From NCBI GenBank assembly GCA_038496445.1, contig JALMLS010000100.1, positions 62,001 to 126,000 of the forward strand: a stretch of DNA of 64,000 nucleotides, in the 5' to 3' direction. The notes below the pieces were generated by a model, which searched no databases, was not told where the DNA came from, and was given only the letters and a program-made list of their open reading frames with translations. The translations under genes and the position numbers were made by a program. Shown here in pieces: positions 1 to 64,000 of the stretch; the stretch's first letter is position 1, and every line of letters starts with the position of its first letter. Origin of the DNA: Trichosphaerium sp. ATCC 40318 (lineage: Eukaryota; Protista; Tubulinea).

Positions 1-261
1 GATTTGATAGTAATTTGAGTTTCATAAACGCTCGTTGATCGTCTTCTTCGCTTCGAAACTCTAGACGTCCTTTTAGCAAAAACCTCCGTTTAAATCGCAT
101 ACCAAACCACTCATCACAATAAGCGTCTTCCGAGTCTTGTGTCGAAAAGTCACACCACTGAGGAGCATTAAATTCATATCTGGGGTCTACATACACATCC
201 CCGTGCGCTGTATTGACACGATTAGTAATCAAAGAGGTGGTAGGCGCGTACAGTCGCTCAT
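1..261 (-). CDS. TPX2: TPX2-like spindle assembly factor, 5' exons (continues off the window)
   Basis: Exons 252-261, 103-207 and <1-60 splice (GT-AG) to MSDSHGDVYVDPRYEFNAPQWCDFSTQDSEDAYCDEWFEFRSEEDD, matching the TPX2 Aurora-A-binding motif YEFxAP...DF...DxWF. Not in the ORF track. Confidence 0.7.
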
Positions 262-560
262 GTTCGCAATTGTACCAATAATGGCGCTATGAGTAGTTTT
301 AAAACGAAAAGGGTGTATTTGGCACGCTTGAGGGGCGCTGGTAACGGTAAAATAGTCGGCGGGAAATTACAAAAATTTTAAACAGTGAGACCAAGTGACT
401 GGTTTTTTCGCGTATCACGTCAAAGAACACAAAGTCGGTTTGCACTATACAAAACCGCGTTTAAACTTTGGTTTGCATTACTGTTTCAAGGTCACGTGCT
501 TTTGAGCTTACGCAGTCACGCTATTTATACTCACGTTAACTGTACCGAAGTTGTTTGACA
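262..560. promoter_or_regulatory. Divergent promoter between TPX2-like and eIF3L with an E2F consensus site
   Basis: GGCGGGAAA at 358-366 (reverse complement TTTCCCGCC), TTTTCGCG near 405, AACGG at 343, CACGTG at 493. Confidence 0.45.
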
Positions 561-794
561 AACAGGTAAATCGGATATTCAGTTTATTAGGCTTAGTCGC
601 ATGCACCTGTAGTTGGCTTGTTGAATTTTACGCAACTGGTGAGTTGTACCGACTCTTGCTTGCTTACAAAATGTGTAGCTTGCTCTTGTCCTTAGACTGA
701 CAGTGGTATTTCCTTATTTTACTAGATTGCAAGGAAATTTTTTGTTGGCTTAGTTGTGCTAAGTCACCGTTAGAGACTGACGTAAACTGTTACA

Positions 795-3090
795 ATGTCG
801 AACCAAACTCCTGAAGATCTTGGAGAGCACATCCGCAACTTCGTTTTTATATTTCACGAAGGGGTAAAAACCAAGAATCTCTCATCCTTGACCACTGTAT
901 ATCGCGAGACATGGAATAAAGTATCAGACGCTTATTTCAAGCAAAGTGAATGGCCTTCAATTGAGCAGATATCGCCACTTGTATCAGACGATGGTATGTT
1001 GAGAAACCAGAGCCATAAACCCAACAGGCGCCTCAAAGGCAATTGTTAGGCGTTAATTTCAAATTAATAGTTAATATTTACTAAATCTTCGATTAGAGCC
1101 AAGTAAAACATTATTCTTGCACCTCTACGCTGAGTTGTACTTTCGTCACTTGTATTCGCGATTACACAACCAACTCTCAACGGATCACCGCTTCAACGCT
1201 TGGAACAATTACAAGGCACTCTTCGACTTTATTCTAGGTCCGTACATAGCGTCACAAAAATATTAAGTGTCATTAGACCCTCAAAACGAATCTATACTCC
1301 CAGAACTTCCTACTTTGTGGCTCTGGAGCATGGTAACGCTAAAATTGGCCATTTAAATACTAATAACCGGATTGTGAAGGTTGACGAGTTTATTTACCAA
1401 TTCCAAGAGTTCTGCCAACACAGATACCAAGCCAAGAACGCTGAGGATATTAAAAAACTGCGTGACAACACTGAGGTAAGCCAAATAAAAACTGTAACAT
1501 TAAAAACGCAAATGTAACGCTTTAACTCATCAAATTTTAGCCATGGAATGTTCAAGCTGTTCTAACATACCTACAATCATTCGTTACAATTGGTAAAGTT
1601 GGCCCTTGGCTATCTGGAGGCACAAAACCGTAAGTTTAAAACGATCAATTTTTTATTTTTTTTTTGTTTTGGTACAGTGAATGCTGAGAAAACTTTCATA
1701 CGAAGCTCCTAAGAGTGTAATGTAGAACTTGTTTGATATCTGACACATTAATTTTTTTCTCCAAAAATTATCAGCTGATTGCATAGCAGTGCGTTTTATT
1801 AATTTATTATTTAAGTGAAGGTATTCCACAAGTTCAGATGTACCTTGGTTTCTTTAGTGTTGTTGGTCAACTACGTATTCACTGTCTATTGGGTGACTAC
1901 TACATGGCACTCAAATCTGTTGAAGATTTAGATTTGAATAAGAGAGTAAGCGCACAAGAGAGTTGTTGTTTTAATCGCTTATTTTTTTTTACAAGAGCTT
2001 GTTCACAAGCGTCACACAATGTCATGTTACCCTTTACTACTACCTCGGATTCGCTTACTTGCTCTCTCATCGCTTTGTTGATGCTATTAAGACATTTACC
2101 AATGTATTACAATACATTTCACGTATCAACAATAAACAATCTCGCTTCGCTAATGGAGATCGTGGTTTCCAATCAAACGTGGTACGTTTTCAAAAAAAGT
2201 TTTTCGAACAAAAAGTTGGTATTCATGTTCTTTGCCCTATAGGTATCCAAGATGGAGCAACAAATGTATTGTGCATTATCTATCGCTATCGCTTTTAGTC
2301 CTCGACGAATCGATGATACAGTAGACAGTAATTTACGTGACAGATATGGAGAAAAAATTATTCGCATCCAACGCGGGTACACTGATAAGATATTCCTTTG
2401 TTATTGGCTAATTGGTTGTTTTAGAGATTTAGCAGTACTTGAGGATATGTTCTCTAGAGCTTGTCCAAAGTTTATTAACCCAGTATTACCTCAATACGAT
2501 GATCCTCATATTACACAACATGTAATGCTTATATTTTTTTTGTTAGTTTTATAACTTACTTTTCGTTCTTAAGGGTGCTATGCGTCATCAACTCAGTATT
2601 TTTATGAACGAGGTCAAACGTCAAGTTCAATTGCCAACTATTAGGTGAGTTTGACCTTCTCAAGTAATTGATTGATTGTCTAATCTTTAACAAGGTCGTA
2701 CCTCAAGTTGTACTCTACCATTGAAGTTGAAAAACTAGCACAATTTCTTGAAATGGATGTTGATACTTTGAAGTAAGTTTTTACACGACGTCTAACATCC
2801 TGGTAACAACTCTTTTTTAAGGCTTCATCTTCAATGCTATTCGCACAAGAATAGATGTGTATCATGGAAAGAAGGAGGTCCACTTACTGGAGAGTGGGGA
2901 CCAGCATCAAACACCGAATTTTACATCGATGGGGTACGAGATCACGTTTCAGTTTTTTTTTTTGGAAACTAATTCTGTTGGGTAGGATATGATTCATGTT
3001 GTTGATAATAAGGTCGCTAGACGTTACTGTGATTATTTTATACGCCACATTAACAGGTTTGGTGATATTCAAAAGAACGCCAGAGAATAA
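795..3090 (+). CDS. EIF3L: Translation initiation factor 3 subunit L (about 12 exons)
   Basis: Spliced motifs YFKQSEWP, LYAELYFRHLY, ELPTLWLWSMVDEFIYQFQEFC, LGFFSVVGQLRIHCLLGDYY, YYYLGFAYL, LPTIRSYLKLYSTI, DMIHVVDNK; stop TAA 3088-3090. Confidence 0.95.
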
Positions 3091-3201
3091 TAATAAAAAA
3101 ATCCAAGCGTCATTTTATACTCAGAAGTTCTTGGTTTATGTACATGTCGTGTGGGTTGAGAAGGTGGGCTCTTTTGTTTTTTACATTGCTACTTTGTTCA
3201 T

Positions 3202-3705
3202 TCACGTCTGCATGAAGTAGTCGTACTCTCCGTCCTCAAAGTCTTGAGCAATTTCGTTGCCTTCAAATTCCTGCTTCAAAATTAATAACAATTTTGACAC
3301 CTGTAGCAGTACCTCATCATATTCACTTCCTTGTTCAGAGCCTGCCACTTCTAACAAATCTTCCTCAACGCGCATAACAGCTGGCGTTGCATATCTTCGT
3401 TTACCGCCAATAATGACTACTTTCTTTCGCTGAGGTGCATTAGTTGCGTTTGTGGGGAGAAAATTGTACACTGTCATTTGGTGGCCTTTCCAAATTATGT
3501 TCTACGCGTGATAATGCGTTTCTGTGATAGTATGCATTAAAATCTGCCGTTCCTCGTGGAGCGAAGAAATTACTGCGCGTGACGGTGCTTTCAGGCTTTG
3601 GAAAGCAACGTAGTGACATTGACACGAGGTGTTGTATCTGTTGAGCCAATTGGTAGCCTAAAAACCGTTATAATGCGCGGTCAAAGTTAAGTTACTTTTT
3701 GACAT
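3202..3705 (-). CDS. Hypothetical protein (about 3 exons), head-to-head with the E2F gene
   Basis: ATG 3705; two GT-AG introns join the ORF fragments 3440-3649 and 3202-3477 in frame. Confidence 0.6.
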
Positions 3706-3794
3706 AAATTTTATAAGTTGCCGCCATCGACATTTGAAGCGCCAATCACTTGCCACTGTACAAAATAATATATAGGCAACGATAGGGCTTCCAA
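3706..3794. promoter_or_regulatory. 89-bp bidirectional promoter with CHR-, E2F- and CCAAT-like elements
   Basis: TTTGAA at 3733 followed directly by GCGCCAAT, lying between two divergent ATGs. Confidence 0.4.
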
Positions 3795-5550
3795 ATGCAC
3801 ACCAACATAGTTGAGTTGATTTCAAATATTAAGCCTCAAGAGCTACGGCACCAACCTATACACAAGCACGATGCCAAGCTAAAGCCGATTCAAAGTACAA
3901 CAACAACACAGCCTCTTCCATTGAAGGAACCGAAATCGTCCCCAACGTACGCAAATGGCTCAAAAGCACCGAAAGCATCATCCAGCAAGACACAGTTTTA
4001 CTCACGAAAAGACAAGTCGCTAAAACGACTGTGCGAAAGGTATGCCTACATTAATTCGACTATGAGCTATATCTGTCATCTAATGACAGCCAACTTTTTG
4101 CAGCGTCTGACTATTTCAAGGTTTGTAGAGATGTACGAGATTGAGGGCGCTAAATCAGATTACTGTGAATTTGGGGTGAGTTGATTAGTTTCAAGTTTCC
4201 CGCGACAATTTTTTTTATTTTGGCGCAATGCCTCGTTTTTGATAGCGCAAAGTACTACTATTCTAATCAATAGCGCTGTGCTTAATTCCCGCCACAGTGA
4301 TGTAACTGATTATTAGATTGATCAAGCAGCAGATGTACTTAACGTCGAAAGACGACGAATATATGATATAATAAACGTACTGGAAATGCTTGGTGTTGTG
4401 TCACGAAAAGCAAAGGTATTTATTTCAAATGTTTTGTTTTTTTTTGCGTTTCTTTCTCTCCGTCCTTACAAGCGAATAACTTATTCTCAATTGCTCTAAA
4501 ACTAATGATACAACAGAATACATACATATGGAACGGTATGCATAATTTAGAGCGCCGTTTACGGGAAATAAAGGCGGGTTCAGGAGATCCAACAGGTATG
4601 TGTTTGTGACACTTTTTTATCATTTGTATTGTTCTCTTATCGATAAAATTTGTAGCAGAGCGATGGGGCACAAGGTCTCTAGCCATACTGACGCAAAATT
4701 TTATTCGGTTATTTTTTGGAGGGAACGACGTTGTTCTCCTTGAAAATGCCGCGAGCGTCTTGATGGCTTCTGATCCTAATCAAAATAGAAAACTAAAAAG
4801 TACGTCACATTTTCAAAAATTATCACCTGGCATTCAGAAAACTAGCAATTAAAAAACGCGCTCAAATATTAACTCAATATTTTTTTTTAGCAAAAGTTCG
4901 GCGGCTGTATGATATTGCGAATATTTTGACGAGTTTGAATCTTATTGAAAAGTCTATGGTTAAGGGTAGTCGAAAACCAGCTTTTAAGTGGGTTTATATG
5001 CCAGATGTATTTACACCTTCAGAAGAAAGTAAAGGTCAGACACGGCAAAGAACAACAGAACATTTGGTGCCTCCAAAAGCGAAACGGCAAAAATGTGAAC
5101 ATGATGTTGTTTTAGCTGAAAAACCTGTTAATTGTAATAGAACGTTGACACATAAACGACAAGCAGCACGTCAGGTTAGTAAACCTGCGTCCTTGTCGTT
5201 TAAGTTCTCGTCACCACCTGCCAAGAAAAAGCGAAAACAAGGCGCTTTTGTTGCAATGAAAAAACATGTTCCTTTACCAAGATCTTTTACTGTTGGTTCG
5301 GTTCAATCAAAGAGATCATCACCTAAAAGGATACAACCTGCTAGACAAAGTAAAACAATGCCTGGCAAAGAAAACTGCTCATTTCCAGTACGTCATTTTT
5401 TTTGTTGCCTCTTTATTTTCGAAGAAAAATAACGTGCTGTTTGGACTTACAAAGCGTTTTTTCTCAATTGCCAATGTTGGATACTTATTTTTTTTTTCTT
5501 AGATAAAACCACGTGCGAGGCGGCTCACGGCACAACGAAAGTTTATGTAA
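3795..5550 (+). CDS. Atypical E2F (E2F7/8 or plant DEL type) with two DNA-binding domains and a KEN box
   Basis: First domain [15 protein letters not shown]...[29 protein letters not shown]; second domain [10 protein letters not shown]...[20 protein letters not shown]...RKPAFKW; GKENC near the C-terminus; stop 5548-5550. Confidence 0.92.
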
Positions 5551-5815
5551 TATACAAACCGCTTAAAACAAAAAAAAACCAAAGAAACCGAAAAAAAATA
5601 TTGATTTCTTGTTTGAAAAATCAAACATTTTATCAACACCCAAAACCAAAACAAATATTTGTAAAATAAAATGGTTTACACTACAGTATCTATAGCCAGA
5701 GCGCTAACAAACCAAGTTCTATCCAATAACAGTAATGGCAATATAATTATTTTTTTATTTCCTCTCCTACGTCCTATCCCAATCCAGGAATAGGCTCTGT
5801 ACTGTTTCTTACAAG

Positions 5816-7246
5816 TCAGTCACAGTAATACTTATCAAATTCTATTTTGCTCAACTGAGAAACTTCACTGATACACTCATCTGTTACTCGGCCAGCACTC
5901 AAACGAATAATAGGTACACCTGCTAATGCGCGCAACCCTTCATCTGTTATCTTTGTTCCTCGTACTGAAACTTTATGTACACCAGCCAGTGCTTTAATAC
6001 CTTCGTCTGTAATACATTTACTGCCATCCAACATGATAGTGTGTACGCCTGCTAATACTTTTAAGCCCTCATCGGTTATGTGGCGACACCAACTCAATGA
6101 TATGGTATGTACACTAGCCAATACGTTCAATCCTTCGTCTGTTACTCTTGTAGCTGATAAATCAACTTTGTGTACATTACCCAGCGCTTTAATACCCTCA
6201 TCAGTTATGTGTTCACAGCCTGCCACTGATATGGTATGCACACTAGCCAATAACTTCAGTCCTTCGTCTGTTATATTTGTTTCTGCCAAATTAATCGTGT
6301 GTACATCAGCCAACGCTTTTAAACCTTCAACTGTTAAATTGTTGCAACGTTCTAGAGTGATAGTATGAACATTTGCTAAAGCTTCTAATACTTCATCTGT
6401 TATTATACTGGTTCTACTTAGAGTAATCTCATGTACCCCAGACAATAACTTGATGCCCTTTGGTGTTATTGAAGTGCAAAATGATAAACAAATAGTGTGT
6501 ACACCTGCTAATGCTCGCAAACTTTCATCTGTCACGTTTGTAAAAGCTAAATCAATGTCATGTACACCAGCCAAGGATTTGATGCCCTCATCTGTTATCA
6601 ATTCACAATCAAACAAATTGATAGTATGTACACCTGCAAATACCTTCAATCCTTCATCTGTTATATTCGTTTGTGACAACTCAATATTGTGTACACCAGC
6701 CAATGCCTCGATGCCCTCATCTGTTATGCCTTTGCAGTGGTGCATGATGATAGTGTGTACACCTGCCAACGCCTTCAACCCTTCATCGGCCACATCTGTA
6801 TATGATAAATCAATCTTGTGTACACCAGCCAATGACTTGATGTCCTCATTTGTTAAACCAGTGCAATTCTTCAGGCTGATAGTGTGTACGCCTGCCAAAG
6901 GCTTGAGCCCATTTTCTGTTGTAAATTGATAATTCTTCATGTTGATAGTATGTACACCCCGAAGAAGAGTCAAGTGACTGTCGTTCAAATTATTATGCGA
7001 CTTTAACCTAATTGTTGTATTTCGGAGCAATAAGGGACGCTTGGAAAGCATTACCACCTCTTCTATGGTTTTTACCTTGATTCGATTGTATCCAACGTGT
7101 TTGTGGACGATATCTCTCAAAAAGCGGCACGTTTGGGCTGAACGAGGCGCGAACATTCGTTGTTTAAGAATATGGACTATTAACTCTATTGGGAGCGCAA
7201 TAAGGTCAAAAAAGGGTTGTTTAATATCTGCTGGGCGTTTTTTCAT
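5816..7246 (-). CDS. Intronless F-box plus LRR protein (476 aa)
   Basis: F-box-like LPIELIVHIL, then about 16 xGVHTIxL...ITDEG(L/I)KAL repeats in one ORF. Confidence 0.9.
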   Translation of the reverse strand: MKKRPADIKQPFFDLIALPIELIVHILKQRMFAPRSAQTCRFLRDIVHKHVGYNRIKVKTIEEVVMLSKRPLLLRNTTIRLKSHNNLNDSHLTLLRGVHTINMKNYQFTTENGLKPLAGVHTISLKNCTGLTNEDIKSLAGVHKIDLSYTDVADEGLKALAGVHTIIMHHCKGITDEGIEALAGVHNIELSQTNITDEGLKVFAGVHTINLFDCELITDEGIKSLAGVHDIDLAFTNVTDESLRALAGVHTICLSFCTSITPKGIKLLSGVHEITLSRTSIITDEVLEALANVHTITLERCNNLTVEGLKALADVHTINLAETNITDEGLKLLASVHTISVAGCEHITDEGIKALGNVHKVDLSATRVTDEGLNVLASVHTISLSWCRHITDEGLKVLAGVHTIMLDGSKCITDEGIKALAGVHKVSVRGTKITDEGLRALAGVPIIRLSAGRVTDECISEVSQLSKIEFDKYYCD

Positions 7247-7646
7247 TTCGTGTGCAGTTGCGAGTTGTAAGAGACAATGCTCCGATGGTTAATCAAACTT
7301 TTTGCTGCATGTAGTCAACGCATATTCAACAGTGAAAAATTTGGGAGCAATTATTTCAATACTGATTACTGTTAGCCATACATCACATATTCTAGAATTG
7401 CTTGTAGTTCACAGACAAAGTATAGGCGGTACGAGAGTGTGGTATTGTCAGTAACATAGGAAACAATGCTCTTTTTTTTCCTCAATTTTTCTGGTACGGA
7501 CCTTAAGTCATTGATTAACCCTTTTACAAGGCTGGAAGACAAAAACAAAGATTTGTTTAAAATTGTGGGATGTATTTAAGGCTACGGTATTCTACAATTG
7601 ATAACTGTGAGTGAGATTGTGACATTTTTTTTGTTGCTTCTGAAAC

Positions 7647-9830
7647 TCAGTAAACATTTTTGCTCGCAAGTTGTCTTTGTTGTTCGTTAAGAGCTTTGAG
7701 GATTTCTTGTTCTTTTTGCAGTTGTTCCTCATGTTGTCGTATTTTCATTTTTTGTTTGTGTATTTTCTCCGCTAGCTTTTTCTTTTCGTCTGTTCTGCAC
7801 GTGTAATGCAATTTCAGGTCTGGTTCTGGTTTTACTTCTACAACCAAATAGTAAGAAATACCGAACTGGCCTCCGAGTGGGCGGTTACCTGTTTTTACAT
7901 CGTGTTCTATGTCTAGAGTAGTGTGTGGTAATGTCTCATTTTGTGGTGGTGTAGTAATACTACTTGTTTCAGATGGTGTTTCTACAATACATAGTAAGAA
8001 TCCAAAATGAAGTACTGATAGAAGTTACCTTTATTGCTGTGTTCAGCATCAAGGGTAGGTCGTGATACAGTCTCACTTTGTGCTGGTGTAGTAACACCCT
8101 TTTCAGACTCTATGTAAGTTTGAGCGTAACCAGATGTTCCTACATAGTCTTCGATATCATCTTCTCCTGTCAAGTCAATCTCAATTTCATCTTAAAATAA
8201 GACGATAGTATTAGCTCAAAACCTGTATGTTCGACACGTGGTACCATCTGATTCCTCGTTAGAATCCTCGTTTTCCTTTGATGTTGTATCTAAATTCGTC
8301 TTCTGTTCAGTAGAATCACCGCTACCTTGAGAAGTACTACCCTCTGCTTTGGTGATCATGGCATTAGGGTTTGGAGTTAGTGAATCTTCATGTTGGTTGT
8401 CTTCTGCGTCTTCCTCAACTTTTACGTTTGTCATTTCAAAATCACCATCATCTTCGTCTTCATCATCAGAGTCAATAATTATAATTTCATTTGATACAAT
8501 TTCATGCTGCTCTTCTACTTTCAAGGTGTCATCAGGATAGCTGTTTGAAGATTCCTCATCCTTATCATTTTCATCGCTCATGTCTTCTTCGGTAGAACCT
8601 GATTTGTATGGGTTTGGAGACTCTTTGTGTTCTTCATGTTCATCACCTTCAGTTTCTTTAAGCCAAGGTACATCAACACCACGTTTAATCTGTACAATAG
8701 TTAATATTGTTTAACTTGACATGTGATTACCTTGTACGCTTCTGCAGGGCTGTACACAACTACTGCATTCTCGTCAAATCCTTTTCCATCCTATATGTAT
8801 ATATAAGAGAAGCTTTAGGGAAGTGGCGTGTTTACATCAGGTGTAAAGTCTTGTACGACTGATGGTCGAGTTAAAAAAGGTCGATACATCCCAGTATTTT
8901 TTGTGTGCATGTATTCATGTATTGTAGATCCCTTGTTAAAGATTTTCCTCTTCACACCATTAACTGTGCCAGAAGTTTCAATTGCCATCTAAATTTTAAG
9001 CTAAGCTAATACACAAAGGACAACGGTTTGAGTAAAGTAAAGAAAGACAAGTCTCTTTTCTTTTTGGAACGAAAATTGATAAACCTACCTCAGTCAATAC
9101 TCCACCCCATGGTTCACCAGTGAATTTATTACTTACGGTAATTTTCGTCCATTTAACACGTCTATAAGGTATATTATCAAAGCAATAGTAGACGCCTGAA
9201 ATGAAGTTAAGTTAAATCTCTAATTTTGTTGCTACTACCAAAGTCAGAATCATGTGCATATTCGACGTCACTAATCACTTCTCCCATAATGTATTCCTCA
9301 GATGTAGGATCTTGTACAATGACAGTATCTCCTTGCTTCATCTTGAAGAACAATATACTAACTTTGTGATTAGATCTAGCCATAACAATGTCATAAACGA
9401 TTAAAAAAAAGTACTTCATTGTAAGGAAGAATCCTGAACTCGCTGTTATAAGAGTCTTCATCTTTGCTACTCGTTTTTTATGAGGCACAGGCCTTAGTAC
9501 TTGTTAATGGTAGGCCTTGGGAAGTAACGTTAATGTACTTAAGTTGGTCCATGTGCTGTACTATTTCAAGTGTCTTTTCAGACCAAAGAGGGGCAATGAA
9601 CCTTTTAAAACGCTGTCAGCGTTTGAAGGTTTTATTGTACGAGAGTTTTGGTACCCTCTTGTTTTAAAAGCTTCGTATATGGCCCGTGATGGTATTTTTT
9701 CATTCTTTACGCAAATATAAGGAAACACTTTCCACAGTTTTGTTGGCGCGCATTCTTTTTTAGCTTTTTTACGCTTGCCACTGATTCCGACACGCTTACG
9801 CTTTCTACACGCTGCCTTTGGTGTACTCAT
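7647..9830 (-). CDS. Probably nuclear protein: basic NLS, PUA/EVE-like module, acidic low-complexity region, C-terminal coiled coil
   Basis: ATG 9830; spliced MSTPKAACRKRKRVGISGKRKKAKK...LWKVFP...YEAFKTRGFIAPLW...FFKMKQGDTVIVQ...IMGEVISDVEY...RRVKW; later exons are D/E/S-rich; last exon KQKMKIRQHEEQLQKEQ. Confidence 0.7.
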
Positions 9831-9973
9831 ACGTAACACCAGACTTGAGTTTGATTTAGAGACTGTAACAAAACGCAAATCAAATCTGACACAATCTTTA
9901 CAAGTCAATGCATTTCATCAATAAGTAAGCCTTCGCGTAGCAAACATTCTGTACAACATTATTATATTACATA

Positions 9974-10867
9974 CTACAAGGAGGTGCATTGCTTTAGTTT
10001 ACTTTTTTGGGATCCTCTGCTATGATTGTCAACATACTGTCCGTGCCAGGTCGTTGAGGAGGCTCTGGTTCATCGCAGGTACTATTAATAAGCGCTTCCA
10101 TCTCATCCCAGTCTACTTTATTTTCTCGCTAATAAAATTATGTTAAAACCAAGTAAATTAGCAGTTATGGTGTTGCTTACGCGATTTGTGAGGTTTTCTA
10201 ATACATCCAATAGCATTGGTGCGCGATCATTAACAAAGTCTGAGAATTTATCAAAAACTTTTTGCCGCTCGAACTGGGACGGGAAGTAATCAGCCCATAA
10301 AGCCATAACATTACAAACTCTAACGGAAGACATATCACCAATAGAAACACGACTACATAAGACAAACACAGTTAGCGAAAAAAAGATACAAAGTCCAAAT
10401 TTATTTTATTGAAATGATGACGAGATGTTACGCTTTTTTTTACAGTAAACGATGCGTAGGTAACGCAAACATATAGAGGATGTATAGGTGACGTACCTTG
10501 CACCAAAAGAATGGCGCCGGGGTTTCATCCGTTGGTCAAATAGCTTAATTATAATATTAAGCTTCTTCATCGGTGTCACATTTGTGCTTGCGAATAGTGC
10601 ATAAGCCTTATCTCGATCTTAAAAAGGAGAATTTAGAAATTGTAGAGTAGCACAAAAATATTGTAAAACAAATTTGGTGCAAAAATATCTTTTTGTAGAG
10701 TTCGGGGTTATTTTTATTTAAAATACCCCATGCGTACCATATTTGGAGCTTAGAAGAGCTTGTAGTGTCTTTCTCCATCGACGCCATTTTAATGTCCTTA
10801 TTTGTGCAAGAGTGTCTTTTGAGAGCGGTAGCGGTGAAGATACTGATCGTTTCTTCAGTCGGGACAT
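9974..10867 (-). CDS. Small REM (RasGEF N-terminal)-like protein ending in a CaaX box
   Basis: Four exons, about 190 aa: ...AYALFASTNVTPMKKLNIIIKLF...SVRVCNVMALWADYFPSQF...DPKKVKLKQCTSL*; stop 9974-9976. Confidence 0.65.
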
Positions 10868-11310
10868 CCCGGCAGGTATGTTGTAGTTTTTTTATCTTTT
10901 TTGCAAAGCACGAGTTGCAAAGGTCAAGGTTAAACTCTTTCTTTGAAATAAAGCACACTTAAGGTGCAACTACCCAAATCAACCTGAATATCGCCTGTTG
11001 TAGCGTATTTTACTTAGTTCTAAAAGTAGAAATAAGCAATTCGACCAATGTCGCTTGATTTCGGTTTTAGTCGTTCAAACTGCCCAACACATTGCATGTG
11101 TTAGTTTTGGCCCTTCAAGTACCGTTTTCTGGAGTATCGTACTAAAATACTTCACGCACAAAACAAAACTGCGGCTTCTGCAATTCTAGGATCGTTTAAA
11201 GCGTAGATTACAATCCAACAATAGCTTGACTGTTTGTTGTTGCAGTCATCATAGAATTCTTGATGCGCGCTTTGAAATACAGTTAATAACGCTTAGGTTA
11301 CGAAGTTGAA

Positions 11311-13363
11311 TTTAAAATGTACCTTCTCCAACCACGTGTTTGTTTACTTCGGGTTGCAACAAATAGTGACACGAAACGGTGTCTGGCAACACAAGATGAG
11401 GAGCAACTTCTTTTATACACGCGGCTATTGTTTCAATATCTCCATGCCACCTATGTGGTGTAAGATTGCATTATGTATAGTAAAGACGCACCAGTACGGT
11501 ACTGATACGAGGGTGATACCTAAACCAAAAGTTAAAAAACGTGCTTACCAAAAACAGATTAAAAAACTCCGAAAAGTCAAGTAATTGCACCTGCTTCTTT
11601 ACACATTTGGTACTTCTCTGTATCTCTTGCTTTATACACTAAAGAAGGTACGCTATAGCTATATACGCTATCATGGTAATGATGTTCGCCTAGAGGGATT
11701 ACATAGGTTAGTATAAAGGTTTTAATTTAAGGTACGTACCTTGATATTCAAAAGCCAAATCAAGTTCAGGGACAAATACATCAACTGATATTACATTTCC
11801 TGTAAATGTGTCAATAAGATTGCTTTAATACAATTTGTAACTATGCCCACCTGTTGAGTCTCTTATACCAATCAAGTGTTCTTCTCGCACTTCATAAGAG
11901 TGGAATATCGTTTTTACTTGCTCTATTAAACGCCTATTGAAATAATTTAATGCTTGAAGAACTGACCTGTGAGTACCATTGTTTTGTTTTTTTGTAAACG
12001 TCTCCAAGCTTGTTAAAGTCCCATAATATCTCTGGGTACAGCGTTTTAAGAATACCAGGAAAATAGGCTGTAAGACCCGCAGCACCCATATCAGATAGTT
12101 GAGGACCAGAGACACGATACCAAGTAGTATATAAGTAAAAACAAATACACAAAAGTAGTTACCAGTCTTCTATATTGGCTATATTAAGGTTGCCTTCAAT
12201 ACGCTTTATCGTCTCAATAACCTTTGGCATAGATCGCCAGTATCCTTTGACTTTATTATGGTACCTATTGAGAGTCATTGTCTATCATGGTGAAGCTATA
12301 CGCACAAGAATGATTTTTCGTTCCATTTATACTCAGGGAAAATCGCTTGAAGTGTTCCTTTCAGCGTACCACCATACCTAACAAAGGGTAAATAAATATC
12401 ATTGATGTTAAATTGTACCTTTGCGTTAGTCCATACTCGTTTAGCTGGGAAGGCAAAACTTTGTACCAATCAGACATTACTTTAAATCCAAGATCTCTAC
12501 CAAGTTTGTTGTACCATTTTTTATGATTTTGAACATTGTGCCAGTATCTCTTTGGCGCGTGCCTATTTATAAATACTTCTCTTAGGAACAATCAAAAGCA
12601 GTATATGTCACTTACGAGAACTTATAGTCGATCCAATTATGATCTGGATAAACATTTGAGCAGACATTGGATATCGACTTCCCAAATCTACAAAAAAAAA
12701 CCAAATGTCAAATTACATTGCAAAGTGTCAAAAAAATCAAAAATGTTACTTGTTCATAATGCTAATGCCACCAGCTAATATGATCTCGTTTGATGTTATT
12801 CGATACCAATCATCTAGTACTTTAATACCATAGTGCTTCCCAATCGTGTCCATTCTTTGTCTTCGATTTCTTCTACTTTCCCAGTAACCTCTTGGAGCCA
12901 CACTATTTTTTTTGAGTAATTTTTATTTGTTTATTCACAGCCAATTGGTTTTCGTACCCAAACTTCCATGTCATCCAGCTATTAACTGGGTATAATGCTT
13001 GCACAGCCCTTGAGATGGAATTACCGTATCTAAAGTTTATTAAGGGGTATGAAGTCGTTTTATTGCTCGCACCGCGCCAAAGTATCTGCAGCGCCAGCTT
13101 TGATCATATCTTCGTGTGTAATTCTGTACCAATCATCTGGCTTCCGTATACGTAGGTTTGGTACAACCTGCTTATCAAAAAACTCTCTGTCTCGCATTAA
13201 AACGCTCCATTTTGCGTCTAGAGCGGATTTTCGCTTTTCCTTCTTTCCTTTTGACAGTTATTCAACGAAGTGGTCTCATATTGGTTAAAAGAGCGTCTAC
13301 GATGCTCTAAGTACCTTTCCATATTCTTTGTATTTTACTGGCGGCAACGCTAAAGTTAGCCAT
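11311..13363 (-). CDS. Helical-repeat protein (YW..N...DWY repeats) with a C-terminal RAP/PD-(D/E)XK-like domain; both ends uncertain
   Basis: Repeats such as PKRYWHNVQNHKKWYNKLGRDLGFKVMSDWYKV and PRGYWESRRNRRQRMDTIGKHYGIKVLDDWYRI; C-terminal VDVFVPELDLAFEYQGEHHY...GITLVSVPYWW. Confidence 0.75.
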
Positions 13364-13612
13364 CGTAAGTGGTATCCAACAACACTGACACTTATATATC
13401 AGTAAATTTACAGACTGGCATACGCCACATTTATTGTTAAATAGTGTTTTTGCGAAACGTTGACCAACAACTTATTTTCTCAACCACTTTTTTTGGGTTT
13501 TTTTTTTGAGCAAGTTTGTACGGATTGTAGACCAACAAAATGAAAAAAAACTGAACCTGTACAAAGACCAACCATAGGCATACACGATGGGAAACTATTA
13601 ATACAATCCTGT

Positions 13613-16600
13613 TCAGGAGGCAGCCAGACTTGTCAAATACTCGCAAATTTCGTCCATTGTGGGTCTATTAAAGAAACTCAGTAAACAGAACATTTATCGC
13701 ACTGATAGAGGTACCTGTTTTCTGGTTCTTTTTGCCAACATTTCTTCATAAGGTGCTGTTTTGGAACAATCACGTGAGTATAAAATTGTTTGGTTAGTAT
13801 TCGTTACCTGATAATTTTGAGGTGTAGCCTCTGGATCAACGTCTGGTGTAGCAGCCTTATCTCGTATCCGCCGTGCCAAGTCGAGAATATCAATTTCATC
13901 ATTCCATGGCTCACACTCATGGAATACCTCGTACTACCTCGAATTAACATAGTGTATCTAATGATGTTGTTTATCGTACCATAACACATGCAAAACTCCA
14001 AACATCTGATTCTCTACTATACAATTGTCCAAATCTTTCTGGTGACATCCATTTTACTAGTAAGCTATTTAATACTATGTTTGACGAGTATCATATATTG
14101 ACATACTAGGTCCTGTGGTGCTCATTGTCTTCCCTATAGAATCTTCTGAACCGACAAGGCGAGATAATCCAAAATCAGAAATCTTTGGTACTTTGTTCGT
14201 GTCTAAAAGCACGTTTCCTAAATGGTATTACTAAAATAGTTTTGGCGCAGTTTTTAAAAGGAATGTAATTCTTACTGGCAGCGAGGTCCCTACAAACATG
14301 AATTAGAATGGTAAATTAGGTTAAAATACCTTACCGGTGTACTATCCCTTCTTTGTGTAAATGAAGCAGTCCGCGAGAAATACCCAAAAGTATATTTTCT
14401 TTTTCAGGTAAACTCAGCTTCTTACTCTCGTCCTTAGAAAATAGTAACGTATCCAGAGACCCTCCTTTATGCATGTTAAATTAAATAAGTACAAGAGTTT
14501 GTTACCTGGCATGTACTCCATAATGAGCATATAAATATCATCTTTTACTGAAAACCCAAAAACCTACACCAAAAAACATTAAGCACTTCTTTGCGACTTA
14601 AAAAACTTGCCTGAACGACATTAATGTGAGGACGAAGATTAGCCATAAGTTTTGCTTCTTCAACGAAACTATCTGTTGCGCTAAGGTTTGCACAAATCTT
14701 TATTGCGACTTCAGTATATCGCCAACTTCCTTTTCTTACCAACCCATAATTTCCTGTTACAAATATTATGAATAAGGACCTTTTTTTGCTTTCTTGTTCA
14801 CCTGCACCAAGTTTTTGTCCCAGACTAAGCTCCTTGTAGTCTATTAATAAGTCATTCATTGCGCCAGCTTCACGAATTGCCGACTCAAGATGAGATGATT
14901 CATAACTTTTGGTCTTTCTTAGTGGAACAGGAAGAACGCCAGGATAAGCGGCGCCAGAGTCTAATCGCACATGAGACCTTGTTGTTTCTTCACCACCATT
15001 GATACCATTACGAGAAGGCGTTGATAATGGCTCTTCAATAGCAAGTACAAGAGACTTACCGTTAGAGCTAGGTCTACGCCTTTGTGGAGTTGAAGGTGTT
15101 TTTTTTAACTCTAATTCTTCTGAGAGAGATTTGTTTTTCTTCACCTCTTTCAGAGTTCGGCGCTAAAACAAATTAGCTAACAAAAAGTGTCATCCACGTG
15201 CTCTGTATAGGTATCCTAAGACTATAGCAACGCAAGCGAGCAATAAGAATATAATTACAACAGCTATAATAATGCCATCCCTTGAAGAGATATTTCCTTC
15301 ACCAACAGTTGTATTTGAAGAAGGTGTTACTGGCTGCATAGTTGGCATCGCTATATTTGTTTAGAAGAGACAATATATTGTTTTGTGATAAGGTAATACC
15401 TGTTGTAGGAGCAGTTGGTGCTAAAGTTGTAGGAATTGTTGTAGGTCCCTCAGTTGGACTTTGTGTTGGGCTTACGGTTGTAGGTGGTTCAGTACTGGGT
15501 GGTGTTGTTGTTGGCACTAAGGTAGTTGGAACCGCTGTTGTAGGTGCAACCGTTGATGGCTGTATTGTGGTTGGTGGCGCAGTAGGTGGTTCAGTGGGGG
15601 CTTCGGTAGGACTCAGAGTTGTGGGAGGAAATGAAGGTGGAACTATAGATTTAGTTACCAACTGTTTGACAAATCTGACTTTGGTTCCGTACTTGTGGGC
15701 GGCGCTGGAGGTGATGTACATTGGTCTATGGTGATGTTGGATACCATGTTAGATATCGATAATATTGTTTCATTGTCACAAAGAGTATCAACTAGATCAG
15801 CAGGGAGGATTATTTCTGATCTTATTGACATGTCTAAAATAAATGACACTTGGCGTTTAGTTGTATTGACACGTGTTATCTCTACCACTGTTATATTTGT
15901 TAACCGCTCTATCGCGTCTATAAGTTGAGTTTCTACGGTTTTCTCCGTTAAGTTGGTTTGTAGGGTGATGATCAACCGAACCTTTTTAATATTAAATCAA
16001 ATTAATCACGTGTTAGTTCTAACCACGTACTTCGACTGACGCATTCTGAGGCAATGTAGGTGCTACAGTTGGTTGAACAGTTGGCGATTCTGTTGTTGGC
16101 GGTTGTGTTGTTGGTGGAATAGTTGTTGGCGCAAGTGTTGGAGGTTCTGTAGTAGGGGTCGCTGTTGGCGATTGTGTTGTTGGCGGAGTAGTTGTTGGTA
16201 GTACAGGAGGCGAGGTTGTTGGTGCTATTGTTGGTCCGGTAGGTTGTATAGTTGGAGCCATCGTAGGTGCAGGTGGTAGGGAATAATCATCGATAATCCA
16301 CCCTAAAAATTTTCAATTAAACAAACGATATGTTAAAACCATACCTCTTATCACTTGATTGCGAGAATCAACAAAATTAATATTTACATTAGAGCCTGCA
16401 TTCACAGTAACGCCTATTGGTGTATCCATCTCAGCCTTTTTTATTACTTAATAATCGTTTATAAATAATTGAGAGTTCAACGTACTTCGTACCAAGGTAA
16501 CGAAACTTCATCTTTACTGCCCCTAAGATATTAATTTAACAAAATATATCACATGTCAATTCTTAATTTTAGTACCTAATTCCTGAGCCAATCACTGTCC

Positions 16601-17895
16601 ATATCGTGTTATTAGATACATCTAATACGCGAATGACATTGTTACCAGTATCAGAAATGACAACATCGCCCTTTTAGTTCTTAATTAGAAGGTATAAAAC
16701 AGAAATATATAGGATTACATTGGAAAAGAGAGCGACTCCTACAAGGAATACATTAGCGAGTAAAATTCAAAGAAGGAATTAGTATACCCATTGGTCCATC
16801 AAGCATTGCATCCAGCGCACCATCGATTACACCATCACCAGAGTATCCTATAAATGTTATAAAGGGCAGTGGTAAATAAAAAACCTTGTTGCCCGTTGCC
16901 GGCAATAACAGTAATGTTGCCATCCACATCTCCCATTTCATCTAATATCCACATCTTTATAGTATTACCACCAGTGTCGGCGACGTATACACGATCAGTT
17001 CCGTTCATAGAATCAACAACAACACCATTAGGAGAAGTCAAATTTCCTTCTTCAGTTATGTCATATAAGGTAGTATCATTTATGTTCTACAATTGGAGCA
17101 ATTAAAACAAAATAAAGGTTAACAATCGTATTTACGAGATAATAAAGTCTACTATTTTCGTCATCAGTAATATAAAGCCTTTCTGAAACCGTAGAATACG
17201 CCAAGCCGGAACAATTAAAATCTTCCTCCACTAATTTTTTTAACCAAACTTTTCACATCTTACTACTTACGCATATCATTCGGATACAACGTCGCAAGCA
17301 CGGTGTTATTTACGTATCTGATCATACCCACACCTTTATCACAAAACACAGGACCTATACCTTCTATTTCAATAACACCTTAAACACCAATGAGTAAGTA
17401 ACAAAAAACAAAGGTGAAAGGAATGACCTGCTGGTGTGTGTAAACTTGCGTTCGCTGCGAAAGTACCGTCAGGGGAGAATCCAGCAACACCGTTACCTAT
17501 CGATAAGCCTTAACTTAAATCTAATACAACATATTATCGTACCAGCTATTGGAACCAAAAACCCTCCCTTCCTCATACGAACCACGTGATTACCAGTGTC
17601 AGAGTAAATAAAGTTTAGAACGTCAGTGTTGAACATCCCTGCTCGAAATAATAAGGTTTTACGGATTTTCTCTCTAACGTACACGTGGGATTTCTAACTG
17701 GCGTGGGAACAACAGTGGCGTCGGGATCAAAACCTAACGAGAGTGTGAAACAGATATTTCTCCTGCAAATAGCTAAAGTGCGTTATTTTTTTCTCACGTG
17801 CCTTCTTCGCCTGTTCCAAAGATGCGCCCTTGGTTCTGTGATAAAACTACAGTAATCATGTAGTATAGAATTAATATATACTTATTACGAAGCAT
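13613..17895 (-). CDS. Receptor tyrosine-kinase-like (TKL) kinase: signal peptide, NHL repeats, Pro/Thr stalks, TM helix, kinase domain
   Basis: YSDTGNHVVR, YVADTGGNTIK and ISDTGNNVIR repeats; PTT-rich blocks; TM helix near 15210-15280; GxGNYG, VAIK, HRDLAARN, SDFG, DVWSFA, CWQKEPENRPTM; stop 13613-13615. Confidence 0.9.
15400..16280 (-). repeat. Two mucin-like PTTxxP coding repeat blocks
   Basis: PTEAPTEPPTAPPTT... (about 15400-15640) and PTIQPTGPTIAPTT... (about 16050-16280), flanking a roughly 100-aa globular segment. Confidence 0.85.
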
Positions 17896-18318
17896 AATGG
17901 CGCAAATTATCAAATATTTCGTAGTGTTTTTAGAAGACACATTAGTCGTGTATTTTGGAAAGGGTTAAACCTATCAAAGTCAACTTTAAGTTATTTCACT
18001 TAACACTCCACCAGATCGATCATCATACGAGTGCCTTAACACAAAGTAAGCTATGATGTCGTCATACACCACTTGCCTTATTGTAGACAGACAATAAGTA
18101 GACGCAATTGTAGTCTGTCATAAAAATCACGAAGAATAAAAAGTCAAGAACCTGAAAAATGGGTAAAGTGTTCCCGCGATATACCAAGCCTGAACATACT
18201 GCAATATTTAAAATCACTTGTATCCTATTTTACCCTCTCTATCTCATCATAATACACCACTACGCCTTGAATTTATCTTACAATCATTGGTTTTTAGTTT
18301 ATTTTCTTCATTGTTGTT

Positions 18319-21300
18319 TTAAAATTGTTTTGAAGACTTATCAAGCTTTGTTTCTCTAGAATAATCTGCTCCATCAAAACCATCATCCCAATCATCGTCT
18401 TCTCCCCAACCATCATCATTCCATGTATCTTGTGGCTCCACTACAACGTCCCTTACACTAGGTTTCTTTACAGTATGTGCAGTGGATGCAGTTTTTTTAG
18501 GTCGAACCACTCGCTCTTTAACAGGTTCAGGGACAACCTCAGTAAACTGATCTGCGTCTAAAGAGTCCAGTGAGTAAGTAGTACTAAATTCGAAAAAAAA
18601 AGAAAAACGGTTAAAGCTATTATCGTACCATCCCAATCGTCGTCATCGTCTTGCCATCCGTCGCCCCAAGAATCATCAGCCTTAGGGTAATCATTTGATT
18701 GTACTGCCTCTTTAGTAGGTTCTGAAAATTGACGTCTATCAGATGAGTAACTAGGCGTTGGTGCCGTATTATCGTATTTTTTCGGAGATGGATAACTCTC
18801 TTGTCTCACTGGCTCCCTCACTGGTTGTGATGTAGCAGCTGTTTGTTGTGTAGCACTTTGTGTACCCTTTGCTCCCGTAGTAGTTGACAACTAAAGGTCT
18901 TAGTCTAAGCAAACAGACAAAGAAAAATCACGCACCTTAGATGTTATAGCGTTAAATGCCCATGTTACAGTATCCTGTCGTGCAACTTCCTCCTCTTGTA
19001 TCGCTTGTGGTATATTATCAACATGCTTTTCTATACTCGCTAGAATCTCTTTTGTAGTTGCTATAGCTTCTTTCCTTACATTAACATCTGGATCAATCGT
19101 GGCAATAGATATAGACGGAATAGCACGTGTAGCTTTATCCCTATCATTAGCCTTAGTATCAGCACAGAACCAAAACGGGTATTACCCGTAATTAGTTTTC
19201 AAACAAGAATGAACTACAAAGCACAAGCAAAAGTATCAAAAAGTAAATAGATGGCTGACGCAAACGTTTTCAAAGGAGAGAAAGAAAAATCTGCGGAAAA
19301 ACCCAAAAACGTACTTCAACGTGAGCATATCTATTGACTTTGTAAAAGCACGTAATCCAGCAAGCCTTGACCGTGCGTATGGGTCCTTAAGTGCTCTAGA
19401 GAAAGCCAATACAAGAATCTTATCTCTTGTAGGTTGATCAAGGTATTGTGCAATATCTGAAATGACTCTGGTTGTTTCTTCACGAATACTAGGTACTTCG
19501 TCCATTTGTAATTTAGCCAACCTTGGAAGAACTTCATCCCTTAGTTTAGCGCTTGTCATCTAACAAAGAAAGTACATTAATAACCAACAGTGCAGTGTTT
19601 TCACACTTACCTTAGATGCCAATACTCTTACACCACGTACTGTGTGTTCGCGAAGAGGAGCGCTTTGATCAGTAAAGCCATTAGCCTAATTCAGTTATAA
19701 TTAATAAAAAAAAGAGCGAATATGTCAACACGCACAATGCTTGGAAATATACTAGAGTTTACTAGTTTTGGTGTCAAGTACTCTATAAATGTAGGTAGGT
19801 TCTCTATCAAGTTAATACGCATAGCACGATTATTAGAAGAGAACCACTTGACAATGTGAGGAGTTATTTGTTCCTAGAGGGCCATTGTTAATGAAAATAA
19901 TCAAACGAGTGAGGTAAACAACTTACTTCAAATTCTTCCTTCGTCAAACACTTTGTAATCTTTAGAAGAGGACTGAGTACTTTTGATGTAGCAGATCCAA
20001 AATCAAGTGCATTAACAAGTAAAGGTAGTATTTTACCTTTACAAATATTGTTAGGAAATTGATCTAAAATCCTTGGTAACTTCCTAAACATTAAAATTAA
20101 CAATCCACTATCACTGCATGTTCAAAAAAGAAATTATAAACGGAACTCCCAATATACGGTATTATATGAGAAAAACGTAGGGAACCAGCCCAGTGCGATA
20201 AAATGTAGTAAATTGCATTTCTGTTCTTCGATAAAAAAAGCTGACACTTCGAAATGCCTAGTTGTACACACCTGAAGAAATTATCCTTCTCGTGAGTATC
20301 CTTGACATTGATTTGCTCGAGAAATAGGCACGTATCAATATATGTGTTTTTAAAGTATGATGACTGAAGAAGTGCATCCATTGGTCGCCTAGGCCTTGGA
20401 TTTGGCTTTAACATTCGCACATACTCTTCTCGAAGGCTATGTGGAATAGAATTTGTATCCTTTAATTTAGAACGCTGAGAACTACGTCCTGTACCCTAAA
20501 AAGATGTAAACTACCAATTAATGTGGTTTTGACGCACAGAGAACAAAGCATGCATGAAGCATCCCAACATATACGTATCAATAGCATGTACACTTTGTTT
20601 TGTCAATGGAGCATTGTTGCTTAGTTCCGGAGGCACAATATCATGGTTCATCGCTGTGAGATTAATGTGAGAAGGAACATAGATATGCGCTAGGAAATTA
20701 CCTGGTACTTGTTGTAGGAGTATGCCCTGACGCTTTCTTACAGATTCAATGTCTGTTACATAATCGAAACCGCTAAGCTTCCAATCGCCTAAGCACGTGT
20801 TATTCATACGTACCACGTGGTCAAATGATGATACCTGCTGCGTTTATAAAAACTGTATCCATACTTACGTTCCCGTGTACCAAATTACATTTGTGAAGAA
20901 ACGCAATGCCTTGCTAAGCGAACTGTAAGCGTTCTCTACTTTTTTACGAGATTTTTGAGGTGCACAGACGTTAAAATATGCTACTTTTAGCGTAAATACG
21001 CGATTGAGACGTACAGCAATTTGATACAAGCCAAATGAGGCAGCATTTGGGAAAGAAGACAATTCGTGAATGTATTCTGCCAGTGGGCGTGCCGGTTCGG
21101 TTACAACGAGTAATTTGGACCCGTCAGCGGAAGTTTCGACTTCTGTGGTATGTCTTAGCTGGCAACGTGGTTAAAGTAAAAATGCTTTGTTACCGCTAGC
21201 TTTAAGCAGATATGGGTGCTGAAGTCTTGCTGATTGTTTATAAAAATTCAAACTCAACCCTGGATCCTCTCCCGGCGTCAACACCTTTTCAAAGATAGTT

Positions 21301-21413
21301 ACAGGCTTCCCAGTTGCTCTTTTTGTTGCGCTGTAAATTCTCCATCCAGTTCTAGTGGCACCACGCTCCTCAAGGTCAGTATATGGTAGCTGCGCAGTTG
21401 TTGCGTTACCCAT
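18319..21413 (-). CDS. SCYL1: SCY1-like pseudokinase with HEAT repeats
   Basis: MGNATT; RLQHPYLL; LVVTEPARPL; GLYQIA; GDWKLSGFD; KILPLLVNALDFG; FTDQSAPLREHT; RALKDPY; C-terminal DDDWDD tracts. Confidence 0.9.
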
Positions 21414-21625
21414 CGTTCACCTGACTATTTAGTCAAAAATAAGCAGTTTTCAACAAAACAAGCAGATAATACAATTCAAAGACACTAACAACTGATAACA
21501 ACAACCGAAAGATGACATAATACGAGCAACGTGTTAAGAAAGTGTGCAATCTGGCTACTCTGCGCTATGATGTTAATATCTTTATAGTCGTGTTGGTATA
21601 TTACATTCTTGTTATAAACAGTAAT

Positions 21626-23238
21626 TTAGGTATCAAACGTTTCTTCTACGCATAAACGAGCACGAGGACACAATCCTACACGCGCATTAAACCAAAAACC
21701 TATGCAAACAAAAAAAAAAGATAGCAGAAAATCAACTGCAATGAGCAGCGTACCTAGTTCCTTTAAGGTCCTATCTGGTTCTCCAAATACTTGGCGAGGG
21801 TAGTTTGCTACAACTCTAAACTCACTTTCCGATATATCGGGTTCATGGGCATCGATAAAATCAATAACAAACTAGAAAAAAGAAATAAATATCACACGTG
21901 CAAAGAAGCTAATTACCTGCAACGTCCTATTTTCTTTGAAACGCCGACGAATTAATTGTCCACTTAGAAGCCTTATTGCTAATGTAGTGATATTTGGTTC
22001 GTTTGAAGCAGGTTCTTCAGGTAGTTGTTGGCGTTTTTGTTCCTTTGTTCGCATTTTATCCTATCAACACGTTAGGTTCCAATTTCGCTTGATAATAACC
22101 CTCTCACCCTCTGTTTTCTCTCTTCTTCTTCTTGTTGTCTTTGTATTTCCTCTTCTTGACGACGTAACGCATCTGCTTCTTCTTGCCTTTTCCTTTCCTG
22201 ATTTCTTATCAGTGTGATTATAAGAAGCTTTCTAAGTTACCTTTTCTCTGTCAGCCATTAAAGAGTCTTCGAATGCTCTATTTTGCTCGGCAACTTCACT
22301 TCTTACAACTGCACGACTTTGTGCTTCTTGACTAAACAGAATAAGGACAAAGAGTTAATAACAAAATGAACTACATACCGCGCAGCAACAAGAAGGGCAC
22401 CTTTGTTTTCAAGTACTTCAGATAAACGATTTATCAAGTCATCAGCAGATACATATCCTTATCATTCTGTTTTAGGTACGAACAAGAGCTAATTAACTAT
22501 GACATACCTACGACCTTTTCAATGATTGAAATACCAGCGCCATTAGTGCGATAATTTGCTGGTAGACCACGGAAATTACACAATACAGCAAAATAAGGGT
22601 AGGAACTAAACATCGAAATGTCAGAATAAAAAAAACAAAACATGACGTTTTGTATCCATACCTTGCGCCCAAGTTTACACTTTGCCTGTACCCAACTGCA
22701 TTCGTCAAATCTCCTCCCCATACAACAAAATGCTCTGATAGAAATTCTGATACGGACCGAGTACAAAGTACATCTCTAATACGACGTTTGGTAAAAACAA
22801 GTAAATTAGTTTTTATGTTACCTGCAAAATCTTGGTGTATCGATGTGCGATGGAGAGTGCAAGTAAATCAGCACAAATTTAAACTCATCTTTGGCCCTTT
22901 GCAATGCTTCTCTGTATGAACCTATTCCATCACATGTCAATAGACTCAATTTAAAATAATTTACAAGGAATCCGTAGTTACCCTCCATAAAATCAGGTAT
23001 GTGGTCTCCATAGTTGCGTAGAGTAGACTTTAATTGTTGTGCCGCTTGGATAGGCCCTGCATCATCTAATCACGTTAGCCATCGAAAATACAGTACAATT
23101 CATTACCACCACTCGGGAAAAATGAAGTTAGAGTCCCTAAAACATGTAATGTCAACCCAACGCCAAAAACAGCCATTTTTACGTACCTACAATCGCTGAA
23201 CTGAAACCCCACGCGATATTGGTTAAAAAAGCGAACAT
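21626..23238 (-). CDS. UAS-UBX domain p97/Cdc48 adaptor (FAF2/PUX10-like)
   Basis: PDFMEGSYREALQRAKDEFKFVLIYLHSP; YPYFAVL; LPEEP...IRLLSGQLIRRRF; NYPRQVF...TLKELGLCP. Confidence 0.88.
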
Positions 23239-23662
23239 CCTCTTTGTTTGAGTGTATTATGTGGAAATTGAAGCTACAGTAAAGTGTTAAATACGTTTGA
23301 GTTAAATAATAGGGCAATAACAATAATACCAACCTTCCTAGATGCTCACCAGGCTACAGTATCTATTATAAGGTTACTTAGAAGAACAAAGCGCAATTAC
23401 AGCTGAATAACGCTTTTATAGTTGCTACACAACAAAAAACGTACGTTGGCGTAACGTTTGTATACCCTCAAAGTGCAGTAACAACAAGGGTTCCCAATTA
23501 TTCCTCTGGTCGTAATCTCACCAATGCGAACGGTTATGAGGTTTTAGATTAAAACGGTGACGTGGCTTAACCACTTGAGCTCTTTTTTTCTGAATCAAAT
23601 GTCAAGCCAAATTTTAGCATCTGCGTACGCACAAAAATGAAAGAAATTGCTTCAATCTACTT

Positions 23663-24841
23663 TTATTTTGTTTTCTTGGCTTTAGGTTTTTTATCCTTTT
23701 TATCCTTTTTATTCTTTTTTTTCTTCTTTGGCATTGACAATTTTGTGCGTTCCTTCGCTTCTACACACGATTTAGAACTATCCCACCAATACAAACGTAC
23801 TTTTACGCATAGTCTTTGCAAGTGAGTGAAATTCTGACGCTTGGCTTCACGTGTATATTAGATTTTATACAAACATTCGAAAAATGACATACTTTTCCAT
23901 ATCTTCTGTTGCTGAAGACAACTCGTGTAAGTGTTCACCTCGCTCTTCTAAATTCTATCACGTGTTAGTCCTATAGGAATACTACTTGAAGTTTCATACC
24001 CTAGCAACTTCATCCAACGTCTCTTTTGTGAATGCTAACCCTTCATCATTGGTTTTCTGCTTTTTCTCTTTTTTACTCTTTTTATTCGACTTTTTAGATT
24101 TTTTCTGTTCTGACGCTGGGAAAATATCCATGGCTGAAGGCTTTTGTTTCTTCTTCTTTGATGTGCCTAGTCTTATTTTCTTTGTTAAACTTTTCTTATT
24201 CTTTTTGCTGCTACTTGAAATGTTAGCGTCACGTGACGCACTTTAATACTACCTGGCTGTTAAAGGAGGCAGTGGTATTGTGTCATTTTCACCGTCTTCT
24301 ACAGAGCATTAAACGTTTAGTACATAATATCTACTAACAACCTCTTTCGTGAAAAGCCTTTTTGAAGTCAATTTCTTCATCAGAACTATCAGATGAAAAA
24401 GCGTCACTGTAGCCATCAGAGCTACTTCCTGATTCTGTTGATTGAGAACTATCACCCTACCAATATTTTATTGTTATGTAATTAGTAACCATGATTGTAC
24501 CTCCACTTGAATTAAAGCACTTCTTGGAGCGCCTCTAGCATCTTCAAGCGAAAATGAGGGTGAGGGTGGAGCAGAAACAGGCTCTGTGTCCCGTTTTGTA
24601 CTACTATAGCCTTATTAACAAATAACGGCTTTTAGAATGTACCTGGCGCTTGGAATATCTCGTTTGCTGGCACCGTTGTGTAGTTTTACTGGGCGTTCAT
24701 CTCGTACACTACTATTAGCTTTCGGACGTACCTCTCCATCGTTTCTAATGCGCTGTTACGTATGTTAAATTGATGCTAAACGACTCACGATTTTAATAGA
24801 GCTTGAGCTTCAGCTTTTTCGCTAGAACCACAACACCCCAT
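23663..24841 (-). CDS. MGCC-acylated protein with a C-terminal R-SNARE motif and Lys-rich tail, no TM helix
   Basis: Begins MGCCGSSEK; spliced TKETLDEVARNLEERGEHLHELSSATEDMENQASEFHSLAKTMRKK; ends KKDKKDKKPKAKKTK*. Confidence 0.7.
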
Positions 24842-25034
24842 AGGTATTTACGCAATTGAGCGTTGTGAATTATTGAACGCATTTTTTACTCGACTGAGAC
24901 TTTTCTGGAGCTTTTTTATTTGTACCAACACGTGCGCATAAAATAAATGAAAACAGAACTCAAGCGACCTCAATAGCATTTATTTACAAGGGTCGCATAT
25001 AGGGTGGAAAAAGCCGCCATTAGTTTAAAGTAAA

Positions 25035-26563
25035 CTAATTTATTTTGGCCGAAATAGGTGCATCACAGAATACGCATTTGCCGTAAACTGTCCCGAAACT
25101 TTCTCGATTGTTGGGAACGCTTCTATTGTGAATATGGTAAGTGGTGATTCAACGACATACGTGTACCTAAGCCAAGCATACAAGCATGCATTGTGGTAAG
25201 GACGAGCGCAATTTGGCTTATCACAAATCTTAGAAGGTACGCTACCATCTTCACGTCTGTATTGATAACAAATGACACACTCCTCTGAGAATACCTAGGA
25301 GATATCTAAATCTTATACACTGTTAAGACTCTACTGTACCTCAATATTCTCTGTTTCGGGCGAGGGAAGCTTTAAATTGAGTACATGTTCAAGATTAGCA
25401 TGCATAGAACTGCTATGATTCCATGATTGTAGATTCTTATTTAGCTTTTGGAATAAGCTTTCGATTTTCTTTTCAGCACCAAAAAACTGACCTTTAGCGG
25501 AGTTACACTTTACTCAAGCGCTACTTAAGTAAACGTACACTGTGGTACAGCATGAGCTTGTGTTGGCTCTATTGTCATTTGCATGGACACATGTGGTGCC
25601 AGTACAATACGACGGAAGGTGTCAGCACTAAATTTCTTATTATTGATCACGTGTGCAACAACGCATACCGAGTTGGATTCTTTGGCTCTAGAACACAACA
25701 CATGGCGTCAATGTCGTCCATGACATCCCAAAAATCCTGAGTACAATAAATGAGTATGAAACAATGTACAAACAACGTACTTGGTACTTGGCAAACGTCT
25801 CAACATAAGCCGTAGCAACGTTTTGCAGAGTGGACACGTTTGAATCCCAAGGGAACTCAACAGCCTCTGGGATATCACACCAACATTCTGGCTTCACCTT
25901 AGGGTACTCTGAAGGTAGTTTAATATTGAGGTTGTGAGGTCTGCCTCCTTTATCCCTTTTGACAAGTTAACGATAAAACCTGAACTTGACATACGTTAAC
26001 AGTAACGTCAGAGTTGTCAAATCATCGCTCAATTCAACAAGTTGCCCAAAATTATTAGAGGATAGCTACAAACCACTAAGAACATGAAAAACCGCGTGGG
26101 GGCACCTCAGAAACCAATCTCGTGTAGAATGTGGCAGGAGGGGCAACTTTTGGTTTGTTTGTACGCGTTATACGTTCCTTTAAACTAGTAAGACACGAGA
26201 AAACATAACAAACGTGCCAACAAGTACTTTAATTCAGTTAAAAATTCAGCGATTGAGCGAGCTTGCTCTAAACGCTACAATCGTGAGCTATGGTTCAAAT
26301 ACAATCGTAGAGATACCGATTTGACTGTTTCAGTGTGCGGCGCCAAAAGAGATCGCAATGCCTTGTCCACCTGTAATTCAGCATCCTTCAAAATACCACT
26401 GGGAACACTAATCCGCAGTTTAAACTCGTTTCCCTTTCATTAGTGAATTCTGATTACAATAACAGAATGCTTTTACGTAAACGGATATGTAACCACTGTA
26501 CGCGCTAAAATTGGTGTCCTCTGGTACAAGTAGAGGGAAAATATCTGCAACACAACTGTGCAT
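25035..26563 (-). CDS. FANCL: Fanconi anaemia E3 ubiquitin ligase FANCL
   Basis: FPLLVP...YSGYISVYGNEFKLRI; FYTRLVSE; FWDVMDDIDAMCCVLEP; C-terminal RING ECVICY...CDKPNCARPYHNACLYAWLR...SFGTVYGKCVFC. Confidence 0.93.
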
Positions 26564-26697
26564 TCAGTGCATAAAGGTTTAACAGAAAAGGTCCAAAATT
26601 CTTGCGGAAAAGAAATCTCGCAACTCGCCTTTTTTAGGCATTCACAACGTTCAACAACCAAGCAAAAAGCAAAGCGAAAAAAATATATTATACAACA

Positions 26698-27669
26698 ATG
26701 CCTTCTCTACAAATCACCAATTGCGACGTTCCACACAGGGAGAACCTATCTAAGAACGGTAACACCTCGGAGCTGTTGTACGTTGTAAGAAACACGGCCT
26801 TCAAAATACGCGTTGCGTACGCCGACCAAACACTACACAGGAAGATCTCCGCCGAACTACTCTTCGAAGATGGGAAGCCGGTACCACAAATGAACGGCGA
26901 AGTGGTCTCATACATCACGCACTTTGCTCCTGATTTTACTACAGCAGCCTTAGACGTAAAGATTCGCGTGTTGACCACCCAAATGAAATCAAACTTCCGA
27001 CTACGAATTTCCTGCCACGACCCGGCTTCGAACACTTCTTCTACGGTACTCTCTTCTCCAATTAAATCTGTCTCAAAACCTGCTTGCATCAGGCGAAGGA
27101 TCGATCAGCTGAATGGTGGAACCAACGGCGTAAAAAAGGGAGTTAAACGCGCTCGTGGCGAAGATGTATTCAACGCTTTGGGTGCTATCAAAACGCAACT
27201 CGACAATCAGACGGCACTTCTTCAAAAACTATTGGCCTCGCGCAGCAGTACGACACAATTCGTTCCTATTAAACAAGAACCAGACGTAGCTATTTTTACG
27301 GACTTGGCTGACCTTTCCAGTTTTACTCTTCCTGCTGCTACCACCGAGATTGGAATGCCAGAGCTCGCGCTCCCTGAACCACCAACGACACAGATGCCTG
27401 CACATGGTGAGCCAAAATCTAATTTTAAAACCCTTGAACACGCTTTCCGCGACTTTTTAGTTGCTTTTCAGAACGAACCTGCCAGCACACGGCCGAACAA
27501 GATGCGTAAGATCATAGATTCCTCAAAGGCCTCTAATGGAGAGGTGGTAAGAGAATTTTTATTCGCCGTTTCAGACGACGCCACTCCTGCCGCCACTTGT
27601 GGAGCTGACTGCCCACACAAGTTGGAACTTGAGGCAATGGACGACATTTACACTCAATTTTTATCGTAG
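26698..27669 (+). CDS. CudA-family transcription factor (intronless)
   Basis: LYVVRNTAFKI...AELLFED.KPV...VKIRVLTTQ..SNFRLRI...SSPIKSVSKP matches the amoebozoan CudA core as recalled. Confidence 0.75.
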   Translation: MPSLQITNCDVPHRENLSKNGNTSELLYVVRNTAFKIRVAYADQTLHRKISAELLFEDGKPVPQMNGEVVSYITHFAPDFTTAALDVKIRVLTTQMKSNFRLRISCHDPASNTSSTVLSSPIKSVSKPACIRRRIDQLNGGTNGVKKGVKRARGEDVFNALGAIKTQLDNQTALLQKLLASRSSTTQFVPIKQEPDVAIFTDLADLSSFTLPAATTEIGMPELALPEPPTTQMPAHGEPKSNFKTLEHAFRDFLVAFQNEPASTRPNKMRKIIDSSKASNGEVVREFLFAVSDDATPAATCGADCPHKLELEAMDDIYTQFLS

Positions 27670-28142
27670 GCTCTCTTTCTTACAAAAAGAGCTCGAACCT
27701 GTATTATAAACAATAAATGTACAAAACTTATCTAATCTGCTTAGGAGTAACAAAAAAAACCAAACAATCGTGGGCTGGAATTCTACGTACTGTGTTATTT
27801 ATTACTCGTCATTATTTTTTTATTTTATTGTTCTTTTGTACTGTCTTTCTGACCTGTTGATCTAAGGGATGCTTGTTATCGTTTTTTTACCGCCTCGTTG
27901 GCGCGCACCGTGAGTTTTGCCGCTCAGCATCTCAAAACAGGAGTTGATGAAAGTGCGCCCTTCTGAAGCGGGTAAAAAACGTTGTTTATTTTATTGTAAA
28001 GAAAATGTAACCAAATAATAAATGCCACCGCGTCAACAAGGAATTCGTTACGTTGTCGTTCGTTCTGTGCCACCAGTTTTTGCCGTTCAAAAATCCAAAT
28101 AGTATTCAAATAAACGTTCTTATCAATCTAAACAGCACAGCA

Positions 28143-28945
28143 ATGGAAGCAAAACCGATTGGGTTACTTATAGCTTCTGCAGCTGCATTGGCTGTTGGTG
28201 CTATTGGTTATCTATTTTATCGTTCTGTAGACCGTGCGTTTGGGCGTAGAGTGCTATTACGCGTTTCTTATGTTGATAATGTAGGTACACGCCAATTACA
28301 AAATATGATAGACGTGGTGTCTACTGGACAAGTAGGTAAAGCGAATAAAGCACAGGTACGCCAATTTCACGCGAAAAATATATTTTGACAACCAAAAGCA
28401 CCTCCCAATACGCAATGCAACAGCTGTTGTCATTAAAAACGGCGATGGTAAATTCCTAGCAGTTCTGCGGGCATCTTCAGACAAAGATTTGCCTTCAGTT
28501 TGGTACTTGCTCCACTGTACTTCGGAATCTAACCGTATAACGAAAGGGGGCTACCTGCTGGCTACGTAAATGGTAACGAGGATCCAAGAGATGCAGCTGT
28601 AAGAGCAGGTGTCGAAAAATTGGGGGTTGAGTTAGAGATTGTAAAATTTTTGAGTAAGGGTAGTAAGGAACGAAGCGAATACGAGCTTGTGATGTGGCTC
28701 TTTGAAGCGAAGATTGTTTCGGGGCAACCCCAGGTAAGAATAATTTTTGTCGTCAGAGATAAAATAAGTATAAACAAAGTGTCAAAACTCATTTTATTCT
28801 AAACTTGTAGGTTCCTCAACAAGTTCAGGGTGTTACTCAGTATACCTCTTGCGAGTGGGCGAACTTGGATAGAATCGAGCCATCAGTAGATAAAGGTTCT
28901 CTATGTTCTGCCATGTACGTTGATTACATCGGCGCACAAAAGTGA
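28143..28945 (+). CDS. Nudix-family protein with N-terminal TM helix and a degenerate Nudix box
   Basis: LLIASAAALAVGAIGYLFY; VWGLPAGYVNGNEDPRDAAVRAGVEKLGVEL; 4 exons. Confidence 0.75.
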
Positions 28946-29126
28946 CACTTGTCATTTGTTAAATAAATAAATTTGTACAGCGACTCGTTCTTAATTTGTA
29001 CTGTAAACTGGAAGCTCTAGGAAATTGTGGTACGTTATTGGGTGTTGTTATTTGGTTAAACGGTTTTTTATTTTCTTTTTTGTTTTTTCAAAATTACAAA
29101 GGGTTTTGTGTCTTCGGTTATTGTTG

Positions 29127-29561
29127 TTATACCAAGCTTTGCTTGTACATTTTTGTATCAAGAATTTTACGCCCACACATTGTGCAAATACCTTACAAAG
29201 TCGTTAAAAATTTTTGTTGATGCGGAAATGTTGTTATTGTTACCTTTTTTGTAAGCACAGTCGTTACAGTAGTTGCCAGTAACGTGCAACTTCGCATGGC
29301 ATATTCTACACACTTTTGAGTACGGAGATGCTCTAGAATATAGTCAAAGGGTGCTGTATTAATTATTATTACCTTCGTTTGGATCTTCGTGTAGATGTAG
29401 TTCTAATTTTCCCTACTTTCTTTCCACCTGACTCAACAGTGTTTCTGGCGCCATCTTTCCAAGGGTCTTGGCAAATAACCCTTGCAAGCTTCTTTTCACC
29501 TACAAACGGTAATAAGTTACATTGTAGATTCAAATGGCGTCGTACACTTTTCACAAACCAT
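29127..29561 (-). CDS. CRIPT: Cysteine-rich PDZ-binding protein
   Basis: MVCEKCEKKLARVICQDPWKDGARNT...CRICHAKLH...YCNDCAYKKGICTMCGRKILDTKMYKQSLV*. Confidence 0.92.
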
Positions 29562-29850
29562 TGCGTTGGTGATTACGTAATACGGGCGAATTACATGTGC
29601 CTTAAATGACTAAGCAATTCAAACGCTATCAAAACGTCTGGTACAACAACGGAGTATAGCTCCGTAATAATACAGGTTAACAGAACAAGTTAGGACTTGT
29701 TGGTTGTTATCTTTCGTTATTTACCTCTGACACACCGTTAATGGCGTTGACACCTATATTAATGATGTTCAGCGAAAGACAAAATAATTATGTTAGGCGA
29801 AAGTTGGCGTTAGGTATAAAACACATCATAATTACCAAACATAACACCGA

Positions 29851-30536
29851 ATGACATCTCAACTCAAACAAATCAAAATAGTCGTAGTAGGAGACGGCGC
29901 TGTAGGCAAAACAGCCGCAATGGTTACTTACACAACAAATGGGTACGCAAACACTTAAAATCTTTATATTAAACCGTATATTACGTTTCTATAATGTCCA
30001 GAGTGCTTATGATTGTTTTTAGATTTCCATACGATCACATGCCAACTGTTTTCGAGAATTACGCTGCAATGGTCATGCAAGATGGTAGGCCATGCCACCT
30101 ATCTCTTTGGGACACAGCAGGACAAGAAGATTACGATCGTCTCCGTCCTCTCAGCTACGCTGACACAGACTTGTTCCTTGTTCTATTCTCAACAACGATG
30201 CCTTCTTCATACAAAAACGTTCGCGAAAAATGGATACCAGAGCTCAGACACCACGCAAAGCGCACACCTATTATCGTAGCAGGAACTAAAACAGATCTAC
30301 GTACAAACGAACATGAAATAGAAAAACTAAAGCAAAGAAACCAAGTACCAATCACAACACAGAAAGGCCAAGAACTAGCAGATGAAGTAGGCGCAGAGAA
30401 ATATATGGAATTCTCTTCATTTACACAAGAAGGATTAAAACAACTATTCATAGAGAGCATACGTACCGTTCTTAAGAATGAACAAAAGCCATCAAAAAAA
30501 CGTAAATCAAAGAAACACAAGTGCAACATTCTATGA
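29851..30536 (+). CDS. Rho-family (Rac-like) small GTPase
   Basis: IKIVVVGDGAVGKT, PTVFENY, LWDTAGQEDYDRLRPLSY, GTKTDLR, polybasic tail and CNIL CaaX; one intron. Confidence 0.95.
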
Positions 30537-31014
30537 TTTCTGTTGATCTTCAGAACTAAAATAGAAAAGAAATAATAACCCTTCAGAGTGCCTAATTTAT
30601 TTGTACATAAAAAACTCAATACGCTCTAGAGAATAAAACTGTACCATACGAAATACCCAAACAAACAATTGTCTAATGTTATGTATCATTTTATTTTTTG
30701 CAAGTTATTTGATGGCTCATATACCAAGAATAAAACGTACCTTGCAATGTATACTATGGGCTGTTAAATAAATATTATGTTAACCCTAAGATCTAGTGGT
30801 AACATATAAATGGAGCACGTGCAAGCCAAGACTAAACTTTTATTCAACCTTGTATATTGTAATCTGACTTGTGATTAACGAAGAGCCGTTCAAGAAGAAA
30901 CGTAAACTAAGGCATGCCATTAATGCTTATTAGTGATAGTCACATGTGCATGGAACATTAACACAATGTGAACGTCTTACCCATCCGTAAACATTTCCGA
31001 AAGTTTTTCAAACG

Positions 31015-33653
31015 ATGACAACCAAGTTGTTTCTCATTATCTCGTTTGCGTGTATTACGTACTCCCTACAATACAGCTTTGTAAAGGAGGCACTCTCCGA
31101 ACGTATACAACGAAATTATGACATTTACAAGGCGGATGTTGTATGAAAAGCGTATATCACGTGATTTTAATCGAATAACTGCCTTCTAGGTAGTTTATGG
31201 AGCGACGGCATCAGGTATAGTACAAAACAGTCACTTATATGTGAAAACAGCGTTATAGGCATTGCGGCTGCTATTTCGGCGGCAAATGAGAGTAAACTCG
31301 TTCATTTAGTTTACCCAGGTAAGTACTAGCACTTTACTAATAAAATGTGTGACATCCAAAAGAGCAAAAGAGAAATATTGGCGGTATGGTTTCTGGTGGG
31401 TTAGGTCACAGCGATACGGGCAATACAAAAGGTACATATCACTAAGTTATCCTGTCAATTAAATTTACACTGCTTTAGTTATCGGTGGTTTTGCAAATAC
31501 GTTTGCAGAACGTGTTGGTAGGTGAAAGATGTCTTTTACTTTTTTTGCACGTGACCTTCGCTTACTAATCACGTGTTGCAAAAAGGCAAGGTATATGGCA
31601 AAACTGGTGCAGTATGGGATTTTGAACCTCATGTAACCAGAGATGTATTTGAGGATTGGTACGAGAAGGCTTCTCAATAACTTTCTTCGTTGCAAACGTT
31701 TTTGTTTGAAGGCTTGGTGAGTTCAGTAGTAGCATTCGGTTATTCCCAGGAGAGAGAATAGAGTCTGTTTCTAAAAAAGGAAGCGTACTAGAGTCTTTTA
31801 AAACAGCCACAGGATCAGTATTTCAAGGATTGGCATTCATAGATTGTAGCTATGAAGGCGATCTTATGGCTTTATCAGGAGTTAGTGTACGCCATGTATA
31901 GCATTTATTAGACACTGCTAATTTAACATAGTACACATGGGGTAGAGAAGGTGAATCAAAGTATAACGAGAGTCTAGCAGGTATGACATTTTGAATTAAT
32001 AACTTTTACTGAAGTACAAAAAGGACGACTTCCTGTTCCTAACAACCATGGTGATCATCAGTTTTATGTTACTGTCGATCCATACGATAAAGATCATAAG
32101 CTTCTACCATTGGTACAGAATTATGGTATGCTAGTTTTAAATATATTTCAGGTGTACGGTGGTAATACTACAGTGTTTCACGACGGAGACAAGAAGGTAT
32201 AAACTCGAATATTTCTTTCTGTCAATAAGATTGGTTTTTCATTTAGGTCCAAAGTTACAACTTTCGCATGTGCTTTAGTAGTGATAAATCAAACCAAGTA
32301 CCATTTGAAAAACCTGAAGGTTATGATGAAAAGGACTGGGAGTTATTGACAAGGTTTTAATCTTTTTTCATTCTTAATTTTTCACTGATACTTGCTTTTG
32401 AGGTATTTAATCGCTGAGAACAATAAAACGACTATACGTAAGTAGAATATCATCGCTAAACTAGTGACTCAATACTTACAATATCAAAAGATGATTTGAT
32501 GATACTCTCTGAACTTCCGAACAATAAGTTTGGTAAGTGATTGTTATATTTAAAAGTACTTTAACTGTTGTCTTAGATATAAACAACCACGGACCTATAT
32601 CTACAGACTATATAAACCATGCTTGGGAATATCCAGAAGCTAGTTGGACACGAAAACTTGAAATATACGATGAACATGTTAAGTATACCCAAGGATTCTT
32701 TTACTTCCTTGCAAACTCTCCAAGTAAGATTCTATCATATCTTATTTTTTTCTTGTTCTGTTTTGACTCACCTTTGTGCTAGATTCTCCGGAAAATGTCA
32801 GAGAAGTATGTGCTCCTATTTGAAAGCTAGTTAATTACAAAAATATTTAGAGCATGAAAGGATTAGGTCTAGCAAAAGATGAGTTTGTCGATACAAACAA
32901 TTGGCCTTTCCAACTTTATGTTAGGTACAAAATCCGTTTATTTTCCTAAATCTTGCTTGCTAAACTAATATGAACAGAGAAGCACGACGTATGATAGGAA
33001 CTTATATTATGACTCAGCATGATAGAACAGATACAATCCACAAGGACGGTATGTAACTAAACCAGAACTACTTGGAATAACTTGCTATGTTCAGATAGTA
33101 TTGGCGTAGGCAGCTATAACATCGATACACACCACTGCCAGGCACACATTACATCCTTATGTTAAAGCTCACAACAAATTTTAGCGTTTTCCACAAGGAG
33201 ATGGTGTGATAAATGAAGGTAAACAAAACACGACACATCCAAGAATAAACCAAAATCCTCAACTACTTTTCTAGGCGATATTGAAGCTCATTTTTCTAAT
33301 ACGTTCGAACTTCCTTATTCTTGCATTACACCACGTGACTCCGAAGCGACAAACCTTTTGGGTAAGTGCCATGTTTACGTTATAATAATACTAGCGCTCA
33401 CAATAATACGCAGTACCCGTGTGCGTCTCTGCATCTCATATTGGATACGGTCCTATTCGATTAGAACCTCAATACATGATTTTAGGACAAAGGTTGTAAC
33501 CAGTGCACACTTATTTTGTTGACTTACAATTTTAGTGCTGGTGTGGCTGCCGCGATGGCTATAAAGTCAGGAAGTACTGTTCAACAAGTGAATATAAAAG
33601 AACTTCAGAATAGGTTGTTAGAGCTGGGACAAATTCTTGTAGCCGAAAAATAA
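31015..33653 (+). CDS. Probably secreted FAD-dependent oxidoreductase (FAD_oxidored-like), about 20 short introns
   Basis: Signal peptide; [15 protein letters not shown]; GGMVSGGLG; [12 protein letters not shown]; QSYNFRMC; [11 protein letters not shown]; [24 protein letters not shown]. Confidence 0.9.
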
Positions 33654-34311
33654 GATTAAAATAAAATCTCCTTACAACTTCCTCGCTTGGTTTTTTCTTC
33701 TCTCATCCAGAATTCGCCCTGTTTTTTACACGTATCCGGAGCGTTTCCGAGCCAATAGGATATTGTTAAACTTTGTACAGTCTTTAAACTTGTTTTCAAT
33801 TTAACACTTCTTCCCTTGTGTGAGCGAATATACTCTACCCACAGCGCGTTGCCAGTGGAACACTGGTTAAGTAATTTGAAAATAAAACACGTGCTATTTT
33901 TGCCACCGCGTGAAAACTTCACGGCGAGAGGAAGAAGAAAAACGCTAGCCTTTTGTTGTTGTTTAAAATACAGTTTGGTTTTTTTATTCCATTTTTTTTT
34001 AACCCCGCAACCCTGGAAAATCCAAAGGGAGTCAGAGGAAGGGTTATTACATATACACATGGATTCTACTTCTTTTCAAACCCTTATTTCAATCGTCGTA
34101 GCGCGACGACGAAGTTTCTTAACGTATTGTTTTGTGGTTATTTTTTTTTTTTTGGTTACTCTTTTTTTTTTCTTGTGAGTGGGTTTGTGTTTCTTTGTTC
34201 TTTTTTTGTTTTGTTTGAATACTTTTGTTGTTGTTGGGCTTCTTTCTTTTTCTTTGTGTAAGGTTGTGTAAGGGGTGTTTTGGTGTTTGTTAAAGGGTTT
34301 TCTTTTGTATT

Positions 34312-36136
34312 CTATCGTAGGTCTTCGTAATCATCATTTACGAGATCCACTACTTGCGCCGGTCTCCGCCGTCTAGAAGACCTTGAATGTCGTACAGGTA
34401 TTTGGGTCATTATTGGTGGTAATCTTATGCCATCAGGTGGCGGTGGTATGCTGTGTCTTGTTGGTATATGTGTTTGTTGGTGTTGTGGTGTTACGACTTG
34501 AACAGAGTCACCTGTTAAATCATAAACAACATCTCTGTTATTATTCATGTTATGGGTGTTTTGTTGGTGGTGTGGTAGTGGTAAATGCCATGATGGTGGA
34601 GGGAAAAAAGCTGGTGGAGGTAGTGGGGGTAGGTGCGCAGGCTAAAGGGAAAAAAGAGTAAGAATAAATCTCTGGTATGAATGTACGTATTATACGCATA
34701 ATTATGAGTTGAAAGAGCGAATTCGCTTTTTTTTGATTGAAATAATAAAACGTAACTACTCGGCTTAAATATATGCGCGAGAGTTTACTTAGAGTGTTGT
34801 GGTATTGTTCTCGATGTTTGTTTTTTTTTTTAGTTGATTTTGAAGAGAGGAAAAATATTCAAAATTTTAATAAAAATCGCTTCTAAAAAGGCGCCAAGCG
34901 TACCACTGGATAAGGATTTGTTATAATATTGTTCGTTTGTACAGGGCGGGTCATCTCGACATCTTCTTCGTCGTCGGAATCACCTGTGAGATCAATTTCT
35001 ACAGGGTTTGGAGAAACTTGTATATTTATACGCCAATTGCGTCCTAAAAATTATTTTGTGAGCAAGTTGGATGGAAAACTTGAAAAAGTGAAAATGATAA
35101 AAAAAAAAACCCAAACGCCAAAAAGAAAAAAAAAGTTCGAGTTTTCTCCTTTCAAATTTACTCAATCCAAGGTTTGTTTCTATCAAAGAATGTACATGGT
35201 TTTTATACTTTATATTAGTTGATAGTCGGTTTCTAAAATGGACTCCTCGGAAAAAAAAATGGAAAAATTACAAAAAAAAAAAAATTATTATAACTCACTC
35301 AAGTGGTTCAATAAAGTGCCAGTATTTTGTGTGAGGACGCGAAATAGACGCCACATATGGTCCTCTGAGTATACTTCTCCATCTTCTTCCGACCAATCGT
35401 CTTCTTCTGAAAAAACAACCGCGAGTTCGCCCCATTCTTCTGGGTTTAGCTCCTAGATCCTTTTTAATACGCTTTTCACACGTAAACGCAAAAATAAACT
35501 GAAAAGGCAAAAATTTCTTTGGATAACCTTTTTTTGCGTTTTCAAAAACACATACCGGTGGTGCTTGATTTTTTGTTCTTATTGTGTAGTTCTTCTTCTC
35601 TCTCGTTTTTGGTGGCACACCCCACAATTGAGTCTTGGATATCTTTCCGAACCTCCGTTTACATAATGGGCAAGTATTTTCTACCTAAAGGACTGTTATG
35701 GGTTCGTTCAAGCAAAAAAAAAACTTAGAGTGATTTGTAAACGCGCCAACAAAGCTATTCGCGTTCTATATTACACTGGTAGAATCTACCATTACAAAAT
35801 AGAGCGCATTGAAGTAATTTGAGGGAAAACGCAGTAAAAAAAAAAATTGATGTTCGAACCACAACGTGCCTTACTCCAAGTTTCTATACAATTAAAGCAA
35901 ACTAACGAAGAACTCAATAAGATTGATTGTAGTTAGAAAATATTTTGCGTACATTCATGCTTGCAACAATTTAAAATACCTTGTTGCTTTATACTATCGT
36001 AACATATACTACACATTGGTACATCATCAGGCTTTTCCACTGGAATTGAGTGCTCGCATGCTCTTGAAACCTTTCTCTTTTTCCTCGCCTTGCGAGTTTT
36101 AGTACCAGGTGATGATGACCTTGTCTTTCGTTTCAT
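34312..36136 (-). CDS. N-terminal RING E3 ligase with several SUMO-interacting motifs
   Basis: CSICYDSIKQQGILNCCKHEFCFNCIETWSK|VENTCPLCKRRF (needs a GC-AG intron at 35685-35869); VEIDLTGDSDDEE, VVYDLTGD, VVDLVNDD. Confidence 0.8.
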
Positions 36137-36599
36137 TTTAAACTCCTTTATTCTGTGTGCGTTCACGAATTATTTGTTAGGTACTTAAACACCGAAGTTA
36201 AGATAGCGTCATCTCCTCACATTCAATCTACCGTTCATTTATTTTTGTATTTCTATTCTGTAGTTGCTTGTATTTGTTACAAAACAAACGTGCGTGGAGT
36301 TGTATTACACATGGTTCACGTGATTTTTAAAAACTTTCAAAAGCCTAGTTTGGTTTCTACAAGCGTTGTTTTTGTTTTGTGTGGTCTTATAATTACAAGA
36401 GTAGCGCTGCACTCGCTCGAGATATTGGAAATGTGTTATGCTGCTCAGCGTATTGTTGGACACGTCTCTACTCTTCGGTCTCGCGTATAAACAACGCTTT
36501 CATTTTTGCTTTGATGTCGTACTTGGATTACTTTTTTGGTCTGCGCGAGGTGCTCTCTTTAAAAGGTAATTTTACCACGTTTTGATTCCGCACATCAAA

Positions 36600-39267
36600 A
36601 TGGTATATGGTCGTGTTGTTAGGTACCTGCCAATCAAACTTATTTTCTTGTTAGTTTGACATGCACCTTATTAATATGTATACCAAAAGGGTACTCTTAG
36701 CGCTAATAGAACTAAAAAGAACAAAGTTATTGCGCTAGAAATAAATACGTATTGCCTAGCGTACTTTCCAAACTCGAAAACGGAAAGACAAAGACTAAGC
36801 AAGCTTTCTATTTACGAAATAGAAGTAGAAAGTGTCAATTATGGGATAATGGCTGCTCCAGCTAGCAATTGTAGTACAAAGGACAGAGATTGCCTGAAGG
36901 AATCAATAAGGACTGCGAGTTCTGACGCGTTAGTTACTTTGAGGACATGGCAAAAAGAATTTCAACTTAGGGGTCGCTTTATCTTTGAGCGGCCTATACA
37001 GCTACTATGCCAGACTGTATTACAAATGAAAAAGGTAGAAATTAGCGTAATATACACTGATATTACTGTTATTAACCAAGAAGCAAGGTTCTGGAGCCTT
37101 ACTCTATATTTGCTGAGATGTTTATTCCAAAACATCAACGCCAATTCGATAGTGATGTATCTAAATTCCTCTTTGCTATGGATTACTGTTTTTGGGAGGT
37201 CGAAACAAAGTTAAATATGCTACGCGACTTTGCAAAGTGCGTTGTACGCGTAAAAACAACCTTATTTATTCATTTAGGGTTGCTTGGGGCGATTCTCAGC
37301 TACTATTTATTGGTGTCGTAATGAGGGAAGTTGCAACTGTACGTCATAAACCATTAAAACAAAAAGAAACCTTGCTTTGCGATTGTTTTAACTTATTACA
37401 AAAAGACGATTTTGAATTATAATTTATTGTGCAAAACATCATTTGATGAGTACGGAGAGGAAGTAGTGTCACCGCCTACTGCGACCTTGGCACTTAATAT
37501 ACGACAAGCTCATCGTGGTGGGATGAACGGGATGGGTCAGAGACAACTATCGATGAAGAATATTAAGGAGCGATTGTGAGTACAAGCATCTAAAAACGCG
37601 TATGAGTGACTGACTGTGTTTGTTTTTTTTTTTAGAAAAGATAGAAGCGAGACAGCACCATCAAGACTTTCTCCAAAAAGAAAAGTAGGATCAGTTTCGG
37701 CAAACATTGGAAAGATTAATATAAATCGCCCTTTGTATGTTCTTTAAACACTTGTTTATATTTTATTTATATTCTCTATAGGAGTGCTCGTAGACAGAGT
37801 CCTTTTTCAGAAGAAGAAAGTAGCAAGAGGTCTGGAAAGAAAAAACATAAAAAAAAACCAATCTCGTCTAGAAGGTACTTTTTTTTCTTTGTTCTTCAAG
37901 CAATGCGGCTCAGGAAGTTGATGCTTATACTTTGTAGTATTGGCAGAGGTAAAAAAAGGAGAGCAAAAATCAGTGGCTTTACTTCAATGGATGAAGCTGC
38001 ATCAAATCGTACTGTGGGATCTACTGGCTCTTTCAGGAAAAATAAAATCAAAAAGAAGAAAAAACGAGAAAAGAAAACCCTAACTCGTGGGAAAAAGGAT
38101 ACAACGTGCGTTGACATGTCAACCAACTGGATCATTCTCATACCGTGTTAGTATTTCTGCTGTAGATATATTTGCAGCGCCGCCAAGCGAACCTCCACCA
38201 GAGGTGCCTCTACAATTGGAATCTCCACGCTTTACTTTGAGGTTCCTACACGAAGACAAGGTTGATTTTCTTCAAAAAAGGCCCAAGCCGCCACACGTGT
38301 GGAACATAGAAGCTGTCCGAGCTGTAGTTGGCGTACACACTTCCAGTACCTATTAGATCTAAAATAATTTAGAATAAGCCGTACAAGAGCGGGTTCGTTG
38401 ACTTGGTAATGGCAAATGCCAATAAACGCCTTTGGGTGACTGTGGACACAGCTAACTTGATATGCTACACGAATAAACGGGTACTATTAACTTAACAAAA
38501 TACCCAAACTTAACTGGAATTCGATTTAGGACGTCAAAGCAGACAAGAAAGAACCATTGTTCAATTATGTACTTGAACAGATGAAATACATCATATTGAC
38601 GCCTGCAGGGAACAATTTCCACCTCACAATTACTTATGGTACGTTCAAAGTTATTTTTTGAGAATGTGTATTGAGTTTGCTTCCAGGTGAGGATTTGAAG
38701 CTCATGTTGTCATTTGAAGACCACTACAACGCTATAGAGTGGGCTCTTGCTATTGATAGCTTGAGACCTTCATCTTTGATGTTAAGTGACGTCAAATATT
38801 CTATCTTAAGTGCGCGTTTTCAGGCATCGTATCGTGGCGCGTTTATAAAATCTTCTCGAAACCCTAGCGAGGAGTATGAGGAATGGCTTTACTTTGACGG
38901 ACTATTAAACTGCATCAAAGGCGTTACTGACAGCGATTCCCTGAGTTACGTGTGGGATGGAGAGATTCTCCGCCCTGCACCAGAAAACTCACTTTTTAAT
39001 TATGGCCATGGCGTCTGGAATGGTGTCACAGCAATGTGGAGTAACAGTTCCCGCCTTGGAGATGATTCTAGCCTACTTTATGTGTGGGATATAAAAGACT
39101 CTACTTTCGTACATGAACGTCCAAAAAATAATTGGCAATATGACGAACAACAAAAAAGTATGAGCTCTGATGGTGGAAAGACGTTCTGGGTATACGAGGG
39201 ACGTGTACCACCTTGTATTTTGATATTTGTACAACTTGTTCGACTTGCCCGTTTAGGGTTTCCGTAA
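36600..39267 (+). CDS. PH-domain protein with a Trp/Gly-rich C-terminal domain (start uncertain)
   Basis: KSGFVDLV...KRLWVTVDTANLICY...LSFEDHYNAIEWALAIDSLR (PH-like); basic linker; final ORF 38671-39267. Confidence 0.65.
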
Positions 39268-40131
39268 AAAACCCCTACCTTTTTACCCCTAGTCTAGGGC
39301 TTCGTTAGAAACCCTAGTAGGGCTTTGTACTTGTTGCATAATAAACAAAGATTTGTGTTTCTTACTACCCAATATCGGGAATTTGTTTGTAAAAGGAAGT
39401 TTTGGAGGCGTTTTACGTTTCAAATTGAATAAAGTTGCAACTATTTTTCTATTGCGCTTGTGAGGGGTTGTATGTACTTATTGAGTATTTGTGGTGAGAA
39501 TTCGCTTCTTACGGAAAAGAATAACGCTTCAGACGCTTTTAAATAGCCTATGGCGTGCGTTGGAGACCTTTTGTAAGTAGTGTGCACAAAGCAATTTGTG
39601 AAAGTACTCAAACGGTTCTACGCACTGTCTAGAACACGATTACAGTGATGAATAGCGTCTAAATAAAAGTTGCTGATTTAGCTCGAAGCATTTTTGAGAA
39701 ATTGGTCTAACATTGCTACTATGCATTCTATAGCTTATTTTAGTGCGTCAGTTCGATTTTGAACGGTTGTAAAAGTTTGACACACCCGTTTACAAAATTG
39801 ACATGTCAAAAAACCAGAATTTCAAGGGGGCTCTCAAAACGCGTTAATAGGTTCGTCATGCCTTTTTAAGCGTTATAAACATAAAACAGCAAAGCACGCT
39901 CTAGACTTGAGTTTTCAAAACTCATTTTACGCTCTGATACACATTTCACAGTGGTTTTAAACCGTTTCGAAGGGTTTTTCGCCTTTTCAAAGCAACTTTT
40001 GAAAAACTTTATTCTTTGCAACTCTACACGCCAGGAATACGTATAGGGCATCGACAAGACCGCGTTAGAACGATAAAAAAAGAGTTTGCCAAAATTGGTC
40101 ACATACTTTAGTACGTTTTCCATCGCACATC

Positions 40132-41744
40132 ATGGCTTGCAATAAAAGACTCAGAACCTCTACCACACCTCAAACTCTCACCAACAAGAAGCTAAAAGTG
40201 AACCACACACAAAACAGCCCTTTATCAACGAACCAACAAAGCGTTAACCACTGCATAGAATACTTTTCTGGTACATCCTTTTCACCTTCGAAGCGATACT
40301 ATTAGTTTTTCCTTTTTCCAAAAATTCCCCACTTCTGTTTCTACTGTTGCTCAAATAACACTTACTTACCTTTAATATAGACCCTCATAAGGTCCTACAA
40401 CCTATCAAACGACGTTTTGATATACCCAAGAATCGATCATTATCAACTGACGGAGATTTTTTTGTCATTTTGTACCTAAACGGCGTTGCAGTTGCTACGC
40501 AGTTTGTAGACCTCGAGTCAGGCAAAGACCTTGAAATATTGGAGGTATGTACCTATGTAGCAACACACGTGACTAACGTTAATGTAGCTCCTCGTATTTC
40601 CTAGAACTACAACTTCGGACCCAATTAAAGGTCGGCTTAAAAAAGAGTCCGCAAATCAGTCTTATCGGGCACGAAACCAAGAAATCAATTTACTCGACCA
40701 TAGTACGTCTTTACCACAGATACACCATATGCTTACTAACACTATAAAGGCAAGTATACTGAAGCAGTGGTGAAGAGTGATGACAGACATCACTGGAAAA
40801 AAGTGACCGGAAACACAGTAAACCTTATTCGGAAAGTGCCGGAAATAAATGACAGGATAATCGGAGGAATTTGCCGAAAGGTGTTTTTACCAGAAGATCC
40901 AACGCCAGAGAATTGTTTAGAGCAACTCGTTGCGTATTGGAGTGTAAAAGAAGACGTGATTGACGTTTGGGTATACTTCCGTAGTAGTGTCCCACGTTCT
41001 GTTTCAGGTACCGTTTCGTTTTTTTTCTTCGAAAAACAAGAAGTATTGACAGACTCTGTACTAAATATTGAGTTAGGTGTCAGACGTAGAAATCACTATG
41101 ACGCAAGACTTCAGTACTTCTTTCCCATTATAAGCGGAGAAGGTAATCGGGAGTATGACGTTCGTAATGAGTGTTTTATTGTTCAACAAAAGGTACTTAG
41201 TGTTTTGAAAGATTGTTGACTAATCTTGTTTTCTCAGTCAAAAGCGAGAGGAAAAGCAAATAACAACCAAGATTCCGAAAACAAAATCAATAGTTCAGGA
41301 CTGTCAGAGTTAGTTGAGCCTACTCCAAAGCCTGTTAGTAACCTAGCAGGACTCTCTGGACCTCCAAAGCTCTTTACTCAGAAGGAGAAACCTGCAGCTA
41401 CTCCAGAGGGTCTTACAGGACCTCCAGAGCCTTTTGTACATAAACCAAAAAAGCACCAAAAACCAGAGTGGATGAACGAAACGAACTACCAACCTATGAT
41501 CCTCAACAGACCTGAGGAAGATAGATTAGTTCGCCAAGCTTTTGAAATTCTTAGACGTAGAGGCGTGGATGCGAATCAGGTCCAGCGCATGATGGATGAA
41601 AACGAACCCGAATGCACTCTTATAAATGATGACTCTGATTCAGAAACAGACAGCCGTGATGACATATCAGAAAATCGTGATTTACCTTCACTATTTCCTA
41701 TGCTCGGAGACGATATTCCGGACTACCTCGTGTACAACAACTGA
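40132..41744 (+). CDS. Hypothetical protein with a basic N-terminus and a Pro/acidic tail
   Basis: ATG 40132; GT-AG introns link the exons to ORFs 40767-41219 and 41226-41744; no family recognised. Confidence 0.6.
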
Positions 41745-41933
41745 AGTTGCATTGCTCTGTAATTACCATCTGTATCAAATAAATCTTTTCTGTTAAATCA
41801 TGGTTGCAAAAAAAAAAACCTTGAAAGTAAGACTGTTTTTTTGGTAAATTAATTAATTAAAAGGTAGACAGGCTAAGTTTTGTACATGGTTTTATTGTAT
41901 TATAAACAAACAAGGCTTTTTTGACTTTACGAG

Positions 41934-43378
41934 TTACTCGGCATCTTTGATACCATCGGGAGCAATCATGAATTGACAATCAGCTTCAGGCAAGCAAGGA
42001 GAGTCGTAAATCTTGCAAATCCTGTTATTTCCTTTACCCTTCTTTAGGTACAAGCGTGTGGTGGATGCGTGAGCCATAATATTACCACCAATAGGCTTTT
42101 TAGGATCACCAAACATCATACCATCAGGTGAAGCAACGACTTGGTTTGTAATTACCACAGCACATCCAAATTCGTCTGCAAGACGTAATAGATTACGAAG
42201 GAACTGCGCGAGATGCTGTTGTCGTACAGACAACTCACCGCGACCCTGATAATCTGTACGATATAGAGCTGTTGAGGAGTCAACAACGATAAGCGAAAAT
42301 CTAGACTCAGCCATCATTTGTGCGGCCTATGGAAAACGTATAAGCATAAACTGATTGAAACTCTTGCTGATAATATAATATATTGAATTTTCCCGCGTAC
42401 ATCAATCAATAACTTCATTTGATGGTCCGAGTTGTACGCTCTAGCATACGCGATATTCTCTAGTACATCTTCGCCTGTAAGACCATAACGCTCAGCAATA
42501 GCCAAACATCTTTGAGGGCGAAATCCACCTTCTGTATCAATATACAAAGCTTTGCCTTCTCCACCACCGTTCTCAACTGGCAACTGTAATGTCACGTGTT
42601 AGTAGAGTCTTTTAGTTGATAGATTAACAAAAGACGTACCTGACATGTGACGCAAAGTTGATGGCATAGCTGTGTCTTACCTAGAAGGGTGTCAGAAACG
42701 ACAGCACTTTAAAAACGGTTTGAAAAAGTTAACGATTTTTTTTTGCTACAAATAGGCTTCTTCCGTACCAGTTCTAAACTCTCCAAATAGTTCAGTTATT
42801 GATCCGGTTTCAATACCACCGTCTAGGAGTTGATCCAGTTGTTGCGAACCAGTAGAAATTTGTACAATGTCGGCACGTTGTTGGTTGATCTCTGACGCTG
42901 TGCAAAAGCCCATCGGGACAAGTTTACTGGCTAAAGAAAATAGTTAGGCGTTTTTTTCTGTTTTTTGCACTAATTTTTTACTTTATAACTCCATTAGTTA
43001 TGTAAATGCGTGTTTGACGCAAAAAACAAGTGTTTGATTGAACGAGAAATAAGTTTTTCTGCGAAAGTTGGAAAAAAGTTTAATAAAGCGTTTCATACCA
43101 ATCCCAAGGAGTTTATCTGCCTTAGTTTCGGCTATTCCCTTTATATTGGTCAATTGTTTCTTTGTTGCCATAGCAAGCGAAAGAACTGTGTTATAGCCTG
43201 CAGCTACCATCTTATTGATGTCAGCAGTGCTAACGCCATGTCTCTAAGCAAGTCGAGTGAGTTTCAAGCGACTAGTCGTTTCTTTTACCTCAAGTTCAGT
43301 GATAGGTAACGGGCCGTCATCCTCCTCTTGCTCCTCTTCTACAACTTGTACTTCTTCTCTAGCTGCGCGTCTGCTCAT
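41934..43378 (-). CDS. RAD51: DNA recombinase RAD51
   Basis: [67 protein letters not shown]. Confidence 0.97.
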
Positions 43379-43915
43379 TGTTTTGTGACTTTTTTGAACT
43401 TTGAAAAAATCAGCCAAGTAGGAACAAAAAAAAGTCCGAGCTCGTCAAGAAATACCGAGAATTACAACTCACTGGAATACCACTTTGAGTTTTTGTGATT
43501 GCTACATATGTTTTACTGTGGTCATCGCAGTGAATCGCTAACACGTCTCAGACAGCATCAACTATTTTTTCGAGAGTTTTTGAAATTGTGATAAGAAACA
43601 AACTTCTATTTAACTTGCAACCATTGCAACTCATCACAAAAGCTACAGCATGAAACACAAACAAACCATGGAAGCACCGTTGAGAAAGGTACACGATAAA
43701 CTCGTGATAAAAATAGTGAACTTTATTTGCTTGTTTGGTTACTGGTGTTGACATTTGACTCTCCTCACAGATCACTTTGTTTTAGTGAACTCTTTGGTAA
43801 GATATTGTGTACCTAACAGCCAATGCATGAGACCTTCGTCACCAACATGTTCAAACGACTTCTTGATGCATTTTTTTCAATCACGTGATTGACTTTTTAT
43901 GAAGATTGGAACATT

Positions 43916-45750
43916 ATGGCAACGCAGCTATTACATGTAATTACACTTCTTTTCGCTATATCGAGCGTCTACAGCTCAAAAACGTCATTGTATCGTACAA
44001 AACAGCAAGTTCACCATTTCATACCCGAACACAAGCGAGCACTACCAATTGTAAAGCAAATATTTGTAGAGCATACGAACCAGGTAACCAAAATTAAAAG
44101 TTCCTAGCTTTAACCGCTTTACACAGATTGCTATAAACTCGCCTATAATATACCCTACCACATTTGGTGCTGATCCTACTGGCAAAAAGGACAGCTCTGA
44201 TGCGTTCCAAAAAGTGATACAAGGTTAAACTCGAAGTTCAATCTCAGTGCCTTTGCTCATGTCTCTATTAGAACTCTTGAGTTATAACTCGAGTGAACAT
44301 GAAATGGCCAATAATGTGGTTGATTTGGGAGGCGCAGTTGTTGACCTTGGCGGAGGAGATTATTTGATCTCTAAACCAATAGTAATCCCTAAAGGCTATG
44401 GCAACTTTAGATTTGTTAGTGGTGAGACTACACCTTCAACTTTAACTCATAGCTTTGTATTCTTATCACTTAAAATATAGGTAGTATTCGCGCTTCAGAT
44501 TCTTTCCCTACGACAGAGTACCTTATAACCGTTGGAGGAACGTGTACTAACAAACAGAAATCTTGTAATGAAGATATTGGATTTGCTGATTTATTATTGG
44601 ATTGTAGTCACCGTTGTCTCGGTGGTATAAATATTATAGCTACAATGGGTGCTAATGTTGGACCTCGTATGTTCTATACTGGTTTCACAAAGTCAGGCAT
44701 TACAGTACGCGAAAACAAACAAAATCTGAAACCATTCGTGTCCAAAAAGCTAAATCGAAAGTAACGTATTTTAGGTTACTGGAGGTCATGAAGTAATGAT
44801 ACATAATAGCTGGTTCGGTCAATTTTATTACTCAGATCCAAGAAAAGCAGAATGTGGAAACCTTTCTAGTTCAGGTATCCATATAATAGGAAACGATCAT
44901 TATATCACAGATGTTATTGTATTCTCTGCGCAAATAGGTAAATCAAAAAAAAACCCATTTGAGAACAGTCTCGTTCTTACAAGAATGCACAGGCGTTCAA
45001 GTACACGGTGCAGCAAATTTGATAAAAGGTTTACATGCTTGGAACTGCGCAAGTGATAGAGGTGGCACAGGAATTCTTATAGATGGACCTTATTCGAATC
45101 GCTTGTTAGGTAATCTATGTTTTTCAATACTAAAAGTCAAACTTCTTTTTAGGTGTTTATATGGACTACACTAGCATTGTTGCTTATTCGCCGTATCATT
45201 TAACAATATCAAACTCATTCTTCCTTTGCGGTGGACATGTTATATTAAAAGCTGTCAAAGGTGGCACTACGATTAACGGGTTGAGTATAAAAGATAACAT
45301 TTACAACAACTGCCAAAACTCATCTATTGTGTTGGATGAGACAGAAGCCAAATTTACATCTGTTACTGATACATATATCGAAGGTAATATGATGACTTCT
45401 GGTTATAGTCAAAACAGTACAAAAGCAACAGCCACGCTTCGTCTGGAGAAAGCTAAAAGATGGTTTTTTGATTTTAGTAATTCGTTATTATTTCCATCCA
45501 TAAAGCACGTGACGTATAGCATCATGATAGAGGATGAAGAATTTGCAATGCATGCTGCGAGGTTACCTGTAGGTAAAACTGTTGCTATTGAAACCAACAT
45601 CCCTGTTACAGCTACAGTACGTGTTAATGCGTTCATCTCAATTTTCGGTGAAACAAATTCCAAAACGGCTTTTTATTCAGTACATTCTAGGTTGAAGTTC
45701 ATGTGGATCAAAGCGATTATTCTCATAATTGTACTGGAGGAAAATGCTAA
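43916..45750 (+). CDS. Secreted beta-helix pectin-lyase-fold protein (QRT3 polygalacturonase-like)
   Basis: Signal peptide; IYPTTFGADPTGKKDSSDAF; DLGGAVVDLGGGDYLISKP; GHEVMIHNSWFGQ; GNDHYITDVIVFSA; YMDYTSIV. Confidence 0.85.
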
Positions 45751-45861
45751 TAACAACGAAAATGTTCGAACAGTTCTTAATATCACGTGCAATTTATTGA
45801 TCAACTTTTATTTGTTTTGTAATGACTTAACATAAGAACGTCGAACTTAGTTTACTTACTT

Positions 45862-46733
45862 CTAATTAAAGAACTTTATACCCAAAGATTCAACAGCTTC
45901 TTTTGTTATAAGGCTGGGTCCTTGTATCTGAAAGTACTTCAATGATTTCATATGAGGGAAACAGTTATTTGTAATGTTCCCAACGCCACAAAATACAAGC
46001 GCCAGACTTTCAAGGTTTGTCAAGTTCTTCAAACCATCGTCTGTTATTTCAGTGCATGTAGTGAGCACAAGACGTTTTACATTTGTCAAAGATTTGATTC
46101 CTTTGTCTGTTACAGATACTTTTCCAAAAGTATTGTCACCTAATATAACTGTATGTACGTTACAAAGGTGTTCAAGCCAAAAGTCTTTAGCAATATCATT
46201 CAAGCCAATCGCATGTACATCTTTGAGTGCCTTTATACCTTCAACACTGATATTCTTGCAACCATGAATACTTATCGTATGTACTCCTTTGAGTGCCTTC
46301 AATGAAACGTCTGTTATGGATGTGTAGGATAAGTCAATGTCGTAAATGGTATGGTTAATCCTTCTCGCTTTACAAGTGAAATGACATCCGAGTCTGTGAT
46401 TGACATTGGATATCTAAGAGATATGGTGTGAACACCAAATAGACAAGCCAAATCGCTTTTGGATACTGGTGTTAATATAGTCGAATTAATTTTAGTGTTC
46501 TTCAACAAGGGACTGTCTTTGAGAACAATACAATCTGATGACACCTTTAATTTGATTTGATCAAATCCGATCTTTTGGCGAATTACGTTGTTAAAGGCGT
46601 GGGATACTGCTGAAGCTTTAATACGTTGTCTTCTGTTTAACCTACGCAACACGTGCGTCAATATCTCTACAGGCAACTCTTCACATAGTGATGACGTCAT
46701 GATAGGATGATCTGTGGTCCTTGGCGATGACAT
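45862..46733 (-). pseudogene. Intronless F-box/LRR paralogue with a single-base frameshift near 46360 (pseudogene or assembly indel)
   Basis: LPVEILTHVL...GVHTISL..ITDSDVISLVKREG continues in another frame as INHTIYDIDLSYTSITDVSLKALKGVHTI. Confidence 0.65.
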
Positions 46734-46959
46734 TTATATGTTTTAGACTAGTTGTTAAGGCAACATGTTCTATTTCTAGGAATGTGGTGTACTGACTCTA
46801 TTTAATTTCACAAAATTCGTTTGATGACGTACGTTTTTCTAAGAAATCATGTGATTTAGCTAATAGCAACGCTTTTAGCACCCTGCACGTGATCTGCCTT
46901 GCTTCTTTCAGCTACTCCGTACACTTTATTCCAATATGGCTAACGACTTTATATGCACT

Positions 46960-49900
46960 TTAAGGAGAGGTTTTGACGGGTTTGAGTATCGTGTTCCCAT
47001 CAATAATACGGCTGTACAATTTCTTATTTATTCCAGGAGTATACTACAAGGAAAATGATGACTACTACAAGAGGCACAGCTACTGAAGCAATTGCATCAC
47101 CAATATGTACGCTGGGTACAGTGAGTTGCCTTATTTTTGCTTCTTTTGTTGTTGGATCAGAAAGAGCCAAGTATAGCTTTATTCTCATATCAATATCCTT
47201 ATCACGTGTTAGTATAAATGTGTTTTAGTAAAGTTGCTATTTTACCTTTTCCCACATGAGGTGGTGCTCAGTTGAAAGTGATTCGTCTGAAATATGGAAC
47301 AAGTAAAGCGTGGGATCAACAACAAACTTAAATTTCTTGAAGGATTTAGGGATTAGGATTAAATAAAAATGTGCCTTGTGTGGTACCATACCTTGCTGTT
47401 TAAGATTTTTGAGTATGTGACACGCGGTGCTAGAGTTGATCTGCTTATATCTTCAGAGAACCTTTTAAGTATGAGCAAGAGAGGTACATTAACAGAAAAA
47501 AAGAGTAAACGACCTTGGTAACTTCTCTTTTGATCCAATTATCGTTGGTGTGAAGAAAGGTTTATATTTGATATTGTATAACCTCCACGCATCGAACCAT
47601 AAGTCAACATCCATGAAGTTTCTTAAGACGTCCTCTTCTGCTTTAGTTAAGGGGGAATAAGTTTGATACAGTATAGAAATAAAACAAAACATTGCAATGC
47701 AACTGCAAGTGGGATACTGTAAAGTGTGACTTCTTTGTTTGACATGGCTGTTACCAACTCTTTTTTTGTATAATCTTGTGTTTCGTTTACGTTAAAAACT
47801 GGCATAACAATCACTGACCGCCTTTGAGATTTTAAGATTGTCCATACTAGTAATACAGTAATATATTAGACGAACAAAAAATGCCATGGAAGTTGACTAG
47901 TTGATTACGCTTTACGTACCTTTTGAATTGCTGACAATACTATCCAAAAAACTTTTTGGAAATGTGAAATCAATATCCATTATCAACACATTGCTTGCTA
48001 TACTATTCTCAATAGCAACATTAAGTAAAACGCCACTATTAATAGCATCATGCTAAAATAAAACTGTATAAGGATACGCTGTTCAAACTCTGTTTGTATC
48101 GTTACCTTGGACGACTTTGGAACAACAATGTTAACTATCATTTGTTTCAAGATGTCTTCATTTGCCATCAGTGTACCAATAGAAGAACCGAAACTTTTGA
48201 GGTATATTGAAGCACTAATAGGTCCTATGTCTTTCCACGTATGCCATAATTTTATAAGCAATGGTAATTTGTCAAGTGTCAAATATGTAACAAGACCTTT
48301 ATAACGTGTCAATATAAAATACGCTTGTCTTTCTTCTTCTTACCTAGCTTATTGGCGTTCCTTATTGGCCTTGGTTTATTATAGTATTTACCTAATACTG
48401 TGTACGGTATACTACCCTTCTTGTCGCCTATTCTTGGTGTAGAATCCAAGTTCTTACCATACAACAACTTCAGCGAAACATTATCTACGAACACAACACT
48501 ACCGCTCCCTGTAAAACACCCCACAACGTAAGAATCTTATTATTCCATTCTATCAAAAAATTGGCATACTTGATAGTATCATTATCGTCAAGCTTGATAC
48601 AAAAGGGTGTTTAATTTCAATCTTTTCAGTGAAAGATCCCCAATGTGAAGAAGTGAAGCTACCGAGATGTAGTATTACTGTATCCCTTCCTACAGGGTAC
48701 CTAACTTCAACAAATGCTTGGAGATCAGGTACATGTTCTTCGGGTGTCATTGAATCGAGACCAACGATCAATCCTACAACACCTGCTGATCCATCTAAAA
48801 ATTGACTTTAGAAATCACGTGGCCTGTATTTCTTGTGCTTGCCTGGATGTGATCTTTCGTTTATCAGCACGGTCTGTGCTATACCATTAAAGGAACTTAG
48901 CGAATCACCTTCTAATCTAACTGCTGTTCTATTTTGAGACTGAATATTGGCAGCTGCGGCAGACCCTAAAGTAGATGGTTTGTTGTACTTCGCTACCTGT
49001 AAAAAATCATGAAACCAAAGCGTACCTGCGAAAATTTCCCAGTGGTTCAAGTTATTTCCTCTGAATGTGAAGCTTGGATTCTGTAGTAACTCTTCTCCTG
49101 GTTTTAGTGTATCTATATCCCTTTCTAAGTGTTCAAGGTGATGACATTTATAGTTTTCTGAAATATGGTTTGCTTGGCGAATTAATTGGAAAGGATCAAG
49201 TTGTTTCCCACCGCTTGTGTACTCTTCTTTTTGCTCAAAAACAACTGCTTGTGTATGTGGCTTGAGAATAGGTAGATCCACATGAACGTCAGCGGAAGAT
49301 GTAATTTTTTGTCTGATGGGTTTCTTGACTTGGTTGTGCTTCTGAGGGTTGGTATTTTGTTGAGTTGTGGTTTGCATTGGTTTTGGTTTGGGCTTTTTAG
49401 ATATTATGCTTTTTAGTGCATTATCATCACTCCCTGTTTCTGACATTTCGAATTTGTAGGCTGCTGCTTTATCATCTTTGATTAATTTCGAGAATGCTTC
49501 AAAAAGTTCAGAATTTGCATTGAACTAACCTCTTGTAATTAGAACAAAAAATTAGGTGATTGTGATGACGCACATGCTTTCTATCAAGGTGAACATGTTG
49601 TCCGTGAGGCTTGACGACAAACAGATCTGGCATAGCAAAGAAAGAGAATCCAATGAACTGCAAAGAGTATACTAGTTGTAGCTTTGAGAAGTACTCACCT
49701 CGAAACTCCTCATTAAATCTACAGCAAAGTAAGGTTTGATATTATAAAGGACGGGTTATGAGGTGTTCAACACAATCGTACAATGGTATGCTATCTTTTG
49801 GTGCTATAAAATAAGGATCAAAGTTGGAATCAGGAACAATATTATATATTTTCTCCTCTTTGAAGAACTGCTTGTAATTCGTAGCAGCATGAGATCCAGG

Positions 49901-50892
49901 GCTTTCACGTTTTACTAAAGCAATTTCTTATAAGTCTAGATGAAAGTGCTGTATCAATAACGGACGGTATTGGCGTGTGAGCTTCTTTTTAAAGTTGTCA
50001 GATAGTTTCTCTTTGTTTGTTGGTATTTCAGCTTTGTGTCTTGCTTGTTCGAAAGCAGGTATAACAATCAATACTTTCCCTTTTCTCTTTTCAACCATAT
50101 CTCTTATTTCCGCAATATGTGATCTTGTTTGTTGTAGAGCAACACGTGTTAGTTATCAAGGTAGGATTGACTCACTATGTAATTATTTTTAGCGTACTTG
50201 GCTATATCATACCCACCGTTTGGACATAACATGAAGCTATCCACGATGAACACTACATATAGAATTAGCAATACACCATGTGATGACTCGTTTTACCGAA
50301 TTGAGATGTAATTTTTTTCATAGCTACATTACGTAGAATGTTGGTAGGGTATAGCTGTACAAACGGTGAGCTTCTCAATATATAAAGGTGACGTACAGCA
50401 TCTAAGGTTGTCGTTGTATAAAACACGGCGTGTATAGTGAAGGGATATTGTAGATCATCTGCGAAAGCTAACAGACTTTGTAGTGTCGGATTTGTTTGTT
50501 TAAGAAGTACAGCAATTGATAAAGGTCCTAAACCGCCCATACAATTACATACCAAACGAAGGTAACGTTGATTCCTCCCTACCTTGCCATGTTTCTGAAA
50601 ACTGTACAACGTTATCAAATTCTTCCAGTGTCACGTGTAAACAAGCTACTATATCCTGAGACTCTACTGCCTGTATCAAGGAGTTAATAGACACCTTAAA
50701 GACGTATCTATGTACCGAAAAGCTAGTAGACACGAGGTAGTTGTCTAAAACTAAGTAATTGGCGTATGTGTTGTGCGCATCAAATTTTCTGATACGCATG
50801 CTTCCCTTTTCCGTGTATTCATTGTCGCTTATCGGTGTAGCTGCGCCTATAAATATAACAACGCATAGGCATAAAATTATGTGACTGCGCAT
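46960..50892 (-). CDS. Membrane protein with two GT49/LARGE-like glycosyltransferase regions around a carbohydrate-binding-like module
   Basis: Signal peptide; WQGGLGPLSIAV...LYPTNILRNVA; LLQNPSF module; WKDIGPISASIY...VLIMDIDF...VIVMPVF...YKPFF; C-terminal TM helix; stop 46960-46962. Confidence 0.65.
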
Positions 50893-51124
50893 TATTTTAC
50901 AAGTGTTGCTGCTTGCAACGGTTATTGGCACGTGTTTTATTACTACGATTTTTGTTGACCTTTCTTTTTTAAGGTAAAGGCATCAAGGGATTAATTAGTG
51001 ATGTTACGAAAACGGTCGTTAAACACACGTGCACGCCTTGATTGTCTCTCTTGGGAGGTGAACCTGCGCTTTCACTCGTTTGTAAGTGATTTTCGACTCA
51101 AAACGAGTGAATTGTCAATATCTT

Positions 51125-53305
51125 TTATGTAATGATTTCTACATTTCCTGTATCATGTCGTATAGCCTGTACAAGGAATCTAAGACCATCAATCAATTCC
51201 TCGTCATAAATAATTTCTTCACAGCTTGAAAGATCAAGAGTTTGAAGTTGAGTGCATGTCTTTAAGACTTCATACACACCACTAAAAGTAATCTTTAAAC
51301 CTTCTAGTTTTAGCGAGTGAAGGTTTACACATTGTGCAATAGTCTTTAATGCATTATCCTTAAAGAGATGAATAAGAAAAAGAAAAAGGTGCCTTAAGTG
51401 CTCTCCCTTATGTCAAGAGTAACTAACGCTATGCCTTACCTTTAACTTTGTGCAATATGATATATCAAGCATTCTTAATGATGTTAAAGCGCTCAAACGA
51501 GAGAAAGACTATGTATGTTGTGAGTGGTTGAACGTGAAAAATAGGGAAGTAATTAGTACGTTTTGTGTCACATTTCTAACTTTTCGTAGCCACAGATGTT
51601 TCAAGTTTGTGTGAGTATTTAATATATGTGTAAGCTGTGCATCCCGTATTTTATAGTTCATGCTCATATCGAGTGTAGTTAACCAAGGTAAGATTAATTT
51701 ATCCCCAGTGAACCTAATATAACAGTTAAACGAATAAATAGTCAAAGAAGAGAAAAACTTACTTTGAAAATCGGAACAATGTAAGTGAGTGTAAGTTTGT
51801 CAATTGTGTTAATTGGGCAATCCCATTATCAGTTATAGCTCGGTTATTAGATAAAGTGAGTATAGTTAACTTTGTAAGACTACATATATGACTTAAAGCT
51901 TTATCACAAATGGTGAAGGTCCTAAGGAAAAAAAACTTCAGAAAAAAAAAGAACGGTTTCTTTGCACTTACTTGAACAATTCAAGTCTTGTAAGACTTTT
52001 CAGTTTTGCAATATCTGAACAACTTTGTTCTCCAAATCCCAAACTATCCATTATACTCAGTTCACAAAGATTTGTCATATTTATAGGGACGTCAGAGATA
52101 TCCCTTCCGGCATAATGAACTTTTAGAATTTTTAAGTTCGGAAGAGGGAACTGAGCGACATGTTGTAAGCTTGTACTTGTACCGTTCAACCGCAAACAAG
52201 ACAACATTCTACATTGTTGTAAAAATGGTGTAACAATTGTATCAGTTAATGTGACTTGATCTATGAAAGAAGTTAAGTGCTACACCCAAAAGTACAAATA
52301 ATTAATTCATACTTCTTATTTGCAGGTTAACGAGGTTAGTACAAGTCTCTGCTATTGTTTGTGAGAGCCCTATACTCCAAGGCACTTAAATAAAGGTTAG
52401 TTAGAATCAGGGTTTATCACTTGACATACCTGACGCAACGAGAGTTTCGAGGTTTAAGCATTTTGTTACATATTGGAGTGAATCTTGCATTGGTGCGCCA
52501 GAGCAATTAATTGACCGTAAAGAAGTTGCGTTATGGCGTAATAAGTGATTAATAGATTCATCTATGTCATCAGCGTATTGATTGAAACACTACAAAGTAC
52601 GTCAGGTTGAAATGCTTTGAAGAAGAAAAAAATTGATCAAGAACTTACTCCCGAAAAATTTATGTTCACCACGTGTTTGCACTGGTACGCAATAAGTTTC
52701 AAGGTTATTGGTGTTATCCTCCTTCGATTTGCTAATGATATAGAGTGTATAGAGCGGCTACAACCGAACAATAGCGCTTGCATCCCAGAATCTGTCAAAC
52801 AGTCCTTACCTTTTGTCACAAAACAACCTTCAAGGGTGGACTTACGAAAGGAGTATCTGAAGTAGCATCGAGGGACAGTGTTTCACACTGCCCCAGGCGT
52901 CCAGCGAGGGAGATTGCGCACTTGTCTAGGAAATGCGTTAGCAAAGCGAAAGGCAGTTACCATCGTCAAATGTAAAACGGCAGTGCACTTCAACGTGGTG
53001 GCGCAATTAAAAGGAAACCAGCGACCTGATTACAAGTGTAATTCTCCAACTCGCTTGTAAATAGCTGGTTACGTACCCGGCATACTGAGACCGCCTAAAT
53101 ATGCGATTCTGTACAATTGAGGATTTTTTGCTAAAGTTCTCCAGCGCTTGCAAGTACTACCTAAATCGCCTATTTGACGCGTCGGTAGGTACGAATAAAT
53201 ATATAATAAGAGCTCTGATGGCAAAGATGAAACATGAGCTTCGAGAGTTGTAGGAGCTGTTTTATGTCTTCGCACAAGCTCATCCAAGCGCCTTTTAGAT
53301 GACAT
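51125..53305 (-). CDS. F-box/LRR (FBXL-type) protein, intron-rich
   Basis: LPSELLLYIYSYL...TCKRWR, then cysteine-containing LRRs (LTDSGMQAL, LDISYCTK, LDLSSC). Confidence 0.88.
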
Positions 53306-53406
53306 TGTACTAAATTAGCCACATTCTGATCAAGAGTCGTTAAGTTCCGGTTTTACTTGTCCCATAAATTTGAGTCATGAGCTGTGAGACGGAGCCTCCT
53401 GAGGAA

Positions 53407-54680
53407 ATGCCTAATGGTGCGTCTTGTACATAATACGACATTCTGATGAACAAATAGGCACCCATTGGTTAATAATAAACAAAAAAGGTGCTATGATACG
53501 TGGTAGACCTAAAATAAGCTGGTTGACAATGTCATTGAACAGATTACCTTTGTACAGCTATTACATTTTTTGTACAACCTGTTGACATTACTAGTGGCTC
53601 GTTTGCTGTTCAAAAGGGACAAAAAGGTAATTGGATACATCACGCAGAGGGTTGGACACAAATTGAGGAAGACGGAAGGCCTTACATGGTGCCACTTCAG
53701 TCAAACTCTGTATTATGGCGTGTCGTCGCAAAATCAGGCGTAAATTCGCGCGTGGATGCGCTAATAAAGTCCAAAAAAAATGGTATGGCAACTTTGACTT
53801 TTTTTATTTTTAGTACAATAAAAGTCATTTTCTTTGTTAAGGCTTTACTGTACCCCTTGGTTCTATTATACGACAGATTGGTAGTGTCGGTGCTTGGGTT
53901 AAACACGATAATGGCTGGTCTGTTACCTTCGACAGCCTCAAGAACGAAGTATTTTTAGAACCTTTTTTTATTCAGGTACTGCATGACGTCTTTAATTATT
54001 ATTATACTTTGTGTTAATTAGATCTCTTTTAGACACAGCACAATACTTTCATACGTCCCTTAGATACCTATTCGTTACACTCACAAGTCAATAATCCATA
54101 CGCACACCCGCTACTGACAGTCAACCCAAATGTCCAACAACCTGTTCAATCTCCAATGGGTTTTACCGGCGGGCATTGTATTCCGGTATTACCTGTTGCA
54201 CAGTCATCTCAGGATTCTAGTAGTGGTAGTACTAGTGCTCCTGTACATACACCTGTTTACAATCCAGTTCAGTATGCCGTGCCACAACTAACAGTACCAC
54301 AAAACACAACAATGCCAAGTGCACCAATAGACTCAAACAAGTCTGAAGATAAAGTGTTAACTAGAGTTGTGCCACCCTTAAAATCAAGCACTCCACAGTC
54401 ACCGAATACAACAATAGACATCGAGAGTGAGAGCCCATCTAAAGAGCAAGAACATACATTGCAGACACAAAGCCCTCCACAGTCACCGAACACGAGAATC
54501 AACGTTGGGAGCGAGAGCCAATCTAAAGTGCAACTCCAGGACATGCAAACCAAAGATACGTCTAATGGAACAGCCGATGTAAAAGAACAAGAAAGAGAAG
54601 TAGACAGCGACTCTGTAGAACAAAAAAATTCAGGCACAAACCAAGGTAGCCCTTCGGATTCACCAGTGTCATCAACATGA
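53407..54680 (+). CDS. Protein with two tandem SH3b-like repeats and a Ser/Pro/Gln-rich tail
   Basis: WLIINKKGAMIR...LPFG...GNWIHHAEGWT and WRVVAKSGVNSR...VPLG...GAWVKHDNGWS; three introns. Confidence 0.6.
54385..54535 (+). repeat. Coding tandem duplication (2 copies, 87-nt period)
   Basis: CTCCACAGTCACCGAA...GAGAGCC.ATCTAAAG occurs twice (STPQSPNTTIDIESESPSK / SPPQSPNTRINVGSESQSK). Confidence 0.8.
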
Positions 54681-54832
54681 CAATAATCATTCGAAGTGTT
54701 TTTTAATTGTACAATAATATTACAAATAGTGTAAATAAAATCAATAGATCTCTAGTAGTCAAGTAAGACTCAGAACCCTTTTCTTTGTGTAGTATAATCT
54801 CACTAGTTTTGTGAGGATATATCAATGTTCTA

Positions 54833-55548
54833 CTACGATTGTGCTTTACGTAATACAACATTATTTGAATCAATGTGACCCAAACGTGCTCGTTCATTTA
54901 GTAAGTCACTTGTCAGCATATCAAAATTAGCTTCCGGCGCAGTTTCTTTTCTTTGTCCCAGTGGTACCACTAGTTAAAAAAACCCCAAATCAGAAGAAAG
55001 AAAACAAACCAATATTTTTGCGCACGTGAGGATTCATCCGAGGATTTTAGTTCAGGTAATGGTCTCTTTGGTTTGGCTCCTACAGTTGAAAAGCCGATTG
55101 GAGCTGAGACACTTGGAGTCATGTTTGTACGCATTATTTTTCTGCTAGATGCTGCAGTTTCTTTCATTTCCGAGCCACTCGTTGGGCTTGATGAAAGAAA
55201 CATAGGTGATCTAAAGCTCATCGTAGTTGGTTTAGTACGTTGCTTTGTATCAGACCTATCTGAAGCTTTTTTGGTGAGTTGAAGTTAACTTATTCAGTTC
55301 TTGTAGGCTACGAACTTGGAAGGGTAGTGCAACGCGTACTTTGTAATAATTGGAGTAGTTTGGCCTGTTTAGCGTCCAACTCTTCTCTTCGCTTATGACA
55401 TGTATTTAAAGCGTTCTACTACGCGTTGGTATTTATATGACCGATATAGATAACGTACCAAGGCTGCTTCTTCCGCAATAGCTATTACGCCGTATTCAGT
55501 GCGTAATAACGTCATAGCAGCTACTATTTTGTCAGTGTTATCAGCCAT
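54833..55548 (-). CDS. Hypothetical protein, head-to-head with MND1
   Basis: MADNTDKIVAAM...; three GT-AG introns give an open frame to TAG 54833-54835. Confidence 0.55.
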
Positions 55549-55625
55549 CGCGTAAAACTGAGTTTTTTGGCAAGGCGCCTTAACCAACTTGTTTCTAAGC
55601 CAAGGCGATCAAAAAATCAAATACA

Positions 55626-56632
55626 ATGGTACTACATGCATCACAAACCATTTGTTATGCTTACTTTTTATTAGTCCAGGCGCAAAGGTCTATCTGCAGA
55701 TGAAAAAAAAGTGAGAGCTCTTGATTACTTCCACGAAACTGTACGAACATTTGATATTTTAAGCACTGACGTTACGTAGCTTGACGTGTACCTCATGAAA
55801 GAGCTCGAATCGCAACTCGATAAAAAAAAAGGCATTAGTACGTATTGTCAATCTGTTAACATGTTTCTAACAACTACAGCACGCATGTCAGTGAAAGATA
55901 CCGTTAAAAATTTAACGTACGACAATTTGGCTCATGAGGATAAGATTGGAACGTCAAACTACTTTTGGTCGTTCCCTAGTGAAGTTGCGAATAAAGTAAA
56001 CGCCAAACAAGCATTTTTTGATTATTGTCTAACAACTGTCAGAAACGACTTGCCCTGGAGGAATACAACGCGAACATAGCTCAATTAGAGCAGAAAATTA
56101 CAACTTCTGAGCAACGCATAGAGGAACTTCGTGTAGGCAGGGAGGAAACTGTACGTAATATATCTTGAACCGTTCTGACGTTATCAAAGGATGAGCGTAC
56201 AGCAAATTTACAACGCTTGGCTGAGCTGCAAGCAGAAAATGAACGTCTTCGTGCAGAATCTAAAAAACTGGCTGGCAGTGATCCACGTCTCATTGGTGCA
56301 ATGCGTATGTGCTAATAAATAACAACGTACATGCTTTACTTACGTTCTCACAGAAGAAGACTCCAAACAAGCCAAAGAGCAGGCCAACATGTGGACAGGC
56401 AAGATTTTTTTTTTCACATTTTTTTTTTACAATTCTCATTTCTACTGTTGTCTACTTTGAGAAGGCACAATCAATCGAACTTGGTATTTTTGTGTGCTTA
56501 TTTTATACTATTTCAGACAATATTTTTCTTGTACAAGGATATGTCAAGAAGAGAGGAATGGATGTAAAACAATTCAACAAACAGTTTTCAATACCAGATT
56601 CTTTCGATTACATTGAGGACGCCATACCTTAG
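55626..56632 (+). CDS. MND1: Meiotic nuclear division protein 1
   Basis: MSRRKGLSADEK...YLMKELE...KKKGI..MSVKD...DKIGTSNYFWSFPS...ANMWTDNIF...FSIPDSFDYI. Confidence 0.95.
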
Positions 56633-56793
56633 TATCACGACTCATTTTCATAAAAGACAACCATTGTATATAGCCCATAATAAAAGAATCACAGTTCAGA
56701 GGTGAGAACCGTAAACGTAATGAATTAAATCCATTCATTGAATCTGAGTTCTGTGGCTACCAAATAAAAAAGACATTGTAACGAAGCAGAACA

Positions 56794-57838
56794 ATGTCTA
56801 AGATTACAGTTTATTTCACCAGACACTCCCAACGACAAGATTGGGTTGATCCAGAATGGACTAAGACTGCTGAGTTGCCTACAAACCCGCCATTGAGCGA
56901 GTTGGGATTTAAAGTTGCCAAAACACTTGTAGGCGCATTAAAAGGTACTAAAAAACGTTATAGCAGCATAAAAAGACTAAAACACCCTAAGATAAGAAAA
57001 TTAAGTACATTTTCAGTAGTCCGTACTCTAGATGCCTACAAACGATAACACCGCTTGCGGATGCCATAAAAGTGCCTATTTTGTAAGTAGTTCTCTCATA
57101 CCACGCCCACACAAATCTAAATATACCTAGCGTTGAGCACGGATGCGCGGAGTGGCTCAGCTGGCTACAAGAATGTGGATCGTTACCATTGAAGACACTC
57201 TGTGAGGATTTCCCAAGGTCTAAAACTGTTTCCATTGCTAGGCGCTTACTTACGCAACAGGATAAACCCAGAGTACAAAACACTTGTTACACCTGACCTT
57301 CCAGAATCAAATGAAGTCTTACTTCACAAACGCGCACATAAGGCTATGACAGCGATTGTCAACTACCTTGTACAAAAAGGAGAAACGGATTGTTCAATTC
57401 TACTTGTATCACACGCTGCTACAATGCAAGCACTAGCCCGCTCATCTTTGGCACGTGGCTTGACATAAAGCAGTTGTATACTTTGCTAACAACAAGTAGT
57501 TTCTGGCCTCTGGTATTTCTGAGACAACGTTCAATGAAGGTGTGAAAAGAAGTTTTTTTTTGGATATGTAACAGTTCTAACATTGTTTTTGTTAACAGGT
57601 GAACCTTCACGTGTACATATTTACAGTGGTATTTGTAGTATAACTCAAGTTGAAATCGATACAAAAACGAAAGTGGGAAAGCTTATTAAGACTGGAGAAA
57701 CATCACACATGAGTGCCTTCGATGAGAAAGTCTACAGGTATAAATCTTGTTTACTCCTATTTTTTTGTGGTTCATTCATCTGTCAGTTTTGTAATCCATG
57801 TTTTTAGGCCGTGGACATTTAGATCAGAGCGTAAATAA
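56794..57838 (+). CDS. Histidine phosphatase (phosphoglycerate mutase-like) family protein
   Basis: VYFTRHSQRQDW, PPLSELG, IFSSPYSRCLQT, VEHGCAEW, ILLVSHAAT. Confidence 0.88.
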
Positions 57839-58067
57839 GTAGGGCGCTTTGGAGTGTAGATTATGAGTTTTAATGAAAAAACTAGTTTATACAATCGTTG
57901 CACGTGCAAAACTGCATGTCAACAATACTGATGTTGAGTATGTGCTACATCAATAAAAAATTCAAAAATAACAACAAGAAATATGATAAAATGATACTTC
58001 CTATGACAAGGCTGGCAGAGTAGAAGTTGGTTTTTTTATTTAAACTATTTTTTGTTTTAACAGTGTT

Positions 58068-61000
58068 TTACAATTCAATGTCACTATTACTCGACTCTGT
58101 ATCAATCATGTCAATATCAATATCCTCTAGATCCAAATCATCACTTCCAGGCATTTGTGTAAGGGACTGTATCTCCCTCTGTTGCCTTGCAATTTCCTCT
58201 TGAATTTGTTCTAGCCTTATTTTTTGATTATCTGACTCTTCTTGGAGCTCTTCTGCATCATGACCTACAAATTCAAGTCAGCATAAAACGTAGTAAGTAT
58301 ATACTATATGTACCCGTTATGAACCTATCAAGGTCGTTTTGGCTTATTGAGCTGACTTCTCTTCGAAGTGTTTCTAATTCTTGTTCATCACCCCATTTTG
58401 CTTGTGGTTTTCTTCTTCGCTGAACAAAAAATCAGTTAGAATTCTCATCACGTGATTAAATTTTTGGTTTTTTTTGCTTCTCTGTACCCTTTTCTTTTTC
58501 AGAGATTTCTCTATTTCTTGATCATTCACGTCTTCACCTTCAATTTCGAAGTCTTTCTTTTGAGATTGCTGCTCAACTTTTTCGTATTTGGAGACAGCAA
58601 TGACTTCACCTATAACAAAAGTATTTAGCTTTGTGTAAGATTCAATAGAACTTGTCACCTTTTGCGTAGTATTTAAGAACAGCAAGTGCTATGGCTACAG
58701 CAGCGATAACAATGAGGAAGCTAAAAGATAGAACCAATGCCAATGTAGTGTTTACTTTTATACCATCCTACAACAAACAAAGTTAACACCTCGTTTTTTC
58801 TCTACAACCACTATCAGTTTTATACATACCTTTCCATAATGTAATGGTCCATCGAAAGTACCAGTACCGTTTTCAAGACAATGAGGTGTACCAACACCTA
58901 GCAGGTACGTTAGGGGTCGGAATTATTAGGAAGTGTTTGATTGAACCTTGTAAGTACGAGAAAATGGATTCGTCAGTACTAGCAGACCAATGCCTTTGGT
59001 CATTTGATACGAGAACATAAAAAGTTCTCAAGTGATCATTATACGCCTCTCTAAGTATCAAGGTTAATTACTGTTGGATTAACGGTTTTTGACACATACT
59101 GTAAATCGTCTGGCACAATACAACGGACTTCAGAAGGTGCCCAATAATCGGCTTCAACATCTTTTGCATGATAAAAATATCCATCGTCATCAGTTCCTAC
59201 GAAACGGCACGTGAGCTGTGCCTCAGTGTAAGTGATGAAATGCAAGAAAGTTCAAGTTCCCGTACGCCTTCTACAGGATGGAATCTATTTCCTAGGACTC
59301 GAATACAGTCTCCCTAAGATATAAGTAAGTTGAGCATATATGTTTGTCTTTGAGCACCTCAGCTGCTCTGTTTGGAAACAAAGATGTTACTTGAGCTATA
59401 TCTATATTGAAAGGAACCCAAAATTCTCCAGCATGATCTTTGTCATTTGATACAGATAATTGCGAACGGAGTGGTGCGTCTAGAGATGGTTGTTTAGATT
59501 AACATAACATTATGTTTTTTGCTCGTTTTGCTTACCATCTGGTACTGGACATATTGCTGAGGTTGAGTCAACAACAAATCCTTCAGTTTTTGAAAAATGT
59601 TCGAACTCTAAACATTCGTTTCAATTAATAATAGACAAGGTACATTATAACGGTACCTGATCTGAATATACAATTGAACCCTTCAGATTGCCTAAATCCC
59701 ACACCGTGTACCAAAACATCTAACCAAAAGTTAGAATACTTGCACTACCAAATGGAAGGAACAAAACTCAATAAACGCACCTTGACCTACAACTCCGTGC
59801 TCAGGTACAACGCTAGTAATTCTAGCCAAATCTAAAAAGTTTGAGATAATTTTCTTGGTTTGTTTAAAATCACGTGAAAGTCACGTGCAATAAAAAAAAA
59901 TAAGAAGCGTACCAAACGTGAATTCTGCAGAGTTTAAAGATAGATGTATACCATCGTTTCCCATCCGAACCTGAGTTACCGAAGGTAAACCTTCTGGCAC
60001 GGGACAAGAAATTTGATTCCAAGCTGTAATAACCCCATGTGATCTTATACGTTCTGGTTCCTGTTGAGACTCTAATAATTCCTTCTCAAAGTAACAAGCA
60101 ACTGAAGAGCTATTCAACAATCCTTCAACGGTAACTGTTATCATGTCACCAACGATACCATGTGTAGGCTCAATATTCGTAATTTCAGGCAAATCTTGCG
60201 TAGTAAATATTAGCACACGTGACTACGTCAATGGTTGGTGAGCTTACCGAGATTGAATTCAACTCCAGGGTAACTCCAATGTATAGAATCAGTTGCAACG
60301 TATACGAAATACTTTGTATTTGTTCCTCTGAGTAACGGAACACGACAAACGAATGATGTTTCTGAGATAATATTTTCAATACGACCAATATCAATTTTAC
60401 CGTATTGAACCATCTCGGAGTGTACAGAGACACCGCATAATGGATTAGCTGTATGAACATCGGGTTCAGTCATGTTTATGGTAATAAGTGTTCCTGGATG
60501 TCCATGATTTGGAGACATAGATGCAATAAGTGGAATATCTTAAAGAAAAACACTATCAGTAGATGTTCATTTTGAAGTGCTAATAGAGTACCCAAGTTAA
60601 ATCTTTGTTCAGCTTCACTCCAATGATCTCCATCATTTGAAACAACAACGTAGCTCTGACTTGGAGCCAACTAGATATAGCAGCGTTAAGATACGTGTTA
60701 AAAGAAAGTAATTTACCATTGGTACAATACAATGCACAGCATCAAACTCAACCATAGTAGCGTGAATTACAACCCTATCATCACCACTCACTGATAAAAA
60801 TGCACATGTCACTTGGTGAGATTCAACAAACCTGCCCTATTTTTTGTGAGCGAACACGTGGAAGATTGGGTTTTTTGATGTTTTTAATTCAACGCGTTTT
60901 TGGCTAATACGTACTGAGATTACTATTGTATCTCCAGGTTTACCTACTGATGGCGTGACGCTGAAAACTTGTGGGATAATAATATGGAAAGGAGTGCTAT

Positions 61001-62688
61001 GATGAGCCCAGTGTTCGCCATCGTTTGAAACACGTATCTCGAATACATTCGGTACGCCATGAGGAATTTTACATGTGACTACCGTATCAGATGTAAATTG
61101 AGCGTGTGTAATTGGACATTCAGGGCAGAACCAACACATTAAAGAAACTACAAGATAAAGAAAAGGGTGTTAACAACTATTAAACCATAAATGGTTTTTC
61201 TATAAGTTTAAGTTATCGTTCTTACTTGAGTCCTTAAAATGACTTCCTCGGACAGTCACCAAGTCACCGGATATACCCGTAGATGGTGAGAACGAATCAA
61301 TTGATGGTGTTACTATAAATTTACGTGTTACGGACTATCTGACAGGACTGAACAAAGTATACTTACAAATGGTAAATGTATGCCCATCTTCAGAAAAGTG
61401 AATACCGTCGTTGGCAATTTCTATTGAGAACGCAGTAGGTACACCATGTGGTACCTCGCATACTACTTCATCAGCATGCACTACATAATTGAGTTAACAA
61501 TATCGATTAGTCAGAACTTATTTGCGGGAATAATGTACCGAAAGTTGCGGGAGACAAAACTGACTTTTCTGAGTCGGCGAATTTACATGTCAAGTTAAGA
61601 GAAGACCGAAAATTAGATCCGTGTACTGTTACTTGTGTAAGTACTTCTCCACTTGATGGTGTCACAAGAGTTACCATAGGTGTATCTATAACAAGAATGA
61701 GTAACAAACTCAACAAAGACTATGACAAGGTGTACCAAAAATGAGGAGATGTGATGTATGGCTGAAGTAATAACCATCGTTCGATACGTGTATGTTCACT
61801 GCAGGTGCCGCAATAATAGGGACTAAACATCGGAGTTTTGTTGGCGATAAAAAAAATGCTGACGCGTTGACACGAATAGGAGGTTCTTGTTCAGATTGAT
61901 GATGCTTCAAATAATTAGAAAAAAATACATTGTACTTGGTGAGGCTTACAAGCGCTTCAAAAAGGCATCTATGGGATCCTTCAGCTGTAAAACCTGTCCC
62001 AGTGACATCGACATATTCTCCCGTAGTAGCTTTTTCTGGTTCAATAGATACAACAGTCGGCGCGTCTTGATATTTTTCAGTAAGAAAAAACAAAAAAAAA
62101 GAACACTTGGTTGGTATTACCTAAAACGAACTCCTGCGATGTATTTGAATAGTGTACACCGTCATTAGACACTGTAAGCCTATAAGCTAACGAAAATACT
62201 TGATCCTATTTACATTTTAGAAATAACGATATAATCAAAATCGCACGTGATATCAAACGCCGTACAAACAAGCGATAGTAAAAATAAAAAATAAAAAAGA
62301 TAAAAGAAATTGTAGCACGTGCTTGTATATCGCGTGGAGCTGCACACTGAATAGTTGTAGCGCTTATAAATTGTGTAGCAATATCTACCACGTGACCAGA
62401 TTCTATCTCTCAATAAGAAACGTCATGAAAACCAACAACAAAAACGTTACCTGTATTCGTAAACTGGCACCTAGAGAACTCGCTGTCTAAAAAATTTTCT
62501 CCTGTGACTGTTAAGTGTGTAAATACCTTGGCGCGATTTGGTACAACACTAGAGAGTATTGGGGCTTGGTATTATTAGTTTTAGGCAATAGAGATCTTTG
62601 TGAGCGTACGATCAGCACTGGCATTGGCTACGCCATGTAAACAGCATAGTACCAAAGAAAACAGGAGAGTATACGAACATAGCGCCAT
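58068..62688 (-). CDS. Type I membrane protein with about 9 IPT/TIG repeats and an acidic cytoplasmic tail
   Basis: Signal peptide MALCSYTLL...; repeats P.V..I.P..G....V.V.G..F....C.F...C.VP...V.VSNDG.H.S; TM helix near 58680-58750. Confidence 0.88.
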
Positions 62689-63416
62689 TTGGGCTTTGTT
62701 CCTCTGTTGAGATTTTTCCTGGTGACAAAATCACATTGCTTTGGCTTAAACGTTGCTTCCCACAAACTTTTTTGTACCCTAGAGGATAGACATAGTCATA
62801 TGTGGAATATACTTCGCGTTTTTGCACAGAAGTTACAGGTACTTCCGTTCTGACATTAAGCTACGATGTCAACAATCAATCCCACTGGATCAGTTCAGAA
62901 TACAAATGTAATGCTGCTGGATGAGTTTCGACAATCCACACAGGTTGTTCTTGCTCTTAACTCGGTCCCTTGCAATATCCTCGCTCTTTGGATGAGTCGC
63001 ACTTAGCTACTACACGATTTCTTTATTCCGTCATTTTTTGTCATTGACATTAATAAACATTAGATTGCAAAATCGTTGCAACAAGCAAAGTACCCATAAA
63101 CCAACTAGAAATTGTCTTAACGTCGTAAATACAGGCCTTGTACAATAACTAGACCTTTAACAACTAATAGACAAACACGTGGAAGTGACTCAGATGTTAA
63201 CAACCACATGAATAAAGATTGTCAGTTGTCAAGTATTTATTTTCAATGATGGATTAGCTGACCAGTTCGCATCATATTTTTAACTGATAAATAAACTATC
63301 AATCAAGCTTTAGTGGGTTTCTTGACATAAAACGACAAGTTGGAGTTTACAATTAATTACATTTTATTGGTACAACTCCCGTAATGATCCGGAAGGGTTT
63401 TAACAATATTATGGCC

Positions 63417-64000
63417 CTATTGAGCACCGCTTACAGTTTCACTCTTCAGAGCATCAGCACCAAAAGCGTTTGAAAGCATAGCACGGTATTTTGGGCAAAT
63501 TGAAGAATCGTTCTTTATCTGGTTATTGAGAGCCTACAACAAATAGGTAAGAATATTTTCGTCTGAAAAAGAAGAAAAAAAAGCAATACGCACAGTGTAG
63601 CAAGCTGATCCTGAGCTGGCTTTCTTTCCATACATTGTAAAGAAGCCGAGTTTACGAGGAGTTACCTTGCCAGTCATTGGACAATAGATGTTGCACTGAG
63701 GGATTGGTTTGGAGTAGCAATGAAGAGTGATGGCTAAGAAAGTTTAAGCGAAAAAATTTGACCAAAAGTTCCTTGTGGCGTACCTGGTTTGTTGTTCATC
63801 GAGCGTACTTTATGTAATGCCAAGTCGTCGTGGATGAAAGCTACTTTTCCTTCATTGTAAGGGTGAGTAGCGCCTTCAGTAATTTTTCCACTTTCTGAAT
63901 CAATGTGACAGTGTACTTCCTCGATATCGCCTTCTAGTACGCACATGAAACAGTTTTGTCCACTAACGTGAAGGGTAAGTACCGAAAAAAAAAGTGGTGA
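63417..64000 (-). CDS. CDO1: Cysteine dioxygenase type 1, 3' part
   Basis: CFMCVLEGDIEEV...VAFIHDDLALHKV...AITLHCYSKP...C...TGK...F cupin motifs; stop 63417-63419. Confidence 0.8.

Follow-up and report, generated by a model that had tools for sequence, protein, structure and literature searches.

A divergent DUF8426 homologue encoded by an intron-rich gene of Trichosphaerium

The window analysed here is a stretch of 64,000 nucleotides from Trichosphaerium sp. ATCC 40318. Between positions 7647 and 9830, its minus strand carries short coding blocks separated by AT-rich GT–AG introns of 41–100 nt, and an open frame of 548 amino acids emerges once ten introns are taken out. The features of this gene, in window coordinates, are as follows; P0097 and P0099 are two related amoeba sequences described below.

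7647–9830, minus strand: whole gene model, 11 exons and 10 introns, 548 amino acids; a minimal model, with the true 5′ end perhaps further upstream
9758–9806, minus strand: bipartite NLS-like basic cluster, residues 9–25, predicted only and beyond the reach of the relative's sequence
8836–9737, minus strand: DUF8426-like (EVE/PUA-type) domain, residues ~32–232, exons 1–6, with a core match at residues 51–166
8660–8790, minus strand: conserved extension past the domain, residues 233–262, of no known family and with low model confidence
7838–8659, minus strand: acidic, poorly conserved linker, residues ~263–486, holding introns 8, 9 and 10
8129–8188, minus strand: conserved island EIEIDLTGEDD...GTSGY within the linker
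7650–7796, minus strand: C-terminal coiled-coil-like segment, residues ~500–548, judged by eye; P0099 has a similar charged segment
9602–9654, minus strand: intron 1, 53 nt, GT–AG, predicted; contigs do not cover 9342–10009
9493–9538, minus strand: intron 2, 46 nt, GT–AG; P0099 is unbroken over the junction
9358–9414, minus strand: intron 3, 57 nt, GT–AG, in frame and free of stops
9196–9238, minus strand: intron 4, 43 nt, GT–AG, confirmed by a spliced contig
8989–9088, minus strand: intron 5, 100 nt, confirmed by a spliced contig
8791–8835, minus strand: intron 6, 45 nt, backed by P0099
8690–8730, minus strand: intron 7, 41 nt, backed by P0099
8191–8244, minus strand: intron 8, predicted
7982–8028, minus strand: intron 9, confirmed by a contig
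7838–7888, minus strand: intron 10, confirmed by a contig; in frame, without a stop
9831–10787, minus strand: upstream exons; they may form a gene of their own (162 aa) or extend this one at its N-terminus by 178 aa

The three upstream exons either stop after 162 amino acids or join the gene in frame through introns at 10002–9949 and 9901–9844, a type of joining path that arose in 31 of 500 shuffles; they have no Pfam or PDB match, and no contig covers them. The three-intron, 162-aa frame at 9994–10787 (minus strand) presumably resembles a RasGEF REM domain, a reading without database support. Farther upstream, an intron-rich gene at 11500–13400 (minus strand) contains repeated 'W...N...G....DWY' units and ends in an exon, VDVFVPELDLAFEYQG, that we take to be PD-(D/E)XK nuclease-like and that has no Pfam match; it shares its orientation with the gene studied here and is separated from it by 1.7 kb. 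Exons at 13600–14100 (minus strand) carry protein-kinase motifs (KWMSPE...SDVWSF). Directly downstream, at 5816–7288 (minus strand), lies an F-box-like and leucine-rich-repeat gene whose lack of introns is unusual here and which may be a recent retrocopy or lateral gain.

Two spliced contigs from run X1, which covers only 4% of the words of the stretch, skip introns 4, 5, 9 and 10 at the predicted sites; over exons 4–6 the match to the window is 100% identical across 204 nt, with introns 4 and 5 removed. That X1 is an RNA run is the tool's guess, and exact intron removal is what a transcript yields. Runs X2–X4 contributed nothing informative. If intron 1 is kept, the frame ends at 89 amino acids; with it out, the domain profile match reaches exon 1. 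The 19 residues that intron 3 would encode are absent from P0097 and P0099, and the best-domain profile score is 32.0 if it is spliced as against 25.9 if it is retained. Intron 10 is likewise in frame and stop-free, yet is spliced, so that in-frame introns do get spliced here, which bears on intron 3. The X1 contig matches the window elsewhere but differs from it at 7919–7943 in exon 10, where five substitutions and a 3-nt gap fall within 25 bases, a patch due to allelic variation, a difference between strains or faulty assembly. The gene is real and expressed. The motifs quoted in the original prediction are all present in the minus-strand translation in the order given, they fall in frame after removal of four GT–AG introns, and their order survives the splicing seen in the contigs.

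A HMMER search of 1.84 billion representative sequences with the 98-aa frame of exons 3 and 4 returned two matches. The first, P0097, carries the EukProt label taxid 498012 (Trichosphaerium sp. ATCC 40318), in agreement with the amoebozoan context originally proposed; the other, an SLBB-repeat export protein, was dismissed as chance. P0099 (429 aa) is a cluster mate of P0097 that is longer on both sides. Its alignment to the spliced model begins at residue 60 and runs across the junctions of introns 2, 3, 6 and 7, with identities of 21/46 at residues 60–105, 43/76 at 106–181, 46/81 at 182–262, 21/138 at 263–400, 12/15 at 401–415 (the conserved island), 19/85 at 416–500 and 13/48 at 501–548. 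The two amoeba sequences are thus ~57% identical over residues 106–262, as against 15–22% in the linker. The first 35 residues of P0099 do not align with the model and may represent another frame together with a retained first intron.

We found no further eukaryotic relatives beyond these two sequences, in searches that are weak for spliced genes. A word-based search of longer proteins with the exon 3–4 frame gave 21 candidates, none at E≤0.1, and the same type of search with the relative's domain gave 245, of which the single match was the query itself. Locus searches found none among 108 and 166 metagenome stretches, by a method weak for spliced genes, and none among four and two viral stretches. 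One of 61 genome stretches matched through a chance peptide in an unrelated frame, which we take to be SurE-like.

Against 72,556 plasmid records, the exon 3–4 frame gave four matches. The first of these, and three of the four in all, fall in a single Proteus restriction endonuclease, at its N-terminus (E 2e-3); this enzyme carries a C-terminal Mrr_cat domain and is assigned to PADLOC PDC-S02. All 95 relatives of this N-terminus carry PF28530 (DUF8426). Against a profile built from 96 such N-termini, the spliced protein reaches 33.4 bits (residues 51–163), compared with 6.4 bits for the best of 2000 shuffles. The seed of that profile was chosen by likeness to exon 4, and a second profile was therefore gathered separately: 28 sequences, collected from a 201-genome sample by a profile that contained no window sequence, which score 27.2 bits over residues 52–166 (best of 2000 shuffles, 12.0). 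A 69-sequence profile reaches 36.2 bits (best of 2000 shuffles, 10.9). Profile–profile comparison with hhalign gave a probability of 93–96% over ~100 columns. In the ESM Atlas, DUF8426 clusters ranked first for the window frame (0.87, taken as a lead only) and again for the relative (0.92, with 27 of 30 matches).

Several observations would fit the view that an unrelated protein matches by coincidence through a short strand-hairpin motif (K.GD.V...G.V). The strongest signal lies in one 40-aa exon, the single-sequence E value of the Proteus match is modest, and the motif also weakly matches unrelated PDB chains. Scanned directly, the relative had no match in a Pfam set that lacked the PF28530 model and assigned no family to P0011, a PF28530 carrier, and its best PADLOC E value was 0.0013. 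NCBIfam and PHROGs gave nothing at useful E values for the amoeba sequences. Weak matches to Pfam DUF3104 and DUF5517 fell below the cut-off and were set aside. We nevertheless regard coincidence as very improbable: the match is ordered over five exons, three profiles beat 2000 shuffles each, the language-model search finds DUF8426 separately and the likeness holds in the second amoeba sequence. Residues ~33–200/230 are homologous, by sequence comparison, to DUF8426, the domain with which restriction proteins of the Mrr_cat and McrB types begin. The relatives named in the original prediction, the N-termini of Mrr- and McrB-type proteins, are thereby recovered by profile searches.

The module had been placed at 9140–9745. 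Its end moves: the domain extends to at least residue ~200 and probably to ~230 (~8930–8836). The C-terminal third, with a V.R...LGS.LTLF strand and the last helix, can be aligned in two ways that end near residue 200 or 232. In the loci collected, the domain either has Mrr_cat, McrB/AAA_5 or NucS-like domains as fusion partners or stands alone, and in one phylum a DUF8426-type domain was matched in 27 of 201 genomes. Some McrB-like proteins (L033–L041) carry a DUF8426-like domain after Walker A, within the GTPase region and not at the N-terminus. L026:1033–1983 combines the domain with a NucS/YhcG-like nuclease; this protein and its relatives L027, L030 and L031 lack the conserved Trp after strand 2.

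The amoeba protein retains none of the catalytic partners that we looked for. Its 548 residues contain no Walker A, DxGxD (Mrr-type) or HNH pattern, three PD-(D/E)xK-like patterns all lie outside the domain in acidic sequence, and P0099 matches no Pfam family at all, in line with the earlier statement that no nuclease or GTPase domain is evident. The exon frames, P0097 and P0099 have no match to Pfam EVE. On sequence grounds, the most fitting label for the protein is divergent DUF8426 homologue; it is neither a restriction enzyme nor a Pfam EVE member.

The flanking features expected from the original description (an NLS-like cluster, an acidic region and a helical-looking tail) are all present. 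Twelve Lys or Arg residues fall within residues 1–29, and the acidic region holds 71 Asp or Glu in 228 residues (263–490). The conserved island in the linker may be SUMO-interaction-like, with acidic flanks. Its IEIDLT does not fit the strict four-residue SIM core, hXhh or hhXh, as given in the available text of PMC8616421; IIII at residues 321–324 fits but is not conserved.

We modelled the structure of P0011, a nuclease-free bacterial family member, from an 85-row alignment and obtained a pLDDT of 90.7. The model superposes on 1wmm (Z 11.4, rmsd 2.7, 116 aligned), on VcaM4I (6yex; Z 10.2, rmsd 3.2, 123 aligned) and on 6k6u (Z 9.4), with a best Foldseek E value of 2.5e-5; Foldseek and VIA-align rank EVE first, followed by YTH, ASCH and archaeal McrB N-terminal domains. 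The DUF8426 family is thus predicted, from this model, to be EVE/YTH-like within the PUA superfamily. Among solved structures, PDB EVE chains included, none matches the family in sequence.

For the amoeba protein itself, residues 36–245 of the relative, which lack strand 1 and the first helix, were modelled with a mean pLDDT of 59.7, confident over ~110 residues and steered by bacterial alignment rows. The model has the same order of helices and strands as the family over its first 110 residues and a pLDDT of 34–56 in the C-terminal third of the domain. Foldseek gave no match at E≤0.001 for this truncated model. In VIA-align the five best rows are all EVE-type, with 103–115 residues aligned at Z 3.6–4.4, values within noise, and they start near VcaM4I residue 20, where the missing part would end. 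The truncated model is consistent with an EVE-like fold for the amoeba protein and is not proof of it. The PUA-like fold originally proposed is accordingly borne out for the bacterial family member (Z up to 11.4), and for the amoeba protein it has weak EVE matches (Z ≤4.4). On the three points singled out beforehand, then, the fold predicted for the family is PUA-like, profile searches recover restriction-associated proteins and splicing leaves the motif order intact.

Compared with 69 family rows, the amoeba domain keeps W33, F55, W65, G115, D116, V118, G131, R157, V159 and W161; conservation counts for the first third are lower bounds, since that part is misaligned in nine McrB-type rows. 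The family residue is replaced at the Gly position before W65 and at Q121, E126, V137 and P155; at the Gly position, Q121, V137 and P155 it is replaced in both amoeba sequences. The Q121 site, at the end of strand 3, is Tyr in 39 and Pro in 18 of the 69 rows, the V137 site is Tyr in 61 of 69, and the P155 site is His in the family. EVE domains are described as flipping 5mC or 5hmC into a pocket, and in VcaM4I the flipped base is held between P24, W82 and Y130, according to the parts of PMC7897488 available. Judged from strand order and not from superposition, W65 and Q121 would form part of the wall of the corresponding site. We found no ligand for any DUF8426 member in the literature.

These residues bear on what the domain might recognize. 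It could share the same origin and fold but bind RNA or unmodified DNA, or read an RNA mark as YTH does, with a general adaptor role for nucleic acids during splicing, export or transcription, a possibility we take seriously without preferring it. For the family, YTH structures follow closely after EVE (Z 8.4–9.4), the pocket-region substitutions occur in both amoeba sequences, and PUA and EVE domains were first seen as RNA binders, with PUA-superfamily domains binding RNA (available text of PMC6765204). The bacterial fusion partners, by contrast, are DNA-directed (Mrr_cat, McrB/AAA_5 and NucS-like), and EVE stands above YTH for both models, by small margins. Alternatively, the barrel may persist in a new role, as a structural part or a platform for protein interactions that reads no base, as in PcdA of Staphylococcus, a precedent taken from the accessible part of PMC10602043. 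The very long branch noted below, an insertion of 13 residues behind strand 1, perhaps another of 27 residues farther along, and the amoeba-specific conserved extension all speak for such a change of use. We think it unlikely, given a domain that is still net basic (28 Lys or Arg compared with 21 Asp or Glu) and that keeps W65 and the RxVxW strand.

The restricted distribution of the amoeba sequences raises the matter of origin. In a tree of 71 rows, obtained by a quick search, using one in three of P0002–P0096 and leaving out L022 and L028 (duplicate or broken), the amoeba pair falls among Mrr_cat-type rows (SH-aLRT 89) on a very long branch of 4.07 changes per column. The tree resolves no donor and contains no giant-virus member. 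A high rate of lateral transfer is reported for Trichosphaerium, together with many giant-virus-like genes, ~40% of them with introns, in the sections of PMC10521059 available; the part of one supplementary file of that paper that was available contains no mention of 'restriction', 'Mrr' or 'McrB' and two of 'EVE'. Lateral acquisition of the domain is likely in view of the narrow range seen, the size of the bacterial family and the high transfer rate of Trichosphaerium. The original prediction had described the amoeba as bacterivorous; this finds no support here, as members of the genus are called algae-eating in the same partial source (PMC10521059).

A route through giant viruses, which had not been raised before, is a possible alternative. 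An ESM Atlas DUF8426 cluster of 63 members is 67% viral, mostly Nucleocytoviricota, with 27% of its members carrying the family, and Mimiviridae proteins match the family fold (TM 0.54, 12% identity; BFVD A0A5B8HWU3 and A0A5B8IFV0). A viral motif scan gave four loci, one with a true domain, which is McrB-fused. Giant viruses thus appear to encode short stand-alone DUF8426/EVE-like proteins, of which we found no mention or report in the literature. This viral content also figures in a further proposal, that the amoeba protein is a defence sensor of non-self methylation on foreign DNA, from a giant virus or ingested bacteria, that triggers silencing or a separate nuclease and possibly arrived through a giant virus. 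The abundance of giant-virus-like genes in Trichosphaerium (PMC10521059, in part) and the PD-(D/E)XK-like gene upstream on the same strand would be in keeping with it. We consider it quite unlikely, however, as the viral stretches searched held no relative of the amoeba protein, gene adjacency means little in eukaryotes and the neighbour's nuclease exon has no Pfam match.

Homology and domestication are well supported, and every functional step that follows is conjectural. With no cutting domain, the protein is likely, on prediction, a borrowed nuclear reader; our preferred reading, held tentatively, is a domesticated, laterally acquired EVE-like nuclear reader or adaptor of a modified DNA base. 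The basic cluster would import the protein into the nucleus, where the basic EVE-like barrel would bind DNA and flip a modified base (5mC/5hmC or 6mA) into the pocket that keeps W65. The lost nuclease may be replaced by two regions that would recruit chromatin or SUMO-modified partners and oligomerize, namely the acidic linker, where the SIM-like motif sits, and the coiled coil at the C-terminus, and the likely outcome would be that modified DNA is marked or silenced, not cut. Hypermethylation of viral insertions is described in Acanthamoeba (PMC12210455, in the portion available). The EVE-like fold is shared with known readers, yet fold alone does not show function, and we found no paper on both Trichosphaerium and methylation. 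A broader scenario, which we regard as doubtful, is that the lineage captured a restriction specificity domain, bacterial or by way of a giant virus, and rebuilt it as a SUMO-linked nuclear reader that silences modified foreign or integrated viral DNA.

The Mrr_cat-fusion DUF8426 family (PDC-S02) is presumably COG4127. In the parts of the sources available, the N-terminal domain of COG4127 was left without a fold in a 2005 paper (PMC1189080), and COG4127 is listed among McrB aliases (PMC11090510). With bacterial DUF8426 proteins the amoeba protein shares the ordered motifs W..F..W, K.GD.V, G.V.S and R.V.W; it differs in being encoded by a eukaryotic gene with ten introns, in having no nuclease or GTPase, in its insertions and replaced conserved residues, and in adding a basic cluster, an acidic linker and a coiled-coil-like tail. 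The predicted fold of the family is that of EVE proteins such as VcaM4I, PH1033 and human THYN1 (Z 7.5–11.4), although in DUF8426 strands 2 and 3 are separated by an additional helical insert and the amoeba protein has no sequence-level match to Pfam EVE or PDB EVE chains. THYN1, a eukaryotic EVE protein, is reported as enriched with 5hmC DNA (PMC7897488, in part). THYN1-like EVEs are widespread, whereas the DUF8426-like protein was found in two amoeba sequences only. PcdA of Staphylococcus aureus is likewise a restriction-system protein with EVE domains co-opted for housekeeping, but it is bacterial, keeps its McrB NTPase and acts in cell division, as the available part of PMC10602043 has it.

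SRA, EVE, YTH, DCD, ASCH and RAMA readers are thought to derive from prokaryotic restriction systems, mostly through old transfers. That eukaryotes repeatedly took reader domains from restriction systems is set out in PMC4738411 and PMC7641849, in the sections available. Like YTH, DCD, ASCH, SRA, RAMA and HARE-HTH, the amoeba domain is a restriction-associated recognition domain of prokaryotes reused in a eukaryote; unlike those broad, described families, it looks like a narrow, separate acquisition of a family left unnamed in those sections. At best, the protein would work in the manner of THYN1-, SRA- or YTH-type readers. Co-option of such readers is a known theme, and DUF8426 in eukaryotes is apparently unreported: we found no report of it in the literature, subscription papers being outside that scope, and the name DUF8426 in no paper.

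The Trichosphaerium gene looks like a narrow, separate case whose steps are visible: nuclease lost, introns gained and nuclear-type signals added. Model-based comparison also gives the widespread DUF8426 family a predicted EVE/YTH-like structural assignment, and a natural member free of a nuclease is a handy tool for finding the DUF8426 ligand. If the protein is a reader of the kind proposed, it would be a eukaryotic epigenetic reader that arose anew and independently, and its ligand would also show what bacterial DUF8426 recognizes.
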